Source: an uncultured virus (IMG/VR IMGVR_UViG_3300042887_002087)
Lineage: Duplodnaviria; Heunggongvirae; Uroviricota; Caudoviricetes
Virus record (IMG/VR): IMGVR_UViG_3300042887_002087
Location: 1-64,000 of that record
DNA length: 64,000 nucleotides
Direction: 5' to 3' (one strand)
Shown: positions 1 to 64,000 of the stretch, piece by piece
How the letters are laid out: every line of letters begins with the position of its first letter
How positions within the stretch are numbered: the stretch's first letter is position 1
Notes under the pieces: model-generated
The model's database searches: none
Told to the model about the DNA's origin: nothing
The model's input: only the letters and a program-made list of their open reading frames with translations
Translations under genes and position numbers: made by a program

Positions 1-279
1 AGAATTAACTTTTTCATCTGTGTTGTTTTTAATAATAGTTATGTTTTTTGTAACGTTGTTAATCTCTTTATCTACACTAACAATGTGATTATCAACTTTT
101 TCAATTTGATCGTCTATTTTATCGTTTGCAATGTAAACAGAATCAATATCCTTTTGTATGGACTCAATTTTAGAATTATACCCCGCAACATCAGTTTTTA
201 TACCTTGATTTTGAAATATGGTATAAGCAGCTAAACAAGCAATCAAAACTAATAGGATGTTTGTTTTATTAATCTTCAT
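1..279 (-). CDS. Membrane-anchored coiled-coil protein, possibly i-spanin-like (partial, runs off window start)
   Basis: Hand-translated, not in the ORF track: MKINKTNILLVLIACLAAYTIFQNQGIKTDVAGYNSKIESIQKDIDSV...; N-terminal hydrophobic helix then heptad-like region; TATTTATA motif 14 nt upstream. Confidence 0.6.
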   Translation of the reverse strand, partial: MKINKTNILLVLIACLAAYTIFQNQGIKTDVAGYNSKIESIQKDIDSVYIANDKIDDQIEKVDNHIVSVDKEINNVTKNITIIKNNTDEKVNS

Positions 280-306
280 ATTATACGTTTTATTATAAAT
301 ATGAAG

Positions 307-328
307 AAAGGGGGTTTTATCCCCCTTT
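307..328 (-). terminator. Intrinsic terminator after clpP
   Basis: AAAGGGGG-ttttat-CCCCCTTT inverted repeat just downstream of the clpP stop. Confidence 0.75.
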
Positions 329-332
329 AACT

Positions 333-1010
333 TTATTTCTTCTTTTTACCCACGATTTCGTCGATGATACCATAGGATAGTGCGTCTTCAGCATTTAACC
401 ACAAATCACGAGTCGCATCGTTTTTAACTTGTTCAGCTGGTTTTCCACAATACCCACCCAATAATTCAAATAGGATATTATTAACTTTTCTCCACTCAAC
501 CATACTGATTTCAGCGTCTTGGATGTTTCCAACCGCTCCACCTGAAGATTGGTGTAACATTGTTTGGGAGAACCTCAACGAACCTCTTTTACCTTTGGTA
601 CCTGCACCTAATAGGACTGAACCCATTGAAGCTGCCATACCTGTATTGATGGTTCTAATGTCTGATTTGATATAATCCATTACATCTACCATAGAAAGAC
701 CTGACTTAACTGATCCACCAGGACTGTCGATGTGCATTGTAATATCGTTACTGTCGATACTGTCTAAGAACATTAACTGAGCCTGAACAATGGTGGACAT
801 ATGATCGTCTACACCACCCGCAACCCAAATGATACGTTCCATCATCAAACGTGAGAACACGTCCATAACGGTCACATTTAAGCTTCGTTCCTCTAAGATG
901 TAAGGAGTTAAACTGTTTTCTACTTTTTGATTGTAATAGTCCAATTTCAACGAACTAATACCCTTGTCTTTTGCATAAAGACCAAACTGTTGGTAATCTT
1001 TTGGTGTCAT
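333..1010 (-). CDS. clpP: ATP-dependent Clp protease proteolytic subunit
   Basis: MDVFSRLMMERII, IDSPGGSV, GMAASMGS (catalytic Ser), MLHQ (His), RDLWLNAEDALSYGIID. Confidence 0.95.
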   Translation of the reverse strand: MTPKDYQQFGLYAKDKGISSLKLDYYNQKVENSLTPYILEERSLNVTVMDVFSRLMMERIIWVAGGVDDHMSTIVQAQLMFLDSIDSNDITMHIDSPGGSVKSGLSMVDVMDYIKSDIRTINTGMAASMGSVLLGAGTKGKRGSLRFSQTMLHQSSGGAVGNIQDAEISMVEWRKVNNILFELLGGYCGKPAEQVKNDATRDLWLNAEDALSYGIIDEIVGKKKK

Positions 1011-1027
1011 AAATTTAGTTTATAGGA

Positions 1028-1035
1028 CAAATATA
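1028..1035 (-). promoter_or_regulatory. Bacteroidota-type -7 promoter element TATATTTG
   Basis: Matches TAnnTTTG consensus 17 nt upstream of the clpP start. Confidence 0.5.
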
Positions 1036-1051
1036 ATTAAGATATTCGAAA

Positions 1052-3388
1052 CTAAGAAATTTTTGTTGTAATAAAATCCACAGACGAAACATTCTCCTCT
1101 TTTTTAATCATAATGATGTTATCCGACCAATTACGTATTAAAGAATTATGTGATATAACAAGTATATGGTCAAAATAATTTTTAATCTTTTTAAAGAACT
1201 CACCTACCATTTCAAGGTTCTCATCTGCAATCTTACCGAACACTTCGTCCATTACAACTATATTGGGCTTGGGTAAAGATGATATCTTAGTTAATACACT
1301 ACGAAGTGCTAATGAGGATATGGTTCTTTCATAACCAGATCCCGCATTAAGAGGTTTAACAATTCGTGTCTCTGTATCTATCATAATAAATTCAACCTCG
1401 TTCTTATCGTTTATATTCATCTCTAAAATGAAATGACAACTATCCACCAACAAACGATATAATTCTTGATTGATTAATGGAATCATATTTTTAAGAATAA
1501 TTTTGGATATACCATTCTTACCATATACCGTTAAGTATATTTTAAACACGGCAGATAATTCTTCCTCAGCTGTAATCTTTTTAATTAATTCTTCATTAAT
1601 ACCAATCTTCTCATTCATGTTAGTAATGTTATTGGTATGTTTTTCTATATTCGTATTCGTTTGTCTAATGTCTCCGTTAGCGGTTTCTATTTTAGTTTTA
1701 AGTGCAATAACTTCAGCATCAATCTTTTGGTTCTCTTCAAGTTTCTTTTTATTACTTTCGTAATTGTCTAATCTTTTTTGTTTACTATCAATTTCCAATT
1801 GTTTTTGTTCTACTTCTAATTCATATCTTTCTTTACGAAGTTTATTTCTTTCGTAATTTTCAAATTCAGTTTTTAATTTATCAAACCCTTCAGATTGTTC
1901 CTTTAATAAATCAAACTGTATTTGATTTAATTCCATTTCTTTAATGATGTCTTCAATTTCTTTTTTAATCTTTTCAATTTCATCCGTATGATCTACTTCA
2001 TCTAACGCACGATTACAAGTAGGACAAACTGTTCCTTCTTCAAATTGTTTAATTAGTTTTTCTCTTTGGGTCTTTTCATGTTTGGATACAACATCAATTC
2101 CTTGTAGGTTTGCCATTTCACCTCTTAACTCTTTGTGTTGGTCTTCATCGTAGAATTGTGATGGTTCGATTACATTAACTCCATTGGCGTTTGTTTGACT
2201 TACATTTTTTTGAGTTAATAAAAAAGTAACTTCTCTTTGTAATAAAACTGGATTGGTATTGATAAGTTCCTTATCTACGTCGTTGTTTCTTTTTAAAAAT
2301 ACTTCGTCTCTTTTCTTTTCTAACTTTGTTAATTCTTTTTCAAATTTACCTAACTCTTTTGTTAATTTAACAATCTCACTTTCAGAGTTAGTTATACTTT
2401 CTTTGTATGTTTCATTATCGGATTCTAAACTAACTTTGTTATATGTGTTAGATACTAATTTCTTAGACCAATCATTATACATCTCTTTAGCAATTTCTTC
2501 TTTTGCTTTAAGACTTTCTAATCCCATGAACTTTGTTAATATCTGTCCACGAGCTGTTGGTTTAGACTCAATAAGTTCTTCTAAGTTATAACCAGTTGTT
2601 AATATAGTTGATAAGAAGTCTTCTTGTGTTCCAATTGCAGACGATATAAATGCTTCCGTCTCTCTTCTTTGTTCGCCGGATAAATTTACAATAGATCCGT
2701 CTTCAGCTTTCTTAAAAAATTCTAAGTCATTCTTAACCGTGTATTCACCTGACTTACTCATCTTACGAGATGTCTTTCTCTCAATTACATAATCATCTCC
2801 ATCAATTGTAATCTCACCACGAACACTCACATCATTCTTATCGGTAAATCTATTAAAGATTTCTCCGTTAGTTTTAGTTTTAGTTGTTGTGTTGAAGAAT
2901 AGAAACATCAATAGATCTACAGATGATGTAGACTTACCACCGAAATTCTTTGGTGTGGATTCGATTACCGTAATACCGTCCAACCCAGTAAAATCAATAA
3001 CGTTATTATCTCCGAATGATAGAAAATTAGAAAACTCCACTTTCCTAATATACCATTTATTATATCTAACTTTGTTTTCATTTAATTTGTCTATTTGGGA
3101 ATTTACTTTATTATCTAATCTTTCCATTAACTCCTCCTTAATGATTATTTCATTGTCGGAAAGAAAATCCTTCATCAATTTCTTTTGGTATTGATGATCT
3201 AAGATGTTATCAGATGCTTCTAAAGACTCTAAACGTGTTTGATTAACATTAGTTAAAGTCTTAGTAATTACCTGAACGGTCTTCGCATTATACTTTTTCT
3301 CAAAATAAGATTTCACCCTTCTGATTTTCTCAGGAGTGAAATTCTCAGGTACATCTTCCCAAGTTACTTTTATAAAAGGATTACTCAT
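1052..3388 (-). CDS. sbcC: SbcC/Rad50 (T4 gp46-like) recombination ATPase with extra N-terminal domain
   Basis: KVEFSNFLSFG, Walker A-like KNFGGKST, long coiled coil with CPTC zinc hook, GSGYE signature, Walker B VVMDEVFG, VISH. Confidence 0.9.
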   Translation of the reverse strand: MSNPFIKVTWEDVPENFTPEKIRRVKSYFEKKYNAKTVQVITKTLTNVNQTRLESLEASDNILDHQYQKKLMKDFLSDNEIIIKEELMERLDNKVNSQIDKLNENKVRYNKWYIRKVEFSNFLSFGDNNVIDFTGLDGITVIESTPKNFGGKSTSSVDLLMFLFFNTTTKTKTNGEIFNRFTDKNDVSVRGEITIDGDDYVIERKTSRKMSKSGEYTVKNDLEFFKKAEDGSIVNLSGEQRRETEAFISSAIGTQEDFLSTILTTGYNLEELIESKPTARGQILTKFMGLESLKAKEEIAKEMYNDWSKKLVSNTYNKVSLESDNETYKESITNSESEIVKLTKELGKFEKELTKLEKKRDEVFLKRNNDVDKELINTNPVLLQREVTFLLTQKNVSQTNANGVNVIEPSQFYDEDQHKELRGEMANLQGIDVVSKHEKTQREKLIKQFEEGTVCPTCNRALDEVDHTDEIEKIKKEIEDIIKEMELNQIQFDLLKEQSEGFDKLKTEFENYERNKLRKERYELEVEQKQLEIDSKQKRLDNYESNKKKLEENQKIDAEVIALKTKIETANGDIRQTNTNIEKHTNNITNMNEKIGINEELIKKITAEEELSAVFKIYLTVYGKNGISKIILKNMIPLINQELYRLLVDSCHFILEMNINDKNEVEFIMIDTETRIVKPLNAGSGYERTISSLALRSVLTKISSLPKPNIVVMDEVFGKIADENLEMVGEFFKKIKNYFDHILVISHNSLIRNWSDNIIMIKKEENVSSVDFITTKIS

Positions 3389-4493
3389 TAGTTTTTATTT
3401 CATCAATGAAACCATTATTAATTAATACACCTTGTATTAAATCTGATCTTAAATTAAACGCTCCGTTTGTTGATTTAAAAGATACTTTAGACCAATCGGT
3501 ATTAGTAAGTAAATTAAAAATATTTTCTTTATCTTTTAATATGACAATACCATATCCGGTTTTTTTAGGTAATGATAAAAAATTATCATGTATCCTCATA
3601 TTATCCTGACCAAAACAAGTCAATGGAAGATATATGTCACATTTATCTAACATATTTTTATTTCTCGTCGTTGCAATCGTTCCTCCATTAGACAACGAAT
3701 ATAATTTTATATAATCATTACATGTTCTATTATCCTTTCCAATTTTAAAATTTTTAGACCATATTTGAAATATGACATTAACCTTAACTTCTTTTCCATC
3801 AGGAAAATAAAAATGAGGATTAATGTTTGAACTGTATATTAAATTCAACCCTTCTACTCTTGATTTAGTCGATCCTTTACCGTCACTATCAAATAGTTGT
3901 GGCAATATAAAACCAACAAAATCTGCGTAGTTTGAATGATTTAAAAATCTTAAAGCCAAATTTGATCTTAAACCAAAAGGTGGATTACCTAAAACCAAAT
4001 ATTTCTTATCCGTATCGGGTGACCATTTCAAATAATCTTTAATAACAATATTTTCTAAATTACTTTCAATGTCAATACCAATTCTTCTATCTTCAGGAAA
4101 TAAATTATAAAAACTACCGTCCCCAACGGATGGTTCTACATATGTGTATTCTAATTCATCTACATCATGTTCTTTTAAAACCGTTTGGAAAAGATCAAAA
4201 CATAATTTGGCAGTTTCTTTTGATGTAAAGAATTGATCTTTTTCTTTTGGAGTTAATGTTGATAGATCAACAGGTATACCCAACATTTCCGATAAATCAA
4301 ATTTATAATAATTGGGTACATTATCAAGATCAATCCATCTTTTTATTGTACCGTTATTAACATTGATATATTTTGATATATGTTTTATACCCTCAATCCC
4401 TAAACTAATTTTTTCTTTTTTTGTTTGTTCTTTAGTAAAAGTAATGTTAGAGTATTTTTCAATACATTTAAATAAAATATCTAAATTATCCAT
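3381..4493 (-). CDS. N6-adenine DNA methyltransferase with N-terminal HTH
   Basis: QFFT, motif I YVEPSVGDGSF, GIDIE, motif IV NPPF; N-terminal IKHISKYINVNNGTIKRW resembles an HTH. Confidence 0.85.
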   Translation of the reverse strand: MDNLDILFKCIEKYSNITFTKEQTKKEKISLGIEGIKHISKYINVNNGTIKRWIDLDNVPNYYKFDLSEMLGIPVDLSTLTPKEKDQFFTSKETAKLCFDLFQTVLKEHDVDELEYTYVEPSVGDGSFYNLFPEDRRIGIDIESNLENIVIKDYLKWSPDTDKKYLVLGNPPFGLRSNLALRFLNHSNYADFVGFILPQLFDSDGKGSTKSRVEGLNLIYSSNINPHFYFPDGKEVKVNVIFQIWSKNFKIGKDNRTCNDYIKLYSLSNGGTIATTRNKNMLDKCDIYLPLTCFGQDNMRIHDNFLSLPKKTGYGIVILKDKENIFNLLTNTDWSKVSFKSTNGAFNLRSDLIQGVLINNGFIDEIKTNE

Positions 4494-5181
4494 TAATAAT
4501 TAAATGTTTTTCTAAAAATCTTTTTATTTGTTCATCTGTAGAATTATATATTTCTATTGTGTTTCCAAATCGAACTCCTTTATATAATGAACTAAGACTT
4601 AATGTTAATTTACCAACATCAGTTCTTTTTCTTATACATAATTTAACATTAAAAACTTCGTGTGTTTCAATTGGATATAATTCTGAAGGATTAATAGATG
4701 TCATAAATATTTCATTTGGGGTGATAGACATTAATATATACTTATCACATACGTTTTCTTTAAACGTCTCATATTGAAATGTATTATTGTTTGTTCCAAC
4801 TGTTGCAGTTTTAATTTCAGTCCTAACCGTTGTATTAGATTGTAATGGGTATATTTTCATATCGTAAATACCATCACCTTTATTTGTGTTTCTATCTCCA
4901 TCGTATTCAACAGTAAACGTTTTGGGGTAATTTTTAACGATTGATTCAACCATTAATTCCCCTACTTTTCCTACTGCATCTGAATTACCTAAACTTTTTA
5001 TTTTTTCGTTTTTAGACCCTACCCATTTATTGCTGGTTTTAATTTTTTCAATTGATTCTAATAAAACATTACTACAACTATTATTTTTCGATGGTGTGTC
5101 TTGTTCAATTATTTTTATTTGTTTTTCAATTTTTTGATTGTAAATCATTATATCCTCATCAGTTATTGTAATATTTGCCAT
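4486..5181 (-). CDS. Putative type II restriction endonuclease (PD-(D/E)XK)
   Basis: GKVGE...YD...EIKTA pattern; overlaps the methyltransferase start by 8 nt. Confidence 0.6.
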   Translation of the reverse strand: MANITITDEDIMIYNQKIEKQIKIIEQDTPSKNNSCSNVLLESIEKIKTSNKWVGSKNEKIKSLGNSDAVGKVGELMVESIVKNYPKTFTVEYDGDRNTNKGDGIYDMKIYPLQSNTTVRTEIKTATVGTNNNTFQYETFKENVCDKYILMSITPNEIFMTSINPSELYPIETHEVFNVKLCIRKRTDVGKLTLSLSSLYKGVRFGNTIEIYNSTDEQIKRFLEKHLIING

Positions 5182-5188
5182 TTTATTT

Positions 5189-5503
5189 TTATTTTATTCT
5201 ATTTTCTTCAAAAAACTCAATTATTGAATTTAGGCACCACACCGCTCCCGATGTAAAAACAGCATCAGCAAAAAGATTCCAAAATAAATTTGTTTGGAAA
5301 TAGTGATTACATAAACCACCTAACGCAAGTGACATTACCCAACCTAAGTGAAAACCCAAACATAGGGGACATGTCATAAGTTTATAAAAGAAAGAAGATT
5401 TAGTTTTTACCCATTCTCTCAAGTCTTCAAAGATTGTCGACCAAGAAATTATACACATACATCCGTAAGCGGCAAGGACCCAAAATAACATTATCATAAT
5501 CAT
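5189..5503 (-). CDS. Small membrane protein, DUF1360-like
   Basis: Hydrophobic helices with a LMTCPLCLGFHLGW CxxC motif. Confidence 0.6.
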   Translation of the reverse strand: MIMIMLFWVLAAYGCMCIISWSTIFEDLREWVKTKSSFFYKLMTCPLCLGFHLGWVMSLALGGLCNHYFQTNLFWNLFADAVFTSGAVWCLNSIIEFFEENRIK

Positions 5504-5528
5504 TAAATTTTTTATTATTATAAATTAA

Positions 5529-5564
5529 AATAACCCCCATATTAATTAAAATACAGGGGTTATT
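5529..5564 (-). terminator. Hairpin/terminator
   Basis: AATAACCCC ... GGGGTTATT inverted repeat downstream of the 5570..6121 gene. Confidence 0.55.
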
Positions 5565-5569
5565 CTATA

Positions 5570-6121
5570 TTAAAAGTTTGTATCTAAAATGTACACACCA
5601 TCAATTAGGTTGTACACTTCAACATCTTCTCTTTTAAATGATCTCCATTCTTCAGGTTCACCTGTGGTAATCCATTTGGTTTGGAAATTTGCAACATGAC
5701 ATTTAGCGGGATTTGCAAATGTTTCAGGTCTAATTAAAATAACCTGAGAAAAATCCACATTAGTTCTAATGTAAATATTTTTATCCCATCCTTGATTTTT
5801 TTCGGGATTCCAATATTTGGACTTCCTCCACCAAGGGATGTTTACGGTTTTAAAACCTAAACCGCTTTTGTTATTAAGACCCTTGTTTTCATCTGAGAAA
5901 AAATCACCAGTCCAATTTTTGGAATGTTCGATTTCTATTCCCCAAATAGGGTCTTCTTTGTACAATAAATCAATACCGTACTTATTTGGATTTGCAATCA
6001 TTTCAAGTTCTAATGTTTCCATTGAGAATTTAATTATTGCATTTCTTGATGAGGAATCATCGAAACCTCCCGTGTTGTAGACTCTTGGTCTACCTGTAGC
6101 CATTGTTGACATAAGATTCAT
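5570..6121 (-). CDS. Putative PD-(D/E)XK-like nuclease
   Basis: YGIDLL...GIEIEHSKNW resembles a D...ExE catalytic arrangement. Confidence 0.45.
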   Translation of the reverse strand: MNLMSTMATGRPRVYNTGGFDDSSSRNAIIKFSMETLELEMIANPNKYGIDLLYKEDPIWGIEIEHSKNWTGDFFSDENKGLNNKSGLGFKTVNIPWWRKSKYWNPEKNQGWDKNIYIRTNVDFSQVILIRPETFANPAKCHVANFQTKWITTGEPEEWRSFKREDVEVYNLIDGVYILDTNF

Positions 6122-6208
6122 TTTTTTATATCATTTATTTATCATTTCTGATTATAATAAAGTATAAATAAATTATCTCGTAAAAAAAAGTAAGTTGCCG
6201 GAAATGTT

Positions 6209-6742
6209 TTATTCATCATACAGTGATCCTAAGTCACTATTTTTAAGGTATCTACCTTTACCTAAACCACTTAAAGATTTGGTTATTTTATCTAAATCAG
6301 ATTTTAATTTTTCATTCTCCTTCATCAACTTTTCTATCTCTTCGTTGTTGGTTATCTCTTTAATAACTTCCACAATTTTTTCAACAGGAACCTCTTTAAT
6401 GACTTCCTTTGTAACGGTCTTAGTCTTACCCTTCTTTTCAACTACAACCTCTTTAATGACCTCTATTGGTACCTCTATTCTTACTTCCTTAATTACCTCT
6501 TTAATAACTTCAATAGGTACCTCTACAATTTTTTCAACTTCAACAATCACTTCCTTTATTACCTCTTTTGTGACTTCGACTATTTCTTTAGTTCTATTAC
6601 CATTTGGTGTCTCACCATACTTTAACAAAGAAAACCCTCTATTGAAGGTTTCTTGTGCTAACTTATCTACATTATCTATTTTATTTAATTCACAATATTG
6701 AATAAACTCATTATCCAAGATTAACGTGCTCTTCGGTTTCAT
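6209..6742 (-). CDS. Hypothetical protein with KEVI/EVP charged repeats and coiled coil
   Basis: KEVIKEVIVEVEKIVEVPIEVIKEV low-complexity core. Confidence 0.7.
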   Translation of the reverse strand: MKPKSTLILDNEFIQYCELNKIDNVDKLAQETFNRGFSLLKYGETPNGNRTKEIVEVTKEVIKEVIVEVEKIVEVPIEVIKEVIKEVRIEVPIEVIKEVVVEKKGKTKTVTKEVIKEVPVEKIVEVIKEITNNEEIEKLMKENEKLKSDLDKITKSLSGLGKGRYLKNSDLGSLYDE

Positions 6743-7535
6743 TTTCTATGTCTTTGATATCGTTTATTCTAAAGTGTAGGAACGGTTGTGCATTTTCTAA
6801 ATCGTGAAATTCATATTCATTAGATTCTACATCGTATACTCCATACCCATGATGTTTAACTGTCTCTCCAAAATTTTGTTGTATAAGACTACCAACCATT
6901 ATTGCATGACCTCCATTTGGTAATGTGAACTGTTGTCTCTTGTGAATATCACCACATAACAATAAATCTAAATCAACAAAGTTTAATTGATCATACGCAT
7001 CTTCAAACTCATAACCTAAGTCTGTCGATAACCCCATAATCGGTCCATGGAACAGTCCAACCGTTAATAAACCTTCTTGTTTTGTAAATTCAGGTCTTAC
7101 GTTGTGTTGATATAATGAATAAACAACCCATTGAACGCTACCATCGGTATCAACATAATCACCACTATCTTTTAGGTATGTGATGTGTTGATTGTCTAAT
7201 AATTGAACGACTGGTGTTATACTATCCATACGTTGTGTATTATTCTCCAAGAAGTCGTGATTACCTGGTATTATTACAACCTTACCAAAACGAGTTAACT
7301 CTTTTAAAAACCAACTCGTTAATAGTAATTGTTCATTTGAAATATTAATTTTTTGATGTGCGATATCACCCGCAACAACAATTCTAATTTCGTTATGTGA
7401 TATATTTTCATCTGCCCATTCTAAAAATTTTACACTTAATTCATTTAATAATATTTCGAATTGTTCTCTATACAAATCATGCATTTGAATTGTACGAATA
7501 TGTAAATCAGCAATATGAATTATCTTTTTGACCAT
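6711..7535 (-). CDS. sbcD: SbcD/Mre11 (T4 gp47-like) metallophosphoesterase nuclease
   Basis: ADLH, AGD, GNHD, FHG, GDIH, GSLIQQNFGE motifs. Confidence 0.9.
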   Translation of the reverse strand: MVKKIIHIADLHIRTIQMHDLYREQFEILLNELSVKFLEWADENISHNEIRIVVAGDIAHQKINISNEQLLLTSWFLKELTRFGKVVIIPGNHDFLENNTQRMDSITPVVQLLDNQHITYLKDSGDYVDTDGSVQWVVYSLYQHNVRPEFTKQEGLLTVGLFHGPIMGLSTDLGYEFEDAYDQLNFVDLDLLLCGDIHKRQQFTLPNGGHAIMVGSLIQQNFGETVKHHGYGVYDVESNEYEFHDLENAQPFLHFRINDIKDIENETEEHVNLG

Positions 7536-8389
7536 CTTGAAATATATTTTGATAAATCCATTTGTAGGATTGCGTTGTTAATTTGATGTGGAACTTTATA
7601 TTCAACAAATGTTGCGTCGTCTTTTAATAATACAACTACATTACCTAATAATTTAGTATCGTTATATTTTGTTCCTTCCAACATCTTACGCAACAATCGA
7701 CCATATAATGGTAATTGTAAATAATAATGACCTAAAGCATTATCATGATAATTGTTAAATGGTGGATATAATCTACCCGTGTAATGATGAACTTCAAAGT
7801 TCTTTGGTTGGTTTGTTTTCCAATCTGTAATAACAAATCCAAATCCATCCTTCTCTTTGTTTTGCATCAACCATACTTTATCTGGTTGTCCTGTATATTG
7901 TTCTGTTGGGTCTCCTAATACGATTTCAGTATCTAACAACACGCCACCACGTTCTAACATTAAATCAAGAAATTGTTTTCCTGCAATAATCATGTTATCA
8001 CTCTTACGTTGTTGTTCTTCATTAATTTCAAATATTGGTTGTCTAACTTCTTTGTAGTTATCGAAACGACCAATTAATTCAGATTCTAATTCAAAGTGAA
8101 CACGACTACCCATATTAGTTGATAGGTCACCGGCTTGTTTCCATTCGGCAAGTAATTGTGCTTGACCTTCAGGATCTCCTTTAGACATCTTAAGTGCCAT
8201 ACCATCAGCATCAAATGGTTTATGAAATTTCTTTACAATTTTTGATACTGATGGAAAGTTCTTTTTAATTTCACCATCAACATCTTTCATATAGTAGATA
8301 TGTTCTTCTTCTATAAATGTTAATTCTAATTCTTGTCTTCTTTTTTCTAATAAGTCATTTATCTCTAATGAGATGTCTTTTAAATTCAT
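7520..8389 (-). CDS. PD-(D/E)XK exonuclease (RecB/Cas4-like family)
   Basis: PSVSKI, GSRVHFELE, GQPD...ITDWKT, LQLPLY. Confidence 0.8.
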   Translation of the reverse strand: MNLKDISLEINDLLEKRRQELELTFIEEEHIYYMKDVDGEIKKNFPSVSKIVKKFHKPFDADGMALKMSKGDPEGQAQLLAEWKQAGDLSTNMGSRVHFELESELIGRFDNYKEVRQPIFEINEEQQRKSDNMIIAGKQFLDLMLERGGVLLDTEIVLGDPTEQYTGQPDKVWLMQNKEKDGFGFVITDWKTNQPKNFEVHHYTGRLYPPFNNYHDNALGHYYLQLPLYGRLLRKMLEGTKYNDTKLLGNVVVLLKDDATFVEYKVPHQINNAILQMDLSKYISRWSKR

Positions 8390-8390
8390 T

Positions 8391-9332
8391 CTAATCTATT
8401 TGTTTCATTTTATATTCACTTAAGTTCCCTTGTAAATCGGCAATATCTTTATCCCCTTCTAATTTAATACTCCACACTTTCCCCATTAGTTTTCCACAAT
8501 TCAATCTATGGTATAATCTTTCTTGATCATTATACGCATCGGGATCTAGTACTATAACTATTTTTTTTGCATTATTGTAGAGTTTCATAAATAAATGTTC
8601 ACTAATAAACTTTCCTAACATTGGAATTGCATTAGGAATAAAAATACTATCGAAAGCACCTTCCACAATGTATATTGGTTCGTCCCAATTAATTAAATGT
8701 TCATTGAAAATAATTGTTTCCTTTTGTGCTTCAGGATTCATGTATTTTCTTTTTGTCTTCTGTAAATAAGAACGAGCAATAAAATAGTTTAATCTTTTAT
8801 TTTCATCATAAGATGGAATGATAATCCTACTTTCATATGGGCCACTATAACAAAATCCAATATTGTATATTTGCAACATCAAATCTGTTATGTGTCTATT
8901 CTTAATGTAGTTGTAAGCCTGCTTGTATTGTGGGGTCATCTTAAGTCCCATACTAGCATCTTTGAATGGAACAAATTCTTTTGGTAATTTTACAGGTTTA
9001 TATGTTCTTGCGGCAATTTCCTCATCATCTTCAGGTTTTAATAAAAGATATTTCTTTAATTGTTTTGGATTACCAAACTTCTTAATTAACTTATAGATTG
9101 ATCCGTGTGTACTATGTGTCTCAGCACATACCCAACATTTATAAACACCGTATTTGTAATTGATTTCAAGGTTTCCTTTACCGTCTCCTTTATCTAAACC
9201 TTTAATTTCGTGTGAACACACAGGGCAGTCAAAGGATACCTGATATCTATAATCATTATGATTCTTATAGTCACCAAATATATCTTCTAAAATATCAAAT
9301 ACGGCAGAATAGTCTACTTCTTGGGTGTTCAT
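8391..9332 (-). CDS. DNA primase (Zn finger + Toprim); start moved to MNTQEV
   Basis: CPVC...CWVC, RIIIP, KYMNP, VEGAFD, LDPD; the track's extension to 9404 runs through a hairpin region. Confidence 0.9.
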   Translation of the reverse strand: MNTQEVDYSAVFDILEDIFGDYKNHNDYRYQVSFDCPVCSHEIKGLDKGDGKGNLEINYKYGVYKCWVCAETHSTHGSIYKLIKKFGNPKQLKKYLLLKPEDDEEIAARTYKPVKLPKEFVPFKDASMGLKMTPQYKQAYNYIKNRHITDLMLQIYNIGFCYSGPYESRIIIPSYDENKRLNYFIARSYLQKTKRKYMNPEAQKETIIFNEHLINWDEPIYIVEGAFDSIFIPNAIPMLGKFISEHLFMKLYNNAKKIVIVLDPDAYNDQERLYHRLNCGKLMGKVWSIKLEGDKDIADLQGNLSEYKMKQID

Positions 9333-9359
9333 GATTATAATATAATAAAAAAGTATGAT

Positions 9360-9430
9360 AAAAAAAAATGGGAGCCGGACACCACGCCGACTCCCTCCAA
9401 CCAAACTTGTATTTCTACAAGTCCCGTCCT
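9360..9430 (-). ncRNA. Candidate small structured RNA
   Basis: TATTTATA motif at 9433-9440, then ACUUGUA-GAAA-UACAAGU hairpin, GGGAGUCGG/CCGGCUCCC hairpin and U-tract. Confidence 0.45.
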
Positions 9431-9484
9431 AATATAAATATATCTTTTACAGCTCGTAAAGTAAAACTTTAGTTGCCGAATATT

Positions 9485-10093
9485 TTAAGATGTTTGTTTG
9501 TTCATGTTAACATAACCAATAACGCAACATGCAGCATCAGCCATGTCATAATTTTCTTTTTTAAGATTACCCGTTTTACCGTATAACCAATTGATATCGG
9601 GACATACATTATTAACGTGTTCCCAAATAACGTGTTTCTTATCAATATCTCTTGGGTATCCACCAAATAAAACATTACGTCCTTTATCATTTGGACCAAC
9701 CAAATCAGGGAATGCAAATTTTCTTGAGTTATACGTTGAAATGAATGTTGGTAATACTCCTAATACATCGTAACAGTTCTTAAGTATCAATGTGTTATAA
9801 CGTAATAATGTTCCTATAGTATAAATGTTATTTGACTGCAACAATGGTTCTTCAATAATAACACGAAGAATTCCCATGTCTTTATAACTTTCCAAATGTT
9901 TTTTAAATGCGTCGGCCTTTTTAATTAATTCCTCAATCTTATCTTCTGGTTGTGGTTTAATTTTTGGTGAAAAATGTGTTAGTTCTAATAATTTAGAACC
10001 CGTCATATCAAATAAAGCAAATCCGATCGTCTTTGTGGAAATATCAAGACCGAGAATCTTTGGTTTGTTTTTGAAATTAATATCTATACTCAT
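9485..10093 (-). CDS. RuvC-like Holliday junction resolvase
   Basis: ILGLDISTKTIG, VIIEEP, DMADA. Confidence 0.8.
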   Translation of the reverse strand: MSIDINFKNKPKILGLDISTKTIGFALFDMTGSKLLELTHFSPKIKPQPEDKIEELIKKADAFKKHLESYKDMGILRVIIEEPLLQSNNIYTIGTLLRYNTLILKNCYDVLGVLPTFISTYNSRKFAFPDLVGPNDKGRNVLFGGYPRDIDKKHVIWEHVNNVCPDINWLYGKTGNLKKENYDMADAACCVIGYVNMNKQTS

Positions 10094-10132
10094 AGAGTAA
10101 AAATTAAATCAAAATAGTTGAATAGTAAAGTG

Positions 10133-12256
10133 TTAGAAGTCTAATTTTATTGCAAAAACCTGTGTTCCTGTTCTTTTAATTGGTGTAGATGTTTTAGCAA
10201 TCACTAACGGTTCTTTTAATGAATCTAATAATGCGACTTCGGTAATATATTTATCGGTTGTAATTTCAGTTTGTGTTGTTCCCGTAAACCTTGTTGGGTT
10301 TTGTGATGTTAAGAATTGCGTAGATGGTAAGTTTATTAACATATTCATTTCTTCAATATCGGTTGCCCTAACTAATCTAACACTACCAGGGAATGGTTGT
10401 TCGTCACCAAATTGTGGTTGTGTTGTTGATCCTGTTGTGTTCCACAAATAATCAGTTGTTACACCTGACATATGGTCTTCTAAATCAAATGACGTTCCAC
10501 CAGTGTAATCACTTTTTGTAATTGTAAACGTATAGTTAACCAAATTTATTGGGTCAATATATCCACTAGTATATCCTGATATCTTTGATGTTATATCAAT
10601 TTTTATCCATCCGTTTGGTGTTGGTGTTGTCCCTGTTTGTACTAATGCATAAAATTTGTCAGCAATAAAACCATCTTTAATACCGCTTGGGGTAGTGTAC
10701 ATATTTGGAAATGCTCCTGTATTAAATTTAAATGTTAATTGTGAAGGGGTTCCGTTCCCTGTTATTTTATTAAAATAATTGCATGGTAATGCATTTAATG
10801 TAGATCCACTAGTACTTGTATCTCCAAACATATATGTAAACCAAACAGTATCTCCTGTGGTTGGTAGTAAGGAATTAATCGCTGTTCCGTCACTTGGTAC
10901 CGATCCCAATTTAGGTGACGGTAACGTATACCGTCTATTAGATCTATAATCTAACATTGCAACCAACTCTTGATCGTCGAATACAACTATTTTGTTATTA
11001 ATAAAAACTTTACCTACTTTATTAGTTTGTTCATCTAACAAATATCTAAATTTTAATTCAAATCTAGAACCTGTTGTTCCTGAAAATGGTTTAATGTAAT
11101 AATCAACAGTATCCATTGTAAATTTTGCACCAAACGTATCGGTTGTATTTCTATGATAATGAATAAATGGGATATAAATTTCAAAATATTCTGTATCGCT
11201 AATTTCATCTCCGTCTTCATTTGTTACTATACTAATATCACAAGCATTTACACCCGATGGTGTACAATGACTAATATAATCATCATATTTAAAAAATCTT
11301 TCAGGATCATTTGTAACATCTCCAAGTTCAGAATAATGTATAATTGCAATACACCTTTGTTCTGACGGTAAAACTTCAACTAATTCATCGAATGAATTTT
11401 TAAATGTAGTTCCTGTTATAGTTGTTCCTACAAAATTTGTAAATGTTTGTCCTGATTTTGTATATCCTAATAATTGTTTTGTTGAAACATATTGATTACT
11501 ATTATAACCACTTAAACTTTCATCTAAATCATTTGTTGGGTAATCTGCCCCGATTGGTTTGTCCGACCATACTGTATTTAATCTCCATGAATTAAGTTGT
11601 TGTGTATAATCAATTGGGTTAAATATGTCAGTTGTTGGTGATTCGTCGAAATATTCATTTAATACTACTTGTACATTACCTGTTAGTCCTGTTAAATTAG
11701 GGAGTTTACGATCTAGTGTTAATGTATTATCTGTTTTTGATACTACCTTATAGATCATACTATTTGTTTGTCCCGTAATTGTTGTACTTGAAAAACCATC
11801 TAAAACTACTGTTATAAAATCATTTGGTTTAAAATTCGTACCATCCACCACAACGAGACTTGTTGTTCCACTTAGTTTACTATATGTTAATGGTTGTGGT
11901 GTTGTTTTTACTGTTGGTGCGGTTGAATACATAGATACAAATCCAGCACTACCCATTTCATTTCTTAAAGTTGTAGTTGAACTATTACTAATTGGTGTTC
12001 CGTATGTTGTTGAAGTTAAGACATCGCTACCTAAAGAATATGGATATTTTACCCCTGATTCGTTATCAAATGGGGAAAATACTTTTTGTTGTCCTGTTGT
12101 TCCTGTTAAACCACTAAAAATTGTATTATAATCATATTCAGAATCTCCAATTTGAAAGAATTCAATATTGAAACTACCTTTGGCAATTGCCTTTCTACCC
12201 TCATTTGTTATTCGGGCTGTTAAATATTCTGCGTGATTACTGTTTAAAAAACTCAT
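10133..12256 (-). CDS. Virion baseplate/tail-fibre anchoring protein
   Basis: N-term ITNEGRKAIA...FQIGD and C-term ITEVALLD...LVIAK resemble the two halves of a tail-collar/fibre anchor domain; Ser/Thr/Gly rich. Confidence 0.55.
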   Translation of the reverse strand: MSFLNSNHAEYLTARITNEGRKAIAKGSFNIEFFQIGDSEYDYNTIFSGLTGTTGQQKVFSPFDNESGVKYPYSLGSDVLTSTTYGTPISNSSTTTLRNEMGSAGFVSMYSTAPTVKTTPQPLTYSKLSGTTSLVVVDGTNFKPNDFITVVLDGFSSTTITGQTNSMIYKVVSKTDNTLTLDRKLPNLTGLTGNVQVVLNEYFDESPTTDIFNPIDYTQQLNSWRLNTVWSDKPIGADYPTNDLDESLSGYNSNQYVSTKQLLGYTKSGQTFTNFVGTTITGTTFKNSFDELVEVLPSEQRCIAIIHYSELGDVTNDPERFFKYDDYISHCTPSGVNACDISIVTNEDGDEISDTEYFEIYIPFIHYHRNTTDTFGAKFTMDTVDYYIKPFSGTTGSRFELKFRYLLDEQTNKVGKVFINNKIVVFDDQELVAMLDYRSNRRYTLPSPKLGSVPSDGTAINSLLPTTGDTVWFTYMFGDTSTSGSTLNALPCNYFNKITGNGTPSQLTFKFNTGAFPNMYTTPSGIKDGFIADKFYALVQTGTTPTPNGWIKIDITSKISGYTSGYIDPINLVNYTFTITKSDYTGGTSFDLEDHMSGVTTDYLWNTTGSTTQPQFGDEQPFPGSVRLVRATDIEEMNMLINLPSTQFLTSQNPTRFTGTTQTEITTDKYITEVALLDSLKEPLVIAKTSTPIKRTGTQVFAIKLDF

Positions 12257-12281
12257 ATGTTATAAATATCTTTATTTTATT

Positions 12282-13592
12282 TTAATCACAAGGACAAGTT
12301 ACGTTTGTAAATGATGAGAAGTATATTGCTGATGGATAGTTTGTTGCCATATAAGCACTATCTTTATTCGTGTCTATTCTTGAACAACATTCACTATTTA
12401 TCGTCACAAAACTTAAATTACCCGCACTATAATCTACATAATATATTGCTGTTAAATCACATCTCTCATACACATCATATGTTTGCGGTGTAGGAGTTGG
12501 TGGTAAAGGGGTTGAAGTTGGTGGTGCTCCTGAACAAGCTGTACAAGCTGTTTGTGCTGTTCCTGTTTGTGCCGAACCATCTCTCATAAATTCTCTTTCA
12601 TCAGTACCATCAGAAACCCAAAATGTAGTGTTATTAGTCATATCACCATACACGCTACCATACATTGTGGAAGATAAACCTTTTACTTTTGTTAAATTAC
12701 ATAAAGACGTACCTACAACCGTAATATTAACATTACTATATTCACCACCAGTACATGCTGTTGGTCCGTTAACTAAACTAACATAACCACTAAACGTAGT
12801 TTCAAATGGAGTTGGTTGTGGTGTTGCAGTTGCCGGTAAAGGAGTTGGTGTTGTAGGACAACTACAAGGCGTTGATCCATAAGATATATCCGTAATACTT
12901 GCACCAACTGCGAATAATGAACCATTTTGAATACAATCATTTATTACTTGTGGTCCAATACCAAATGTTAAATCAATTGTCTCACCGCAACAATCAATAT
13001 ATCTAATATCACCTCCCGTATCAACCTCAAATTGTACAGATGTTACACAATTAGGTGTTGGGGTTGGGGTTACAGTTGCCGGTAATGGGGTTACAGTTGC
13101 CGGTAATGGTGTTACAGTTGCTGGTAATGGGGTTACTGTTGCCGGTAATGGGGTTACAGTTGCTGGTAATGGGGTTACTGTTGGTGTATTTGTGGGAGTT
13201 GCCGTTGGTACAACTGTTGGTGTGGGAGTTGGTGTGGGAGTTGGTGTGGGAGTTGGTGTAGTCGGCATTCTTATAGTTAAATTATTATAATCAACACATT
13301 CCACACATATAACAGAGTCATCATCTTTTCCATTAAAATTTGATGGTATCACTCTAATTGTTTTTATTCCCTCGGGAACAACTACATATGTACCATTTAA
13401 ACTTGATCTTGGAATATTGGAATATCCAACTAAAGGAAAATATTTTGACGAGTCAGATCCTGAAAGGGATCCTGTACATAAGGATCCAGAATTGTTGGTA
13501 CAATCCTCTAAACTTCCCGTACAGGCATACAAATCAACATTTAATATTGATACTCCTAAAGTAAATCCTGTTAATCGTATTGTATATGACAT
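12282..13592 (-). CDS. Modular Pro/Thr-linker, Cys-rich virion appendage protein
   Basis: PT tracts, TVTPLPA repeats, Cys-rich modules shared with 21746..23878. Confidence 0.6.
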   Translation of the reverse strand: MSYTIRLTGFTLGVSILNVDLYACTGSLEDCTNNSGSLCTGSLSGSDSSKYFPLVGYSNIPRSSLNGTYVVVPEGIKTIRVIPSNFNGKDDDSVICVECVDYNNLTIRMPTTPTPTPTPTPTPTPTVVPTATPTNTPTVTPLPATVTPLPATVTPLPATVTPLPATVTPLPATVTPTPTPNCVTSVQFEVDTGGDIRYIDCCGETIDLTFGIGPQVINDCIQNGSLFAVGASITDISYGSTPCSCPTTPTPLPATATPQPTPFETTFSGYVSLVNGPTACTGGEYSNVNITVVGTSLCNLTKVKGLSSTMYGSVYGDMTNNTTFWVSDGTDEREFMRDGSAQTGTAQTACTACSGAPPTSTPLPPTPTPQTYDVYERCDLTAIYYVDYSAGNLSFVTINSECCSRIDTNKDSAYMATNYPSAIYFSSFTNVTCPCD

Positions 13593-13627
13593 ATTTCTAT
13601 AAATAGTATTATATAGAATTTAAACAA

Positions 13628-13653
13628 AAAACCCCTTAAAATAAAGGGGTTTT
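13628..13653. terminator. Bidirectional terminator-like hairpin
   Basis: AAAACCCCTT ... AAGGGGTTTT. Confidence 0.7.
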
Positions 13654-13675
13654 AATATTGTTTTGTTTTTAAATT

Positions 13676-14242
13676 TTATGTTGAGCAAACATTAATGTCC
13701 GTTACAAATCCACTTGCTGAAATTTGTCCTGTATATGTTGCAAATCCACTGTCGGTTCTATAATAAGCGTGATATTCATCCTCTCCACCATAACCACTTG
13801 TTAAACCAGCATCAGTAAAGAATTGTTCTACATTGGCTGCATTATTTGTTGCGGCAAATACTTCAGTTAAGAGACTTTGAGGTTCTCCACCACCACCAGT
13901 AATAGCAGCACAAGCCTGTCCAATATTCGATTGTGTAACTGATGGTCCTAATTGATATGAATATGATGTTACTACAGGTGTTGGACTCGGAGTAGGTGTT
14001 GGGGTTGCTGCTGCCGGTGTCGCCAGCCACGGGGTTGTAGTTGTACAAGTACCTGTACTTGCAATTGTTCCCCCTGTTATAGCATCATTAATACCGGTAA
14101 TTGTATGACCTGCTGTTAATTGGGCTTTTGTAATACCAGAGGCTAATTCTGATACAACGTTAGCATTTGTTGTTCCTGAAATATTAAACGGACCCGCTGC
14201 AGTTCCTGAGGATTCCGATTTTAATGTAAATGTTACTGTCAT
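13676..14242 (-). CDS. Small two-domain virion appendage protein
   Basis: Beta-rich N-domain ending STGTC, PT linker, C-domain homologous to the C-terminus of 14285..19336. Confidence 0.6.
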   Translation of the reverse strand: MTVTFTLKSESSGTAAGPFNISGTTNANVVSELASGITKAQLTAGHTITGINDAITGGTIASTGTCTTTTPWLATPAAATPTPTPSPTPVVTSYSYQLGPSVTQSNIGQACAAITGGGGEPQSLLTEVFAATNNAANVEQFFTDAGLTSGYGGEDEYHAYYRTDSGFATYTGQISASGFVTDINVCST

Positions 14243-14284
14243 ATTATTTGTTTCTTTTTATAAATATCTGTTTATTTTGTTTTA

Positions 14285-17200
14285 TTAAGGTTGTTCAGCA
14301 CAAACACTTTTGTCCGATACCTGACCAGTATATGAAATTCTTCCTGAATATGGTGATCCTCCACTATTTAAAGCGAATGAGTGATATTCATTTTCACCGG
14401 TATATACGTTTACTAAATTAGGATCTGTAAAGAATTGTTCTACATTAAATGGTTGATCTGCCGCCGCATATGCTAGAATATAGAAATCCTGACCGTAATT
14501 TTGACAAGCCAAACTCGATGATGTATAAGATGGTCCTAATTGATAAGCATACGATGTTGCAGGTACAGGTGTGTCTGTAGGTACCGGTGTTGCCGTTGGT
14601 GGGAATGGTGTTGGTGTTGGTGATTCTGTTGGTACGTTTGTTGGTACTGCTGTTGGTACGTTTGTTGGTACTGCTGTTGGTATTGCTGTTGGTACGTTTG
14701 TTGGTACGTTTGTTGGTACGTTTGTTGGTACGTTAGTTGGTACTGCTGTTGGTACGTTAGTTGGTACTGGTGTTGGTGTTGGTCCACAATATGTACAATC
14801 ACTTGATATGTTACAAGTATTACCACATTCAACATCAGTTAATAAACCTGAATTAATAATTGGAGCTGTTCCACCTTGTAGACAATGCTGTCTACTTGTA
14901 CCAGGTAATAAATTAATTGATTGTTCAGTTCCATTACAATTTGTTATTGTATAGTTTCCTGTTGTTCCACCTTCATTATAAATTGTCCAACATATACAAG
15001 GTAATGGTGTCGAAGTTGGTATTGCTGTTGGTACGTTTGTAGGTACTGCTGTTGGTACGTTTGTTGGTACTGCTGTTGGTATTGCTGTTGGTACGTTTGT
15101 TGGTACGTTTGTTGGTACGTTAGTTGGTATGTTAGTTGGTATGTTAGTTGGTATATTGGTTGGTTCTGGTGTATTAGTTGGGACCGCCGTTGGTACGTTA
15201 GTTGGTATGTTGGTTGGTATGTTGGTTGGTATATTGGTTGGTACTGCTGTCGGTACTGCTGTTGGTACGTTAGTTGGTAATGGTGTTGGTGTGCTGTAGA
15301 TAACATCAACATCAACATTAAAGTTACAATCTGGCGTTGGAGTTGGAGTTGGTGTTGTAGTGTTAGTAGGTGTTGGGGTTGGTGTATTTGTCGCTGGTAA
15401 TGGCGTAGGAGTTGGTGTATTTGTTGCGGATTCCGGTAATGGTGTTGGAGTATTTGTATTTGTTGGTGTAGGAGTTGGTGTACTATAGATAACATCAACA
15501 TCAACATTAAAGTTACAATCTGGTGTTGGAGTTGCGGTATTTGTTGGTGTTGGAGTTGGGGTATTTGTTGGTGTTGGAGTTGGGGTATTAGTTGCTAATT
15601 CTGGTGTATTTGTATTTGTTGGTGTTGGGGTTGGTGTTGGTGTACCATATATAATGTCCACATTTATTTCAAAATCACAATTTGGTGTAGAAGTTGGTGT
15701 ACTAGTTGGTGTTGGAGTATTTGTATTTGTTGGTGTAGGAGTTGGTGTACTATATACAACTAAAACATCAACATTAAAGTTACAATCTGGTGTTGGTGTA
15801 GGTGTTGCAGTGTTAGTAGGTGTTGGAGTTGGGGTACTATAAAATATTTCTACGTCAACAGCAAACTCACAATTTGGTGTGGCTGTTGGGGTTGGTGTTG
15901 GGGTTGGTGTACTAGTAACAACTAAAACATCAACTAAGAAATTACAATTTGGTGTAGGTGATGGAGTAGGTGTTGGTGTACTAGTAACAACTAAAACATC
16001 AACATTAAAATTACAATCTGGTGTTGGGGTTGGTGTTGGGGTTGGTGTACTAGTAACAACTAAAACATCAACATTAAAATTACAATCTGGTGTTGGGGTT
16101 GGTGTTGGTGTATTTGTTGCAGGTGATGCCGTTACTGTTGGTGTTGGGGTGGAAGGTAATGGTGTTGCAGTTGCTGGTAATGGTGTAGCTGTTGGTGTGG
16201 CTGTTGGTGTTGGTGTGTTTGTTGGAGTTGGTGTTGGTCCTGGCTCATATATCGCTAATCCTCCACTAAATCTACAATCTTTCACATCATTTTGACCAAT
16301 TGATACATATCCATAATCTAAATAATTATTTACTGTACAATCATTTGGACCGTATTTGTAAGATGTGAATTTAATTTTTTCACGTCCTTCATTATCTATG
16401 AAAAATTCATATGATATTATTTTTTGTTTTGTTGTTCCTGTAATCGATGAATTACCAATTTCGGTTCCGTATTGTGTGTTTTTACCTTCTCCATCTATAG
16501 TTGATCCAGAATAGGTGTTAATATATGTAATTGTATTTTGTATCGCCCTTTTCCACAGTATTTTTAATTGTTGGTCTATTTCACTATAAACCGAAAGGTT
16601 ATTAGTTGTACCTCCACTATATAATTTAACACTAATACCATTAGTTGTAACGGTATTATCGTTATTAAATGTTAATGTTGTTCCAGTTAATGAAGTTGCT
16701 CCACTGATTAAAACATATGTACATCCTGTAACATTTGTTGTTGTGTTTAATGCAGAAGCATTTTCAGGGTCAGTCATACCTGAATAAACTATACCGTCAA
16801 TTTCAAATATTGGATAAAGTTTAACATAACCATCGTGTTTTGTTTCCCCATCTTCATCAATTTCAATAGAAAAACCAAGATCATCGTCAGCCTGTTGTAT
16901 TAAATAATCAAAATAACTTGTAAATCCTGTTGGTATTTCTAAATCAAAATTAATGTGGTCTTCCGTTTCTGTAGGTTGACATCCATATCTATATTGATAT
17001 TTTGATCTACCAAAAATATTATTTGAAATTAAATTACCTCCCGTCCATAAAGTTGTTGCAGGAATAATTTGATCGATAACACTTGTCCAATAAGGACTCA
17101 TTTTTTCAATAAACAAATTAATGTCAGGAAATGTGTATGCTTTGTTAGGTGAAAAATCTCTAGTAATATAATCTTGATAGATGTCCTCTAATGTAATATA

Positions 17201-19336
17201 ATTCTTCTTATATTTTATTAAATTAGAATTTTTAATTTGTTGATGTATCATTAAATCGACATACTCAGCGAATGTTACTCCTGTTTGTGGTGTTAAACTA
17301 TTTGTACCGAATGTTGTACCTGTTGGACCAAAGTCTCTAGATTTACGATATATGTCATAATCAACCGCTTGTGCTGATGATAAATAAACTTCAATATTTT
17401 TTCTATTTAATAATAAACCAGAATTATCATTAAGATTTTCTGTTTGATTATTATCAATAATATTTTTTAATTTATATCCTGAGTCTAATCCTGGCAATTT
17501 TCTATAAACGTCAAAATAATCTTCACCATAGGTATATGCACTATTTTTAGTAACAATATTTTTAGTTCTTCCTGTTACCGTTGAATTATCGATATCAATC
17601 ACTAATGGTGATTTATGATCTGTAGTATTATCATACCAACCAGATCCTTTTTGGAAAAAATATTCTGTTGATCCCGTAATTCCTTTAGGTAATAACGTAT
17701 CTCCATTAACGGGATAATTTTCAGAATTAAATGTTGTTGTACCTGTAGTTATACCAGTATAATATCTATATGGAAGATATGTTACACCATTAATAGTTCC
17801 ACCTGTTGGTAAGAATATTCCTGTTTTGTAAGTTTTAGTTCCCGATATAACATCATAAATGTCACCTTTTAAATCAAATGATTTAGGTAAAGATATTACC
17901 TTGTAAACATATTGATTAATTTTAATCATTGGTTCAGGAGCACCTAAAAATCTTAAAAAAAATTCTAAAGATTGTCTTGTACCTTTTGATTTATAAATGT
18001 AAGCCAAGTTAACTAACAACCTTCGATAAAATTCATATTCGGCGTCTATTAAAGACGTTCCCGATACTAATCCAGAATATTGTTGTGATGTCTTAGTGTA
18101 TAATAATTCATCTAAACCTTTCTCATCAATTAAGTTAATTGTATCTAACCCTAAAGTATTTGCCAAGTTTTTTAACAATACATCGGGTACGTTATTAATA
18201 CCGTCATAACTTACATTTCTCATGTAAGCAATATTATCAATATATTTTTTTACACTATCAAAACTTTGTCCATATAATTGAAATAATGATTCGGCCTTTT
18301 TATCGGGACTATCAAATTCAAACAATTGAGGTGATGTTAAAAACCTAACAAATAAGTTAGACTTATAATCATCAATTTCATCTGCTATATTACTTAAATT
18401 TGTTAAATAACTATCATATTCTAAACCTGTAATTTTAATGTTCCAATCTTCCTTATCGGATAACGGCCAACTATAATTTACTGAAATTAATTCGGTTTTT
18501 GTTTCGTCAAAACTATCTCTTGGTACCTTAAAACTTGAAGTATATTTTGGAAAAGTGTCTCTGTTTAATAAACTTTCCTCTAAATCATCTAAACCTTTAA
18601 AGAACTCTTCAACAACACCATCATTTGGTTTAATTAATATATTTTCAGAAAACCCCGTTAAGTTATCAAATGGTTTACCACTTACCTTTAATGAAATTAT
18701 ATTATCACTATTAGGTTCAATATATGAAATTACATCATATGTTTTTCCACTTATTGAAATTAAATAGTTTTTAAAAGAAGTATAAAAATCTCTGTTTTTA
18801 TTAATTGAAGGTAATATGGTATTACTTTTCGGTGTAACCATAACAATCGAAAATGGATTGTATAGTTTACTGTACTCAACTTTAAATTGAGTGGTGTTAC
18901 TTATATTATCATATGTAATATTATTAGCGGTAAAATTCGTTACTTTAATTAAACTATTAGAATCAATTAAAATAGCCGCAGGAAAATTATTAATTATATT
19001 AGTTGTCGCAACACCTAGTCTACTTTTTAATGATCCAAATAAAGATTTAGCAGCATCATTTTTAGAACCTTTAAATTTTATTTCTTTATTTTTACTTGTA
19101 GTACCACTCGTAGTTGTACTTGAAGTTTGTCCTTTTAAATCATCTAATGTTAAAAAATTAGAAAACGGATTTGTTTTAAAATTCTTTGTATCTCTTTGTA
19201 TTACCTCACTATCTAACGCAAAGTTCGTATTAGTCAATTGACCGGTACCCGTGGTAATTTGATTACCGACTAGATTGTCACTGAATGTATCGGCACCACT
19301 CGCAGCTTGACTTGGAATTTTACGTAATTTTGCCAT
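14285..19336 (-). CDS. Baseplate wedge protein (P2 gpI-like core) with mucin-like repeat tail
   Basis: [14 protein letters not shown]...[21 protein letters not shown]-terminal ~600 aa of PT repeats and Cys modules. Confidence 0.7.
14627..15280 (-). repeat. 12-nt coding tandem repeats, PT(N/A)(V/I), in two blocks
   Basis: gttggtacgttt / gttggtactgct units at about 14627-14770 and 15014-15280. Confidence 0.9.
15290..16092 (-). repeat. Eight copies of P(D/N)C(N/D/E)FxVDVxVxxS separated by PT linkers
   Basis: Counted in the translation of 14285..19336; near-identical nucleotide units aacatcaacattaaa(a/g)ttacaatctgg. Confidence 0.9.
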
Positions 19337-20247
19337 TAGATATTAGTGATTGTATCAAAGTTTAAATTTTCATCAATATCATTACGGTTTTCTCTAACCT
19401 CATATAGAGTTTCGTTAAAGTTGTCTTTAATTTCAAATAAGTTATATTGTTTATAGATGTTATTATCTTTATCGTAAATTGTGTAAATACCTGGAGTAAC
19501 CGCCTTAGTTTGATTACCGTAAAGAGCATTTGCAAGTGTTGACGCATCATGTTCAACCATATCAATTTCGATAGTTGTTGGGTTCATATATGTATTTGAT
19601 AAAATAACCATTTGACCTGGACTACCAATAAATGGAACGGTATTTGGTTTGTTTGACGGTGCAGACGATGGTGTAATTGTTAAAAACATAAAGTTTGTTG
19701 CACCTTCACTATATTGATATCTTACTGACTTTTGTGTTGAACTATTTAGATTCGCCGTAACAGGAGTACAATAAAAAGAAGACGTAACAATTTTATAGAA
19801 ATTTGGTGTTTTTTGTTTGTTATTAGAATTTATATATTCAATCCTATAACCAACTAAACCTTGTGGTGTAAATTTATTTCTATCTTCAGACTTAACATTT
19901 GATAAATCCAAGATTAGTCCTCTTACTGATGGTAATGATGCTAAAACACCACAATCCATAATTGTTGTTCTAATTTGTTTTGGTCTGATATGAAGTGTGT
20001 ATATTCCTAAATCAGGAAAATCTGTTGCATTTAATTTAAGATTATATAAACCTCCTAAGATTTCCACACCACTTTCTCCACCGGTATTTCCATTATGTAA
20101 AATAGGTGTTAATACCTGATTTGGGGTTAATTTCTTTAATACTGTTGGAGTTGTTGAGATCCGATTGGGTGCATAATGATAAAGTATTTCTACATCATCG
20201 GGTGATACATCCGCCGGTCTAACTATTCCATATGATCCTACTGCCAT
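19336..20247 (-). CDS. Putative virion structural protein
   Basis: 303-aa beta-rich ORF in the baseplate operon with a TATTTATA motif upstream. Confidence 0.5.
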
Positions 20248-20271
20248 ATTCTTTTATTATAAATATAAATC

Positions 20272-21744
20272 TTATTGTTTTTTAACTTTAAAAAATCCAT
20301 TTCCATAAACATCTAACTCACTCATGTTGTCAATTTCACCCAATCTTAGATTAACCTCCATGACACCTTGACGTCCTCTTTCCACAAAAATGTCAGAATA
20401 TACTGTTGGGTCATCGATAAAACCTAAGAAATGTTCGTTTCTTGTTAACATATGATTTATAACATACTCGGTAGCAAATTCTGTTGTATTACCACTTGTT
20501 GTTAAATATGGTACAGTATTTATTGTGTTTCCCGATATTTCATATGTATAACCACTAGTTGGTCCAAACCTATAATTTGGAACACTTCCCGTTATTTGTG
20601 TAAATCCATCTTCTCTATCCATATAATATAAATCATCTACCGTATATCCTGTATACTTTGTTCCATCAGATAATGATCCTGAATCAACACCATAAGGTGT
20701 GGTTTCACCATATCTCTTAAATTCACCAATTCTGCTTTGACCTATTGCCATAAATTTAAATGTCTTTGTGGGTGTTGCAGTATATCCTGTGTTAGAATAT
20801 TCATAATCATTTAAATAATTTAAAGATCCTGTTATTTGTGTATATGGTATTGTAAACCCGCTAAATGTCCCTAATACATTAACATTATCAGTAATAGAAC
20901 CTGTATTAAAAATGGTTATGTTTTTAGTTATTTTTTGATTTGACCATGGAGAGTTTAAAAAAATTGATATATCAAAACTACTTATATTTGATCCCGAATA
21001 TGTTTCTTTATATGAACCTGTATATGACGATGTATATGGTGTATAATTAAATGACGCGGTTGGAAAATTTGAATATAAAACTCCTCCATTTGAATCTAAT
21101 GAACCTGTAATTGATAGTGATCCTGTTATATTTTGTTTAACTCCCCAATCTATTGTAAAATCTTGATCAACAATTTTTCTTAATTTATCAGGATTTACAG
21201 TACTATAAATCGTAACATGTGATCCTGATATTCTATATGTAAAATTAACTAATTGTTCTACTTGTTCCATATTTCCATCGAATGAAACCATAACACCCAT
21301 TTCATCCACATCCGATTCTAAATAAATTGGTATCTCATATTCATAACCCGTAAATCCCGTGTATAAATTCCAATTATCTCCATCCCATTTATAATATTTC
21401 CCCTTTGTATTGTTAATTGCAACTTGTTCAACCTCTTTCCAATATACACTACCAGATGGTATGTTATTTAAATTACTACCTGTTAATGATTGATACGTTT
21501 TACCACTATAAAATAAAACAACGCTTCCTGTGTATGTAATATCAGGATACCATTTTATGTCACGTACCAAATGTAAACTACCTGTCTCATTTGAAGACGG
21601 TACCATACCATCTATTGGGACTGACGCACTATACCAAGATTTCCAATCGTTTATTTCTGTATCAAACCAAAAAGTACCAGTTTCTGAATGTAAATTAACA
21701 TCAGGTATCTGTCTTTTTAATATTGTATATTCGTTTTTTTTCAT
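20272..21744 (-). CDS. Putative virion protein with one CBM5/12-like module
   Basis: KWYPDITY...FYSGKTYQSL...NLNNIP...YW; strong TGS/SGS enrichment. Confidence 0.55.
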   Translation of the reverse strand: MKKNEYTILKRQIPDVNLHSETGTFWFDTEINDWKSWYSASVPIDGMVPSSNETGSLHLVRDIKWYPDITYTGSVVLFYSGKTYQSLTGSNLNNIPSGSVYWKEVEQVAINNTKGKYYKWDGDNWNLYTGFTGYEYEIPIYLESDVDEMGVMVSFDGNMEQVEQLVNFTYRISGSHVTIYSTVNPDKLRKIVDQDFTIDWGVKQNITGSLSITGSLDSNGGVLYSNFPTASFNYTPYTSSYTGSYKETYSGSNISSFDISIFLNSPWSNQKITKNITIFNTGSITDNVNVLGTFSGFTIPYTQITGSLNYLNDYEYSNTGYTATPTKTFKFMAIGQSRIGEFKRYGETTPYGVDSGSLSDGTKYTGYTVDDLYYMDREDGFTQITGSVPNYRFGPTSGYTYEISGNTINTVPYLTTSGNTTEFATEYVINHMLTRNEHFLGFIDDPTVYSDIFVERGRQGVMEVNLRLGEIDNMSELDVYGNGFFKVKKQ

Positions 21745-21745
21745 T

Positions 21746-23878
21746 TTAGCACTGTTCTGATGATAATCCTGTTATTTGTCCTGTACTATTATTAATATCC
21801 CACGTTTCTCCATTAATTTGAACATATTCGTATCCTATCAAAGCATTAGGGAATGTATCAACATATACAAAGCATCCTGTTGTAAAATCAAATGGTCCAC
21901 AATCAGAATAGAATGTTCTATTATTTGATGCGTCATTACAAACTCCACTAAATGTATTTCCTCTACCACAACCTGTATATGTTGTTAAAGGTATTGTAGT
22001 TGCTGTTGGAGTAGGCGTTGGTGTTGAACCGCCAGGAGTTGCTGTTGGCGTTGCGGTTGGAGTTGCAGTTGGCACACCTGAACAAGAGGTACATGCTGTT
22101 TGAGCTGTTCCTGTTTGTGCCGAACCATCTCTCATAAATTCTCTTTCATCAGTACCATCAGAAACCCAAAATGTAGTGTTATTAGTCATATCACCATATA
22201 CGTTACCATATATTGAAGAAGATAAACCTAATACTTTAGTTAGGTTACATAATGAAGTACCTTGAACTGTAACAGTCACCGCCTCATATTCACCACCACT
22301 ACAAGCTGATGGACCATTAACTAAACTCACATAACCACTAAATGTAGTTTGGAATGGTGTTGGAGTTGGTGGTAAAGGAGTTGGTGTTGCAGTTGGTGGT
22401 AAAGGAGTTGGTGTCGCCGTTGGTGGTAAAGGAGTTGATGTTGGTGTTGGTGTTGCGGTTGATGGAAGACATGACGTTTCACCATAAAACACAGATGAAA
22501 TTGACGCGATTACTCCTGATAATGAATTATTTTGAATACAATCATTAATTACTTGTGGTCCAATACCAAATGTCTCCGTAACTTCACTACCCTCACAATT
22601 AAAATATCTAACAGTTCCACCAAAATCAACTTCAAAACTTACTGACGTTACACAAGGACTTTCTGTAGGTGTTGGGGTTATTGTAGGAATTACCGTAGCC
22701 ACTGGTGTAGGTGTTGAAGTTGGGAAAGGTGTTGACGTTGGTCTAGGTGTCGCCGTAACTCCACCAATAGGTGTCGGAGTTGGGGTTGATACCGGTAATA
22801 ATACTCCTCCTCCTTTTTCGTAGAATGTTATACTATCAGTCGTTGTATAACCTGTACCTATTCTATCTAATTTTGTTGTCCCCGTATATCTATATATTTG
22901 ATATGTTCTTTCATAGTGATCAAAATCAATTTGATAATACATATCTTTTTCTTCCGTTATATTATAACTTGTTGTTTGACCTGAATTTATAAAATCTAAT
23001 ATCTCACCTCTATCCGCATTGAAAAATTTTGCTGTCATGAAAAACGTATTCATTCCGTGATAAAATGGTGATTTATTATCATTTGGGTTTTTTATAATTT
23101 CATATGTTAAATTTGGATATTGAAATGTTTGTCCCGTCCAACCAATTAATGTGGTACCTGTAGTACCTGTAGTTATTGGTATGTTTACTTGTGTTATATC
23201 GTTATTTTCATTTGTAAATAAAATAGTTTGTTCCGTTGTTGCGGTAAAACTATACATATCTAATGTTGTAGTTCCACTTAAATTAGTATCTGTTAAAACA
23301 CTCTCATTATCAAACCAAAACAAATACATATTTTCTTTGTTTCGATAATTTGAACCTGTAAAAACAGGTACAAATATATTATACCCATAGTTACTACCTG
23401 TATGAAAATATTTTTCACCTAAGGGTAATGCTAAATTTTTAGAATTTATTAATCTTCTATTTTGTCTTGTCGGTGGCTCACATGTTAAAACATAATTTGT
23501 TATACTACCGGGTGTTTTATAAAACTCTAATCTAAAGAAACTTTCAGTTGATTGTTTTGTCATCAATTGATTTTCTTGTGTTGATATACCAACAGGATTA
23601 TAATCTAAAACATAATTTGGTGTGTCTCCACTTGTTGCAAAATAAAATTGAAACCATATGTCAGTTTGTGTAAAATTAGGTGGGTAAGTGTTTCCCGTTA
23701 CAATATATGGTTTATGAATGTATCTAACTGTTTCATAATTTTTAGATGGATTAATAATATCTTTTAAAACTTCATCTTCAAAATCGGCAAGATTATCCTG
23801 CCAACCCAAATCGGTTCTAAAACTTTGTTCACTATTAACTACAATATTTAAATTGTTACTATTTTTTAAAATTTCCAT
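21746..23878 (-). CDS. Virion protein with C-terminal PT linkers and Cys-rich modules
   Basis: Two modules homologous to those of 12282..13592. Confidence 0.6.
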   Translation of the reverse strand: MEILKNSNNLNIVVNSEQSFRTDLGWQDNLADFEDEVLKDIINPSKNYETVRYIHKPYIVTGNTYPPNFTQTDIWFQFYFATSGDTPNYVLDYNPVGISTQENQLMTKQSTESFFRLEFYKTPGSITNYVLTCEPPTRQNRRLINSKNLALPLGEKYFHTGSNYGYNIFVPVFTGSNYRNKENMYLFWFDNESVLTDTNLSGTTTLDMYSFTATTEQTILFTNENNDITQVNIPITTGTTGTTLIGWTGQTFQYPNLTYEIIKNPNDNKSPFYHGMNTFFMTAKFFNADRGEILDFINSGQTTSYNITEEKDMYYQIDFDHYERTYQIYRYTGTTKLDRIGTGYTTTDSITFYEKGGGVLLPVSTPTPTPIGGVTATPRPTSTPFPTSTPTPVATVIPTITPTPTESPCVTSVSFEVDFGGTVRYFNCEGSEVTETFGIGPQVINDCIQNNSLSGVIASISSVFYGETSCLPSTATPTPTSTPLPPTATPTPLPPTATPTPLPPTPTPFQTTFSGYVSLVNGPSACSGGEYEAVTVTVQGTSLCNLTKVLGLSSSIYGNVYGDMTNNTTFWVSDGTDEREFMRDGSAQTGTAQTACTSCSGVPTATPTATPTATPGGSTPTPTPTATTIPLTTYTGCGRGNTFSGVCNDASNNRTFYSDCGPFDFTTGCFVYVDTFPNALIGYEYVQINGETWDINNSTGQITGLSSEQC

Positions 23879-26046
23879 TAACAGTTAGTTTTATTTTTAT
23901 AATTATTAAATCCACCAAATAGATCATTTTTATTTTTATATGATTTTTCATTTCTTAAATAAAAATTAATATCATTTACAACATAGTGTGTATTATTCAT
24001 ATATGGAAATCTTGTTCCATTACCATCTTGATCCACAAATCCATGATCATATAAATCTCTCCATTTCCATAATTTATCATCATTATCGTAAATTGCATTT
24101 TCGGGTAAATTGATTAAATCGTTTGTTTTTGAACTTTCGATATATGGAGATAGTTCTCTTAATTTAACTCTGTAGTGTGGTTGGTAATAATACCCGACTG
24201 TATTTGATGGTGTTGCTCCTTGATAAAAACTATCTTGATCTTGTGAGTGATAAAATAATCTATTACTTCCACCTACTGTTGTTCCAGAAAAAATTGTTTT
24301 GTGTGAAAATTTATGAAACGCCTCACTAATAATTCTTTCTTTTAATTCTTTTCTATTGTATTCAACGAAGGCACCTGTAAGACCTGTGGTTCCTACCGGT
24401 ATAGTTGTTCCGCCAGTAAATGTTACACCCGTATAATTGTAGGTACTACCTAATATTGTATTTGTTTTACCACTGAACGTTTGTGTTAATCCTGTCATTA
24501 CCTTTTCAACCGATGTTGTTCCACTAAATTGATTATCCAACCAATTATCATGAAAATTAAATTTAAATCCTACTTTTGGTGGGTAATCAAATAATCCGTT
24601 ACCGTTTTTAAAAATTATACTTACATAAACTTCTGTTGGTGTGTAACCCAAATTATTGGTTATTCCGGTTAATGAGAATGTTTCTTTAAAATCAAATAAT
24701 ACAGATTCTTGTCGATTTCTTTCTACTAATATATCATTTTCTTGTAATGGATTTTCGAATAATATTTTTCTTTCGTCTTCAAAAATTGATGATTCAAAAC
24801 CAACTTTATCCATAATATATTGTTGATCTCCTGTTAATGTTTTATGTTTATGAACATAATATTGTGACGTTGTTCCTGAAATATTTTTAATATCTAAACA
24901 TCTTTTACCTAACACAACTGAGCTTAATATTGTTCCCGACGAAAATTCATTTTTTAATATGTTGATTACATAATTTTCTGAATTATAAGTTTGATTACCA
25001 ACACTATCGATATAGTAAATTCTATATTTTTCGGTGTCGGAAGTAATTGGTATTGTATAATATTGTCTATTAGATGTTTGTTGCCAGAAACTTGTTGATC
25101 CCGTAATCGGTGGTATATTATTTAAATTAGAATTTACTAAAGATTTATAAGTTGCTCCCGAATAAAAAACTAAATTATTAACATCATAAGTTTCAGTTGA
25201 ATTCCAATTAGTAACTAATTTCCAATTTGTATTTCCTGTTAGTGGTGGTATGTTATTTACATTACTATTTATTTTTGATGTATATATTTTATCAGAATAA
25301 TGTATAATATTATCTTTACTATAGGTAACTCCTGAAACCCAATTATGAGAAGTATATGTACCTCCCGATAGAATAATATATTCCCCTTGTGATATTCCGT
25401 GTTCAACTGGTGATGTTAATATATAATAATTTGGATCTGTTGTACTGTCTACTCTAAATGGTATTCCGTTACCAGCAACAAAGTTAAAATTAGTTTCATC
25501 TGATAAAGTATAGTTCATAGTGAATCCACTATCTTGTCCGTTCACATAACTTAAATATAAATTCCAATTTTTATAAGGAGCGTCGATTGATGTTGTGATG
25601 GTATGACCGGTGTATCTTCCAAATGGTGTTCCGTCAAATAAATCAATTTTTGGTATTACATTTGTTGTTCCTAATGTAGATCCATATGAAGGGGTTGTCC
25701 TTTCTCGTAAAACATCATTTCTTAAAAATGCAAATTCATTATATGGTACAAATCCTAAATCATTTCCCGTTCCGTCACCACATAAATAAAGGTTTCTTAA
25801 TAGTGGAATATAATCAGTAAAACCATTATACATGTTTCTAAAAACCATTTTTAATTTACCATATATTTTATAATTAAAACTTTGGTTTCTTTCATCATCA
25901 AATAATTCGGTTAGATTTAACATTATATTTCTATCACCTTCTCTCATCAATGTCTCATCATTATCTAATTTAACATTAAGATTAAGATCCTGTTCATCTG
26001 CCTTAAAATATCTTTTACTCGGTAATAAAATTTGTTTCTTTTTCAT
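23878..26046 (-). CDS. Virion protein with two tandem CBM5/12-like modules
   Basis: NWVSGVTY...YSDKIY...NNIPP...W and NWNSTETY...YSGATY...NNIPP...W. Confidence 0.55.
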   Translation of the reverse strand: MKKKQILLPSKRYFKADEQDLNLNVKLDNDETLMREGDRNIMLNLTELFDDERNQSFNYKIYGKLKMVFRNMYNGFTDYIPLLRNLYLCGDGTGNDLGFVPYNEFAFLRNDVLRERTTPSYGSTLGTTNVIPKIDLFDGTPFGRYTGHTITTSIDAPYKNWNLYLSYVNGQDSGFTMNYTLSDETNFNFVAGNGIPFRVDSTTDPNYYILTSPVEHGISQGEYIILSGGTYTSHNWVSGVTYSKDNIIHYSDKIYTSKINSNVNNIPPLTGNTNWKLVTNWNSTETYDVNNLVFYSGATYKSLVNSNLNNIPPITGSTSFWQQTSNRQYYTIPITSDTEKYRIYYIDSVGNQTYNSENYVINILKNEFSSGTILSSVVLGKRCLDIKNISGTTSQYYVHKHKTLTGDQQYIMDKVGFESSIFEDERKILFENPLQENDILVERNRQESVLFDFKETFSLTGITNNLGYTPTEVYVSIIFKNGNGLFDYPPKVGFKFNFHDNWLDNQFSGTTSVEKVMTGLTQTFSGKTNTILGSTYNYTGVTFTGGTTIPVGTTGLTGAFVEYNRKELKERIISEAFHKFSHKTIFSGTTVGGSNRLFYHSQDQDSFYQGATPSNTVGYYYQPHYRVKLRELSPYIESSKTNDLINLPENAIYDNDDKLWKWRDLYDHGFVDQDGNGTRFPYMNNTHYVVNDINFYLRNEKSYKNKNDLFGGFNNYKNKTNC

Positions 26047-26059
26047 TTTTTAGTTTTTA

Positions 26060-29000
26060 TTAAGGAACTTGGTTTTCACATTCAAGTAAATTAAATGCCC
26101 CTTTAGGACCAAATAAATCTACAAACTTATCCATTCCCGTTTTACCCGCCATTAGTCCAAAATAAAAATGAAATGGTGTCGAAAGGATTTGTCTATTTCC
26201 ACTGTAATAATCAATTGTTGGTCTTATGATATAATCAATTGAACTACTCCAAAATTGTGAGTGCCAACCATTTGTTATTGTAATACCTTGGTATGTTGAG
26301 TTACCCGATACTGGACCAACTCTTGTATATAATGTTCCTCCTGTTGGTGCCTTAGTATATTGTCCCGACCCACCAGATAATAATTGATTTGTAAATCCTG
26401 TTACGTGTAAATAAGTAAAACCAGGATATTCTAAACCATAGTCCTCACTACTATCAAAAGGATTTTCATCAAGATCAACAATATCAAAATCAATTTGATC
26501 TGTACCATCTCCATTTATTGTTAAACCACTAAAAGTATAAGTCATTGGTAATAACAAATATTTGTCTGACGAATCATTTGGTGCTCCATTAATATTATAA
26601 GCATATGTCATTCCTTGTAAAGGTTGTAATTCAACGGAACCATAATCCCAAGATTGACTATCTTTATATTCATTATATGGGCCAAATCCTTCACCTCCCT
26701 TATCCCACAAATAAAACGGTACTTTTTGTGAAGATCCATAAGTATCAGAATCCCAACCCAATCTTCCTGGTTCATTTAAACACGCTCTAATTCTTTCACC
26801 ATCTTCTTTTAGATCGAAAGTAACCGGTAATGGTCCATATTGAGAGTTTACGGTTTTAAAAACTTCAGGATAAATCTCAGGATCTAACTTATTGAATTGA
26901 TATGCAAGATATTTTGAATTTTCTAAATCAAATCCTTCTATACCGGCTTCATTATTAATAGATAATAATTGTAGAATATCTCCATCTAAAATTTGTCTTA
27001 GACCTATTTTATTTTGAAATCCTTTGTTGGTAAAAAACATATCTAAATTTCCGAGAGCTCCTCCGACATCCATTCTATAATTAATTGCTAATCCAAGTAA
27101 ATCTCCAATGTCTTGATATGAGGTAGGTCCAATACTTCTTGATACAGAACAATTTGGATCTAATCTTTTATCAATACATATTTCTTTAATAAATTCATCT
27201 CTTGGTCCTAAATCTACAAATGTCGTAGGGTGATTTAATTCATTAGGTATAAAATTACCATTTTTAAATTTAGCTGACCTATAATAAAATTTATTAATTC
27301 CGTTACCTACGAATCTTACCAATGTCCTACAATATCTTATTAATTTTTCATTATTACTACTTATAGCTCTAGTAACTCCTTTAGCTTTAAATTGTAAAAA
27401 ATATAGTGATCCAGATAACCAATTATCAATAAAACCATAATTAACGACACCACCACAAAACATTTTACCCACTCGTTTTCTTCTATAGTATTCTCTCAAT
27501 ATACCTGTTAATCTTGCTGGAGTTTGAGTACCTGGAACAATATAAAAAACTCCGTTTGCGAATTCACTTCTTGCACTTGGGGTTGCGTATCCTCCATTAT
27601 AATTATAACTTTCACAAGCAAAATCTTGAACACCTGTTACGAATGGATTACCTGAATTATATGGATAATATGATTCTGGCACATTTATTGCTCCCCCATA
27701 AATTGCGGTGGAGATTAATATATTACCTGCACTTAATTCTGTTTTTAATTGTGCATTAGTTTGAACATATTTTCTTCCTATATTTTCTGGTAAAAGTGTA
27801 GCATTATAACCGCAACCTTTAAATTCACTCGTATTACTAGTATTCGTAACAAAATACCCTGTCACCAAATTATCATCATATAATGTATCATAATAACCAC
27901 AACTACTATTTCCACTATAAGATATGCCAGAACCATTTCCACCTCCAATAGTGGAACTTTCATCTGAACATTCGACGCATTCAGGATAATTAATTAAACT
28001 TAATTTTGTTTGATTATTAATAACAAATTCTGTAAGTCTTGATCTTAGAGGTCTATTCCTTTTTGCCGCAACAGAAATTAACGCTTCGACTATAAATCCT
28101 AAAATAAAAACTGTAAAATTTAAAAATTGTAATGTTAAAAATTTAATAACAAAATCCAATACTAATAAAAAATCGGCAATTAATAATGGAAATGTATAAT
28201 TCTTTATACCAAAATTTGATGGTGGTGTTAGTTTATCTCCACAATCTTCTTCTTCACTTGGAATTGTGTCATTTATATTAGCGAAACCGACTTGTCCAAT
28301 TAAATTTGTGCCGTTATATCTCTGTTGAAATGACGATACTGTATAGACTTTATTATATGTAAATCTATAAAAATAATCTTGTGGATAATACTCACCTCCA
28401 TCATTATTTAAAATTAATGGTAAAGCCTCAGATGGATAATCACTTAGACTTGTTGAAAACGCATATGATTTATCATTTGGAACATCATAAGAAAATCCAC
28501 CTAACGTTTCGGTTAATTGATACTCTCTTATGTTTGGTAACAAATAATCAGCATTAAATCTAACTCTCGTTAAATCATTATCATTCATGTTAATTCTAAA
28601 TCTATAACATCCTGATGTTGGAATACCTCTATTAATATCATTAGTTATTTCATTCTCACCAAATTCATTTGTAATTACATAATCCATGTTCATAACAACC
28701 GGTAATACAAATCCACCGTCATCGGGTATATCCTCATTTATATTAACAACTTCTAAACGTGGGTAATTGTTATCATCTTTTTGAGGTGTGAATCTAATAG
28801 CTTCAATCTTACCTGACTTAGCAACTAAATCACATTTTCTTCCCATTTTTCTTCTTGGGGTACAAGCTTTATTAATTGCATTTTTACTACTGTCAGTAAA
28901 AATACCACCAATTACATATGCTTTAGGTTGAATATTAACTCCGTTTTCTGTTAAGTCAAAATCTGTTCTTGTAATACCAATCTCACATAAAGATTCATTT

Positions 29001-29677
29001 CCCCAAAAAGGATAAACTTGGATGATTTTATTTATACTAACAATTTGTGGTAAAGAGTCTAAATCTTCAGATTCTTTAAATGAGAATTTGTTTTTAAATC
29101 CATCGACATTTATTCCTTGTCTAATAAAATCATACGGTCTTAAAGAGAAACAACCGACATCAGATAAGTCAGCATCCATATGTATTGTTTGTGCACCAAT
29201 AGGTACACCCCAAATCATAAAATCACCCGCACTATTTGTTTTAACTGTGTATTTGTAATATTTCTCATATACCTCTAAAACTTCTTCTCTCTCTAAAATA
29301 TTAGTTTGATCGGGAAACGTCCCCGTTTTTGCATGTCCACTATGTTGTTGTCTTGATGGTAATAAGTTATAACGATAATTATTTTCGTCTCTGTCAGTAA
29401 CTTCCTTATATGGGTAAAGAGTAGAAATTACAGGATCCTCTTCATCTTCTATTGTTAATGGTACAAATATTGATACTCTTACATTACCGAGTCCAAAACC
29501 ATTGTTTGCAGTAACTCTACCACAGACAACTCCGTAATCAGAGCACATCGAAGTGTAAATCTCTTTTTGACTAAATTTTAAAGATAAAATCTCTAAAACG
29601 TCAAAATCTTGTTTTAACTCAACTGTGATTTTTTGGTCAACCCCAATATTGGTTGAAATTCTATGCTTTTGTATCAT
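26060..29677 (-). CDS. Large baseplate-associated protein with an internal hydrophobic segment
   Basis: N-terminal GRV...NVRVSI...KTNSAGDFMIWGVP (prealbumin-like fold pattern); directly downstream of the gp6-like gene. Confidence 0.55.
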   Translation of the reverse strand: MIQKHRISTNIGVDQKITVELKQDFDVLEILSLKFSQKEIYTSMCSDYGVVCGRVTANNGFGLGNVRVSIFVPLTIEDEEDPVISTLYPYKEVTDRDENNYRYNLLPSRQQHSGHAKTGTFPDQTNILEREEVLEVYEKYYKYTVKTNSAGDFMIWGVPIGAQTIHMDADLSDVGCFSLRPYDFIRQGINVDGFKNKFSFKESEDLDSLPQIVSINKIIQVYPFWGNESLCEIGITRTDFDLTENGVNIQPKAYVIGGIFTDSSKNAINKACTPRRKMGRKCDLVAKSGKIEAIRFTPQKDDNNYPRLEVVNINEDIPDDGGFVLPVVMNMDYVITNEFGENEITNDINRGIPTSGCYRFRINMNDNDLTRVRFNADYLLPNIREYQLTETLGGFSYDVPNDKSYAFSTSLSDYPSEALPLILNNDGGEYYPQDYFYRFTYNKVYTVSSFQQRYNGTNLIGQVGFANINDTIPSEEEDCGDKLTPPSNFGIKNYTFPLLIADFLLVLDFVIKFLTLQFLNFTVFILGFIVEALISVAAKRNRPLRSRLTEFVINNQTKLSLINYPECVECSDESSTIGGGNGSGISYSGNSSCGYYDTLYDDNLVTGYFVTNTSNTSEFKGCGYNATLLPENIGRKYVQTNAQLKTELSAGNILISTAIYGGAINVPESYYPYNSGNPFVTGVQDFACESYNYNGGYATPSARSEFANGVFYIVPGTQTPARLTGILREYYRRKRVGKMFCGGVVNYGFIDNWLSGSLYFLQFKAKGVTRAISSNNEKLIRYCRTLVRFVGNGINKFYYRSAKFKNGNFIPNELNHPTTFVDLGPRDEFIKEICIDKRLDPNCSVSRSIGPTSYQDIGDLLGLAINYRMDVGGALGNLDMFFTNKGFQNKIGLRQILDGDILQLLSINNEAGIEGFDLENSKYLAYQFNKLDPEIYPEVFKTVNSQYGPLPVTFDLKEDGERIRACLNEPGRLGWDSDTYGSSQKVPFYLWDKGGEGFGPYNEYKDSQSWDYGSVELQPLQGMTYAYNINGAPNDSSDKYLLLPMTYTFSGLTINGDGTDQIDFDIVDLDENPFDSSEDYGLEYPGFTYLHVTGFTNQLLSGGSGQYTKAPTGGTLYTRVGPVSGNSTYQGITITNGWHSQFWSSSIDYIIRPTIDYYSGNRQILSTPFHFYFGLMAGKTGMDKFVDLFGPKGAFNLLECENQVP

Positions 29678-29732
29678 TCTTATAATAAATAGAAACTATG
29701 TGATTTTCTATATATTATAACGAAAAAACATT

Positions 29733-31562
29733 TTAAAATGTAGCCGTTCCTAATGTTTTAACCCTAACTTTAATATCTTTATTTGGGAATCTAATTTGGA
29801 AGATTTGATTTGACTTCATAAAGATCATATTATCGGATTGATTTATCAATCTAGTGTTTTGATCTGTTGTTTGTGATGGCTCCGCAGATGAATACTCACC
29901 TCCTATTTTACTGTAAACTCTTGTCTCAATTACATTTATCACACCTGATACGCTACCTACGATTTTGTTTAAAGCACCGATAAACAAAGGATCACCCATT
30001 TTACGTTTTTCTATTGCAAAATGTTCAATTGTATCCTGAATTACCGTTTGTATGATATCCGTCTGATTTGCGTTTTTATCTATGTTTAAATCAATTTCTA
30101 ACCCCATATCGATGACTTCACCACTTACAATATCCAAATAGTCATTAATCATTTTATATTCCGTAAGATAGGTTAAAATGTTCGATTTTAGTGTATAAGA
30201 AACAGTATCAGTTAAATTACCTTGGTCGTCATATGATAATAATTTAATTCTAATCTTATTATCTTCCTCCATAACATTAACCTTAGCTGGTGCTCCGTAT
30301 GTTGATGGCATCGTTTCAATTAATGATTTATAATCATTTAATGTAACCGCCCTATTTTGTGCTGCAAAGTTATATGAAACCATATTACGAATTTCTTCGA
30401 TTGTTGGTTGGTCCGCACCACCTACTGCAGGTGTTATGTTATTAACTCTAAGTGATTGTACCACACCAGTATTCTTTGCTGGCACAGGTCCTGAAACTAT
30501 AAATTCAACATCATCTACGTTTGTAATTACATTCACCCCTAAGTTACTATCTTTACCACCACCCACACGATATTGTACAAATAATGTTGTATTAATTTTT
30601 GGTGTAGTTCCTAATGATAGATTATTTAAATAACTCGCCAAATTAACTTTCAATTGTCCTGTCATATAGTTGTCCAAATTGTCTAATGGATTAACTGTAC
30701 CCGAACCAAATGTTAATGAAAAATAACCTTCAGGTGTATATTCTGTTATGAATTTATTATTAACAGGTAAAAACGTTCCTGCGGTAAAATTATTTGTATC
30801 CGATACAGACGTTGGGTCTGGCACAAATACTTTATCTTGAATTAATGATTTAACCTCATACCATTTGTTTGAGGTATTAGAAAATTCATTTGATGTTGGA
30901 TTACTTGTAAAAGTTGTACCGTCCTTATGAATAACAGATGTTACTCCTAATACGTTTTGTTCGGGTAAGTATAATTTTAAGAAAGGTTTTTGATCCGCTT
31001 GGTTTATAACTCTTCTATAAATTTTTGTTATACCATTTACAACAGGTTCTCTTTTTGTAATTGTATAAGATATTAATCTATTATTTACATCAAAATTTGG
31101 TATCTTTAATCTATTAGGTTCTCCTTTTTTATTAAATGGAACAGAAAAATCAATATCATCAATTGTTTCAAAAACTTGACCTCCTCCTGAAACTTGAGCA
31201 CCACTCTTTAATATACCCAAATATCTAACATCTTCTTTATCTCCTCTAACATCCACAGTAATTGAAAAATCACATAATGCAACTGATGGTCTAACTCCTG
31301 GTAATCTAATACCATATGTTTTTGCAATATGATATAATGATTGTCTTTGTTGTGCAAAATCCAACATAGTTTCCTGCCAAACTCTATCAATGTGAAAGTG
31401 TAAGTTATCCGCAACCGCGGCATTAATATCTAATAACACCGAATAAATCGATGCGTCGTTAAAATTTTTAACTAAATCAGGATAGTAATTTTTAGTTAAT
31501 GTTACTAATTCATTTCTTAATCCCTGAAAATCTCTTGTTGCGTATGATATCTGTTTACTCAT
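29733..31562 (-). CDS. Baseplate wedge protein (T4 gp6 / baseplate J-like)
   Basis: YATRDFQGLR, YRVGGG, GGAD..TIEEIR, AQNRAVTLNDY. Confidence 0.9.
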   Translation of the reverse strand: MSKQISYATRDFQGLRNELVTLTKNYYPDLVKNFNDASIYSVLLDINAAVADNLHFHIDRVWQETMLDFAQQRQSLYHIAKTYGIRLPGVRPSVALCDFSITVDVRGDKEDVRYLGILKSGAQVSGGGQVFETIDDIDFSVPFNKKGEPNRLKIPNFDVNNRLISYTITKREPVVNGITKIYRRVINQADQKPFLKLYLPEQNVLGVTSVIHKDGTTFTSNPTSNEFSNTSNKWYEVKSLIQDKVFVPDPTSVSDTNNFTAGTFLPVNNKFITEYTPEGYFSLTFGSGTVNPLDNLDNYMTGQLKVNLASYLNNLSLGTTPKINTTLFVQYRVGGGKDSNLGVNVITNVDDVEFIVSGPVPAKNTGVVQSLRVNNITPAVGGADQPTIEEIRNMVSYNFAAQNRAVTLNDYKSLIETMPSTYGAPAKVNVMEEDNKIRIKLLSYDDQGNLTDTVSYTLKSNILTYLTEYKMINDYLDIVSGEVIDMGLEIDLNIDKNANQTDIIQTVIQDTIEHFAIEKRKMGDPLFIGALNKIVGSVSGVINVIETRVYSKIGGEYSSAEPSQTTDQNTRLINQSDNMIFMKSNQIFQIRFPNKDIKVRVKTLGTATF

Positions 31563-31563
31563 C

Positions 31564-32016
31564 TTATATGTTTAAAATTATAAAGTCGGAAGTTGAAAAT
31601 GACCCGTTATTAACTGTATATTCTATTTTAACTACCGCCGTATATGGTTTTGTCGATTCATCAGAAACCCTAAATAATCTTTCATCTTCATCTTGTGCAA
31701 TACTTCTTTGTCGATTTGGATCATCTTCGGCGGATGTTATAGATATATTTGTAATATCTAAGTTTGGTATGAATTTTTTAACTCCTTCTCTGATTTCTTC
31801 TTCAATTAAATTATATGTAATTGCGTCATTTTGATCAAAAATATATTGATATATTCTTGTTCCAAAATCAGGTAAGTAATATCTACTACCTTTTCTTGTT
31901 AAAATAAGGTGTATAAGATTGGCTCTAATCTCCTTTTCAGGGATTTCAGTCATATTAAGATAATCTCCTTTAGGACTATCTCTAAATGGATAATCAATAC
32001 CGTACGTTACTGCCAT
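31564..32016 (-). CDS. Baseplate wedge protein (gp25/GPW family)
   Basis: LILTRKGSRYYLPDFGTRI; start set at MAVTYG. Confidence 0.9.
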   Translation of the reverse strand: MAVTYGIDYPFRDSPKGDYLNMTEIPEKEIRANLIHLILTRKGSRYYLPDFGTRIYQYIFDQNDAITYNLIEEEIREGVKKFIPNLDITNISITSAEDDPNRQRSIAQDEDERLFRVSDESTKPYTAVVKIEYTVNNGSFSTSDFIILNI

Positions 32017-32046
32017 ATTCAATAAATATAGATAAACCTAAAATGG

Positions 32047-32220
32047 TTATGTATCCTCTTTTATTTTTGAGTTCCCTTTTATAATATGTGGGGGGTCATA
32101 AGGACAATTTGCGCATCCATTGGAACAACAATGTCCTCTCTTCTGTAAAAAAAGAGAAGTCAGAACCATAAGCCCCGACTTCTCATCTATGTAATAATCT
32201 ACTCCTTCCTCTAATTTCAT
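32047..32220 (-). CDS. Small Cys-rich protein, DUF5522-like (57 aa)
   Basis: Hand-translated: MKLEEGVDYYIDEKSGLMVLTSLFLQKRGHCCSNGCANCPYDPP...; start overlaps the RNR stop (TAATG). Confidence 0.8.
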   Translation of the reverse strand: MKLEEGVDYYIDEKSGLMVLTSLFLQKRGHCCSNGCANCPYDPPHIIKGNSKIKEDT

Positions 32221-34481
32221 TAGATACTTGTCACATCACATTGTGCTCCACTACAAGATTGTGCCGCATAATCGGAAATACTCTTGTATTGTGGTTTATC
32301 TAAAATTTCACCGAAGTTTACTTCTTTGAATTGACGAGTAATAGTCTCCCACTTATAGAATAAATGAACGTCTTTTAAACAATAAACCATCTTCTTCAAA
32401 TCACCTTTAAAGTAATTCTTCGCAAATTTCTTCGCTCTTGAGATCCAATATTTCTTTAATAAGACTTGTTCTCTTGTTCCTGTAATTTGTATTGAATCGT
32501 CTAATAAAGTATCTGTTGCTAACCATAAGTTTTGATTAAAATAATGTAAACCATCAATAATCAAACCAGATGCTAATACCGAACCTTTACCATATACCTC
32601 AACTAATTCGTCAAGATTTAATACTGACGTAAATGGCGCTTGATTGAAATCTTTATCTCCGTAGTCTGACATGAAACTAACCGCAGTAAATAAATCTCTT
32701 TGTTCCCAAATATAATCAACAATTGCATCTTTATCGTCAATAATAACTGTACAAGATGTATTATGATTTACCGGCATATAAGCACATAACTCAGGATTAG
32801 TTCCAGCATTTACCCAATGTTGTTGAACCAACTTAATTAACTCAAGGTGTTTAATACCTTTCATATCTTTTTTGAATAAACCAACTTTTGGATTTTCAAC
32901 AGGAACGAATACAACATAATCTGATTTAGTTGAAGACCATACACTTTCTTCTAATAAGAAAGCCATATTTTCTTCTAACCATTTTGCAGTGTTACTTTCT
33001 TTATTTAACTGCATGATACGGAAATACTTTTCAGAGTGTTCAGGGTGAATACCTGATGCAGTTCCTAATACAACTGACGCATTACCTGAAGGTTTTACAC
33101 AAGTAGTTCTTGCCGCTTGGTTAATTCCAATTACCGCTGCCAATTCTTTATTAGCATCTTTTACGGCTTGTGCTCCTTCTTCTAATAATTCAGCATTAAA
33201 TAATTTAGGATTATTCATCCAACCTGTAATACTAACACCTAACAAAGCTTCTCTTTCAAAGATTGCTTTACTTGTTTCACCTAAATAAGGAAAATTAGTA
33301 TAACCCGCTTGTAATGTTCCTAAGAAAGAAGCATCTTTACATGCCTTTAAAAACTTTTCTTTTGTTGTTGCCTTCTCAGCATTGATCTCGGTTAAATTAC
33401 AACCTTGAATACCGAACTTAGATTTGTTGTCTTTAACATATTGTTCAACTTCATCATATTTGATTTTACCAAAATCAATTGTATCTAATACAGGGATTTT
33501 CATAATCTCAAAACATGGATTAAACATATCAAACCAACTGTTCGCAAAAACAAAACCAATATCATTTGCTCCGTCATTTAATTGTACCAAGTAATTGAAT
33601 TGTTCTTTAACAACTTCACTTCTCAATAAAATAACTGAGTTATTACTACGACCTCTTTGTGGGTTTTCTATTCTCCAATTACCTGTCTTAGCGTGGATCA
33701 TCTCATCATCATTAGGATCAACGATCATATTCAACGCTGAACGTCTAACACCACCCGACAATACTGCATCCGCTGAGTGACAAATAATATCAAACGCTAA
33801 GATAGGACGAATTTTTTCTCCTTCATTAGTTAACCACTTTTCAATTAACGATTCTATTTTTTCTAAAGATTGTTTTAAACCATCAGGACCAGGTGCTTTA
33901 AAACCACCGCTGATGAATGAACCTTTCTCACGAATTAAAGAATAATCTAATTTAACTTCATAACCTGCATATTCAGGGAATGGTTGTTCGTCAACAAAGT
34001 AAGATGATAACAATACACCCAATGCGTTTGCCCAACCTTCAATTGAATCTTCAATATAAAAAGTTTTAGTCCCTAAAGTTCTTTTTTGAATTCTACTTAA
34101 ATTATTTACAAAAGGAGTTAATAATCCTCCACCGAATCCACAACCAGATAATGCCAAGTAAAAAATCTCTTGGAATACTCTATTACGTGCAATGTGTCCT
34201 GATGTACAGTTAAACATTCTCGTGTTATGTTTCATAATTTGTTCGTGTCTGTATTGTAAGTTTCTTTGTGAAGCTAATACAGCTTGATCTTTCATACTCT
34301 CAACGGCAGATTGTAAATATGGTTCAATTGCCTCAGCATAATCCACATATTTTTTTCTGTGTCCGTCAATTATGTTCTCACACGCGTCTTCCCACGTTTC
34401 ATATCTTTTTTCATCTTCCTTCCATTTGAAATAGTCTGAGTGTAACTTTAAGTCACTCAGAAATTTTTTACCTTTCTGCAT
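32220..34481 (-). CDS. nrdJ: Ribonucleotide reductase, class II (adenosylcobalamin-dependent) type
   Basis: FNC, SGGVRRSA, NPCFEI, GCNLTEIN, TTCVKPSG, C-terminal CSGAQC; no beta subunit nearby. Confidence 0.8.
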   Translation of the reverse strand: MQKGKKFLSDLKLHSDYFKWKEDEKRYETWEDACENIIDGHRKKYVDYAEAIEPYLQSAVESMKDQAVLASQRNLQYRHEQIMKHNTRMFNCTSGHIARNRVFQEIFYLALSGCGFGGGLLTPFVNNLSRIQKRTLGTKTFYIEDSIEGWANALGVLLSSYFVDEQPFPEYAGYEVKLDYSLIREKGSFISGGFKAPGPDGLKQSLEKIESLIEKWLTNEGEKIRPILAFDIICHSADAVLSGGVRRSALNMIVDPNDDEMIHAKTGNWRIENPQRGRSNNSVILLRSEVVKEQFNYLVQLNDGANDIGFVFANSWFDMFNPCFEIMKIPVLDTIDFGKIKYDEVEQYVKDNKSKFGIQGCNLTEINAEKATTKEKFLKACKDASFLGTLQAGYTNFPYLGETSKAIFEREALLGVSITGWMNNPKLFNAELLEEGAQAVKDANKELAAVIGINQAARTTCVKPSGNASVVLGTASGIHPEHSEKYFRIMQLNKESNTAKWLEENMAFLLEESVWSSTKSDYVVFVPVENPKVGLFKKDMKGIKHLELIKLVQQHWVNAGTNPELCAYMPVNHNTSCTVIIDDKDAIVDYIWEQRDLFTAVSFMSDYGDKDFNQAPFTSVLNLDELVEVYGKGSVLASGLIIDGLHYFNQNLWLATDTLLDDSIQITGTREQVLLKKYWISRAKKFAKNYFKGDLKKMVYCLKDVHLFYKWETITRQFKEVNFGEILDKPQYKSISDYAAQSCSGAQCDVTSI

Positions 34482-34514
34482 TTGTTCTTTTTTCTTTTAT
34501 GTTTGTTTTATTAA

Positions 34515-35891
34515 TTACTTTCCAGCCACTTGTTGTCTCCTTTTAAATGCTTCCGCCGCTCTATTAGCATTTATCTGAACTTTTTGTTCTTCGTGTCCCA
34601 ATAATGTATTTTGAGACTCTGTATCAATAAGAAGAAACTCGTTATTGAATTTACAGTTTTGGAATACAACACCATCTCGACCAATACGAGATTTTAATAA
34701 TGTAAGAGTTGCTAAGTTATGATCTTTTTGTTCTAATGTTTTACCAATAGATAATATAACGTGTGCAATTTGTGCTTTCTTAATTGACCCACCCATTTGA
34801 TCTCCAGTTACTACTTCACTTGAAATTGATTCACGGTTACCTTGTGTTGCCGTCCATATTGCCATTTCAAATTCTCCTGTCATTGATTCTAAACTTCTCA
34901 TAATAGAACCTTCACCTTTCCATTCTTCACCATTAGCTGATTTATCAGTTGAAATACAATCTACATAATCTATTACTAATAAATCAACTTTTTTAGTTCC
35001 ATCAGAATTCATCTTTCTGATTTTATTTTTAATCTCAGAAACTGTAACATTATCACTTGCTAATTTTAATAATTTTAAACTACCTTTAGATTTAGCTTGA
35101 GCTTCCTCTACTTTAGCTTTAACTTCTTCTTTAAATTCAGGTTGACTATCAGGTGCAATCTCAGTCCAAATCGTATAGTGTTTTCTTTTAATATTACCCG
35201 GATTATCTTCAAAGAAAATCTGAACGACATTATAACCTAAGTTATATGCGGTGTTAGCGAACTTAGTAAGTAAGGTAGTTTTACCAGTACCTGTGGGAGC
35301 TAATACAACCCCCAATTCTCCGATCCCTAACCCACCTTTAAGTAAGTTGTCAATTCCCACAATACCTGTCGGTAATGGGTGTCTAAAGTCCTTTTCTAAC
35401 GCTCCATCAATATCATGGAATACATCCGTCGCTTCATCATTTGAAATACCAACTTGTAATGCCTTTTGGATAATTTCCTCAATCTTATTGTAAGCCTCGA
35501 ACTCACCACTTTCAATAATACTCTGTACACTTTTTAACTCTCTTTTCAAGTTTTGTTGTTTACAAAAATTAAGTGCGGTATCTTTAACATACTCAATTTG
35601 AGAATCATTATTTTTAATTGCTTCTAATGTATCTACGTGAATTTTAGAGGAATCTTTGTTACCACCTTCAGCCATGATTTTCTGTGCCAATGTATTGTAA
35701 TCAGGAATTTTATTGTAATTCTTATACAACTCCTTTGTATTTTCCATAATAAATCTAAATGAGTTATTATCAAAAAATTTACTATCTAATACATCAATAA
35801 TTGTTTCTCCATACTTCTTATCTTCAATGATCGCTTTAATAAGGGATTGTTGAAACGAAAACCCCAAATACCCAAAATTCCTTTCTTCCAT
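34515..35891 (-). CDS. Replicative helicase (DnaB / T4 gp41-like)
   Basis: APTGTGKT, VIDYVD, WTATQGNR, KSRIG. Confidence 0.92.
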   Translation of the reverse strand: MEERNFGYLGFSFQQSLIKAIIEDKKYGETIIDVLDSKFFDNNSFRFIMENTKELYKNYNKIPDYNTLAQKIMAEGGNKDSSKIHVDTLEAIKNNDSQIEYVKDTALNFCKQQNLKRELKSVQSIIESGEFEAYNKIEEIIQKALQVGISNDEATDVFHDIDGALEKDFRHPLPTGIVGIDNLLKGGLGIGELGVVLAPTGTGKTTLLTKFANTAYNLGYNVVQIFFEDNPGNIKRKHYTIWTEIAPDSQPEFKEEVKAKVEEAQAKSKGSLKLLKLASDNVTVSEIKNKIRKMNSDGTKKVDLLVIDYVDCISTDKSANGEEWKGEGSIMRSLESMTGEFEMAIWTATQGNRESISSEVVTGDQMGGSIKKAQIAHVILSIGKTLEQKDHNLATLTLLKSRIGRDGVVFQNCKFNNEFLLIDTESQNTLLGHEEQKVQINANRAAEAFKRRQQVAGK

Positions 35892-35916
35892 AGTGTTTAT
35901 TATATATTGTTTTTTC

Positions 35917-36375
35917 TTATAATTCGTATCCTAAATAACTTGTCTCCAATTCTTCTGAAGACAAAATGTCTGTCAAATCTGACAAAATTCTCTTCAATCT
36001 TGGACGAATGTCCACCGTGTATCTTGCCTTTGGATGATAAAGATATGCGGGGAATAGTCTTTGAATAAATACATCCTCGCCCAACTTAATTTCCATTAAA
36101 AAATGTTCTTTTTCTGGAATTGCCGACTCATCCACAACCTCCGAATGAAGGATATAGTTTTGATTCTCACATAGATAGTTAGAACTTTTTATTTTCAAAT
36201 CTTCCATAAAATCCTCACAAATATTTTTTATATAATAGTGAAGATCCATTGAACGTCTAGCCTGATCAACATGATCTCTAACGTTAAAAAATCTTTGACA
36301 TACGATATGTCCTTCTAATGACAACAAGAACTCAAATTTGGTTATGTTGTCTTGGTTTTGGTAATCTCTACTCAT
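35917..36375 (-). CDS. Hypothetical protein
   Basis: 152-aa ORF overlapping the upstream exonuclease gene. Confidence 0.7.
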   Translation of the reverse strand: MSRDYQNQDNITKFEFLLSLEGHIVCQRFFNVRDHVDQARRSMDLHYYIKNICEDFMEDLKIKSSNYLCENQNYILHSEVVDESAIPEKEHFLMEIKLGEDVFIQRLFPAYLYHPKARYTVDIRPRLKRILSDLTDILSSEELETSYLGYEL

Positions 36376-37402
36376 AGGGTCTTACTTTAATTGTTTTTGT
36401 TTTATTATTATTTATGTTTTTTTCTTTTCTTGTTAATCTAAGAAAAGGGTTTATAAAATTTATCCAAGCGTCTTCCGCTTTTGGTAAGATGTTGAAGATT
36501 CCGTCTTCTTGCATCATCTTCATTGCATTTTTATATGATCTACCTTCTTGGTCTAACGGTTCATTTATTAATAGATCTATGGTTTCTTTTGCGTCGTCCG
36601 TTAAAAACGGTTCATCCAAACTTACTATCCTATTGTTTACGTCGAAGAATTCCTCACCGAGTACACCGTGTTTTGTAACACCTGTCAATAAATTAGCAAT
36701 TAACTTATTATGTTTGTCTTGTTCAAATAATTGGTTACATCTATCTCTAACCTGATCAACTGTAATTGGTTGATTTCTTAGTTCAGGAACCAAAGACAAT
36801 AATCTTTTGAGTCCCATTCCTCTTATTCCTGCAATGTTGTCTGATGAGTCTCCACAAATCATTTTAACTAAACGAACATTTTCGATGAGAATTTCTTCGT
36901 GTTCGTAAACGATTATATCATTAGGTGAATATAATTTCCTATGTGATGGATTGTAAACTTGTGTGTTTTGTGAAACGAGTTGAGTTAAGTCCCCGTCTGA
37001 TGAATAAATAATTTTCCTTTCGTTGGGTGAATTTTGAGTATAGTAAGCGATGTTGTCATCAGTCTCACAATACTCAAATTCCCCTTGTCTTACATAAACC
37101 TCTTCAAGATATTGTTTGATTCTATCTCTCTGATATAAGTAAGATTGTAAATCTTCTTCTGTTCTAACTCTTTGTCTTCTGTTTTCCTTGTAATGAGAAT
37201 ATATTTTTCTTCTACATTGAGATCCTTCTAATCCGTCCCAAAAGACAACAATCTTATCTAATTGGTATTGTTCAAAAGATCTTCTTAAAGTGTTTAGAAA
37301 GTGGTAGATACCACCGATGTGCGTTCCTTTATAAAACACGTTCTTTGCACCGTAATAACCAATAGTTAATAGATTGTCTCCATCAACAAGTAAAACCGAC
37401 AT
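36368..37402 (-). CDS. 5'-3' exonuclease / flap endonuclease (T4 RNase H-like)
   Basis: LLVDG, FWDG, YKENR, ETDD, SSDGDLTQL, GDSSDNIAGIRGMG. Confidence 0.92.
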   Translation of the reverse strand: MSVLLVDGDNLLTIGYYGAKNVFYKGTHIGGIYHFLNTLRRSFEQYQLDKIVVFWDGLEGSQCRRKIYSHYKENRRQRVRTEEDLQSYLYQRDRIKQYLEEVYVRQGEFEYCETDDNIAYYTQNSPNERKIIYSSDGDLTQLVSQNTQVYNPSHRKLYSPNDIIVYEHEEILIENVRLVKMICGDSSDNIAGIRGMGLKRLLSLVPELRNQPITVDQVRDRCNQLFEQDKHNKLIANLLTGVTKHGVLGEEFFDVNNRIVSLDEPFLTDDAKETIDLLINEPLDQEGRSYKNAMKMMQEDGIFNILPKAEDAWINFINPFLRLTRKEKNINNNKTKTIKVRPYE

Positions 37403-37411
37403 TTGTTAAAT

Positions 37412-38392
37412 TTAAAGATCACTTTCTTCTGTTACAACTTCTACGTCTGCGATGTCTGTAACATTAACACCTAACATCTTACTGATGTAATCACCACTTT
37501 CTTTTTTATACTCCTCGATAGATTTCTTCTCTTCAGTGTCTTCTCTACCTGGCATAAATCCGTGTGATGTAACCAAGATACGTCCATCCTCATATCCTAA
37601 ACCATTGATGTGGTTTTTCATAATTGAGATTTTCGTTCTTGTTGCAATTTTTACTTTTCTCTTATCTTTTGTGATTGAGATTTTTGTTGTTCCCGCTCCT
37701 TTTTGATTACCAAATAAGAATACGATACTTGAGTTTAACCAAATTGCTTCTCCACCTTTTGCTTTAATCTTTGGTTGTCCGAAAGGATTATCAGGTAATT
37801 CTACCCAAGGTTGGTTAACAATGATTAATGTGTTTGTATAAGGTTTATCTGTTCTTCTTGACCCTGAAATACGTTGGTTGATACCCATTCCAATTTTATC
37901 GGCTAATACCGATGCGTTGTGTTGTTTACCACCTTTACCATCGTAAGTCATCTTACATGGAACCGAACCTACCGAATCCCATAAGATTAATAAATCGTGA
38001 GGTAAATCTCCTTTCTCTTGTGCGTCTAATAGTTCGTTGATATATTCTGTAATTTGTTCGATATATTCAAAATCACTATTGAAAAGATAGTCTCCATCTT
38101 TATTAAACCCCATTAACTCCGCATGATCCCAACTCCATTTTTGTTCGGTAATAACAAACACAGGAACGACTCCTTTCTTTTGTGCATCAACCGCAGCTTT
38201 TACAAGTGCTGTTGTTTTACCCGTATCACTATGTCCTAACAACATATTGATGTGTCCCATTGCAGGACCTGGAATACCACAAGCGTCTAAGAAAGCATCT
38301 CCCAAATCAAAGAAACGATCTGGTTTATATTCTGCCTCTTTCGAGAACTTCTTTTTAATTGCTGAAAAATCAGTCTTTTTTATACCTGCCAT
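37412..38392 (-). CDS. RecA/UvsX-like recombinase
   Basis: GHSDTGKTT, WDSVG, VNQ, KGGEA, KNHI. Confidence 0.88.
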   Translation of the reverse strand: MAGIKKTDFSAIKKKFSKEAEYKPDRFFDLGDAFLDACGIPGPAMGHINMLLGHSDTGKTTALVKAAVDAQKKGVVPVFVITEQKWSWDHAELMGFNKDGDYLFNSDFEYIEQITEYINELLDAQEKGDLPHDLLILWDSVGSVPCKMTYDGKGGKQHNASVLADKIGMGINQRISGSRRTDKPYTNTLIIVNQPWVELPDNPFGQPKIKAKGGEAIWLNSSIVFLFGNQKGAGTTKISITKDKRKVKIATRTKISIMKNHINGLGYEDGRILVTSHGFMPGREDTEEKKSIEEYKKESGDYISKMLGVNVTDIADVEVVTEESDL

Positions 38393-38446
38393 AATATTGT
38401 TTTAAAAATGGGGTTTCTGACGTTATCTCCACCCCTCCGTTAATAA

Positions 38447-39289
38447 TTAGAACGGTAAGTCACCGTCTACTTCTGCGTCATCTTGTGGATCAACAACAGG
38501 AGTTGAAGACTTCGGTGCTCCGATAGTTTCTTCTGTTGTTAAATTAGAAACCCATTTGCTACTTGCGGTATCCCAACGTGGAACTTCACCTCTCGCAACC
38601 ATTTCCAAATAATCTTCACCTTTTTTAGAGTAAACATCTGACCAAGTTAACTCATCATCTAACCACGTTTTTGCAACGTCTGCGTCAGTATGTAATGGAC
38701 TTGGATCGTCGTTTAATACTGAATTGATAACTGTGTATTCTTTACCTGTTCCCGCTTTTGTTAAAGCCAAAGACAAGATCAAATCACGACCATTTTCAGG
38801 ATTGGTAACATCTCCTTTATTACGGAAGATTGGGAAGATTTTGTCAATAACACCATCACCTTTGTGATTATGTTTAAATCTCCAAAATTTAACTCCATCA
38901 GCTTCATGATCACGATCGATCACTTTAACGATATAAAACTTACGAGAACGGTAGTTACGTGCTAATTCTTTGTCAGAATCTACACCACTCATCATCAATC
39001 CTTCGTAAACCTCATTTAATGGAGAACGTTTTCCTTCTTGTGCTGGGTCATATAATTTAACCCATTTTCCGTCCACTTGAACTTCGTGGAACTTTACCTC
39101 TACGAATGGTGAAGAACCATCTTTTGTAGGTAAAATACGGATACGTCTTTCTTCACCTTTAGAACCTTTTTGTAATACGGTTGTGAAATAACGTTTTAAT
39201 CTATCCTCTGAGGATATCTTGTTGTTGTTGCCACCTGTGGCGTTTTTGTTTTTCTCGTACTGTGCAAGTACTGCATCAAATGTACTCAT
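38447..39289 (-). CDS. Single-stranded DNA-binding protein (T4 gp32-like)
   Basis: IRILP...PF, VIDRD, G.D, acidic tail ending DGDLPF. Confidence 0.8.
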   Translation of the reverse strand: MSTFDAVLAQYEKNKNATGGNNNKISSEDRLKRYFTTVLQKGSKGEERRIRILPTKDGSSPFVEVKFHEVQVDGKWVKLYDPAQEGKRSPLNEVYEGLMMSGVDSDKELARNYRSRKFYIVKVIDRDHEADGVKFWRFKHNHKGDGVIDKIFPIFRNKGDVTNPENGRDLILSLALTKAGTGKEYTVINSVLNDDPSPLHTDADVAKTWLDDELTWSDVYSKKGEDYLEMVARGEVPRWDTASSKWVSNLTTEETIGAPKSSTPVVDPQDDAEVDGDLPF

Positions 39290-39340
39290 AGAATTAAAAT
39301 TTAAATTATAAAATCATTTATGTTATAATATACATAAAAA

Positions 39341-39364
39341 AACCCAGACTATAAAATCTGGGTT
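39341..39364 (-). terminator. Intrinsic terminator
   Basis: AACCCAGA ... TCTGGGTT with a U-run on the minus strand. Confidence 0.65.
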
Positions 39365-39389
39365 GAATTATTTTTAAAGTATTTTTTTG

Positions 39390-39617
39390 TTACCAACTAA
39401 TCACATAATCGTTATTGGTACCCATGAAATTGTTCTTAGTCTGAATTTTATAACCATAATTTCTTAATGTGGTTACTATTGCGTCATTCACGTATCTTGG
39501 GTCTAAAGTAATTTGATATTGTCCTTGAGCTGTTGCTCCTGATATTAAACCATCGATATATGTTAATGAACCTGTTGCTGTATTTGAAGCTGTTCTTGCT
39601 GCTGATCCTGATTGCAT
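39390..39617 (-). CDS. Hypothetical protein (75 aa)
   Basis: ORF track; fits the operon. Confidence 0.65.
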   Translation of the reverse strand: MQSGSAARTASNTATGSLTYIDGLISGATAQGQYQITLDPRYVNDAIVTTLRNYGYKIQTKNNFMGTNNDYVISW

Positions 39618-39638
39618 CTTAAATATTTTTTTTTATTT

Positions 39639-40010
39639 TTATTCTAATGTTAATAGATATGTTATTTTATTTAATAGTCCTAAAATCTCATCACGGATAT
39701 TCAATAAATCCGTATCTGTTGAATCAAACTCACTACTCCATTGGATTAACGCCTCTTTAGATGTTTGTAACATGTTCTTTAAATCCAATTCAGATAAATT
39801 TACAACGTTTAATGTTTTATCTTCATTTTCTAATTTAAATCTACCGTACTTACCCATCGCGGCCTCAGCAAACGTGTCTGTCAAATCAACTAATCCTTCA
39901 TATAACTTGTCAAAGGCTTTATGTCTTGCGTAACCTTTGGTTTGCCAATGGTTAATCTTAACTTGAGCCTGAAGTTCCATTAAGAACTTTATTTTAGAAG
40001 CTATATTCAT
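39639..40010 (-). CDS. Ferritin/Dps-like four-helix protein (DUF5856-like)
   Basis: HWQTKGYARHKAFDKLYE...D.FAE, NIRDEI. Confidence 0.75.
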   Translation of the reverse strand: MNIASKIKFLMELQAQVKINHWQTKGYARHKAFDKLYEGLVDLTDTFAEAAMGKYGRFKLENEDKTLNVVNLSELDLKNMLQTSKEALIQWSSEFDSTDTDLLNIRDEILGLLNKITYLLTLE

Positions 40011-40671
40011 CTTTTTGTTCTTCGTTTGGGTTAAATGATGATCTTAATGCGTCAGGAGCGTAGTTTTCAACATCATCCTTAGTTAATACATATTCGTTTT
40101 TACCACTAGCTCTCATTTCACCTTGTTTGTGTGCGAAGAACTCTTGTGGTTTTTCATTGAATGGGTATGAATCTAAAGATCTCATTTCCAATTTTTCAAT
40201 TTCAGTTTTAGGTTTGTTAGCCTCAACTGTTGCTCCTAATTGGTCAATCTTAGCCATAACTTGATCCATTTGAGCCAATTTACTTTCTAAGTCATTCAAT
40301 TTGGTGAATACGTCGTCCATTTTATTTATAACCGCAGAATTGTCTTGTTTATTATTTTCAAGGTCGTTTTTGATATTCTTAGTCATATTAACTAAATCTG
40401 TAATATCCATTTCTTCAGTATCACCACCCATACCTGCTTCATCCATTGGAGGGGTTCCCATATCATCTGCTGGTGGAGGTGGTACATCACCACCCATGTC
40501 ACCTGCTGGAGGTGGAGGAGGTACATCACCTGCTGGTGGAGGTGGTACATCACCTAATGGATCTTCTGCTGGTGCTGGTGGTGGAGCGTCTTGCTCCATG
40601 ATCATTTTCTTACTATACTTGTTGATAGCATTAAAACGTTTTACTTCTTCTAATAATTTTTTCTCTAACAT
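39994..40671 (-). CDS. Acidic Pro-rich coiled-coil protein, possibly scaffold/internal head protein
   Basis: LLEE..IMEQ, GDVPPPPA repeats, coiled coil. Confidence 0.5.
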   Translation of the reverse strand: MLEKKLLEEVKRFNAINKYSKKMIMEQDAPPPAPAEDPLGDVPPPPAGDVPPPPPAGDMGGDVPPPPADDMGTPPMDEAGMGGDTEEMDITDLVNMTKNIKNDLENNKQDNSAVINKMDDVFTKLNDLESKLAQMDQVMAKIDQLGATVEANKPKTEIEKLEMRSLDSYPFNEKPQEFFAHKQGEMRASGKNEYVLTKDDVENYAPDALRSSFNPNEEQKDEYSF

Positions 40672-40674
40672 GGC

Positions 40675-40878
40675 TTAATCTTGTAATAATTGTCTACCGT
40701 CATTGGTAATATATCTTTTATTTATTCTTTCAACGATACCGTCTTTTTCTCTGATTGTATAACATTCTCCTGTTACTAAATCACATTCTTCTCTTTCCAT
40801 ACCATCATTAGATACGTTTTTAACCTTTTTAGGGTTTAAAAACTGATCCATGGTATTATTTAATCTATTATTTTCCAT
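40675..40878 (-). CDS. Hypothetical protein (67 aa); start moved to MENNR
   Basis: TATTTATA motif at 40896-40903 precedes this ATG. Confidence 0.7.
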   Translation of the reverse strand: MENNRLNNTMDQFLNPKKVKNVSNDGMEREECDLVTGECYTIREKDGIVERINKRYITNDGRQLLQD

Positions 40879-40921
40879 AATATTTGTTTTATTACTATAA
40901 ATATCCCAAGTTTTATTAATA

Positions 40922-43900
40922 TTACACTTTCTCCAATTTAAAATAAACAATATCACCATCTTGTAAATCTAAATCTTTCATCAATTTAGGTGATAGAGCA
41001 ATTCCATATTCTTTTTCATCCCTAATATTGTCAATTGGACCTCTAGCTATTGGTTTAGTTTTATCTGAACTATCTTGATGATTTACTGTTATATTTTTAT
41101 TTTTATTTGGATTTAGGAAAAGTGTTTTATAATCTGTTAATGTTTCATTAACATCCATTTTATCTAAAATAAATCTGGTTGAATAGAAATAATTTTTATC
41201 ACTAAATTGTCTAATATTACCCCAAGTAAACGCTGGATCTTGTTTAAAATTAGATTTAGTTATTAAAGACATACTATCTGTATCGTTCATTGAATAATTT
41301 GATTCTCCCATTCTAACCACCTGTGCTCTTAACCATTTATCTCCTTTATATTCAACTTGAACAATATATCTAAATTCATTAAATCCATTATATGGTATTC
41401 CATTTACGGTTACTCCCACATCGTCTAAAGTAACCTTTTCTCCCGGTACTTTCTTTTTATCAGGACCCATATCATATGTGTATTGACTACCATCGGCAGT
41501 GACAATAGATGCACTTGTTTCCGTAACTTTATCTGAACCATTAACCCTATTGATTGCCTTTTGTTGTAGTTTATCAAATAATGTTCTATAACTTGACATA
41601 AATGAATCTGTCAAATCTGGTAATGCCGTGTATGGCATTCTTGATCCTTTAAATTTGGTTACAATATTATTATTTCTAATTTCATGACCAACTTCAGTTA
41701 TCCAATATGTTCCTTTAAACATAGGGATATTTTTTAAATAGAAAAACATCGTAGGTTGTATCATAACATTACCCATACAAGTTATTTCACATGTGTATGC
41801 CGCTTGTCTATAATACTCATATAAACCAATATCAACATTATGTGATGATGAACCTGATTCACTTCTAGCTAAGTTTTCTAATACATAAAATGACTCTGTA
41901 GTATTTTTAATTGATGCCTGATCTAAACTAATACCTTTAAAAATACTTTGATTTTGATCTCCAAAACTTACTTCAAATGCAACTACTTTATTTGTTTTAG
42001 ATAAATCTCCTGTTTGAAATACTTTAGGTAAAGTAATCATAACTGGATTGTTATTGGTATTACCAATATTAAAACTATCGTCAGTAAATCTATATTTTTT
42101 ATTATCTGACATATCAGGTCTTGTCGAATTTTTACCTACATATTGTACAATAATTTTAGGTGATGATTCTTGATAATCAACTTCTAAGAATGTTCCAAAT
42201 ATATTTTGTGCTATTTTTTTGGATGGTGTTAATTTAGGTGTGTTTGAAAAATTTGTTCCATAGAAATTAATATAAGCTGGTAATGCCCTTAAATCAAAAC
42301 CCGTATCTTGTAATAATATTGATATTGAACTGAATAAATTTTGTTTAATGTTTTCGGGTTCTCCTAAATTAAGTAATCGTGCTATGTCTATATAATATTC
42401 ATTACCTATGTCTTTATTGGCCTTATCTAAAAATAAAAACTCTTCTAAAAGTGACCTTTGACCTATAGAATTTCCTGCAATCCATTTATCGTTCATAGAT
42501 TTAAAGAAATTATATAACTCAACCTTTAATGGTTTATTATTATAACCATCAAAAAAATCTATTTTACTTTTAGATTCTTCAATATTAAAAGATGAAAATT
42601 GAGGTATCAAAGTACTAAAGAATAATGACATTCTATTATTTAGACCTGTATTATTTTCACTATTAAAAATAATATTTTTATATAGATATTGTTGGAATGT
42701 ATATTTGTCTCGTGTTCCTCCATTTTTTATATATCCCGCATAAATGTATATTAACGATCTAAACATCAACACATTTGATTCACTTAGTTTAATATTATTA
42801 TCATCGAAGAAATCTAAATATTCATTATTATTACCAGTATCCGTTAGATTTAAATATGGTCCAACATATAATTGAATATATTTTGTATCTCCCGATTGTG
42901 CGGTCAAATCGTAAGTATCGTATTTAAATTTATCTGTTTTATTAATATCAATAAAACCATTAATTACATGTGGGTCTAACTCTTTTGGGTTTCCGATTGT
43001 TATGTTTATTAAATCATTATTTGATAATAATGAAGTTGTAATTGTTTTTAATTTTTCAGACTGTTTAATTTTTAAATTCTGAATTTGGGTATCGATATTA
43101 TCAGAATCACCATTTTTATCATATGAAAGGTTTACAATGTCTCTTAATACTTCTTGGAACTTACCGTATTTTGTTAAACTAAATGATTTATCGGAATAAT
43201 TTAAATTAACTTTTTCAGACGCAAAGTTTAAAAAGTGAGTTTCAAAATCTTCTAACATTTGTGGATTAAACGTTGCAATTAAATCAAATACCTTTTTGTT
43301 GTTACTACTTAAATTATAAAAATTACCTATTGTTCTATTATACTCTTCTGGTGAAAAAAATGTCTCATTACTATATTTGTTATTAATATACTCATCTTCC
43401 CAAATAATTCTAAAATTATTTTGTTCTTCTAACGCAAAAGAATTATCACTAAATGGTGTGTCATTATTTACTAATGATTGTTTTTTACCGTGATGTAAGT
43501 TACCACCTGTGGACGGTAATAAAGTATACCCATTATTTCCATTATTAACATATTGTGTCCAATAATTAATTTTGTTGGTTCCTCTACTATCGTATTTTTT
43601 TAATTTTAATTTTCCATTTGTAATTGCGGTTGTATAATTTTCAGTGGCACCACTTAGATATATGAAGAAACTATCGTTGTTTACTACATTATAAAAAACA
43701 TTATCATAATAAGGATGTATACCTACATCAGTATAACCACTAGTGTCACCAGTATATTTAACAGATTGAGTTTCCCCTGAATTAGTAAAAAATGTTAAGT
43801 TATTTTGATTATCAAAAAATTGTCTTCCGTTTATATTTGTTGTGGTTCCACCTGATAAAAATCCTTCTTTTAGAACAACATTTGAACTGTTTTTTTGAAC

Positions 43901-46732
43901 GTCTAATATATCTTTACCTTCTAATATATATTTTTTGTATCTGTGATAAATTGATCCCCATTTCAACATTAAAAAATAAGGAACATATTGTGACGTGCTA
44001 ATTTCTCTAAATAATGATGAAACCATTATAATTGATCCTTCATAATTTACATTATCATCTAAATCAACAAAAGGTAATGAATTTAAAAATAAATAAGCTG
44101 AAGCGGTATATCTACCGTTTGGTCCGTTGACATCTGTATCCATAAAATCCGCAAACAATTGTTTATGGAAATATGGGGTGTTTAATATGTTAGTTTTATT
44201 ATTATCAACATTAATTGGCATTGAAAATAAATTACTTGTATAACCCGATTTTACCCAAAATTTAGAGTCTTTTTTACCTGATATTAATCCTTGTGTTGTA
44301 TCGATTTCTAAAAACCCTTGATATGTAAAATTATCTACTCCAAATTTATCAACAGAGGTCCCATTAAGATTTAAATAACTTAAATATTTCGTTGAACTGA
44401 ATGGATATATGTTTGTCCTATAATCATCAACTCTATAATTTAATAAATTATTTTTTAATTTTGGGTATACTTCAACGTCATTAAATGTACGGATCGGAAA
44501 ATATTGTTTAATGGAATATGATTGTGAATAAAATGATTTTAAATAATCTGTTGTTGGTAAACTATCTAAATAATAATTATAACTCTCAAATGGTGCAATT
44601 TTCTGTAATTGTAATAAAAGATCAGTTTGACTTTTGATACTATCTTTTAATAATTTTCTTAGATTATTATCTCCTTTTACCGATTCTAATATATTTTGAA
44701 ATTCAATATTCGCCAATTCTTTAATTGTATCTTTATTAAATGTATCGACTAAATTATATGTTAATGCCCTTTCATAAATTTCATATACAAATGATGATGG
44801 TGTTTTATTTACATAAGGTAATATATTAGTAACTGAATTAGCCGTATTGATTTTCTTTATTTTATTAACATCAGTATCAGTTTCAAATTGTGTTTTATTT
44901 TTATCAACTCCACTCTCTTTATTTGTTAATGAATCCACTTTATTTGTTGATATTCCAATATATGTTTCAATAAACTCAACTTCAGGCCATCTAACCGGAT
45001 TATCCGAACCTAATCTAACATGAAAATCGGGGTCTCCAGGATAAATAATTGTATTTTCTTTACCTAAAATAGTTGATTTTAATTCCGGCCACGGATATAT
45101 CGACTCTCCTTTTGATTCTTTAGAAAATTCACCTACTACTTTTTTTCTTGTGTCCGCCTGATCAATTGCTCTTCTGTGTACGTCTTTCATTAAACGTATT
45201 AGAACTTCAGCATTGGCCAATATAACTGCAAAAATATTTCTAATTGTGGGTTCAAATCCAAAACCGTTCTTTTTATTACGAACAATTTCGTTCATTTTTT
45301 TCTCCACATCATTTTCCAATCTATTTCTTTGTTGTTCAAAACTTCTTCTAACGTCTCGAATATCATCGACTAATTTCTCAATTGCAACCGCAACAAATTT
45401 TTGGTCATCGGTTGTGGTATAACCACTTATTCCCTCTATTTTGTTAATACCTAAACTATTTTTTGAAAAAACAGAAGTTGTATTATTAATTAAAGATGGT
45501 TGTTGTGGTTTACTTGATAAAAAATTAGTAAACATTTGATTTTCATTTATTTTTTTATCATATAATTTTAATAAATTTTCTAATGTTCCATTACCATCAC
45601 CTATTACTTGTGTTGTTTTCTTTTTGTCCTCGTTATTAACATAAAAATATTGAACTATTGTACCGTTCGGTTGCTTGGAGTTTAATGAATTTACAGGAGT
45701 GTTAATTAAATTACTTGATGCCCACGATCTAACTGACTTTTCATATTCATCTATAGTTTCACCAAATTCTTTTGTGGCAGCAAATAATCTCATGTCAACC
45801 ACTTGATCAAATATTTGTTTTTCCAATAAAGAATCTAAATTAGATGCAATAGTTAAAATTTCTCTAACTGTTTTTACTGGAAAATCTTTTGGTATAAGTC
45901 CTTTTAATTTATATTCATTATAAACTGTCTTTAATATTTCGTACCCTCTTGAAGATTTTTTTAATTCTTCTTTTTCTAATCCTAAAGTTTCATTAAAACG
46001 AGTTGTTCGTGTTGACTCATTAGGAAAAAGATATGGGGCATTTAATATTCCTTGTAATGGAATATCGGACAACCACGCATATGTTGATCCAACGAATGTT
46101 GTACTAACTTCAAAATTACCACTAGATTCATTAAATTTACTTGTAAACTTAACTAAATGAAGTCTATATTTGATCGCTTTACCATAATAACCTTTTACCG
46201 TTAAATAAAATATTGGCCAAGGTATATGAAAGAATGCTTTATATGGTGAATTTTCAGGTGATTCAAATAATGTTTTACCTCTTACATCAATAAAATTTAT
46301 TCGAACTTGTGGTATCGCATTAAATCCTTTAATTTCTATTGAAATACTATCGATACCAAAGGACTGTCCAGTTTTATCTGATTGAAAAAATTCACCTGTT
46401 GGATTACCTTTATTATCTTTTTTTTCTTCTGTATTTAAAAATGAGTCAGTCCATGTTGTATCATAGTCTTGTCCGTCTCCATTTTTTAGAAAATTAAGGG
46501 TTCCACTTGCAATACTTGTTAATGTGTTAGTTTCATTATCTGATACTAAAATAGATCTTGGAACGATGTCCGCCTCTAAATTAACATACATGATTAACTT
46601 TTCCGCTTGTATGTTTCTTGGGTTTACATTTCCATCCGCGTCAACAGTTGAGTTTGGGTCAATATAAATTAAATTATTTTGATCAACTTTTACTTGTATA
46701 TCTTCAGTATTTGTTACGTTATTTTTCACCAT
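40922..46732 (-). CDS. Very large baseplate hub-like protein
   Basis: FGIDSISIE...PQVRINFIDVRG near the N-terminus and YTCEITCMGN...GTYWITEVGHEI near the C-terminus (gp27/GPD-like pattern). Confidence 0.65.
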   Translation of the reverse strand: MVKNNVTNTEDIQVKVDQNNLIYIDPNSTVDADGNVNPRNIQAEKLIMYVNLEADIVPRSILVSDNETNTLTSIASGTLNFLKNGDGQDYDTTWTDSFLNTEEKKDNKGNPTGEFFQSDKTGQSFGIDSISIEIKGFNAIPQVRINFIDVRGKTLFESPENSPYKAFFHIPWPIFYLTVKGYYGKAIKYRLHLVKFTSKFNESSGNFEVSTTFVGSTYAWLSDIPLQGILNAPYLFPNESTRTTRFNETLGLEKEELKKSSRGYEILKTVYNEYKLKGLIPKDFPVKTVREILTIASNLDSLLEKQIFDQVVDMRLFAATKEFGETIDEYEKSVRSWASSNLINTPVNSLNSKQPNGTIVQYFYVNNEDKKKTTQVIGDGNGTLENLLKLYDKKINENQMFTNFLSSKPQQPSLINNTTSVFSKNSLGINKIEGISGYTTTDDQKFVAVAIEKLVDDIRDVRRSFEQQRNRLENDVEKKMNEIVRNKKNGFGFEPTIRNIFAVILANAEVLIRLMKDVHRRAIDQADTRKKVVGEFSKESKGESIYPWPELKSTILGKENTIIYPGDPDFHVRLGSDNPVRWPEVEFIETYIGISTNKVDSLTNKESGVDKNKTQFETDTDVNKIKKINTANSVTNILPYVNKTPSSFVYEIYERALTYNLVDTFNKDTIKELANIEFQNILESVKGDNNLRKLLKDSIKSQTDLLLQLQKIAPFESYNYYLDSLPTTDYLKSFYSQSYSIKQYFPIRTFNDVEVYPKLKNNLLNYRVDDYRTNIYPFSSTKYLSYLNLNGTSVDKFGVDNFTYQGFLEIDTTQGLISGKKDSKFWVKSGYTSNLFSMPINVDNNKTNILNTPYFHKQLFADFMDTDVNGPNGRYTASAYLFLNSLPFVDLDDNVNYEGSIIMVSSLFREISTSQYVPYFLMLKWGSIYHRYKKYILEGKDILDVQKNSSNVVLKEGFLSGGTTTNINGRQFFDNQNNLTFFTNSGETQSVKYTGDTSGYTDVGIHPYYDNVFYNVVNNDSFFIYLSGATENYTTAITNGKLKLKKYDSRGTNKINYWTQYVNNGNNGYTLLPSTGGNLHHGKKQSLVNNDTPFSDNSFALEEQNNFRIIWEDEYINNKYSNETFFSPEEYNRTIGNFYNLSSNNKKVFDLIATFNPQMLEDFETHFLNFASEKVNLNYSDKSFSLTKYGKFQEVLRDIVNLSYDKNGDSDNIDTQIQNLKIKQSEKLKTITTSLLSNNDLINITIGNPKELDPHVINGFIDINKTDKFKYDTYDLTAQSGDTKYIQLYVGPYLNLTDTGNNNEYLDFFDDNNIKLSESNVLMFRSLIYIYAGYIKNGGTRDKYTFQQYLYKNIIFNSENNTGLNNRMSLFFSTLIPQFSSFNIEESKSKIDFFDGYNNKPLKVELYNFFKSMNDKWIAGNSIGQRSLLEEFLFLDKANKDIGNEYYIDIARLLNLGEPENIKQNLFSSISILLQDTGFDLRALPAYINFYGTNFSNTPKLTPSKKIAQNIFGTFLEVDYQESSPKIIVQYVGKNSTRPDMSDNKKYRFTDDSFNIGNTNNNPVMITLPKVFQTGDLSKTNKVVAFEVSFGDQNQSIFKGISLDQASIKNTTESFYVLENLARSESGSSSHNVDIGLYEYYRQAAYTCEITCMGNVMIQPTMFFYLKNIPMFKGTYWITEVGHEIRNNNIVTKFKGSRMPYTALPDLTDSFMSSYRTLFDKLQQKAINRVNGSDKVTETSASIVTADGSQYTYDMGPDKKKVPGEKVTLDDVGVTVNGIPYNGFNEFRYIVQVEYKGDKWLRAQVVRMGESNYSMNDTDSMSLITKSNFKQDPAFTWGNIRQFSDKNYFYSTRFILDKMDVNETLTDYKTLFLNPNKNKNITVNHQDSSDKTKPIARGPIDNIRDEKEYGIALSPKLMKDLDLQDGDIVYFKLEKV

Positions 46733-47045
46733 AATATAGATTATACAATTCTACACCTCTTTTATAATCTTGTAAAGAGCTAATTAATGGGTACGGTATT
46801 CTTATGAAGAAATTATCTGGTATATCAAATTCTAAACTTCCCGCCTGTGGATTTGCTAACATAATTAACCATCCAAAAGTGGGTCCACCATAATATTCTT
46901 GTGACATTTTATCTAATCTGTCTTTACCTTTCTTAAATAAAATATATTTATCCGTTCCTTTAATTGGGATTTCAATTCCCGGTACAATTCTAAATGTACC
47001 ATCATCTATAAAAAACTGATACCTATCAAAATAATCCCTACTCAT
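46719..47045 (-). CDS. LysM-like baseplate wedge protein (gp53/gpX-like)
   Basis: DRLDKMSQEYYG...GWLIMLANP...IRIP. Confidence 0.85.
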   Translation of the reverse strand: MSRDYFDRYQFFIDDGTFRIVPGIEIPIKGTDKYILFKKGKDRLDKMSQEYYGGPTFGWLIMLANPQAGSLEFDIPDNFFIRIPYPLISSLQDYKRGVELYNLYYGEK

Positions 47046-50000
47046 TTTCTATAATAGTTTAATTTATCTGTCACATTATTTGATGATCCGAATAACTTTT
47101 TAACTTCATCTATAATAGTTATTACAGTTTCTTCTGATTCTCCCATTGGTTCCAAATCAATCTTAATTTGTTTATCATTTTTACGAACAGGATCTTTACT
47201 AAATTTAATATTAATTTCCGATGGTTGGTATAGTGATTGATTTAATTTTTTAGTTATTCTGTCCAAAAGATCATTATCCGTTGTAGATAAAGTAGTTCCT
47301 ATTTTACTAACTATAGATGATTTATCATCGTAAAATAATACTCTTATAATGTCTTCAGCAATTTCAAATGTATATTGTATATTTAAAAAGTTAATTGAAG
47401 TATCTAATTTAGAATACATCTTTTCGGTATTCTTTTTTATATGTTCAATACAATCACTATAATTTGAATAGAAGCTTACTTTTCTTTGTTCGTCTGTTGT
47501 TCCGTCTAATTTATATATATTCTTTGTTACTTTTTCTTTTTCAATTTTAACATCTCTAGCGTATTTTGTAATAAAATTAACATTATCAATAGATTTAATT
47601 AATTCATTTCTATTATTTTCAAAATCTGTAATATTTTTAAATGTTGATAAATCAATCATTTTTGATGGTATTTGTTCTATCACATACGAGTGTAGAACAT
47701 TAGCAACATCATCTTTTATATTTAATGGAATGGTGTCCTCAAGTTTCAATATCTTTAAAATATAATACTTATCTGATAAGAAGTTAAGGTCATTTAAATA
47801 AGTTTTTAACGAATCGGCGGTGTGATTACATAGTGAAGGTAAACTAGAATTGTTAGGATATAATCCAAATAAATTTAAAGTTGTTGCCGCTCCACCGGTT
47901 TCCACATCATAAACATTTATTTTACGATAATCTTTATTAAAAACTAAATTTGTTAAATGTTTACCATATTTTGTTAGAGTACTATTATAAAAACTTTCAT
48001 ATGAGACAAAATATTGACTTGTATTTTTATAAAGATTATCAATAACGGTCGTATAATCTAATGCCGATCCATCTATCAAAGCACCAATATATTGTCCTTC
48101 AGATACGTTATTTTTACTAGGACTATCTTTTAGTAATGTTGGTGGAAATAATTTATCGTTTAAACCTTGTATGAATTCTTTTGTAAATTCATTTGCATCC
48201 ATACCTCCTATTTTTGTATTAGTAGATTCAGATCTTTCGTCGTACATTTCAGTATTTGCGTAGAAATTTGACGATAACGCATTTTGTAATCTTTCAATAG
48301 GTCTTTCTAAACCTTGTCCACCTAAGAAATTCAATTGTATTGTTACAGTTGCAATCATAGGTTGTATTCCAATACCTTCAGAATTCAAATCCCATACGTT
48401 TTCTTCAAATTGAATATTAAGATCTCTAATAACAACTTTTGAATTATAGAAATCACCAACTCTTAACACACAAACAGGTGGGGGTCCAAATGTTGTATTT
48501 CTCGCATTTATATCGGAATCATCAGATGATCCTTTTATTGGTATTGTGTTGCCTGGTCTTAAACATTGTTGTAAAAACGTCAATCGTGAGTTCAAACCTT
48601 CAGGAGTCATTGAGTGAAATCCAGGATGAAAATATCTTAATTTTTCTTTTAATGAACTATAAATCATTGGAGACGTTTCTTCTAATTTCTTAAAATAAAA
48701 CTCTTCAGATAATGTTTTCATTATGATTCTTTTCATCAAATCAATAGGTGGTTTAGTTTTGTTAGTACTAACATTACCCGTAGGTGACATTCTTATACTA
48801 GACACGTTTGAAGGTCCATCTACATTCGTTTTAGTATCGTAATCGATTGATACTGTAGATTGTCTACATCCATATGATAATGGTGAAAATCGGTTTAAAT
48901 TTGGAGTTTCATACGTTACTCTACCACAGTCAACATTATCTACGTTTTTTTTCTTTCCGTAATTAATTGTTCTAAAAATTATAGACTTATCTAAACCATC
49001 AAAACCTAAATCTAAGTTTAAGGTATAATTAACTTCAATTGGAAACACTTCGAATCCTGGTGAAAACTCTTTCGATGTTACGTTTTTAAACTCCCACTTA
49101 TCTTTTATAAATGGGTTTAATGTTTCTATAACATATTTAACAATAGAATGTGATCTCCTCATAGATAAGTTATAATCACTAACATCATCTCCTGTAGCTG
49201 AAGTTGTAGATCCAATTAAAACAACAATGTCACTATTTATATTTTTATTTTCTATATTTGTTTTTAATTTTTTAATTGCCGCTTTAAAACTATCAAAGTT
49301 TGTTTGTTGATTTTCAAAAACTTTTAATAAATCATCTTTAACATTTTGAATTGATTGTGTCGATTCTGGTCCGCTTATATTATCTTTTCCAAATACATTA
49401 ACTAAATCTGTTTTTTTATTTTGACTAATAATAGTGATTAATGCGGTCTCTAATCGAGCCAATGCAGTTTGTTGATTTGTTGTTCCACTTAAACTTTGGG
49501 CAATATCATTATAATTCTGAATTGATTTAAAACTTGTTCCACTATCACTATCTGGATCTGAATTAGGGAATATTAATTTTACCTTTAATGATTCATTTTT
49601 CTTATTAGCATCGTTTGTTGAACTTCCTTCAGGATTATTCCCCACTATAGTCGGAACAGCATCTTTTAATCGATTAATGTCATTTGGATTTTTATTGGTG
49701 TTTAAATAATTCTGTATTGCAGTAATATCATCTTCATTTAAATTTGCGTATGTTCTTATTAAACTATAAAAATCAATATCTTTTGCTCCCGCAAAAAATG
49801 AATTAATATAATCATCCGCCTGTTCATCGTTTAAATTTTTAAAATGTTCTCTAACAAGTAAATTCATAATACTTGGGTGATCCACAACAATTTTAAAATT
49901 TAATGTTCCACTTCTTTCAGTATTTTGATATGTATAAATTGGTTCGGGTCTACCTAAAAACGTATTAGATTCCCATTTAGCACTATTTTGTTCAGATACT

Positions 50001-51808
50001 TTTAAATCATATGGTGGAAACCACATTACTCTACCTCCGTTAGGTCCTCTTTCTGAGAAAGGTAAATCATTTACTGTATAACCTGGTAATGTTGATGAAC
50101 CCCATGCTAAATTTTCAATTGACAACATATACTTTTTAGCATAAAAATTTTTCTCTCCTCTAACAATATTTGTTGAACCTGGAAATTCAGGGTTAGTCGT
50201 TCCGTCCGACATAGGAGCCATATTCAAATTCCATGTATCTGACATAACACTTCCATCAAAACGTCTTATACCTTTTCTTCTAAATGGTGTTTCTTTTCCC
50301 TTATAATATGGTTTATCTTCCGTTTCCTTATAAAATGGCATTGTATTACCATAATTAAAATATGGTCTATCTTTAGTCCATACTCTTGCATATTCAACAC
50401 CTATATCTCTACCTGAATTATCTATATATTTTACACCTGAACCTCTTGATATTAATGTGTCTCCATCTTTAAAATATCTACTTGTTTGATCAATAACGTG
50501 ACCGATATGTGCTAAAGAATCTCCACCATTTTGTGGTTTTGAATCTAATATTTGTTGAGTAACTTCTAAAATTGAATCTGGTCTAAATTTATATCTTGTA
50601 GATAAATCTTCATTAATATTTTGTAAATTTACACCTTTGGTTGTTCCATTTTTACTAGCCCATGTTAATTTACCACCTATTTTACCTCCCTGTGTAATAT
50701 TTTTATTACTATGAAAAAGTTCAGCAGCAATTGTATCAAACATTAATGAAAGATAATAACTACTTCTTATTGGTCTACCACTAAATAAATCGGTAGTGGC
50801 GTTTTTAACATTATTTGCTCTATCATCTCCAATATATGCAGCTCCGGCTGGTGCCTCAACACCTAATATACTTTTAACACCTTGAGCAACCATACTCGGT
50901 ATTCTACCTAATCCGGTTGACATTTGAGATCTTGCACCTGTTGTATAGTTAGGAGCATAAGCGTTGAAACTTAATAAATCAAATAATCTATACTTTGTGG
51001 CATCTCCCATATTTTCAATTAATATGTCGGACGGTTTTCTTGTTGGTAAAGGTCTTCTTTGAATACCTACAATTGAACCTAATACCCCCGTTAAATCTTG
51101 CCATACTTTAGTCCCCGTAGAAACGTCTGTAGGTCTTACATTAATGGGTGCTCTTGGGTTTGTTAAGTAATCTCCAGGTATTGTACTAAACGGTAATTGT
51201 GTTCCCGCCACGGTACCTAAAAAATCAATTCCTTTACCTAATATACTTCTAGATGCGGTAATTTTTTCATTACCCTCAATTAAAGGTTGTTTACCTCTAA
51301 TAATGTTTATTAGTGTGTTAGTATTACCTAATAATGCTTCTCCTATTTTATTTTTAGCAACCGTTGCGGTATATAAATTTTGATTAATTCTTGCTAAAAC
51401 AGGACCATTACTATTGGTTCTAATATTATGTGCTGCAAACTTAAATAATTCGGATTCTGTATCATAACTTCTAGTGGCCATAATACTAATCAAATTTTCG
51501 TCCGTCTTTACAAAATATGGATATAAATTTAAATTTGCTCTTCTTGGTAAATCTGCTATTGTTTCTTTAATGAAATATTCCGTTGGTTTAAAAATATTAG
51601 ATTTTTGAGGAACCAAAAGATCATTCTTTCTATTGTCGTCGACTTGAGGAAGTAATAGATTTGGACTGTCTCCTAATGTTTGAATACTATAATCATCACT
51701 TTTAAAGGTTTTAGGAGACGGACTTCTTCCGTAAACAGGATCTAAGGTCCTATTTAACATTCTATCTCTAATGTCCTTAGTAGCGTCAAAACTTAAGTAT
51801 TTTGGCAT
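47042..51808 (-). CDS. Tail-tube initiator-like protein with inserted OmpA-like domain
   Basis: WFPPY...SAKWESNTFLGRPEPIYTYQNTERS and PPVCVLRVGDFY; internal GSTTS...NLSMRRSHSIVKY. Confidence 0.65.
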   Translation of the reverse strand: MPKYLSFDATKDIRDRMLNRTLDPVYGRSPSPKTFKSDDYSIQTLGDSPNLLLPQVDDNRKNDLLVPQKSNIFKPTEYFIKETIADLPRRANLNLYPYFVKTDENLISIMATRSYDTESELFKFAAHNIRTNSNGPVLARINQNLYTATVAKNKIGEALLGNTNTLINIIRGKQPLIEGNEKITASRSILGKGIDFLGTVAGTQLPFSTIPGDYLTNPRAPINVRPTDVSTGTKVWQDLTGVLGSIVGIQRRPLPTRKPSDILIENMGDATKYRLFDLLSFNAYAPNYTTGARSQMSTGLGRIPSMVAQGVKSILGVEAPAGAAYIGDDRANNVKNATTDLFSGRPIRSSYYLSLMFDTIAAELFHSNKNITQGGKIGGKLTWASKNGTTKGVNLQNINEDLSTRYKFRPDSILEVTQQILDSKPQNGGDSLAHIGHVIDQTSRYFKDGDTLISRGSGVKYIDNSGRDIGVEYARVWTKDRPYFNYGNTMPFYKETEDKPYYKGKETPFRRKGIRRFDGSVMSDTWNLNMAPMSDGTTNPEFPGSTNIVRGEKNFYAKKYMLSIENLAWGSSTLPGYTVNDLPFSERGPNGGRVMWFPPYDLKVSEQNSAKWESNTFLGRPEPIYTYQNTERSGTLNFKIVVDHPSIMNLLVREHFKNLNDEQADDYINSFFAGAKDIDFYSLIRTYANLNEDDITAIQNYLNTNKNPNDINRLKDAVPTIVGNNPEGSSTNDANKKNESLKVKLIFPNSDPDSDSGTSFKSIQNYNDIAQSLSGTTNQQTALARLETALITIISQNKKTDLVNVFGKDNISGPESTQSIQNVKDDLLKVFENQQTNFDSFKAAIKKLKTNIENKNINSDIVVLIGSTTSATGDDVSDYNLSMRRSHSIVKYVIETLNPFIKDKWEFKNVTSKEFSPGFEVFPIEVNYTLNLDLGFDGLDKSIIFRTINYGKKKNVDNVDCGRVTYETPNLNRFSPLSYGCRQSTVSIDYDTKTNVDGPSNVSSIRMSPTGNVSTNKTKPPIDLMKRIIMKTLSEEFYFKKLEETSPMIYSSLKEKLRYFHPGFHSMTPEGLNSRLTFLQQCLRPGNTIPIKGSSDDSDINARNTTFGPPPVCVLRVGDFYNSKVVIRDLNIQFEENVWDLNSEGIGIQPMIATVTIQLNFLGGQGLERPIERLQNALSSNFYANTEMYDERSESTNTKIGGMDANEFTKEFIQGLNDKLFPPTLLKDSPSKNNVSEGQYIGALIDGSALDYTTVIDNLYKNTSQYFVSYESFYNSTLTKYGKHLTNLVFNKDYRKINVYDVETGGAATTLNLFGLYPNNSSLPSLCNHTADSLKTYLNDLNFLSDKYYILKILKLEDTIPLNIKDDVANVLHSYVIEQIPSKMIDLSTFKNITDFENNRNELIKSIDNVNFITKYARDVKIEKEKVTKNIYKLDGTTDEQRKVSFYSNYSDCIEHIKKNTEKMYSKLDTSINFLNIQYTFEIAEDIIRVLFYDDKSSIVSKIGTTLSTTDNDLLDRITKKLNQSLYQPSEINIKFSKDPVRKNDKQIKIDLEPMGESEETVITIIDEVKKLFGSSNNVTDKLNYYRK

Positions 51809-51848
51809 TATCTTCTTTTATCTATAAATAGATAATATATGATTTTAA

Positions 51849-53729
51849 TTATTTTTTATTGTGTAACATAATATAAGGAGTTCCTTTAACATTAACCGCT
51901 GGTTCCATGTTAAATCCTTTATTTGTAACTTCTATTTGTGATTTTATAACAAATTCATTTGTTCTAGGATTTGATCTTTCGTAATAATCTTTTTTCTCTT
52001 TATCATAAGCCTCAAGACGATTTCTTCCAGTTTCATCTCCTGTGAGATATTTTCTTAAATTCTCTGCTTGTTTGTTCATCGCATTCTCTAAAACTGAACT
52101 ATAACCTCCTATAGTTTTGGCAAACTTATCTATTTCATTACCGAAACTTGTCGGTATACCTTTTAATATTTTATCTGAAAAGTCTGTTGCATATTTTAAA
52201 TTATCTTGTGCTATTTTTTCTATAGAAATAGTTCCTTTATATCTTTCGTCATTATTCAGACCTTCATTTCTTCCAAATGAACTATCTTTTACGTTCTTAA
52301 CACTTTTTAGACCTGCACCTTGCATCACATTTAATATCTGTTTAACTGTAGAAAATTGTTCTTTGGCAATTTGCTCAGGGCTCATATTCTCGAACGCCTT
52401 CCTATTTTCTTTTAACACATCTATTTGTGCTTGTGTTAATGAATCTAATGTAACTTCTGTTTGTTTACCAAATTTATCCGATAAACTTTCAGGTATGGTA
52501 ATTGACATTTTACCATCCTTCATTTGTGACATATTTGTAAGAAACTCTCTATCCTTACTATTCATATCAAACCCTTTAGCTAATAAAACGTTATTAGCTA
52601 GTATTCTTTCTTGAGCAGCAATTGCTGTTTTATTTAAATCACCGGTTGACATACCTAATTTATCGGCCATCTCTTTTGCTCTTCTTAAATTTGCACCCGT
52701 AACTTCAAATTTTCCTTGCTCCTTATTGTATGTCGCTAAACCACCCGCAGCACCAATTAACGCATCTTGTAAACCTTCAACGTTATTTGTTGCCATATAC
52801 ATTAACTTAAGTGGATCATTAAAATCACCAATTGCACCACCTAATACTTGTAAATTTGCAGTTAATTCAATTGCACTATCAGGACTCATAACTTTATCCG
52901 CAATCTTAAATACGTCATTCATATTCGTTCTAAATTCAAGAGATTTTTGTATCATTCTATTTAATCCTTGAACACCAGCCGAAAACCCATATTCGTTTAA
53001 TTTACCTAAATCTTTTTGCAACATTTCTGTTGTTTTCTTTGCATTTAAACCTAAAGAAATTGACGATCTACCTGCCGTATCAATTTTTAATAAAGTATCG
53101 GCAGCACCAAATCCCACTTTTTCAAATTCACTCATTGTCTCCGACATATCTCTTAAAGAACTACCAAACGCCCTAGTTGTCACTAAAGAGTTTTCCATTG
53201 TTTTTTGAGATAATAAGTTAAATCTACCGGATTTTTCACCCAACCCCGTAACTAATTCCCCCAAATTTTCCATATCAAACCCTAAGGTTGCTGCCATAGG
53301 AACGGTCTCTAATATGACATCTCTATATGCTCTCGATAGTTCTCCTGTAATACCTATTTTTTCATTAATAGTTGTATGTAATTGAGACTCTCTTTCTAAT
53401 TGTTTGAATATTTCCTTTTCAAGTGTTAATAATGTTGTTGCAGGATTTAATAATCCCTTCATGTCAACTTTAAATTCACTACCCATTTCTGATTTTGATG
53501 AAACACTTTTTGCCATTGCATCACCGACATCTATTGGGTTTGTTAAACTTCTATATGCATTTTGTGTAGTTGATGTAGTATTTGATTGTATTGATCTTCC
53601 GTATCTAGATTGTCTACCGATCCAACTCTGTGTTGCAGGATCATTTCCACCATCATTCATATAAGCACCAACAGCAGAATTTTTATCTGCATAATTGTTT
53701 ACGTAATATTCTTTATCTCTTACCGCCAT
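51849..53729 (-). CDS. Tape measure protein (probable)
   Basis: Helical Ala/Gly/Met-rich ORF directly after the tube and chaperone genes. Confidence 0.7.
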   Translation of the reverse strand: MAVRDKEYYVNNYADKNSAVGAYMNDGGNDPATQSWIGRQSRYGRSIQSNTTSTTQNAYRSLTNPIDVGDAMAKSVSSKSEMGSEFKVDMKGLLNPATTLLTLEKEIFKQLERESQLHTTINEKIGITGELSRAYRDVILETVPMAATLGFDMENLGELVTGLGEKSGRFNLLSQKTMENSLVTTRAFGSSLRDMSETMSEFEKVGFGAADTLLKIDTAGRSSISLGLNAKKTTEMLQKDLGKLNEYGFSAGVQGLNRMIQKSLEFRTNMNDVFKIADKVMSPDSAIELTANLQVLGGAIGDFNDPLKLMYMATNNVEGLQDALIGAAGGLATYNKEQGKFEVTGANLRRAKEMADKLGMSTGDLNKTAIAAQERILANNVLLAKGFDMNSKDREFLTNMSQMKDGKMSITIPESLSDKFGKQTEVTLDSLTQAQIDVLKENRKAFENMSPEQIAKEQFSTVKQILNVMQGAGLKSVKNVKDSSFGRNEGLNNDERYKGTISIEKIAQDNLKYATDFSDKILKGIPTSFGNEIDKFAKTIGGYSSVLENAMNKQAENLRKYLTGDETGRNRLEAYDKEKKDYYERSNPRTNEFVIKSQIEVTNKGFNMEPAVNVKGTPYIMLHNKK

Positions 53730-53740
53730 ACCTATAAATA

Positions 53741-53884
53741 CTATTGAGTATTATTTTCCAACTCAATTATGTAATTTACATAATATCTACGTAAGTGAAC
53801 CGGCATTGTTAATAAATCGCCGTAAGAAAACCCTTTTTTAATTAAAAATAAAATTTCGTCTAACTGTCCTTTCTTATATTCCAT
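53741..53884 (-). CDS. Small tail assembly chaperone (T4 gp51-like, 47 aa)
   Basis: Hand-translated: MEYKKGQLDEILFLIKKGFSYGDLLTMPVHLRRYYVNYIIELENNTQ; overlaps the upstream gene. Confidence 0.8.
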   Translation of the reverse strand: MEYKKGQLDEILFLIKKGFSYGDLLTMPVHLRRYYVNYIIELENNTQ

Positions 53885-54623
53885 AGAAAGGGCGAAAAAA
53901 CTCTACCCCAAATCCAATTCTAACTTGGACATCTTCTCCTGATGGGGTTCTTACTGTTTGGGTTAAATCTAACCCGGGTTTATTATCTTTTACAAATTTC
54001 CTAAAATCTTGTGAATCTTTAATTGGCATGGTTTCAATAAAACCTCTAATTTTTAACGCATCTCTCACTCCACCAACAGATTTAATCATCATCTCAAGTT
54101 GTTTGGTTATAACAGGTGCAACACCATTACCATTCCAACTCTCTTTAATTTTTTCAATTTCATCTTCTTGTTTTTGTGTTAAAAACTTGAACGTGATTTC
54201 TGTTTTACTTTTTTCTAAATAATGACCGTATTCTCCGTTTGTATCTTCTACTAAATTAAAATCTTTTATTTTTAATGAACCTAAATCTACCTCAACGGTA
54301 AATTCATTTCCAGTTTTATCGTCAGTAATTGTTAAATTATAATCAGAACCAAATGCCGTATTTCTTAAAAATATTAAAATTGCTTGTCTATCTTCCTCAA
54401 CAATTTCTTCTATGTTTAAATCTTTATCTAAAATTTTTCTTTTTAAAAGTTCAGTAATAACGGTATTTGTATTTAAAAAACTTGGGGATGATAAAATGTT
54501 CTCATCTGAAGCCGTTAAATAAGCCACTCTTACCGATTTTTTCTTATTCGTATAATGAATACCTTTACTTGGTAATTCTATTACATCATAGGCGATCGCC
54601 GGGTCAATTCTAGTTTCTTCCAT
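53874..54623 (-). CDS. Tail/baseplate hub assembly chaperone (T4 gp26-like)
   Basis: IELPSKG, YLTASDENIL, DRQAILIFLR..AFG, C-terminal EFF. Confidence 0.8.
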   Translation of the reverse strand: MEETRIDPAIAYDVIELPSKGIHYTNKKKSVRVAYLTASDENILSSPSFLNTNTVITELLKRKILDKDLNIEEIVEEDRQAILIFLRNTAFGSDYNLTITDDKTGNEFTVEVDLGSLKIKDFNLVEDTNGEYGHYLEKSKTEITFKFLTQKQEDEIEKIKESWNGNGVAPVITKQLEMMIKSVGGVRDALKIRGFIETMPIKDSQDFRKFVKDNKPGLDLTQTVRTPSGEDVQVRIGFGVEFFRPFYGI

Positions 54624-54672
54624 AATACTATAATTTACTTAATAACTACTTCAAAGTAAAGTTTTTAAAAAA

Positions 54673-54706
54673 GAAAAACCGATAATCTTTTGAACTATCG
54701 GTTTTC
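54673..54706 (-). terminator. Intrinsic terminator after the tube gene
   Basis: AAAACCGATA ... TATCGGTTTT. Confidence 0.75.
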
Positions 54707-54726
54707 GTATATGAAAATCTGTAATA

Positions 54727-55215
54727 TTAGTATATTAAAATACATCTATCCATTCTCAAAGAACATGTAATATTAGCTAATTCATCTCTGTTATAGTCTA
54801 ATTCACCAAAGTTCAAGTCAGTTAAAAAACAGTTTTCTAATAACCATTTTTCAACTACTACTCCTGTTGGGTCTAACATCTCCAATTCAATATCCTTTTT
54901 ATAACCTGCAGCATAACCCATACGACCTGTTACAGATTCAGCATGTAAACGGAACCATTCCATTAAAGCTTGAGAAGCTGAAGGTCCAATTGGATCTCTA
55001 AAAGTCATTTTAATTTCATTCCACTCAAATCTACCTGCAACATATGTTGATGTGTTCAGGAAAGGAATTGCAACTGAATTGATTTTAGCACTTGGTCTTG
55101 ACGCGGCAGATACATACCATTCGTTTATACCCAAAGATGAGTTGAATCTTACGATAAATCGGTTGACCCTTTTCGGTTCGTAAGGTGTCGGCATTTTCAT
55201 TAATAAATCGGCCAT
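54727..55215 (-). CDS. Tail tube protein (T4 gp19-like)
   Basis: EPKRVNRF, YVAGRFEW, YKKDI...LDPTG...W, FGELDY. Confidence 0.92.
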   Translation of the reverse strand: MADLLMKMPTPYEPKRVNRFIVRFNSSLGINEWYVSAASRPSAKINSVAIPFLNTSTYVAGRFEWNEIKMTFRDPIGPSASQALMEWFRLHAESVTGRMGYAAGYKKDIELEMLDPTGVVVEKWLLENCFLTDLNFGELDYNRDELANITCSLRMDRCILIY

Positions 55216-55347
55216 ATTGTGTGTTTGTTAAGTTTTGTTAGTTATTTACTTTCTAATAAATATATCCAAAAGGAAAATAATTTTATTTTGAATTAATTAT
55301 CTCAAAAAGGTTGTTTATGTCAATTATTTTTCGTAGTTTTTTACAGG

Positions 55348-55436
55348 CCCCAGTATCTAGTTCCAGTTTAATACTCTACTTTAATAAATAATATATCATT
55401 AATAAATACTAGTGTATCTAGTTCCAGTATTCTGGG
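55348..55436. repeat. Intergenic direct repeats
   Basis: GTATCTAGTTCCAGT at 55353-55367 and 55414-55428; TTAATAAATA at 55381-55390 and 55399-55408. Confidence 0.85.
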
Positions 55437-55466
55437 TAAAGTATAATTATTTTTTTGTTATACATA

Positions 55467-55482
55467 TGTTCCACGTGGAGCA
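55467..55482. promoter_or_regulatory. parS-like palindrome TGTTCCACGTGGAGCA
   Basis: 15/16 match to the palindrome TGTTCCACGTGGAACA. Confidence 0.6.
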
Positions 55483-55484
55483 TT

Positions 55485-55512
55485 AAAAAAGGGCACCATT
55501 TCTGATACCCTT
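55485..55512 (-). terminator. Intrinsic terminator after the sheath gene
   Basis: Minus strand GGGTATCA-GAAA-TGGTGCCC-TTTTTT. Confidence 0.8.
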
Positions 55513-55536
55513 CTTATTTTTATATCTCCTTTTAGA

Positions 55537-58521
55537 TTAGATATTTTCAAATGAAGCTCCTGTTGGTGTAATAATGAATTCCACATCGATATATTCAAGA
55601 GAACGAGTTGGTTTAATGTAAATCTTACCTCTCATTGTGTTTGCGTCGATATCCTCAGGATCGTTAGAAACTGTTACACGGAAGTCATACAAACCTCTTT
55701 CTTTCTTAATTGCGTCCAAGATAGGGTTTACCAATCTTAAGAATTCATTTCTTACTTGGTCATCGTTTTGTTCAAACAATAATCTTACAGAAACTGCAGA
55801 AATTAACTTTCTTGCTCTTAATAACAATCTTCTTACGTTGATTCTATCTAAAGCGGATTCTCTAACTTGTAACGTTTTGTTACCCCAAATAATAGTACCT
55901 GTATCAGAGAATGTAGCGATTGGGTTAATTCTGTTCTTATATAATACGTCTCTATCATCTAAAGTCAATTTTTTAGTTGCTTTGATCGCATTTACTAAAC
56001 CTCTACTATAACCCGCAACCGCGAACCAAGGATAAGACACGTTGTCAGTTAAGGCAATGTTCTTTACAACCTCACCTGTTGGTGGGATATATAATTGAGT
56101 TGCATTATCTGTATCTCTTACTTGAATCCAAGGCCAATATGTTGCAGAATAGTTAGAATCTATACCCGCGTCATCTAAAGCAGATACAATAGAATCTGTT
56201 GCAGTTGCCCCTGTGATATTTGGTGAGTTCATAATATATAATGAATCAGCTCTTTCAGTTTCAATCATATCAATCGCTTGATTAACTAATGAACTATGAT
56301 CTTGGAAGTTAATACCAGGTGTTGCAAATACGTTAATATCTACAGCTTCAGGATTTGAATACGTCTCAATACCTTGTAAGTAAGCGTAATAGTCAGAATT
56401 ACCTACTGAATCACTAAACACTCCTCCGGGGGTTGTATGTCCTAACTTATAGATAGATTTACCAAAAATATAACGATCGTCGTTAGTTCTTATTGATCTA
56501 TATATATCCCAACCATCCCTACCTCCATAAACTGCAAAAGTGAATTTACGGAAATTAATATTAGTTAATTTATTATTACCATTATTATTAAGCTCATCTT
56601 GACCTTCTAAATCATATGGTGTTGTTTGGAAAGTTGTTGTTCCAGTAATTGTGGAGGCGTTTACAGACAAATGGAAACCAAATGTTTCTGTTGTTGCCAT
56701 CTCACCTTTATATTTTAATAAATCTCTATCGAATCCAACAGCGTCAGATAAACCTAACATAACTTTTCTTACCTTATCTCCACCTTCAATATTAGGTGAA
56801 CCATTCACATCGTAAGTTTCAACATCACCCGCATCGTTATATTTTGTTTTGAATATTACATTACCTAATCCCATATTAATTCCTGATACAGTACCAAAGT
56901 TTTTGTTGTTTGCAAAACCTCTAAAACCAGCAGGAATAGCATCTACAGGTGCTCCGTCCGCCATAACCAACATAATTCTTTTAGAAACTAACGCGTATTC
57001 ACCATCAGATGTACCGATTTTCTTACCTATATAACCTGGAGTATCTGGATTCATAGAACATCTTGAATATTTTTCAAGAGCTACTTGATTCTCATCAGTA
57101 TCGTTAAAATCACGAACCACTAAATCAAACTCCATAGTTTCTAAATTAATATTTTGAATATTGATTTTTACTTCAAAGTTAGCAGCCTCTCCGTCGGAGA
57201 TTGTAATAACTTGAAATAAATCAGCAACATTACCACCACGAACTTCAGAAACAACCATCGGTGAAATTGTTGTATCCCATGGTTTTAAGTAATTATATGA
57301 ATTAGAATCTTCTTCTGATTCATATGAAACGTCCATAGAAATACCTCTTACTAATCCTCTTTCAAAGGCGGTTCCTAAATAATTAGGATATGATTCATGT
57401 ACATATACCGGATAGTCACCTTTATCTTTATCAAATACATCAGTTCCTAAAACTTTAGAAATATATTTTGATGATGATCGATTTAATGAACAAACAAATT
57501 GTTTAACTCCACTTGTCGTACCTGTTACGTTGATTGAAAACTCACCCATTGGGTTTGTATTCATATCAGATCCCGTAACACCTGATAATATGAATTTATT
57601 ATCATCCTTAACTTCATGTATTAATGTTTGTCCGCTATATATACCTCTTGATCTTATTGCTGCAACCACTACATTATGGTATTCATCGGCTAAAAGTGCT
57701 TCCCAATCAAATTGAGTAATTGACCATTTGTTAGTTGAATTTGTAAATGTGAATAAATAAGAATAAATACCATTTACACCGTCACCGTCTGGAGGAGTGA
57801 CCAAACCATCAGATTGGTGATGCATTGTATTCCACCATTCTTTTGTATTATTACTATTACTATATTTTTCTCCAGATAATGGAGATACTAATTCTGTACC
57901 ATTTCCAACAATTGCACTATCTTCTGTTCCTTCCGTATTTCTTCCTATCCAAAAATATTCATTAGTTGATCCGGTAGTTGAACCTTCATAATCACCGTAA
58001 TTATCTTTTAAATATGTTACAATATCAGTACCATCAACAGATGTTACACCTGACAAATGAGCAATAATTTCATTTAATGAATTTATTGAAGATCCGGTTT
58101 CTGTTGTTGTAATTCCTGTTGTTGTAATTGTTACACTACCAACTTCATTAGTTACGCCAGAATACCCTTCTAAAATTACACCACCTACGGTTTTAATACC
58201 GAATGTTTTATATGGTCTATAACCTGTAAGACCCAATACTCTCGTTACGAATAATTGATTAGATTCTTGTAAATATGATTTTGCAACATATCCTAATTCA
58301 TATTTTGGATTACCGTCACTGAACTTTTCAGGTGAAGTAGATCCAAAATACAATTTGAATTCGTCAAAATTTGAAATTAAAATAGGTTCGAAAGCTGGAC
58401 CTTTTAAAGTCTCACCAGCTAAACCTAATGTTGTAACACCTACACTCTGTGCTACAAATGTTAAATCGAGCTCGGATGTATAGACACCTGGAGACACGAA
58501 AACTCTGTTATTACTTGCCAT
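55537..58521 (-). CDS. Tail sheath protein (T4 gp18-like)
   Basis: FVSPGVYTSE, KGPAFEP, YWPW, PWFAVAG..RG, INPI, WGNKTLQ...RINVRRL. Confidence 0.95.
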   Translation of the reverse strand: MASNNRVFVSPGVYTSELDLTFVAQSVGVTTLGLAGETLKGPAFEPILISNFDEFKLYFGSTSPEKFSDGNPKYELGYVAKSYLQESNQLFVTRVLGLTGYRPYKTFGIKTVGGVILEGYSGVTNEVGSVTITTTGITTTETGSSINSLNEIIAHLSGVTSVDGTDIVTYLKDNYGDYEGSTTGSTNEYFWIGRNTEGTEDSAIVGNGTELVSPLSGEKYSNSNNTKEWWNTMHHQSDGLVTPPDGDGVNGIYSYLFTFTNSTNKWSITQFDWEALLADEYHNVVVAAIRSRGIYSGQTLIHEVKDDNKFILSGVTGSDMNTNPMGEFSINVTGTTSGVKQFVCSLNRSSSKYISKVLGTDVFDKDKGDYPVYVHESYPNYLGTAFERGLVRGISMDVSYESEEDSNSYNYLKPWDTTISPMVVSEVRGGNVADLFQVITISDGEAANFEVKINIQNINLETMEFDLVVRDFNDTDENQVALEKYSRCSMNPDTPGYIGKKIGTSDGEYALVSKRIMLVMADGAPVDAIPAGFRGFANNKNFGTVSGINMGLGNVIFKTKYNDAGDVETYDVNGSPNIEGGDKVRKVMLGLSDAVGFDRDLLKYKGEMATTETFGFHLSVNASTITGTTTFQTTPYDLEGQDELNNNGNNKLTNINFRKFTFAVYGGRDGWDIYRSIRTNDDRYIFGKSIYKLGHTTPGGVFSDSVGNSDYYAYLQGIETYSNPEAVDINVFATPGINFQDHSSLVNQAIDMIETERADSLYIMNSPNITGATATDSIVSALDDAGIDSNYSATYWPWIQVRDTDNATQLYIPPTGEVVKNIALTDNVSYPWFAVAGYSRGLVNAIKATKKLTLDDRDVLYKNRINPIATFSDTGTIIWGNKTLQVRESALDRINVRRLLLRARKLISAVSVRLLFEQNDDQVRNEFLRLVNPILDAIKKERGLYDFRVTVSNDPEDIDANTMRGKIYIKPTRSLEYIDVEFIITPTGASFENI

Positions 58522-58636
58522 TGATTTTTGTTTGGTTAATTAATTTTATTACTTATCTTATAAATATCTTTGTTTTTATCAAAGATTTCCCAACTTTTCT
58601 TAAAAAGATAGTTATTTATCTTTTAATATCTTTTAT

Positions 58637-58795
58637 ATGGAAAACACTCAAAAAAACGTTAAAATAAGTGGGAAACACCACGAAATGTTAAAAAATTACT
58701 GTGATAAAAATGGTTTAAAAATCTATAAAGTTTTAGAAAAACACATAGAAGAACTTTGTAAACCTAAAAAGAAGGACATATACGGGGATGATTAA
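58637..58795 (+). CDS. Small ribbon-helix-helix-like DNA-binding protein (52 aa)
   Basis: Hand-translated: MENTQKNVKISGKHHEMLKNYCDKNGLKIYKVLEKHIEELCKPKKKDIYGDD. Confidence 0.7.
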   Translation: MENTQKNVKISGKHHEMLKNYCDKNGLKIYKVLEKHIEELCKPKKKDIYGDD

Positions 58796-60054
58796 TAAAG
58801 ATAAACAAAATCTAAAGTGGCACCGAATACAGGAGCACTTGTTAGTGTTATTTGTTTTTGTCCTGTTATTTCATATCCCTCATCACTAAATTCAATAAGT
58901 CCATTTGTGGTAACACTAATAACACTATTAATCTTTTCTTGTAGATCAAAAACTAAGTTGACTCCATTGAAATTAAAACTTTCACGACCAACCTGTAATT
59001 CATTACCGTTTTGGTCATACATTTTGTTATTTCTACCTTTATAGTAACTTACAACAATTACATCACCTTGTAATGGGGTTCCGCTAAAATTTATGTTTGA
59101 TAATCCCCCAAAATGAGAATGTGAATAATGTACGTCTTTTTCCTGTACAATTCCATTAATTGATACGTTAAATAAAACTGTTATATTCTCACCTACACTA
59201 TATATTGTACTAGTACCATTTGATATTAATGTGGCTAACGTTATATCAATTGTTTTAGATATATATTTTTTAGTTAAACTACCTCCACCTTTCATCGATT
59301 CATTTACGATAAAAGCTCGACTAATAGCTGGTTTAACCTCGAATTCATCACTATCAATTAAAAACCCTAACATAGTACATTTATATGTTTGCATATAAAA
59401 TCTACGACCATCAATTGTTTCCATAGGTGTATTGTCTTCTATTGTGTCTAAAACAATTGGAATATAATGACCTTTAACTTGAGTGTAATCTTGTCTAGAT
59501 GAAAAATTTTGTAAAACTAATTTATTAAATTTATTTAAATCTCTAAACTTATTACAAACAATAGTAATATCATATGTAATATCACATGGAATCGGTTGTG
59601 GTATTTTATAAATGTCCGCTCCCATAGAATTACCATTCCAAGTTGGAACTGTTGCATAATGAAACTGATGTCTATCAGGAATAGTTCTTTGTATTGACGG
59701 GTTTGTACCAAACTGTACGTCAGGTTTTCTAATGATTGTAATAAATGGTAATTTTACATTACCGTCAGAATCTGAAAATTCCCAATTGTTTGAAAATTCA
59801 CCCCATCTTTGAATTGTTAATATTTTATCAATAACAGGTATTTGTACACCATCAGAAACAACTTTAAATGTATTTTTTACATAATCCAACATACCCCTAT
59901 CCAAATCATCATGTAAAATAGAGTCAGGTAAAAAAGAATCGGATTTTGTAATCATATCCAATAACTCCTCTCTTCTTTTTAATATACCTTCACCTTGGTA
60001 AGTATCCTTACCACCGTAAACGTTGATCATGTTTTTTCTTTTAGGTATTCCCAT
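58792..60054 (-). CDS. Tail completion/terminator-like protein with C-terminal beta repeats; start moved to MGIPK
   Basis: LPFITIIR...PIPCDITY; two C-terminal V..NG..Q/E....Y...I.F...P..G repeats. Confidence 0.6.
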   Translation of the reverse strand: MGIPKRKNMINVYGGKDTYQGEGILKRREELLDMITKSDSFLPDSILHDDLDRGMLDYVKNTFKVVSDGVQIPVIDKILTIQRWGEFSNNWEFSDSDGNVKLPFITIIRKPDVQFGTNPSIQRTIPDRHQFHYATVPTWNGNSMGADIYKIPQPIPCDITYDITIVCNKFRDLNKFNKLVLQNFSSRQDYTQVKGHYIPIVLDTIEDNTPMETIDGRRFYMQTYKCTMLGFLIDSDEFEVKPAISRAFIVNESMKGGGSLTKKYISKTIDITLATLISNGTSTIYSVGENITVLFNVSINGIVQEKDVHYSHSHFGGLSNINFSGTPLQGDVIVVSYYKGRNNKMYDQNGNELQVGRESFNFNGVNLVFDLQEKINSVISVTTNGLIEFSDEGYEITGQKQITLTSAPVFGATLDFVYLY

Positions 60055-60055
60055 A

Positions 60056-60568
60056 TTAAACTCCTCTAAATTCACCTTCTTGTGTTGGAGCACAAACTAT
60101 ACTTCTATAGTGTGGTTTGTACCCAAACATTTTATGTTTATTATCCGATGTAATTCTACCGTCATTTGTAACGGTATAATATCTTAATCTTTCTTCTGAA
60201 TCCGCATAACCAATATAATCACCATATCTAATATCAACACCCAATTCATTAAGGTGTGTAATATAAACCGATAATATCATATTACCTGGCTCATTATATC
60301 TCATAAGACCTTTTGTGTATGATGAATTTTTTGGTTCATCAATTTTAACCAACGCATTAAACTCAACGGGAGGAAAAAACTTAATTTCATCCATTCCCGC
60401 CTCGGCGTATACGTCGTCATTGTCGGTCTTTTGTCTATCAACACGATATAAGACCAATTTCATATTTAAATCCCCGTGTAGATACTCCTGACCCATCTGA
60501 ATGTTAATATCAAAGTCATCTTGGGAGAAGAATTTACCTAAACGAGTAATTGGTAGTTTATTGTTCAT
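60056..60568 (-). CDS. Neck / head-closure protein (gp14-like)
   Basis: LYRVD...VYAE, HLNELGVDIRYGDYI; gene position. Confidence 0.6.
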   Translation of the reverse strand: MNNKLPITRLGKFFSQDDFDINIQMGQEYLHGDLNMKLVLYRVDRQKTDNDDVYAEAGMDEIKFFPPVEFNALVKIDEPKNSSYTKGLMRYNEPGNMILSVYITHLNELGVDIRYGDYIGYADSEERLRYYTVTNDGRITSDNKHKMFGYKPHYRSIVCAPTQEGEFRGV

Positions 60569-60622
60569 ATCCTAATAAATAGTTTAATCTTCCATTCTAT
60601 TTAGTTATATTATATATAATAG

Positions 60623-62374
60623 ATGGAAAAGAAAATACCTGAGGTTGAAGCAAGGGAAATATTAAATGAATATGACGGATCTAATAATGTTTTATTAGAA
60701 TACAAACGTAAATTTGTGGAAGTTAAAAACTTTAAATTAACTCGTCCACAGTCGGAATACGTTATCAAATATAAAGACACCTCCCCTAAAGTTGCTCGTA
60801 AACACATCAATATCGTTTCCACATTTGGTGAGAAATTAATGGAAGAAATGTTATTACCATTACCACCCGAAAAAGTGTGGTGTGAAAAATTGTTATGTGA
60901 ATCCGATAAAGCATTTCATATTTGGGGTAAAGTAATTGATAGTCAACAAAACCACGCAATGTGGTTACCTAAGTCTGCAATTGTTCAAGAAGAAAAAAAG
61001 TTAAATCGTGTAATTGATTATAGTCCGTATGATAATCGTCCCCCTATGGAACACCAGAAGGTCGCCATAGAGAAATTATTAGCAAACAATAAGTTTATAT
61101 TAGCTGATGATATGGGTCTCGGAAAAACGACAGCAGCGGTTATTGCGTCAATGGAAAGTGGTGCGAAGAAAGTTTTAATTGTTTGTCCCGCATCCCTTAA
61201 AATAAATTGGGATAGAGAGATTAAAAATTATACAGATAGGAAAGTTTTAATTGTTGAAGGTCGTAAATGGGGGTCTACTTTTGATTACTACATTATCAAT
61301 TATGATATATTAAAGAATTATCACACCACAGAAAAAAGTGAAGATAGTGATGACTATAAATTATTAGTAAATGAAAAGTTTGATTTAGCAATTGTGGATG
61401 AAGCACATTACGTTAGTAATAGTACAGCAAACAGAACTCGTTTATTAAATGACGTATTGGAAACCATACCACGAGTTTGGTTATTAACAGGAACCCCAAT
61501 GACATCGAGACCAATTAACTATTTTAATTTATTAAAGATTGTTGACTCACCTTTAACATTAAATTGGCAATCATACGTTCGTCGTTATTGTAAAGGTTAT
61601 CAATTCACGGTTGGAAATAGAAAAGTGTGGAACACAAGTGGGGCAAGTAATTTAGATGAATTAAGAGAAAGAACTAAATCATATGTTCTTCGTAGAATGA
61701 AAACTGACATTTTAGATTTACCTGAAAAAATTGTTACACCTGTATTTGTAGAATTAAGTAGTAAAATGTATGATGAGGAGTTAGAAGAGTTTACAAGAAT
61801 TAGTAATGACAATAAAGATAAAGAAACATTAAGTGTAACATTAAATCGTTTAATGAAAATTAGACAACTTATTGCTTACGAAAAAATTCCATATACTTGC
61901 GAGATTATAGATAAATGTTTAGACCAAGGAAAAAAAGTAATCGTATTCACCAACTTTACAATGTCATTGGATATGTTACATGAAAAATACAAAAAGAACT
62001 CTGTAATATTAAATGGTAGTATGTCTAAAGAAAAGAAACAAGAGAGTGTTGATAGATTTCAAAATGAAGATAAAATAAAAATATTTATTTCTAATATCAT
62101 TGCTGGTGGTGTCGGTATTACATTAACTGCGGGTGAGGTTGTTGTAATGAATGATTTATCATTTGTACCTGCTCATCATAGTCAAGCGGAAGATAGAGCA
62201 TATCGTTACGGACAACAGAATAGTGTATTAGTTTATTATCCCGTGTTTGAAAATACGGTTGAAAAAATAATATACAATATATTACAAAAGAAAAAGAACG
62301 TCATTGACCAAGTTATGGGTGACGGAGAATATTCCGAATCGTTCAGTAAAGACCTACTTAAAAGTCTCTTTTAA
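60623..62374 (+). CDS. SNF2-family helicase (SMARCAL1-like)
   Basis: LADDMGLGKT, VCPASL, DEAH, LTGTP, LRRMK, GVGITLT, QAEDRAYRYGQ. Confidence 0.93.
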   Translation: MEKKIPEVEAREILNEYDGSNNVLLEYKRKFVEVKNFKLTRPQSEYVIKYKDTSPKVARKHINIVSTFGEKLMEEMLLPLPPEKVWCEKLLCESDKAFHIWGKVIDSQQNHAMWLPKSAIVQEEKKLNRVIDYSPYDNRPPMEHQKVAIEKLLANNKFILADDMGLGKTTAAVIASMESGAKKVLIVCPASLKINWDREIKNYTDRKVLIVEGRKWGSTFDYYIINYDILKNYHTTEKSEDSDDYKLLVNEKFDLAIVDEAHYVSNSTANRTRLLNDVLETIPRVWLLTGTPMTSRPINYFNLLKIVDSPLTLNWQSYVRRYCKGYQFTVGNRKVWNTSGASNLDELRERTKSYVLRRMKTDILDLPEKIVTPVFVELSSKMYDEELEEFTRISNDNKDKETLSVTLNRLMKIRQLIAYEKIPYTCEIIDKCLDQGKKVIVFTNFTMSLDMLHEKYKKNSVILNGSMSKEKKQESVDRFQNEDKIKIFISNIIAGGVGITLTAGEVVVMNDLSFVPAHHSQAEDRAYRYGQQNSVLVYYPVFENTVEKIIYNILQKKKNVIDQVMGDGEYSESFSKDLLKSLF

Positions 62375-62557
62375 TTCTTTAATTTTATCAGTTAATAACT
62401 GATCTAACTCCTTATCTTCAATATCAGGAATATTAACTATGATGGTTTTAGGGTCTAAAGTATAGTCTATAAAGTTAGTTTCCCCCTCTTTTTGTAAGTG
62501 GAATACAAAATCGTTAATCCCACAGATACTGAATAATTCGTTTAGTTTCTCGTTCAT
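62354..62557 (-). CDS. Hypothetical protein (67 aa)
   Basis: ORF fills the gap, convergent on the SNF2 gene. Confidence 0.6.
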   Translation of the reverse strand: MNEKLNELFSICGINDFVFHLQKEGETNFIDYTLDPKTIIVNIPDIEDKELDQLLTDKIKELKETFK

Positions 62558-62595
62558 AATAGAAATATAAGATATTTATAAGAATAAATCAAATT

Positions 62596-63711
62596 ATGTC
62601 TCAAATTATTTCACAAGCGGAAAAGGATAAATTATATACTCAGGTCTTTCATCTATTAGGTATGCCAGTTCGTGGTATTGAACTTACCGAAGAACAAATG
62701 GATACCTTCATGGAATTGGCTTTATCTGAATACGAACAATACGTTAGTGATTGGTTGATTGAATCTCAGTGGTCGGCACTTGCGGGATTAGATATAGATA
62801 CACAATCATTATCAAGAGCTTTTACAACAAGAAGTTTAGATTACGAAACACAATATACTCACTCATACTCCAAAATTGTAGGTTTACAATCTGGTGGTGA
62901 TTGGGAACTAAAAAAGGATTATTTTACACTTTCAGGAGAAACTCAAGTTTATGAAATTCCCGCTGGCCGTGAAGTAAATGAATTATTATGGTTTGCTCGT
63001 GCTGAATTAAGTGATTCATTTGTTGATCCGTTTATGGCGGGATTTGGTGGTCTTGGTGGATTAGGTTTCGGTGGTGCCGGTGGATTTGCACAAATGGGTA
63101 ATGCTGGATCTTACTTTATGACTCCCGCATTTGACTTATTATTAAGAATGCAAGATAGAAGTATTAAAAATAGACTAATTGGTGGTGATTTAACTTATAG
63201 AATAACTGCAGGTCCTGAAGGTAAAAAATTAGTTCATTTATATAATGTACCGGGTGGTAAATTTGATTTTGGTTCAATAAAACAAAAAAATTATAATGTT
63301 TGGTATTGGTATTATGATACTATGGATAGAGATTCATGTCTTAAAGATAATAAAGACGTAATTAAATTACCATCTGATGTTGATACTGAACAATTGGTAT
63401 GGGAAAACTTAAATAAACCAGCTCAAAACTGGGTTAGAAAGTATTTGATTGCCTATTCTAAAGAAGGTTTAGGTCGTATTTGGGGTAAATTCTCAGGTGA
63501 TTTACAAGTTCCTGATAGTCAAGTTAAGTTAGATTATCAATCTTTAATTACGGAAGGTAAAGATGAGAAATCTAAATTAGTTGAAGAACTTATGGCTAGA
63601 TTAGAAAGACTCCGCCCCGACAAACTTCTTGAAAGAAAAGGTGCCGAAGCGGAGAATCTTAATAAGGCACTTAAGTTTAGAGCAATGCCTTCATCTATTA
63701 TTGTAATCTAA
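62596..63711 (+). CDS. Neck / head-tail adaptor protein (T4 gp13-like)
   Basis: LGMPVRGIELTEEQ, WVRKY..A..KE.LG.I.GKF, LD...L..EG. Confidence 0.8.
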   Translation: MSQIISQAEKDKLYTQVFHLLGMPVRGIELTEEQMDTFMELALSEYEQYVSDWLIESQWSALAGLDIDTQSLSRAFTTRSLDYETQYTHSYSKIVGLQSGGDWELKKDYFTLSGETQVYEIPAGREVNELLWFARAELSDSFVDPFMAGFGGLGGLGFGGAGGFAQMGNAGSYFMTPAFDLLLRMQDRSIKNRLIGGDLTYRITAGPEGKKLVHLYNVPGGKFDFGSIKQKNYNVWYWYYDTMDRDSCLKDNKDVIKLPSDVDTEQLVWENLNKPAQNWVRKYLIAYSKEGLGRIWGKFSGDLQVPDSQVKLDYQSLITEGKDEKSKLVEELMARLERLRPDKLLERKGAEAENLNKALKFRAMPSSIIVI

Positions 63712-63998
63712 CTTTCAATTGCGTGAAAGGCGTAATCGTGACCATTTGTTTCAATTATTTCTTCTTCATTTGATTTAGTACTTTCAGCTTGAAGTGTAAC
63801 AACCTTTCTATTATGTTCCACCCAATATTGGTCAGCAAGTTCTAAACTATTTTCTACATACATAAAGTAAGGATCACGTCCAACTCTATTCCAAAATATT
63901 ACTTCACTATCAGATAAAGTCATAACCTCATCTAATTTATCTTGACCTTCTTCTTTTAACGGAAAACCATTAACTAAATCACATTGAGACTTTGTAAA
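63708..63998 (-). CDS. C-terminal part of a larger gene entering from the window end (possibly DNA polymerase)
   Basis: Frame is open to the window edge: FTKSQCDLVNGFPLKEEGQDKLDEVMTLSDSEVIFW...; the product call is a guess. Confidence 0.4.
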   Translation of the reverse strand, partial: FTKSQCDLVNGFPLKEEGQDKLDEVMTLSDSEVIFWNRVGRDPYFMYVENSLELADQYWVEHNRKVVTLQAESTKSNEEEIIETNGHDYAFHAIES

Positions 63999-64000
63999 GT

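Follow-up and report, generated by a model that had tools for sequence, protein, structure and literature searches.

The minus strand of the DNA studied here carries, in the 153-nt intergenic gap that runs from a resolvase ORF to a primase ORF, an RNA element whose two-hairpin fold is under strong purifying selection. From sequence comparison, the element appears to be an RNA family specific to a group of giant freshwater phages and absent from Rfam. We give somewhat better than an even chance to the reading that it is an independently transcribed phage small RNA acting through its loop. A first-pass annotation of the same DNA had proposed a self-contained small RNA between the resolvase and the primase, and the structure, the hairpin flanks, the loop and a promoter-like block support that proposal. 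The DNA, called the window below, is a stretch of 64,000 nt and part of a 75-kb virus record (G000) that is estimated to be 24% complete.

Architecture of the element

Read on the minus strand, the element runs from TATATTTATA and AGGACGGGAC through a GAAA-capped stem and GUUUGGUUGGA to a terminator hairpin and nine U (Table 1), and inspection of that strand recovered every part that the first-pass annotation had listed. The GNRA-capped stem described there is capped by GAAA and is indeed extended by G-U and A-U pairs. The second hairpin has the build of an intrinsic terminator, with a stem of nine pairs (seven of them G-C) followed by T9, and it stands first in the list that the terminator scan returned for the window; the scan accepted loops of 3-8 nt, the 8-nt loop of the element being at the upper limit. 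The 86-nt stretch folds at -31.1 kcal/mol, compared with -17.5 +/- 2.8 kcal/mol for 200 shuffles (z = -4.79), none of which was as good (0/200). It had also been remarked from the letters that the element is more GC-rich than its surroundings, and this is borne out by a G+C content of 0.49 at 9361-9431 against 0.22-0.44 in the adjoining 100-nt windows and about 0.31 in the genome.

A mechanical ORF that starts from TTG at 9404 passes in frame through the element into the primase. It is unconserved among 42 relatives, and the coding reading was rejected because the open stretch in frame 5' of the primase ATG varies there from 0 to 52 codons. ARAGORN found no tRNA or tmRNA gene in the 64-kb window.

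Table 1. Features of the element, its neighbourhood and related records. Positions refer to the window unless a record is named.
Feature	Position	Strand	Description and basis
Predicted small RNA	9362..9430	-	about 68 nt (66-69 nt); ends placed from the box position and the U-run
TATTTATA word	9440-9433	-	sequence; overlaps the -7-like box TATATTTA
AGGACGGGAC	start 9430	-	sequence
Hairpin 1	9399..9428	-	predicted fold; basal helix GAC.GGGAC / GUUU.GUU (G-U-rich), covarying distal stem, GAAA loop at 9415-9412
Hairpin 1 stem CUUGUA-GAAA-UACAAG	9421-9406	-	extended via G-U and A-U pairs
GUUUGGUUGGA	3' of hairpin 1 stem	-	sequence
Linker GG(U)A between the hairpins	9396..9398	-	GG at least 90% conserved
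Intrinsic terminator hairpin GGGAGUCGG-CGUGGUGU-CCGGCUCCC	9370..9395	-	9 bp; terminator scan
Terminator loop CGUGGUGU	9386-9379	-	8 nt; sequence
U-run (T9) of the terminator	9360..9368	-	sequence and terminator scan
Terminator loops with GGUGU in divergent clades			GAUGGUGUAG; UGUUGGUGUAC; UUUUGGUGUAA; CACGGUGUAA
Upstream element GGCAAC	9472..9477	-	about -47 to -42 of the predicted start; GCAA at least 90% conserved (29 relatives)
Putative -33-like box TTTTAC	9461..9466	-	two T invariant in 29/29
-7-like box TATATTTA	9435..9442	-	T, A, T, A, T, T invariant, last A at least 90% (29 sequences)
Second box TATATTAT	9337..9344	-	5 nt before the primase ATG
Box (G/T)ATATTTATA, sites 1-5	301-294, 6170-6163, 12268-12261, 13605-13598, 14266-14259	-	before ATG
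Box (G/T)ATATTTATA, sites 6-10	20265-20258, 40903-40896, 51830-51823, 53740-53733, 58566-58559	-	before ATG
DnaG-type primase gene	8391..9332	-	phrog_47, E 4.7e-39; Pfam DNAG_N at 25.9 bits, just under the 26-bit cut-off
RuvC-like resolvase gene	9485..10093	-	phrog_159, E 3e-6
Ribosomal protein bS21 genes	G001:C1:122185-122331 (L363); G002:C1:17858-18016 (L364)		above the Pfam cut-off

Covariation of the fold

The first-pass annotation had suggested a covariation test across related phages, and had held that conservation of the terminator stem alone would speak against a small RNA. In an alignment built from sequence only, 13 of the 18 predicted pairs carry compensatory changes. A model-based alignment holds 51 matches, 42 of them distinct sequences; among these 42, standard pairs occupy 98.4% of cells compared with 69.4% in shuffles, and both sides of a pair have changed in 186 cells compared with 50.6 +/- 5.7, a value of 186 being reached in 0/500 shuffles. 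When the partner columns are slid by 1-3 positions, 24-82 compensatory cells are found in place of 186, and the covariation score is 0.747 against 0.197. The model-based alignment is fitted to the model and thereby favours structure, and the independent sequence-only alignment agrees with it. As comparative evidence for a structured RNA family, these results are uncommonly clean.

The changes are spread over both hairpins. All nine pairs of the terminator stem covary (42 distinct sequences), as do the three modelled pairs of the distal stem of hairpin 1. In the basal helix of hairpin 1 one pair of six covaries and the other five barely vary, so that this helix is supported by energy and conservation and not by covariation. 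The flanks of hairpin 1, GACGGGA and UUURGUUGG, have conserved sequences. Since the covariation of hairpin 1, its flanks, the loop UGGUG and the block upstream are all conserved, conservation reaches well beyond the terminator stem. The terminators of the relatives mostly have 8-10 pairs, chiefly G-C, followed by T6-T9, with a single T5 exception (L014).

One pair of the terminator is U-G in 18/42 sequences. Such frequent G-U pairs would be C-A on the opposite strand, and the fold therefore belongs to the minus-strand transcript. This bears on a DNA-level signal, namely a replication origin, a primer-RNA start or a single-strand hairpin for loading the primase, which we consider very improbable. 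The element does lie inside the replication module and adjoins the primase, the combination of a promoter and a G-rich transcript is reminiscent of primer-forming origins, and a hairpin site is reminiscent of the G4-type primase sites of phages. However, many of the G-U pairs would become C-A mismatches if the opposite strand folded, the U-run and the boxes are what transcription would call for, the cumulative GC skew has no turn here (nearly all genes of the window are on the minus strand, and the sole change of coding strand is near 60.6 kb), and the element is a single copy with neither iterons nor repeats.

Two further structural ideas were dropped. A G-quadruplex was rejected because many members vary between A and G in the first GG of GGUUGG, and inspection for a pseudoknot between the loop and conserved segments upstream showed no complementarity. 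In one clade the element is enlarged to about 140 nt (L318:1322-1462): GGUUGG pairs with an inserted CCAACC, an extra hairpin is present, and a distal CCGU is the partner of the 5' ACGGG. The terminator loop of this version still contains GGUGU.

Distribution among phages

A covariance model built from 35 distinct sequences matches the window at 9361-9431 with 88 bits (E 3.5e-21). Among 80 related loci collected with the primase protein as query, 73 give exactly one match, of 52-93.5 bits, which in every case is on the strand of the primase and stops about 28-60 nt short of its ATG. The seven loci with no match are the most distant ones (primase identity 50-53%), and their resolvase and primase genes nearly abut. 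Over whole records, there is one strong match each in G000 (75 kb), G001 (335 kb) and G002 (316 kb). Weaker matches, at most 15.7 bits in the window and at most 18.9 bits in G001 and G002, were rejected as paralogues; the best two of them (L085, L086) are, by inspection, apparently coding sequence or an unrelated terminator.

An independent pattern scan of the viral collection also gave 80 loci. All 28 that score at least 64 bits lie between homologues of the resolvase and the primase, and among the other 52 there are three weak matches of 13-20 bits elsewhere and otherwise nothing at E up to 1; judged from these scores, the 52 appear to be chance pattern matches. In three of the 28 (L119, L130, L131), a gene of about 800 nt is inserted between the resolvase and the element, and in L045, L047, L055 and L305-L317 the element likewise stays with the primase though another gene separates the resolvase. 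The element therefore travels with the primase. Two divergent primase queries added 99 new loci, of which 17 score at least 47.9 bits, one scores 30.9 bits and eight score 18.8-23 bits; every one of these matches lies just 5' of the primase.

An Rfam search, one of the checks proposed with the first-pass annotation, places the element outside every family: Rfam 15 gave no match at the gathering threshold over the whole 64-kb window, and with permissive filters (E up to 10) the region 9250-9550 gave only three hits, of 14-16 bits (E 2.2-5.6) where the thresholds are 60-99 bits. A strict 23-base pattern was found three times in 185,579 prokaryote species (one genome each), and none of these matches fits the model (best 9.8 bits); this bacterial negative covers the strict 23-base pattern only. 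In the accessible portions of the small-RNA literature on jumbo phages and Flavobacterium phages, no description of the element was found. In the window, a GGGAGCGGTGTGGTG stretch near 5250 lies, judged by eye, inside an apparent small open reading frame.

The phage group and its likely host

The genome of the window is that of a myovirus with tail sheath, baseplate, SbcCD, helicase, ribonucleotide reductase, SSB and a UvsX-like recombinase. Its relatives are contigs of 210-335 kb, among them G001 (335.6 kb, 31.2% G+C, 100% complete) and G002 (316 kb, 95% complete), and both of these encode ribosomal protein bS21. No bS21 gene is present in the 75-kb record of the window, probably because that record is a fragment. 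A nucleotide search of 8000-13000 against 50,697 phage records gave no match, and the nearest cultured primase, with 35% identity, is that of a Flavobacterium phage (a myovirus).

Freshwater phages that encode bS21 and have predicted Bacteroidetes hosts are given as 293-331 kb in size with 31.0-33.7% GC in the available part of their description (PMC9723584), and the near-complete relatives agree with these jumbo phages in size, G+C and bS21 as far as that part goes. The bS21 gene, the match in genome size and G+C and the Flavobacterium-phage primase together make a host in the Bacteroidota likely.

The complete relative G001 has, at about 86.3-91.6 kb (L212:6275-6679 (-), L212:10452-11590 (-)), a predicted tmRNA gene with the tag peptide ATSTVAVA* and four tRNA genes (Glu-ttc, Ser-tga, Met-cat and Thr-tgt), in which CCA is not encoded.

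Promoter-like boxes before the element and before the primase

The whole intergenic region was aligned in 29 diverse relatives. Upstream of the element, three parts are conserved, which are the GGCAAC element, retained even in relatives whose upstream gene differs from the resolvase, and the -33-like and -7-like boxes. The two boxes keep an ungapped, fixed distance, and about 20 columns between them are less than 70% conserved (29 sequences). The 17-nt block GGCAACTAANNTTTTAC has a single exact occurrence in the window, where its five other matches have three mismatches each.

The sigma-A -7 box of Bacteroidia is TAnnTTTG at -12 to -5 in the consulted parts of PMC9723704 and PMC6847099. TATATTTA agrees with it at five of the six defining bases, with A in place of G at -5, for a host that is itself predicted. 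The TTTT(AC) 20 nt 5' of the -7-like box was compared with the -33 motif of Bacteroidia (TTTG), which is itself a weak one and is so called in the available text of PMC6847099. By analogy, the boxes may be read as a Bacteroidia-type promoter: with -5 at 9435, the predicted +1 falls on A9430, the first base of the conserved RNA. A TATAYTT-type box stands 5-9 nt 5' of the primase ATG in most relatives, and the -12 to -5 rule applied to TATATTAT in the window puts +1 on A9332 of the primase ATG itself. Thus the primase probably has its own, leaderless transcript, again by analogy with Bacteroidia promoters.

The TATTTATA word was said in the first-pass annotation to sit before start codons elsewhere and before hairpins here. 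This placement holds, as 10 of its 11 minus-strand copies are followed by an ATG at a distance of 3-45 nt and the remaining copy stands before the RNA element. As an over-represented word, TATTTATA does not hold up, 15 copies being found in the window where 19.1 +/- 4.0 are expected. A close kin of the box of the RNA (G/TATATTTA), which shares the TATTTATA word, precedes 10 ORF starts in the window; the recurrent box, (G/T)ATATTTATA, stands 3-45 nt before ATG starts on the minus strand at these 10 sites. By the -12 to -5 rule, several window mRNAs with this box would carry leaders of 0-5 nt. Leaderless starts make up 5.5% in Flavobacterium psychrophilum, according to the part of PMC9723704 at hand, and the share predicted for the window is far higher.

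An invariant loop on drifting terminator stems

The core UGGUG of the terminator loop is invariant in the 35 aligned sequences and in the 29, and the loop keeps GGUGGUGU across the members. The stems below it differ so far that six or more unrelated sequences occur (among them GGGAGUCGG, GGAGGUCAG, GGGGGAGA, CCCUCGGA, GGGGCGAGA and GUCCCUGGGA), and GGUGU persists in terminator loops of 8-11 nt just upstream of the primase in clades that share little else. Since such conservation is unnecessary for termination, the loop is most likely a functional surface.

The same observation weighs against a mere transcription insulator, in which the terminator ends the resolvase unit, promoters restart transcription and the short RNA is functionless. 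The terminator and the boxes are real features, as this explanation needs, and a target search among phage start regions gave none. An insulator, however, needs no promoter firing into a terminator 68 nt away, no hairpin 1 with a covarying stem and conserved flanks, and no invariant 5-base core in a loop of 8-11 nt across clades with wholly different stems. Moreover, two other terminator-like sites inspected in the window have unrelated loops, and the combination of a G-C-rich hairpin, a GGUGU loop and a T-run was found nowhere else in the window or in the 335-kb relative. We regard the insulator as unlikely.

For a small RNA acting through its loop, partners were sought among start regions. 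Pairing of the two conserved G/U-rich segments, GUUUGGUUGGAG and AGGUGGUGUU, with these translation-start regions (400 in G001, 45 in the window) was no better than that of shuffled seeds, the best duplex in G001 being -13.2 for the real seeds compared with a shuffled mean best of -14.4. Complements of GGACGGGAC with at most one mismatch occur in the window on the non-coding strand only, and G001 has 13 one-mismatch sites. In the window and in some clades the loop can also pair with the first codons of the primase (AACACC). Clades whose primase starts with MVEQ, MVNQ or MTEN lack this pairing, and as a conserved interaction it was therefore rejected.

The leader of the tail-sheath gene (window 58530-58539 (-); G001 gene at 154869) has AACCAAAC, which is complementary to GUUUGGUU of the RNA. 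AACCAAAC stands 8-15 nt before the tail-sheath ATG in both the window and G001 and tops or nearly tops both target lists; the pairing is not significant against shuffled seeds, and we take it as a lead only, because the two genomes are closely related.

Two side observations concern motifs of the RNA. On the plus strand at 13180-16234 and 22017-22453 there are dozens of GTTGGTGT copies, often with a spacing of 6 or 12 nt (the coding strand reads ACACCAAC), inside the ORFs 12282-13592, 14285-19336 (1683 aa) and 21746-23878. They probably encode Thr/Pro-rich repeats; they inflate the near-match count for the loop motif and are unrelated to the RNA. At 23131-23145, within ORF 21746-23878, the minus strand reads TTGGTTGGACGGGAC, which joins both conserved flank motifs of the RNA in the sense they have there; G001 has three different bases at the matching site, and the fusion is probably due to chance.

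UGGUG is also the exact complement of CACCA, which (as C72-A73-C74-C75-A76) is the 3' end of tRNAs with C72 and A73. We attach little probability to the idea that the terminator loop, unusually large and with UGGUG(U) kept in it, serves to dock a single-stranded 3' end belonging to the translation machinery of the host. One candidate partner may be, by analogy, the tRNA acceptor end, the conservation of the loop beginning at the U that faces the terminal A76. Another may be the 3' tail of the 16S rRNA of Bacteroidia, the region addressed by the phage bS21, since GGUGU presumably complements ACC and the two bases preceding ACCUCCUUUCU there. That tail has been given as ACCUCCUUUCU (PMC7797042). 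If true, docking would mean that a phage RNA senses or alters the translation status of the host from within the replication module.

Attenuation and transcripts

To examine attenuation, 42 distinct variants were folded up to the end of the terminator loop. In all of them (42/42), hairpin 1 persists after truncation and the 5' arm and loop of the terminator stay essentially unpaired; no antiterminator, that is no fold competing with the terminator, was found, and the terminator looks constitutive. The extra stability of the truncated RNA averages -0.6 kcal/mol and is -4.8 kcal/mol at most. With no competing fold, a classical riboswitch or attenuator is unlikely.

The first-pass annotation had named an attenuator for the primase as its alternative, and the absence of a competing fold (42/42) and the conserved box of the primase weaken it. 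The main rival is a factor-dependent form, a cis-acting leader in which transcription from the upstream box would normally end at the terminator and a phage or host factor reading the loop or the G-U-rich helix would permit read-through into the primase gene and those behind it. Promoter, structured RNA, terminator and an ORF 28-60 nt further on make up a classic leader layout, position and orientation before this one gene are strict, the element stays with the primase where another gene intervenes before the resolvase, the conserved loop would suit recognition by a factor, and one RNA-library contig spans the terminator. On the other hand, none of the 42 variants offers an antiterminator, the terminator is strong in most relatives, and the primase retains its own box 5-9 nt before the ATG. 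We consider such a leader possible and on the doubtful side.

A ligand-sensing riboswitch controlling the primase seems to us hardly credible. Conserved unpaired bases around covarying stems, beside a terminator and upstream of a gene, are what such an RNA would have, and some small riboswitches, for example the HMP-PP class, embed conserved bases in the terminator. Against it, the element matches no Rfam family even at E up to 10 and has no mutually exclusive fold, the few pattern matches in the species genomes do not fit the model whereas riboswitch classes are normally cellular, and the likely unpaired space is very small.

The RNA-library data consist of assembled contigs of four metatranscriptome runs, from which ends, strand and level are not readable. 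An estuary run has a single 157-nt contig over 9302-9446. Its ends do not match those predicted for the RNA, as it begins 16 nt before the predicted start and extends 60 nt past the terminator, and it could equally be read-through RNA or DNA carry-over. Three lake runs have contigs over parts of the primase and the resolvase and none over 9317-9499. Because contigs cannot show ends and the libraries may hold DNA, these data neither show nor refute a discrete RNA.

Comparison with known systems

Two-hairpin, trans-acting small RNAs that end in an intrinsic terminator include the cyanobacterial Yfr1 and GcvB, the latter with a G/U-rich seed. The element is like them in its small size, in having its own (here predicted) promoter, a 5' hairpin and a terminator hairpin, and in its short, G/U-rich conserved segments beside stems that drift by compensatory change. 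Unlike them, it is a phage-encoded RNA whose invariant bases occupy the terminator loop instead of a single-stranded linker, and it has neither an Rfam match nor a target found among phage start regions. Small intergenic non-coding RNAs are also described for the giant Pseudomonas phages phiKZ, 201phi2-1 and PA5oct in the accessible accounts of these phages. Those RNAs came from transcript mapping in phages of another host phylum, whereas the element is known from comparative structure. Rfam, in which the element has no match, may not hold the Pseudomonas jumbo-phage RNAs.

The bulge UGGN of the T-box antiterminator and the loop GGU in L15 of RNase P pair with the NCCA 3' end of tRNAs. The UGGUG of the element resembles them in its complementarity to a tRNA 3' CACCA, as a candidate for pairing. 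Unlike a T-box leader, the element has no Stem I, no specifier and no T-box sequence context, and carries its motif in the terminator loop and not in an antiterminator; at about 68 nt with two hairpins only, it gave no Rfam T-box hit at E up to 10.

In the rpsU-dnaG-rpoD operon of E. coli, the intrinsic terminator T1 between rpsU and dnaG limits read-through into the primase gene. The likeness is an intrinsic terminator immediately 5' of a primase gene and does not imply homology; T1 is not known to have a promoter of its own before it, and we know of no conserved structured RNA there. The boxB of lambda nut and the put of HK022 are also hairpins of phage RNAs, and either the transcription machinery or a phage protein recognises their loops or bulges. 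These hairpins differ from the element in sequence, are not terminators themselves and act on terminators downstream.

Proposed mode of action and implications

For the small RNA that we favour, the RNA polymerase would start at about 9430 from the Bacteroidia-type -7 box TATATTTA and stop in the U-run, releasing a discrete RNA of about 68 nt, and a leaderless mRNA starting from the second box would then serve for the primase. The small RNA may act via its conserved terminator loop, which could either dock by a loop-to-single-strand contact on an RNA with CACC(A) or ACACC or bind a protein; another candidate contact is the conserved, G-U-rich basal helix of hairpin 1. Because its gene sits in the replication module, the role of the RNA is most likely the timing or tuning of early or host functions.

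The giant freshwater phages of Bacteroidota are abundant and uncultured, and they have so far been described almost only by their proteins; in the portion of the report on the bS21-encoding phages available to us, the terms 'non-coding' and 'tmRNA' are absent (PMC9723584). Their Bacteroidota hosts translate without Shine-Dalgarno pairing, as stated for example in the accessible part of PMC6847099. The covariance model is ready for annotating the genomes of this phage group. For experiments, the element offers a precise handle in its invariant loop, which is carried on a terminator stem that drifts freely, and if the element is a regulator, it would be among the first RNA regulators from phages of Bacteroidota.

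Follow-up and report, generated by a model that had tools for sequence, protein, structure and literature searches.

The DNA considered here is a stretch of 64,000 nt from an uncultured virus (IMGVR_UViG_3300042887_002087:1-64000), referred to below as the window. Among its genes is one encoding a 1683-aa virion protein (14285..19336, minus strand), for brevity the big protein. A gp25-like gene (31564..32022) and a gp6-like gene (29733..31562), with PHROG matches to the baseplate wedge, lie upstream of it, and Pfam matches to sheath, tube and baseplate mark further tail genes of the T4 type. This order is syntenic with the baseplate and fibre gene cluster of T4-like phages, and the best explanation of the locus is that it forms part of the baseplate and fibre cassette of a distant, uncultured T4-like myovirus; no RNA holder is listed for it. 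A preliminary description of the sequence had called the big protein a baseplate protein, a name with which the gene order agrees, but the protein itself matches no family in Pfam, PHROG or the PDB sequences. All features located by coordinates from here on lie on the minus strand.

The big protein has 203 relatives among viral contigs, and the bodies of this family align with many invariant columns. Neither the single protein nor the family profile matched any PDB sequence, a tblastn search of GenBank phages with the big protein returned no match, and neither did a Pfam scan of 19 members of its family. When seven proteins were scanned against Pfam at E <= 0.1, nothing appeared beyond two weak matches, one to a PT repeat and the other to DUF4811. 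The scores from the ESM Atlas were all at or below 0.84, with a 12% Baseplate_wedge lead at 0.75, and are counted as no evidence.

The protein opens with a conserved body (aa 1-1032; 16241..19336) that is 51-100% identical across loci L001-L080. This runs into a Pro-Thr stalk (aa 1033-1444; 15005..16240), delimited by segmentation and containing tandem DNA repeats with periods of 69, 87 and 162, and the chain ends in two Cys-closed modules. The first of these, an eight-Cys module (aa 1445-1517; 14786..15004), is 39% identical to modules in proteins of the type A class (see below) from L018 and L009. The second, a terminal two-Cys module (aa 1592-1683; 14288..14563), is of the same family as the C-terminal module of the neighbouring protein p188 (43% identity, E 7e-15), and a third copy belongs to a 1063-aa protein encoded in another part of the 211-kb record. 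An AlphaFold2 model of aa 800-1365 had a mean pLDDT of 42.8, unreliable and too low to use.

Two genes follow directly downstream. That for p188 (13676..14242) encodes a type A N-domain (aa 1-78; 14009..14242), a PT linker and a two-Cys module (aa 93-188), and that for p436 (12282..13592) encodes a type B N-domain (aa 1-110), a long PT linker and three Cys-rich modules, so that both have the layout of N-domain, linker and Cys-rich modules ascribed to them earlier. Each was also said to have a promoter-like motif of its own; indeed, TATTTATA, which resembles a late promoter, occurs 16 nt before the p188 ATG (14259..14266) and again 5 nt before that of p436 (13598..13605). A terminator-like hairpin of 10 pairs, with a T-run, lies between the two genes (13628..13653).

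The modules of p188 and p436 recur elsewhere in the cassette. The p188 C-module has its counterpart at the end of the big protein, as described above, and a 710-aa fibre-cassette protein (21746..23878) contains relatives of two p436 modules, with 63% identity for module 1 and 85% for module 2, in line with the interchangeable modules proposed in the preliminary description. The system is thus supported as a modular one, in which N-terminal domains are conserved, PT linkers follow and Cys-closed modules are exchanged. The two N-domains had been thought loosely similar, a resemblance that disappears on closer comparison: BLASTP finds nothing (E 14) and hhalign, comparing profile with profile, gives a probability of 0.3%.

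Some phage receptor-binding proteins, such as those of the gp37/gp38 system of the T-even phages, are modular, with distal domains that can be exchanged and an N-terminal anchor that is conserved. As in that system, the N-terminal parts found here are conserved, distal modules are shuffled between genes and relatives, and a small adhesin gene stands directly downstream of a big fibre gene. The present proteins differ in their Pro-Thr tethers, small Cys-closed modules and Cys-led strand repeats, features for which we know of no counterpart, and they gave no match by sequence or family.

Within the big protein, the Cys-led repeats are carried by the stalk. Exactly eight units conform to P[DN]CxFx[VI][DN]Vx[VI][VIF]x[SG], each a strand of 13-14 aa. 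From first to last they occupy aa 1083-1096 (16049..16090, Cys codon 16084), aa 1106-1119 (15980..16021, Cys codon 16015), aa 1129-1142 (15911..15952, Cys codon 15946), aa 1154-1167 (15836..15877, Cys codon 15871), aa 1183-1196 (15749..15790, Cys codon 15784), aa 1218-1231 (15644..15685, Cys codon 15679), aa 1272-1285 (15482..15523, Cys codon 15517) and aa 1335-1348 (15293..15334, Cys codon 15328). All eight have one Cys and alternating hydrophobic residues, as first reported, and Pro/Thr-rich spacers of 10-50 aa isolate them on both sides; the view that single strands are too short for folding alone is likewise supported. In composition the stalk resembles the PT/PTS linkers of cellulases and mucins (PF04886), although the match is weak (20.8 bits, under the gathering cut-off of 26.2), and it differs from them in its ordered one-Cys strands, set into the chain with graded spacing. 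The number of units is far above chance expectation: when the residues of aa 1033-1360 were shuffled 2000 times, the core pattern appeared on average 0.0115 times, with a maximum of 1. Across all six frames of the window it has 16 matches, comprising the eight units and eight scattered singles. One strand-like segment, LCDFSITVDV, lies near the N-terminus of the gp6-like wedge protein.

Related loci carry the same element. A first strand HMM missed divergent variants, and a looser pattern with a zero-hit control was used in its place; it found 554 units on ORFs of the coding strand, against 0 on ORFs of the opposite strand. The consensus of this stalk element, which is specific to the lineage, is T-P-[DN]-C-x-F-x-[VI]-[DE]-V-x-[VI]-[VI]. 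A set of 141 units, taken from 26 proteins, has C and F throughout; V/I is nearly invariant at +4, +6 and +8, and acidic residues are conserved at +3 and +5. Such a sequence describes an amphipathic beta-strand with a hydrophobic face of F, V, V and V, a polar to acidic face and one free Cys. Since C and F do not vary although the bodies of the proteins are only 51-57% identical and the DNA differs, selection must act on the peptide. The repeat is thus a real and strongly conserved element. It seems to be undescribed so far: no family in Pfam or PHROG covers it, and the portions of the literature consulted contain no description of Cys-led strands in PT stalks.

The strands are rare, with only 24 real carriers among 1.84 billion representatives, and they are borne by at least five kinds of protein (the big protein, types D, E and F, and p490-like proteins), so that they behave as a component of stalks in general, beyond any single scaffold. 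Some carriers are fibre proteins with small N-domains of their own. In a distant clade (L034, L076, L059 and L118) the strands directly follow a folded domain, head to tail and free of linkers. Variants of the unit are conserved at the same rank from relative to relative; that of unit 4, for instance, is found at the same rank in L003.

The number and spacing of the strands, on the other hand, vary freely, with 8 in one and 7 in the other of relatives that are 89-91% identical. A fixed globular fold built from the eight strands was considered and rejected, given that number and linker length vary between close relatives. Counts range from 4 to 11 with no preference for even or odd numbers, so simple intrachain pairing by disulfides is unlikely.

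N-proximal units are identical and closely spaced and distal units are diverged with longer linkers; in 33 of 35 arrays the spacing grows wider towards the C-terminal end. In the conserved body, the final strands themselves open with DC (DCTV..., DCRF...), as if the repeat unit were a copy of a body strand. The strands might have no pairing role at all, being a passive by-product of the duplication of body strand and linker that is tolerated as a spacer, or that serves only as a local stop to folding or proteases. Tandem repetition at the DNA level and a gradient that fits birth and ageing of units are what such a history would leave behind. We nevertheless consider it decidedly improbable that nothing more is involved, in view of the invariant C and F and the near-invariant V/I positions in proteins whose bodies and DNA have diverged so far.

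The preliminary description saw the strands as part of a scaffold-and-client display system, in which they would be donor strands completing the N-domains of p188 and p436. The type A domain of p188 has 305 homologues. In the AlphaFold2 monomer (mean pLDDT 89.9) it is a predicted FN3/Ig-like sandwich of six strands and one helix, with pLDDT 74-95, and it aligns with whole FN3 domains over 70-75 of its 78 aa (rmsd 2.3-2.8) at Z 6.0-6.4, values under 8 that may denote a common arrangement only. Foldseek returned nothing from the PDB at E <= 0.001 with the p188 model, a BFVD search with it returned only uncharacterised phage proteins, and the type A domain had no match in GenBank phages. A type A-like domain also serves as an internal module in strand-free genomes. 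With a confident, self-contained model and a like domain that does without strands, no donor strand is needed. This sets the domain apart from chaperone-usher pili, where the Ig-like acceptor domain is missing its final strand and is not stable by itself; the likeness to a donor strand extends to the alternating hydrophobic residues (F at +2, V/I at +4, +6 and +8) and to an Ig-like candidate partner, but that candidate is predicted to be complete by itself.

A docking role may still be envisaged for p188 by itself, the strand adding as an edge strand to its FN3-like N-domain and a disulfide to the domain's single Cys locking the pair, with a branched, multivalent display of cargo as the outcome. 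The domain does have a single Cys (C66), as had been noted, and one unpaired Cys is kept in 148 of 149 type A proteins; the total of Cys residues is odd in 127 of the 149. None of the 149 bears strands, and their cargo modules are diverse, a VWA domain included. The promoter-like motif and terminator of p188 also count in favour of docking, and free variation of strand number and spacing would suit independent docking sites.

The distribution of the genes argues in the same direction. Exactly one type A gene is present in 23 of the 24 informative, non-redundant loci with strands, and in the remaining locus, L015, both the A-like gene and the strands are divergent. By comparison, an N-terminal type A gene is found in 0 of 4 strand-free loci and is absent from 10 of 10 strand-less records searched whole, with a positive control included. 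Three of three phylogenetically independent contrasts link type A to strands. Type A also led to 39 further loci, and in 33 of these strands lie within 10 kb. Contig ends cut four of the other six; in L118, inspection by eye shows two segments that resemble strands, and L126 is no genuine type A.

That said, a sign test on the three contrasts gives p = 0.25, which is not significant, and the type A gene usually adjoins the strand carrier, so a single recombination can remove both. Each locus has a single type A gene for anything from 2 to 19 strands, and the expectation that strand number would track client number was not borne out (rho -0.05, p 0.80, n = 24, for strands in the big protein against N-domain genes). 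Type A sequences are highly conserved whereas the strands vary, and no co-variation between the two is visible by eye. Nor does p436 fit as a client, its type B N-domain being unrelated to type A and present in the strand-free relative L012. Of the scaffold-and-client proposal, then, the modularity stands, as does the co-occurrence of strands with N-terminal type A genes, which are found only in strand-bearing genomes; type B, which also occurs where strands are lacking, falls outside it, as do donor-strand completion, scaling of numbers and restriction of the strands to a scaffold. We regard docking to p188 as a doubtful reading. The fuller picture of a natural tag-and-catcher in phage virions, in which the strands would be covalent disulfide tags for the single-Cys, FN3-like N-domain of the p188 type, building a branched array for host recognition, similar to a cellulosome, by beta-strand addition, is to our minds equally tentative.

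Branched receptor-binding systems offer a partial precedent for docking. A Klebsiella podophage is reported to have a branching domain and a conserved docking peptide (PMC13352976), and the Ackermannviridae are reported to have tailspike complexes with gp10-like domains (PMC11414711). In these systems, as in the docking reading, a small domain and a conserved peptide of short length join a secondary adhesin to the primary one, but there the peptide is reported on the client and the domain on the scaffold (PMC13352976, PMC11414711), while here the candidate docking peptide is repeated on the carrier. No gp10-like or branching domain was matched in Pfam, PHROG or the PDB sequences by the big protein or its family profile. 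The cellulosome scaffoldin, to which the locus had also been likened, also has PT linkers, several sites repeated along a single chain and cargo made of modules; its module of 150 aa differs from the 13-aa unit seen here, no cohesin or dockerin was matched in Pfam among the seven proteins scanned (E <= 0.1), and the number of sites bears no relation to client types (rho -0.05, n = 24).

The strands might also bind something outside this set of proteins. On the host they could add to a surface protein or a glycan-bound structure, much as tandem beta-zipper adhesins do; in the virion they could add to another part such as the sheath or baseplate. They are exposed, repeated and amphipathic, and sit on flexible tethers, and the LCDFSITVDV segment of the gp6-like wedge protein also counts in favour of this reading. 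The core is, however, strongly conserved across phages whose distal modules differ, unlike host-contact sites, which evolve fast; we rate this as the least probable of the readings, and very unlikely.

The reading that we prefer to docking, with a probability of roughly 0.4, is that the strands are pairing nodes of the stalk itself. The adhesins of the cassette are built like beads on a string: an N-terminal part serves as anchor, and Pro-Thr tethers connect it with small Cys-closed modules that can be swapped. Since most phage fibres are trimers, sister strands would be each other's nearest partners. If the fibre protein is oligomeric, its sister chains would bring identical strands side by side, and these might zip up as short knots of beta-sheet. 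After the virion has passed into oxidising water, the knots could be stapled through their Cys residues, or could hold a metal together with the neighbouring Asp. Floppy PT tethers would in this way become a registered stalk of adjustable length bearing the binding modules. On the same scheme, p188 and p436 would be separate small adhesins, with late-type promoter motifs of their own and attached to the virion via their conserved N-domains.

Self-pairing predicts that same-rank variants should be kept between relatives, each node pairing with its own copies, as is seen. Also counted in its favour are the strong constraint on the strand, the occurrence in at least five kinds of carrier, the freedom of number and spacing, the linker-free, head-to-tail strands of the distant clade, and the DC start that the last strands of the body share with the unit. 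The AlphaFold2 stalk model draws five of the eight units as paired strands, at low confidence. Counted against it are the acidic residues at +3 and +5: stacked in register they would repel each other, unless bridged by a cation. Pairing within the stalk leaves unexplained why N-terminal type A genes are restricted to genomes with strands, and likewise the unpaired Cys of the type A domain and the odd Cys totals of most type A proteins.

Tail-fibre architecture decides which hosts a phage infects, and a large clade of uncultured T4-like phages bears a conserved one-Cys strand at graded intervals in its Pro-Thr stalks. Should the strands be docking tags, they would constitute a natural coupling of peptide and domain, useful for protein engineering and phage retargeting, and with a true tag-and-catcher, one small gene could supply all the stalks with a swappable binding module in many copies. 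If instead the strands tie stalks together, they would represent a new way of building a fibre of adjustable length from disordered linkers.

The virus is an uncultured, distant T4-like myovirus. The window (part of a record of 75,240 bases) has a GC content of about 30% and gives Pfam matches to tail sheath, tube, T4 baseplate, gp32, RecA/UvsX-like, DnaB-like helicase and ClpP proteins, and the closest relatives of its tail sheath among GenBank phages are merely 28-36% identical. Near the window start, 333..1010 encodes a ClpP protease, the DnaB-like helicase gene (34515..35891) stands among the replication genes, and a ribonucleotide reductase gene (32220..34481) separates these from the wedge protein genes that PHROGs identifies as gp25-like (31564..32022) and gp6-like (29733..31562, minus strand). 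After the wedge genes, the minus strand encodes ORFs of 1205, 722, 710, 490 and 303 aa, then the 1683-aa big protein (14285..19336), p188 (13676..14242), p436 (12282..13592) and a conserved 707-aa protein. This order fits the earlier label of "baseplate protein" for the 1683-aa product, but no relative was found in Pfam, PHROG or PDB, searched singly and as a family profile, so the label is a reading from gene order. A matching record of 211,168 bases (behind locus L001) is classed by IMG/VR as a provirus of 63% completeness.

The eight repeats described on the stalk of the big protein are real, since shuffled stalk residues average 0.0115 matches. Each unit spans 13-14 aa, with a single Cys, a Phe at Cys+2 and V/I at alternate positions, and is flanked on both sides by Pro/Thr spacers of 10-50 aa. 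The units are placed at aa 1085-1337 and lie 23, 23, 25, 29, 35, 54 and 63 aa apart from N to C. AF2 drew 5 of the 8 as paired strands in a model of the stalk and body end whose confidence (mean pLDDT 42.8) is too low for evidence. A strand-like segment, LCDFSITVDV, also occurs near the N-terminus of the gp6-like wedge protein (window 31274, minus strand), and is retained in its counterpart in locus L107.

Scanning of viral contigs yielded 203 relatives of the big-protein body, 80 of which were retained for analysis, and the number of units per stalk ranges from 0 to 11. The 141 units compared, drawn from 26 distinct proteins, give the consensus T-P-[DN]-C-[NL]-F-[DN]-V-[DE]-V-x-V-[VI]-T-x-T-P; the search pattern fixed the Cys beforehand, and Phe stands at Cys+2 in all 141 units, though F, L, I or V was permitted there. 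A looser pattern found 554 units in 717,414 aa of coding-strand ORFs versus zero in 255,831 aa of opposite-strand ORFs. Because a profile of two-unit segments matched just 26 of 1.84 billion representative proteins, 24 of them real carriers, the element is rare and lineage-specific. Neighbouring units are most often spaced 23 aa apart (89 times), with 29 (44) and 33 (19) next, and strands abut directly, at a spacing of 11, six times. In 33 of 35 arrays of at least five units the spacing grows from the N- towards the C-terminal end, and the most alike units within arrays are the N-proximal ones. That the units are a passive repeat seems unlikely.

Strands are also borne by proteins with small N-domains of their own, of type D (768 aa in L041, 549 aa in L024, 651 aa in L035), type E and an F type, and by proteins resembling the 490-aa product. 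In four loci (L106, L110, L115 and L117) the big protein lacks strands and its neighbours bear them; in the 211-kb record every strand-profile match falls within the big protein. Strand-free relatives encode proteins of 2737-2787 aa (L065-L075, about 14336..22699; L023, 14333..22546), in which Pro and Thr make up 68% and 52% of residues, respectively; these Pro/Thr threads behind a small N-domain are giant mucin-like tethers.

The preliminary description proposed that the repeats dock the N-domains of p188 and p436, which it found loosely similar. No likeness between the two is detectable (BLASTP E 14; hhalign probability 0.3%). The type B domain of p436 is related to type E (hhalign, 97%), and type A, that of p188, may be related to type C (69%). 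Type B occurs alongside a strand-free big protein (L012), as does type C (L042, L047), and p436 is not a client of the strands.

For type A, docking is a tentative second reading, and the only one that accounts for both co-occurrence and an unpaired Cys. All informative strand-bearing loci carry type A or, in L015, a divergent A-like gene, and no type A gene was found in four strand-less loci. Ten strand-less records (25-76% complete) likewise all lacked an N-terminal type A gene, in a search with the 211-kb record as positive control. On the body-domain tree 3 of 3 independent contrasts agree (p 0.25; three contrasts cannot reach significance), and a single recombination can remove type A gene and strand carrier together because the genes usually adjoin. 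The domain has exactly one Cys in 148 of 149 type A proteins, total Cys is odd in 127, and none of the 149 bears strands itself. Against docking, the predicted tie between repeat and client numbers failed (big-protein strands versus N-domain genes, rho -0.05, n = 24), type A being present as a single gene in 23 of the 24 strand-bearing loci and in the 211-kb record, and no co-variation of strand variants with type A sequences was visible, type A being highly conserved and the strands variable. Moreover, 854-aa and 1230-aa PT proteins of strand-free records contain a type-A-like domain as an internal module, and the fold is therefore autonomous. In such genomes the domain has three Cys and lies between PT/PS linkers (L132 553..3117; L134 1..2766, minus strand). 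The proposal keeps co-occurrence and the single Cys for type A, and loses type B, strand number and dependence of the fold on the strands.

AF2 modelled p188 from 91 sequences at a mean pLDDT of 89.9, with six strands and one helix in residues 1-78, which align to whole FN3 domains with middling scores (Z 6.0-6.4, 70-75 aa, rmsd 2.3-2.8). Among the viral structures in BFVD, the model is matched best by uncharacterised proteins from uncultured Caudovirales, Virus NIOZ-UU157 and Cellulophaga phage phi17:1, which hints faintly at a Bacteroidota host. The type A domain has 305 homologues of similar length and 29 longer, with cargo from small Cys modules up to VWA domains. Many of the longer proteins carry VWA-like cargo (P0132-P0158, with PF00092 recorded for P0156; L113 9983..11497), which suggests protein- or metal-dependent adhesion besides glycan binding. 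Modules are common to different proteins of the cassette: the C-module of p188 is 43% identical to the last module of the big protein, and modules of p436 are 63% and 85% identical to those of the 710-aa protein.

As described earlier, TATTTATA precedes both downstream genes, 16 nt (p188) and 5 nt (p436) from the start codons, and a hairpin of 10 pairs with a T-run lies between them. The overall count in the window is not above chance (15 versus 19 expected); 8 of 11 minus-strand copies (6163, 12261, 13598, 14259, 20258, 51823, 53733 and 58559) lie 3-42 nt upstream of ORFs of at least 100 aa, the sheath gene included, and the others are at 294, 9433 and 40896. Such placement just before ORF starts resembles that of late promoters of T4-type phages, making TATTTATA a candidate for the late-promoter motif in this group of phages.

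As to what the strands bind, pairing of sister or neighbouring stalks with one another is placed first, at a probability of roughly 40%, because the element recurs on many carriers, because strands abut folded domains and other strands in a distant clade, and because the strand resembles the last strands of the body. In an oligomeric fibre, moreover, identical sister strands would be each other's nearest partners. Binding of the strands to the host or to other virion parts is improbable, the least likely of the readings considered here. Whichever partner they have, the strands form part of the stalks of a modular adhesin system, as an element that is under selection and apparently undescribed.
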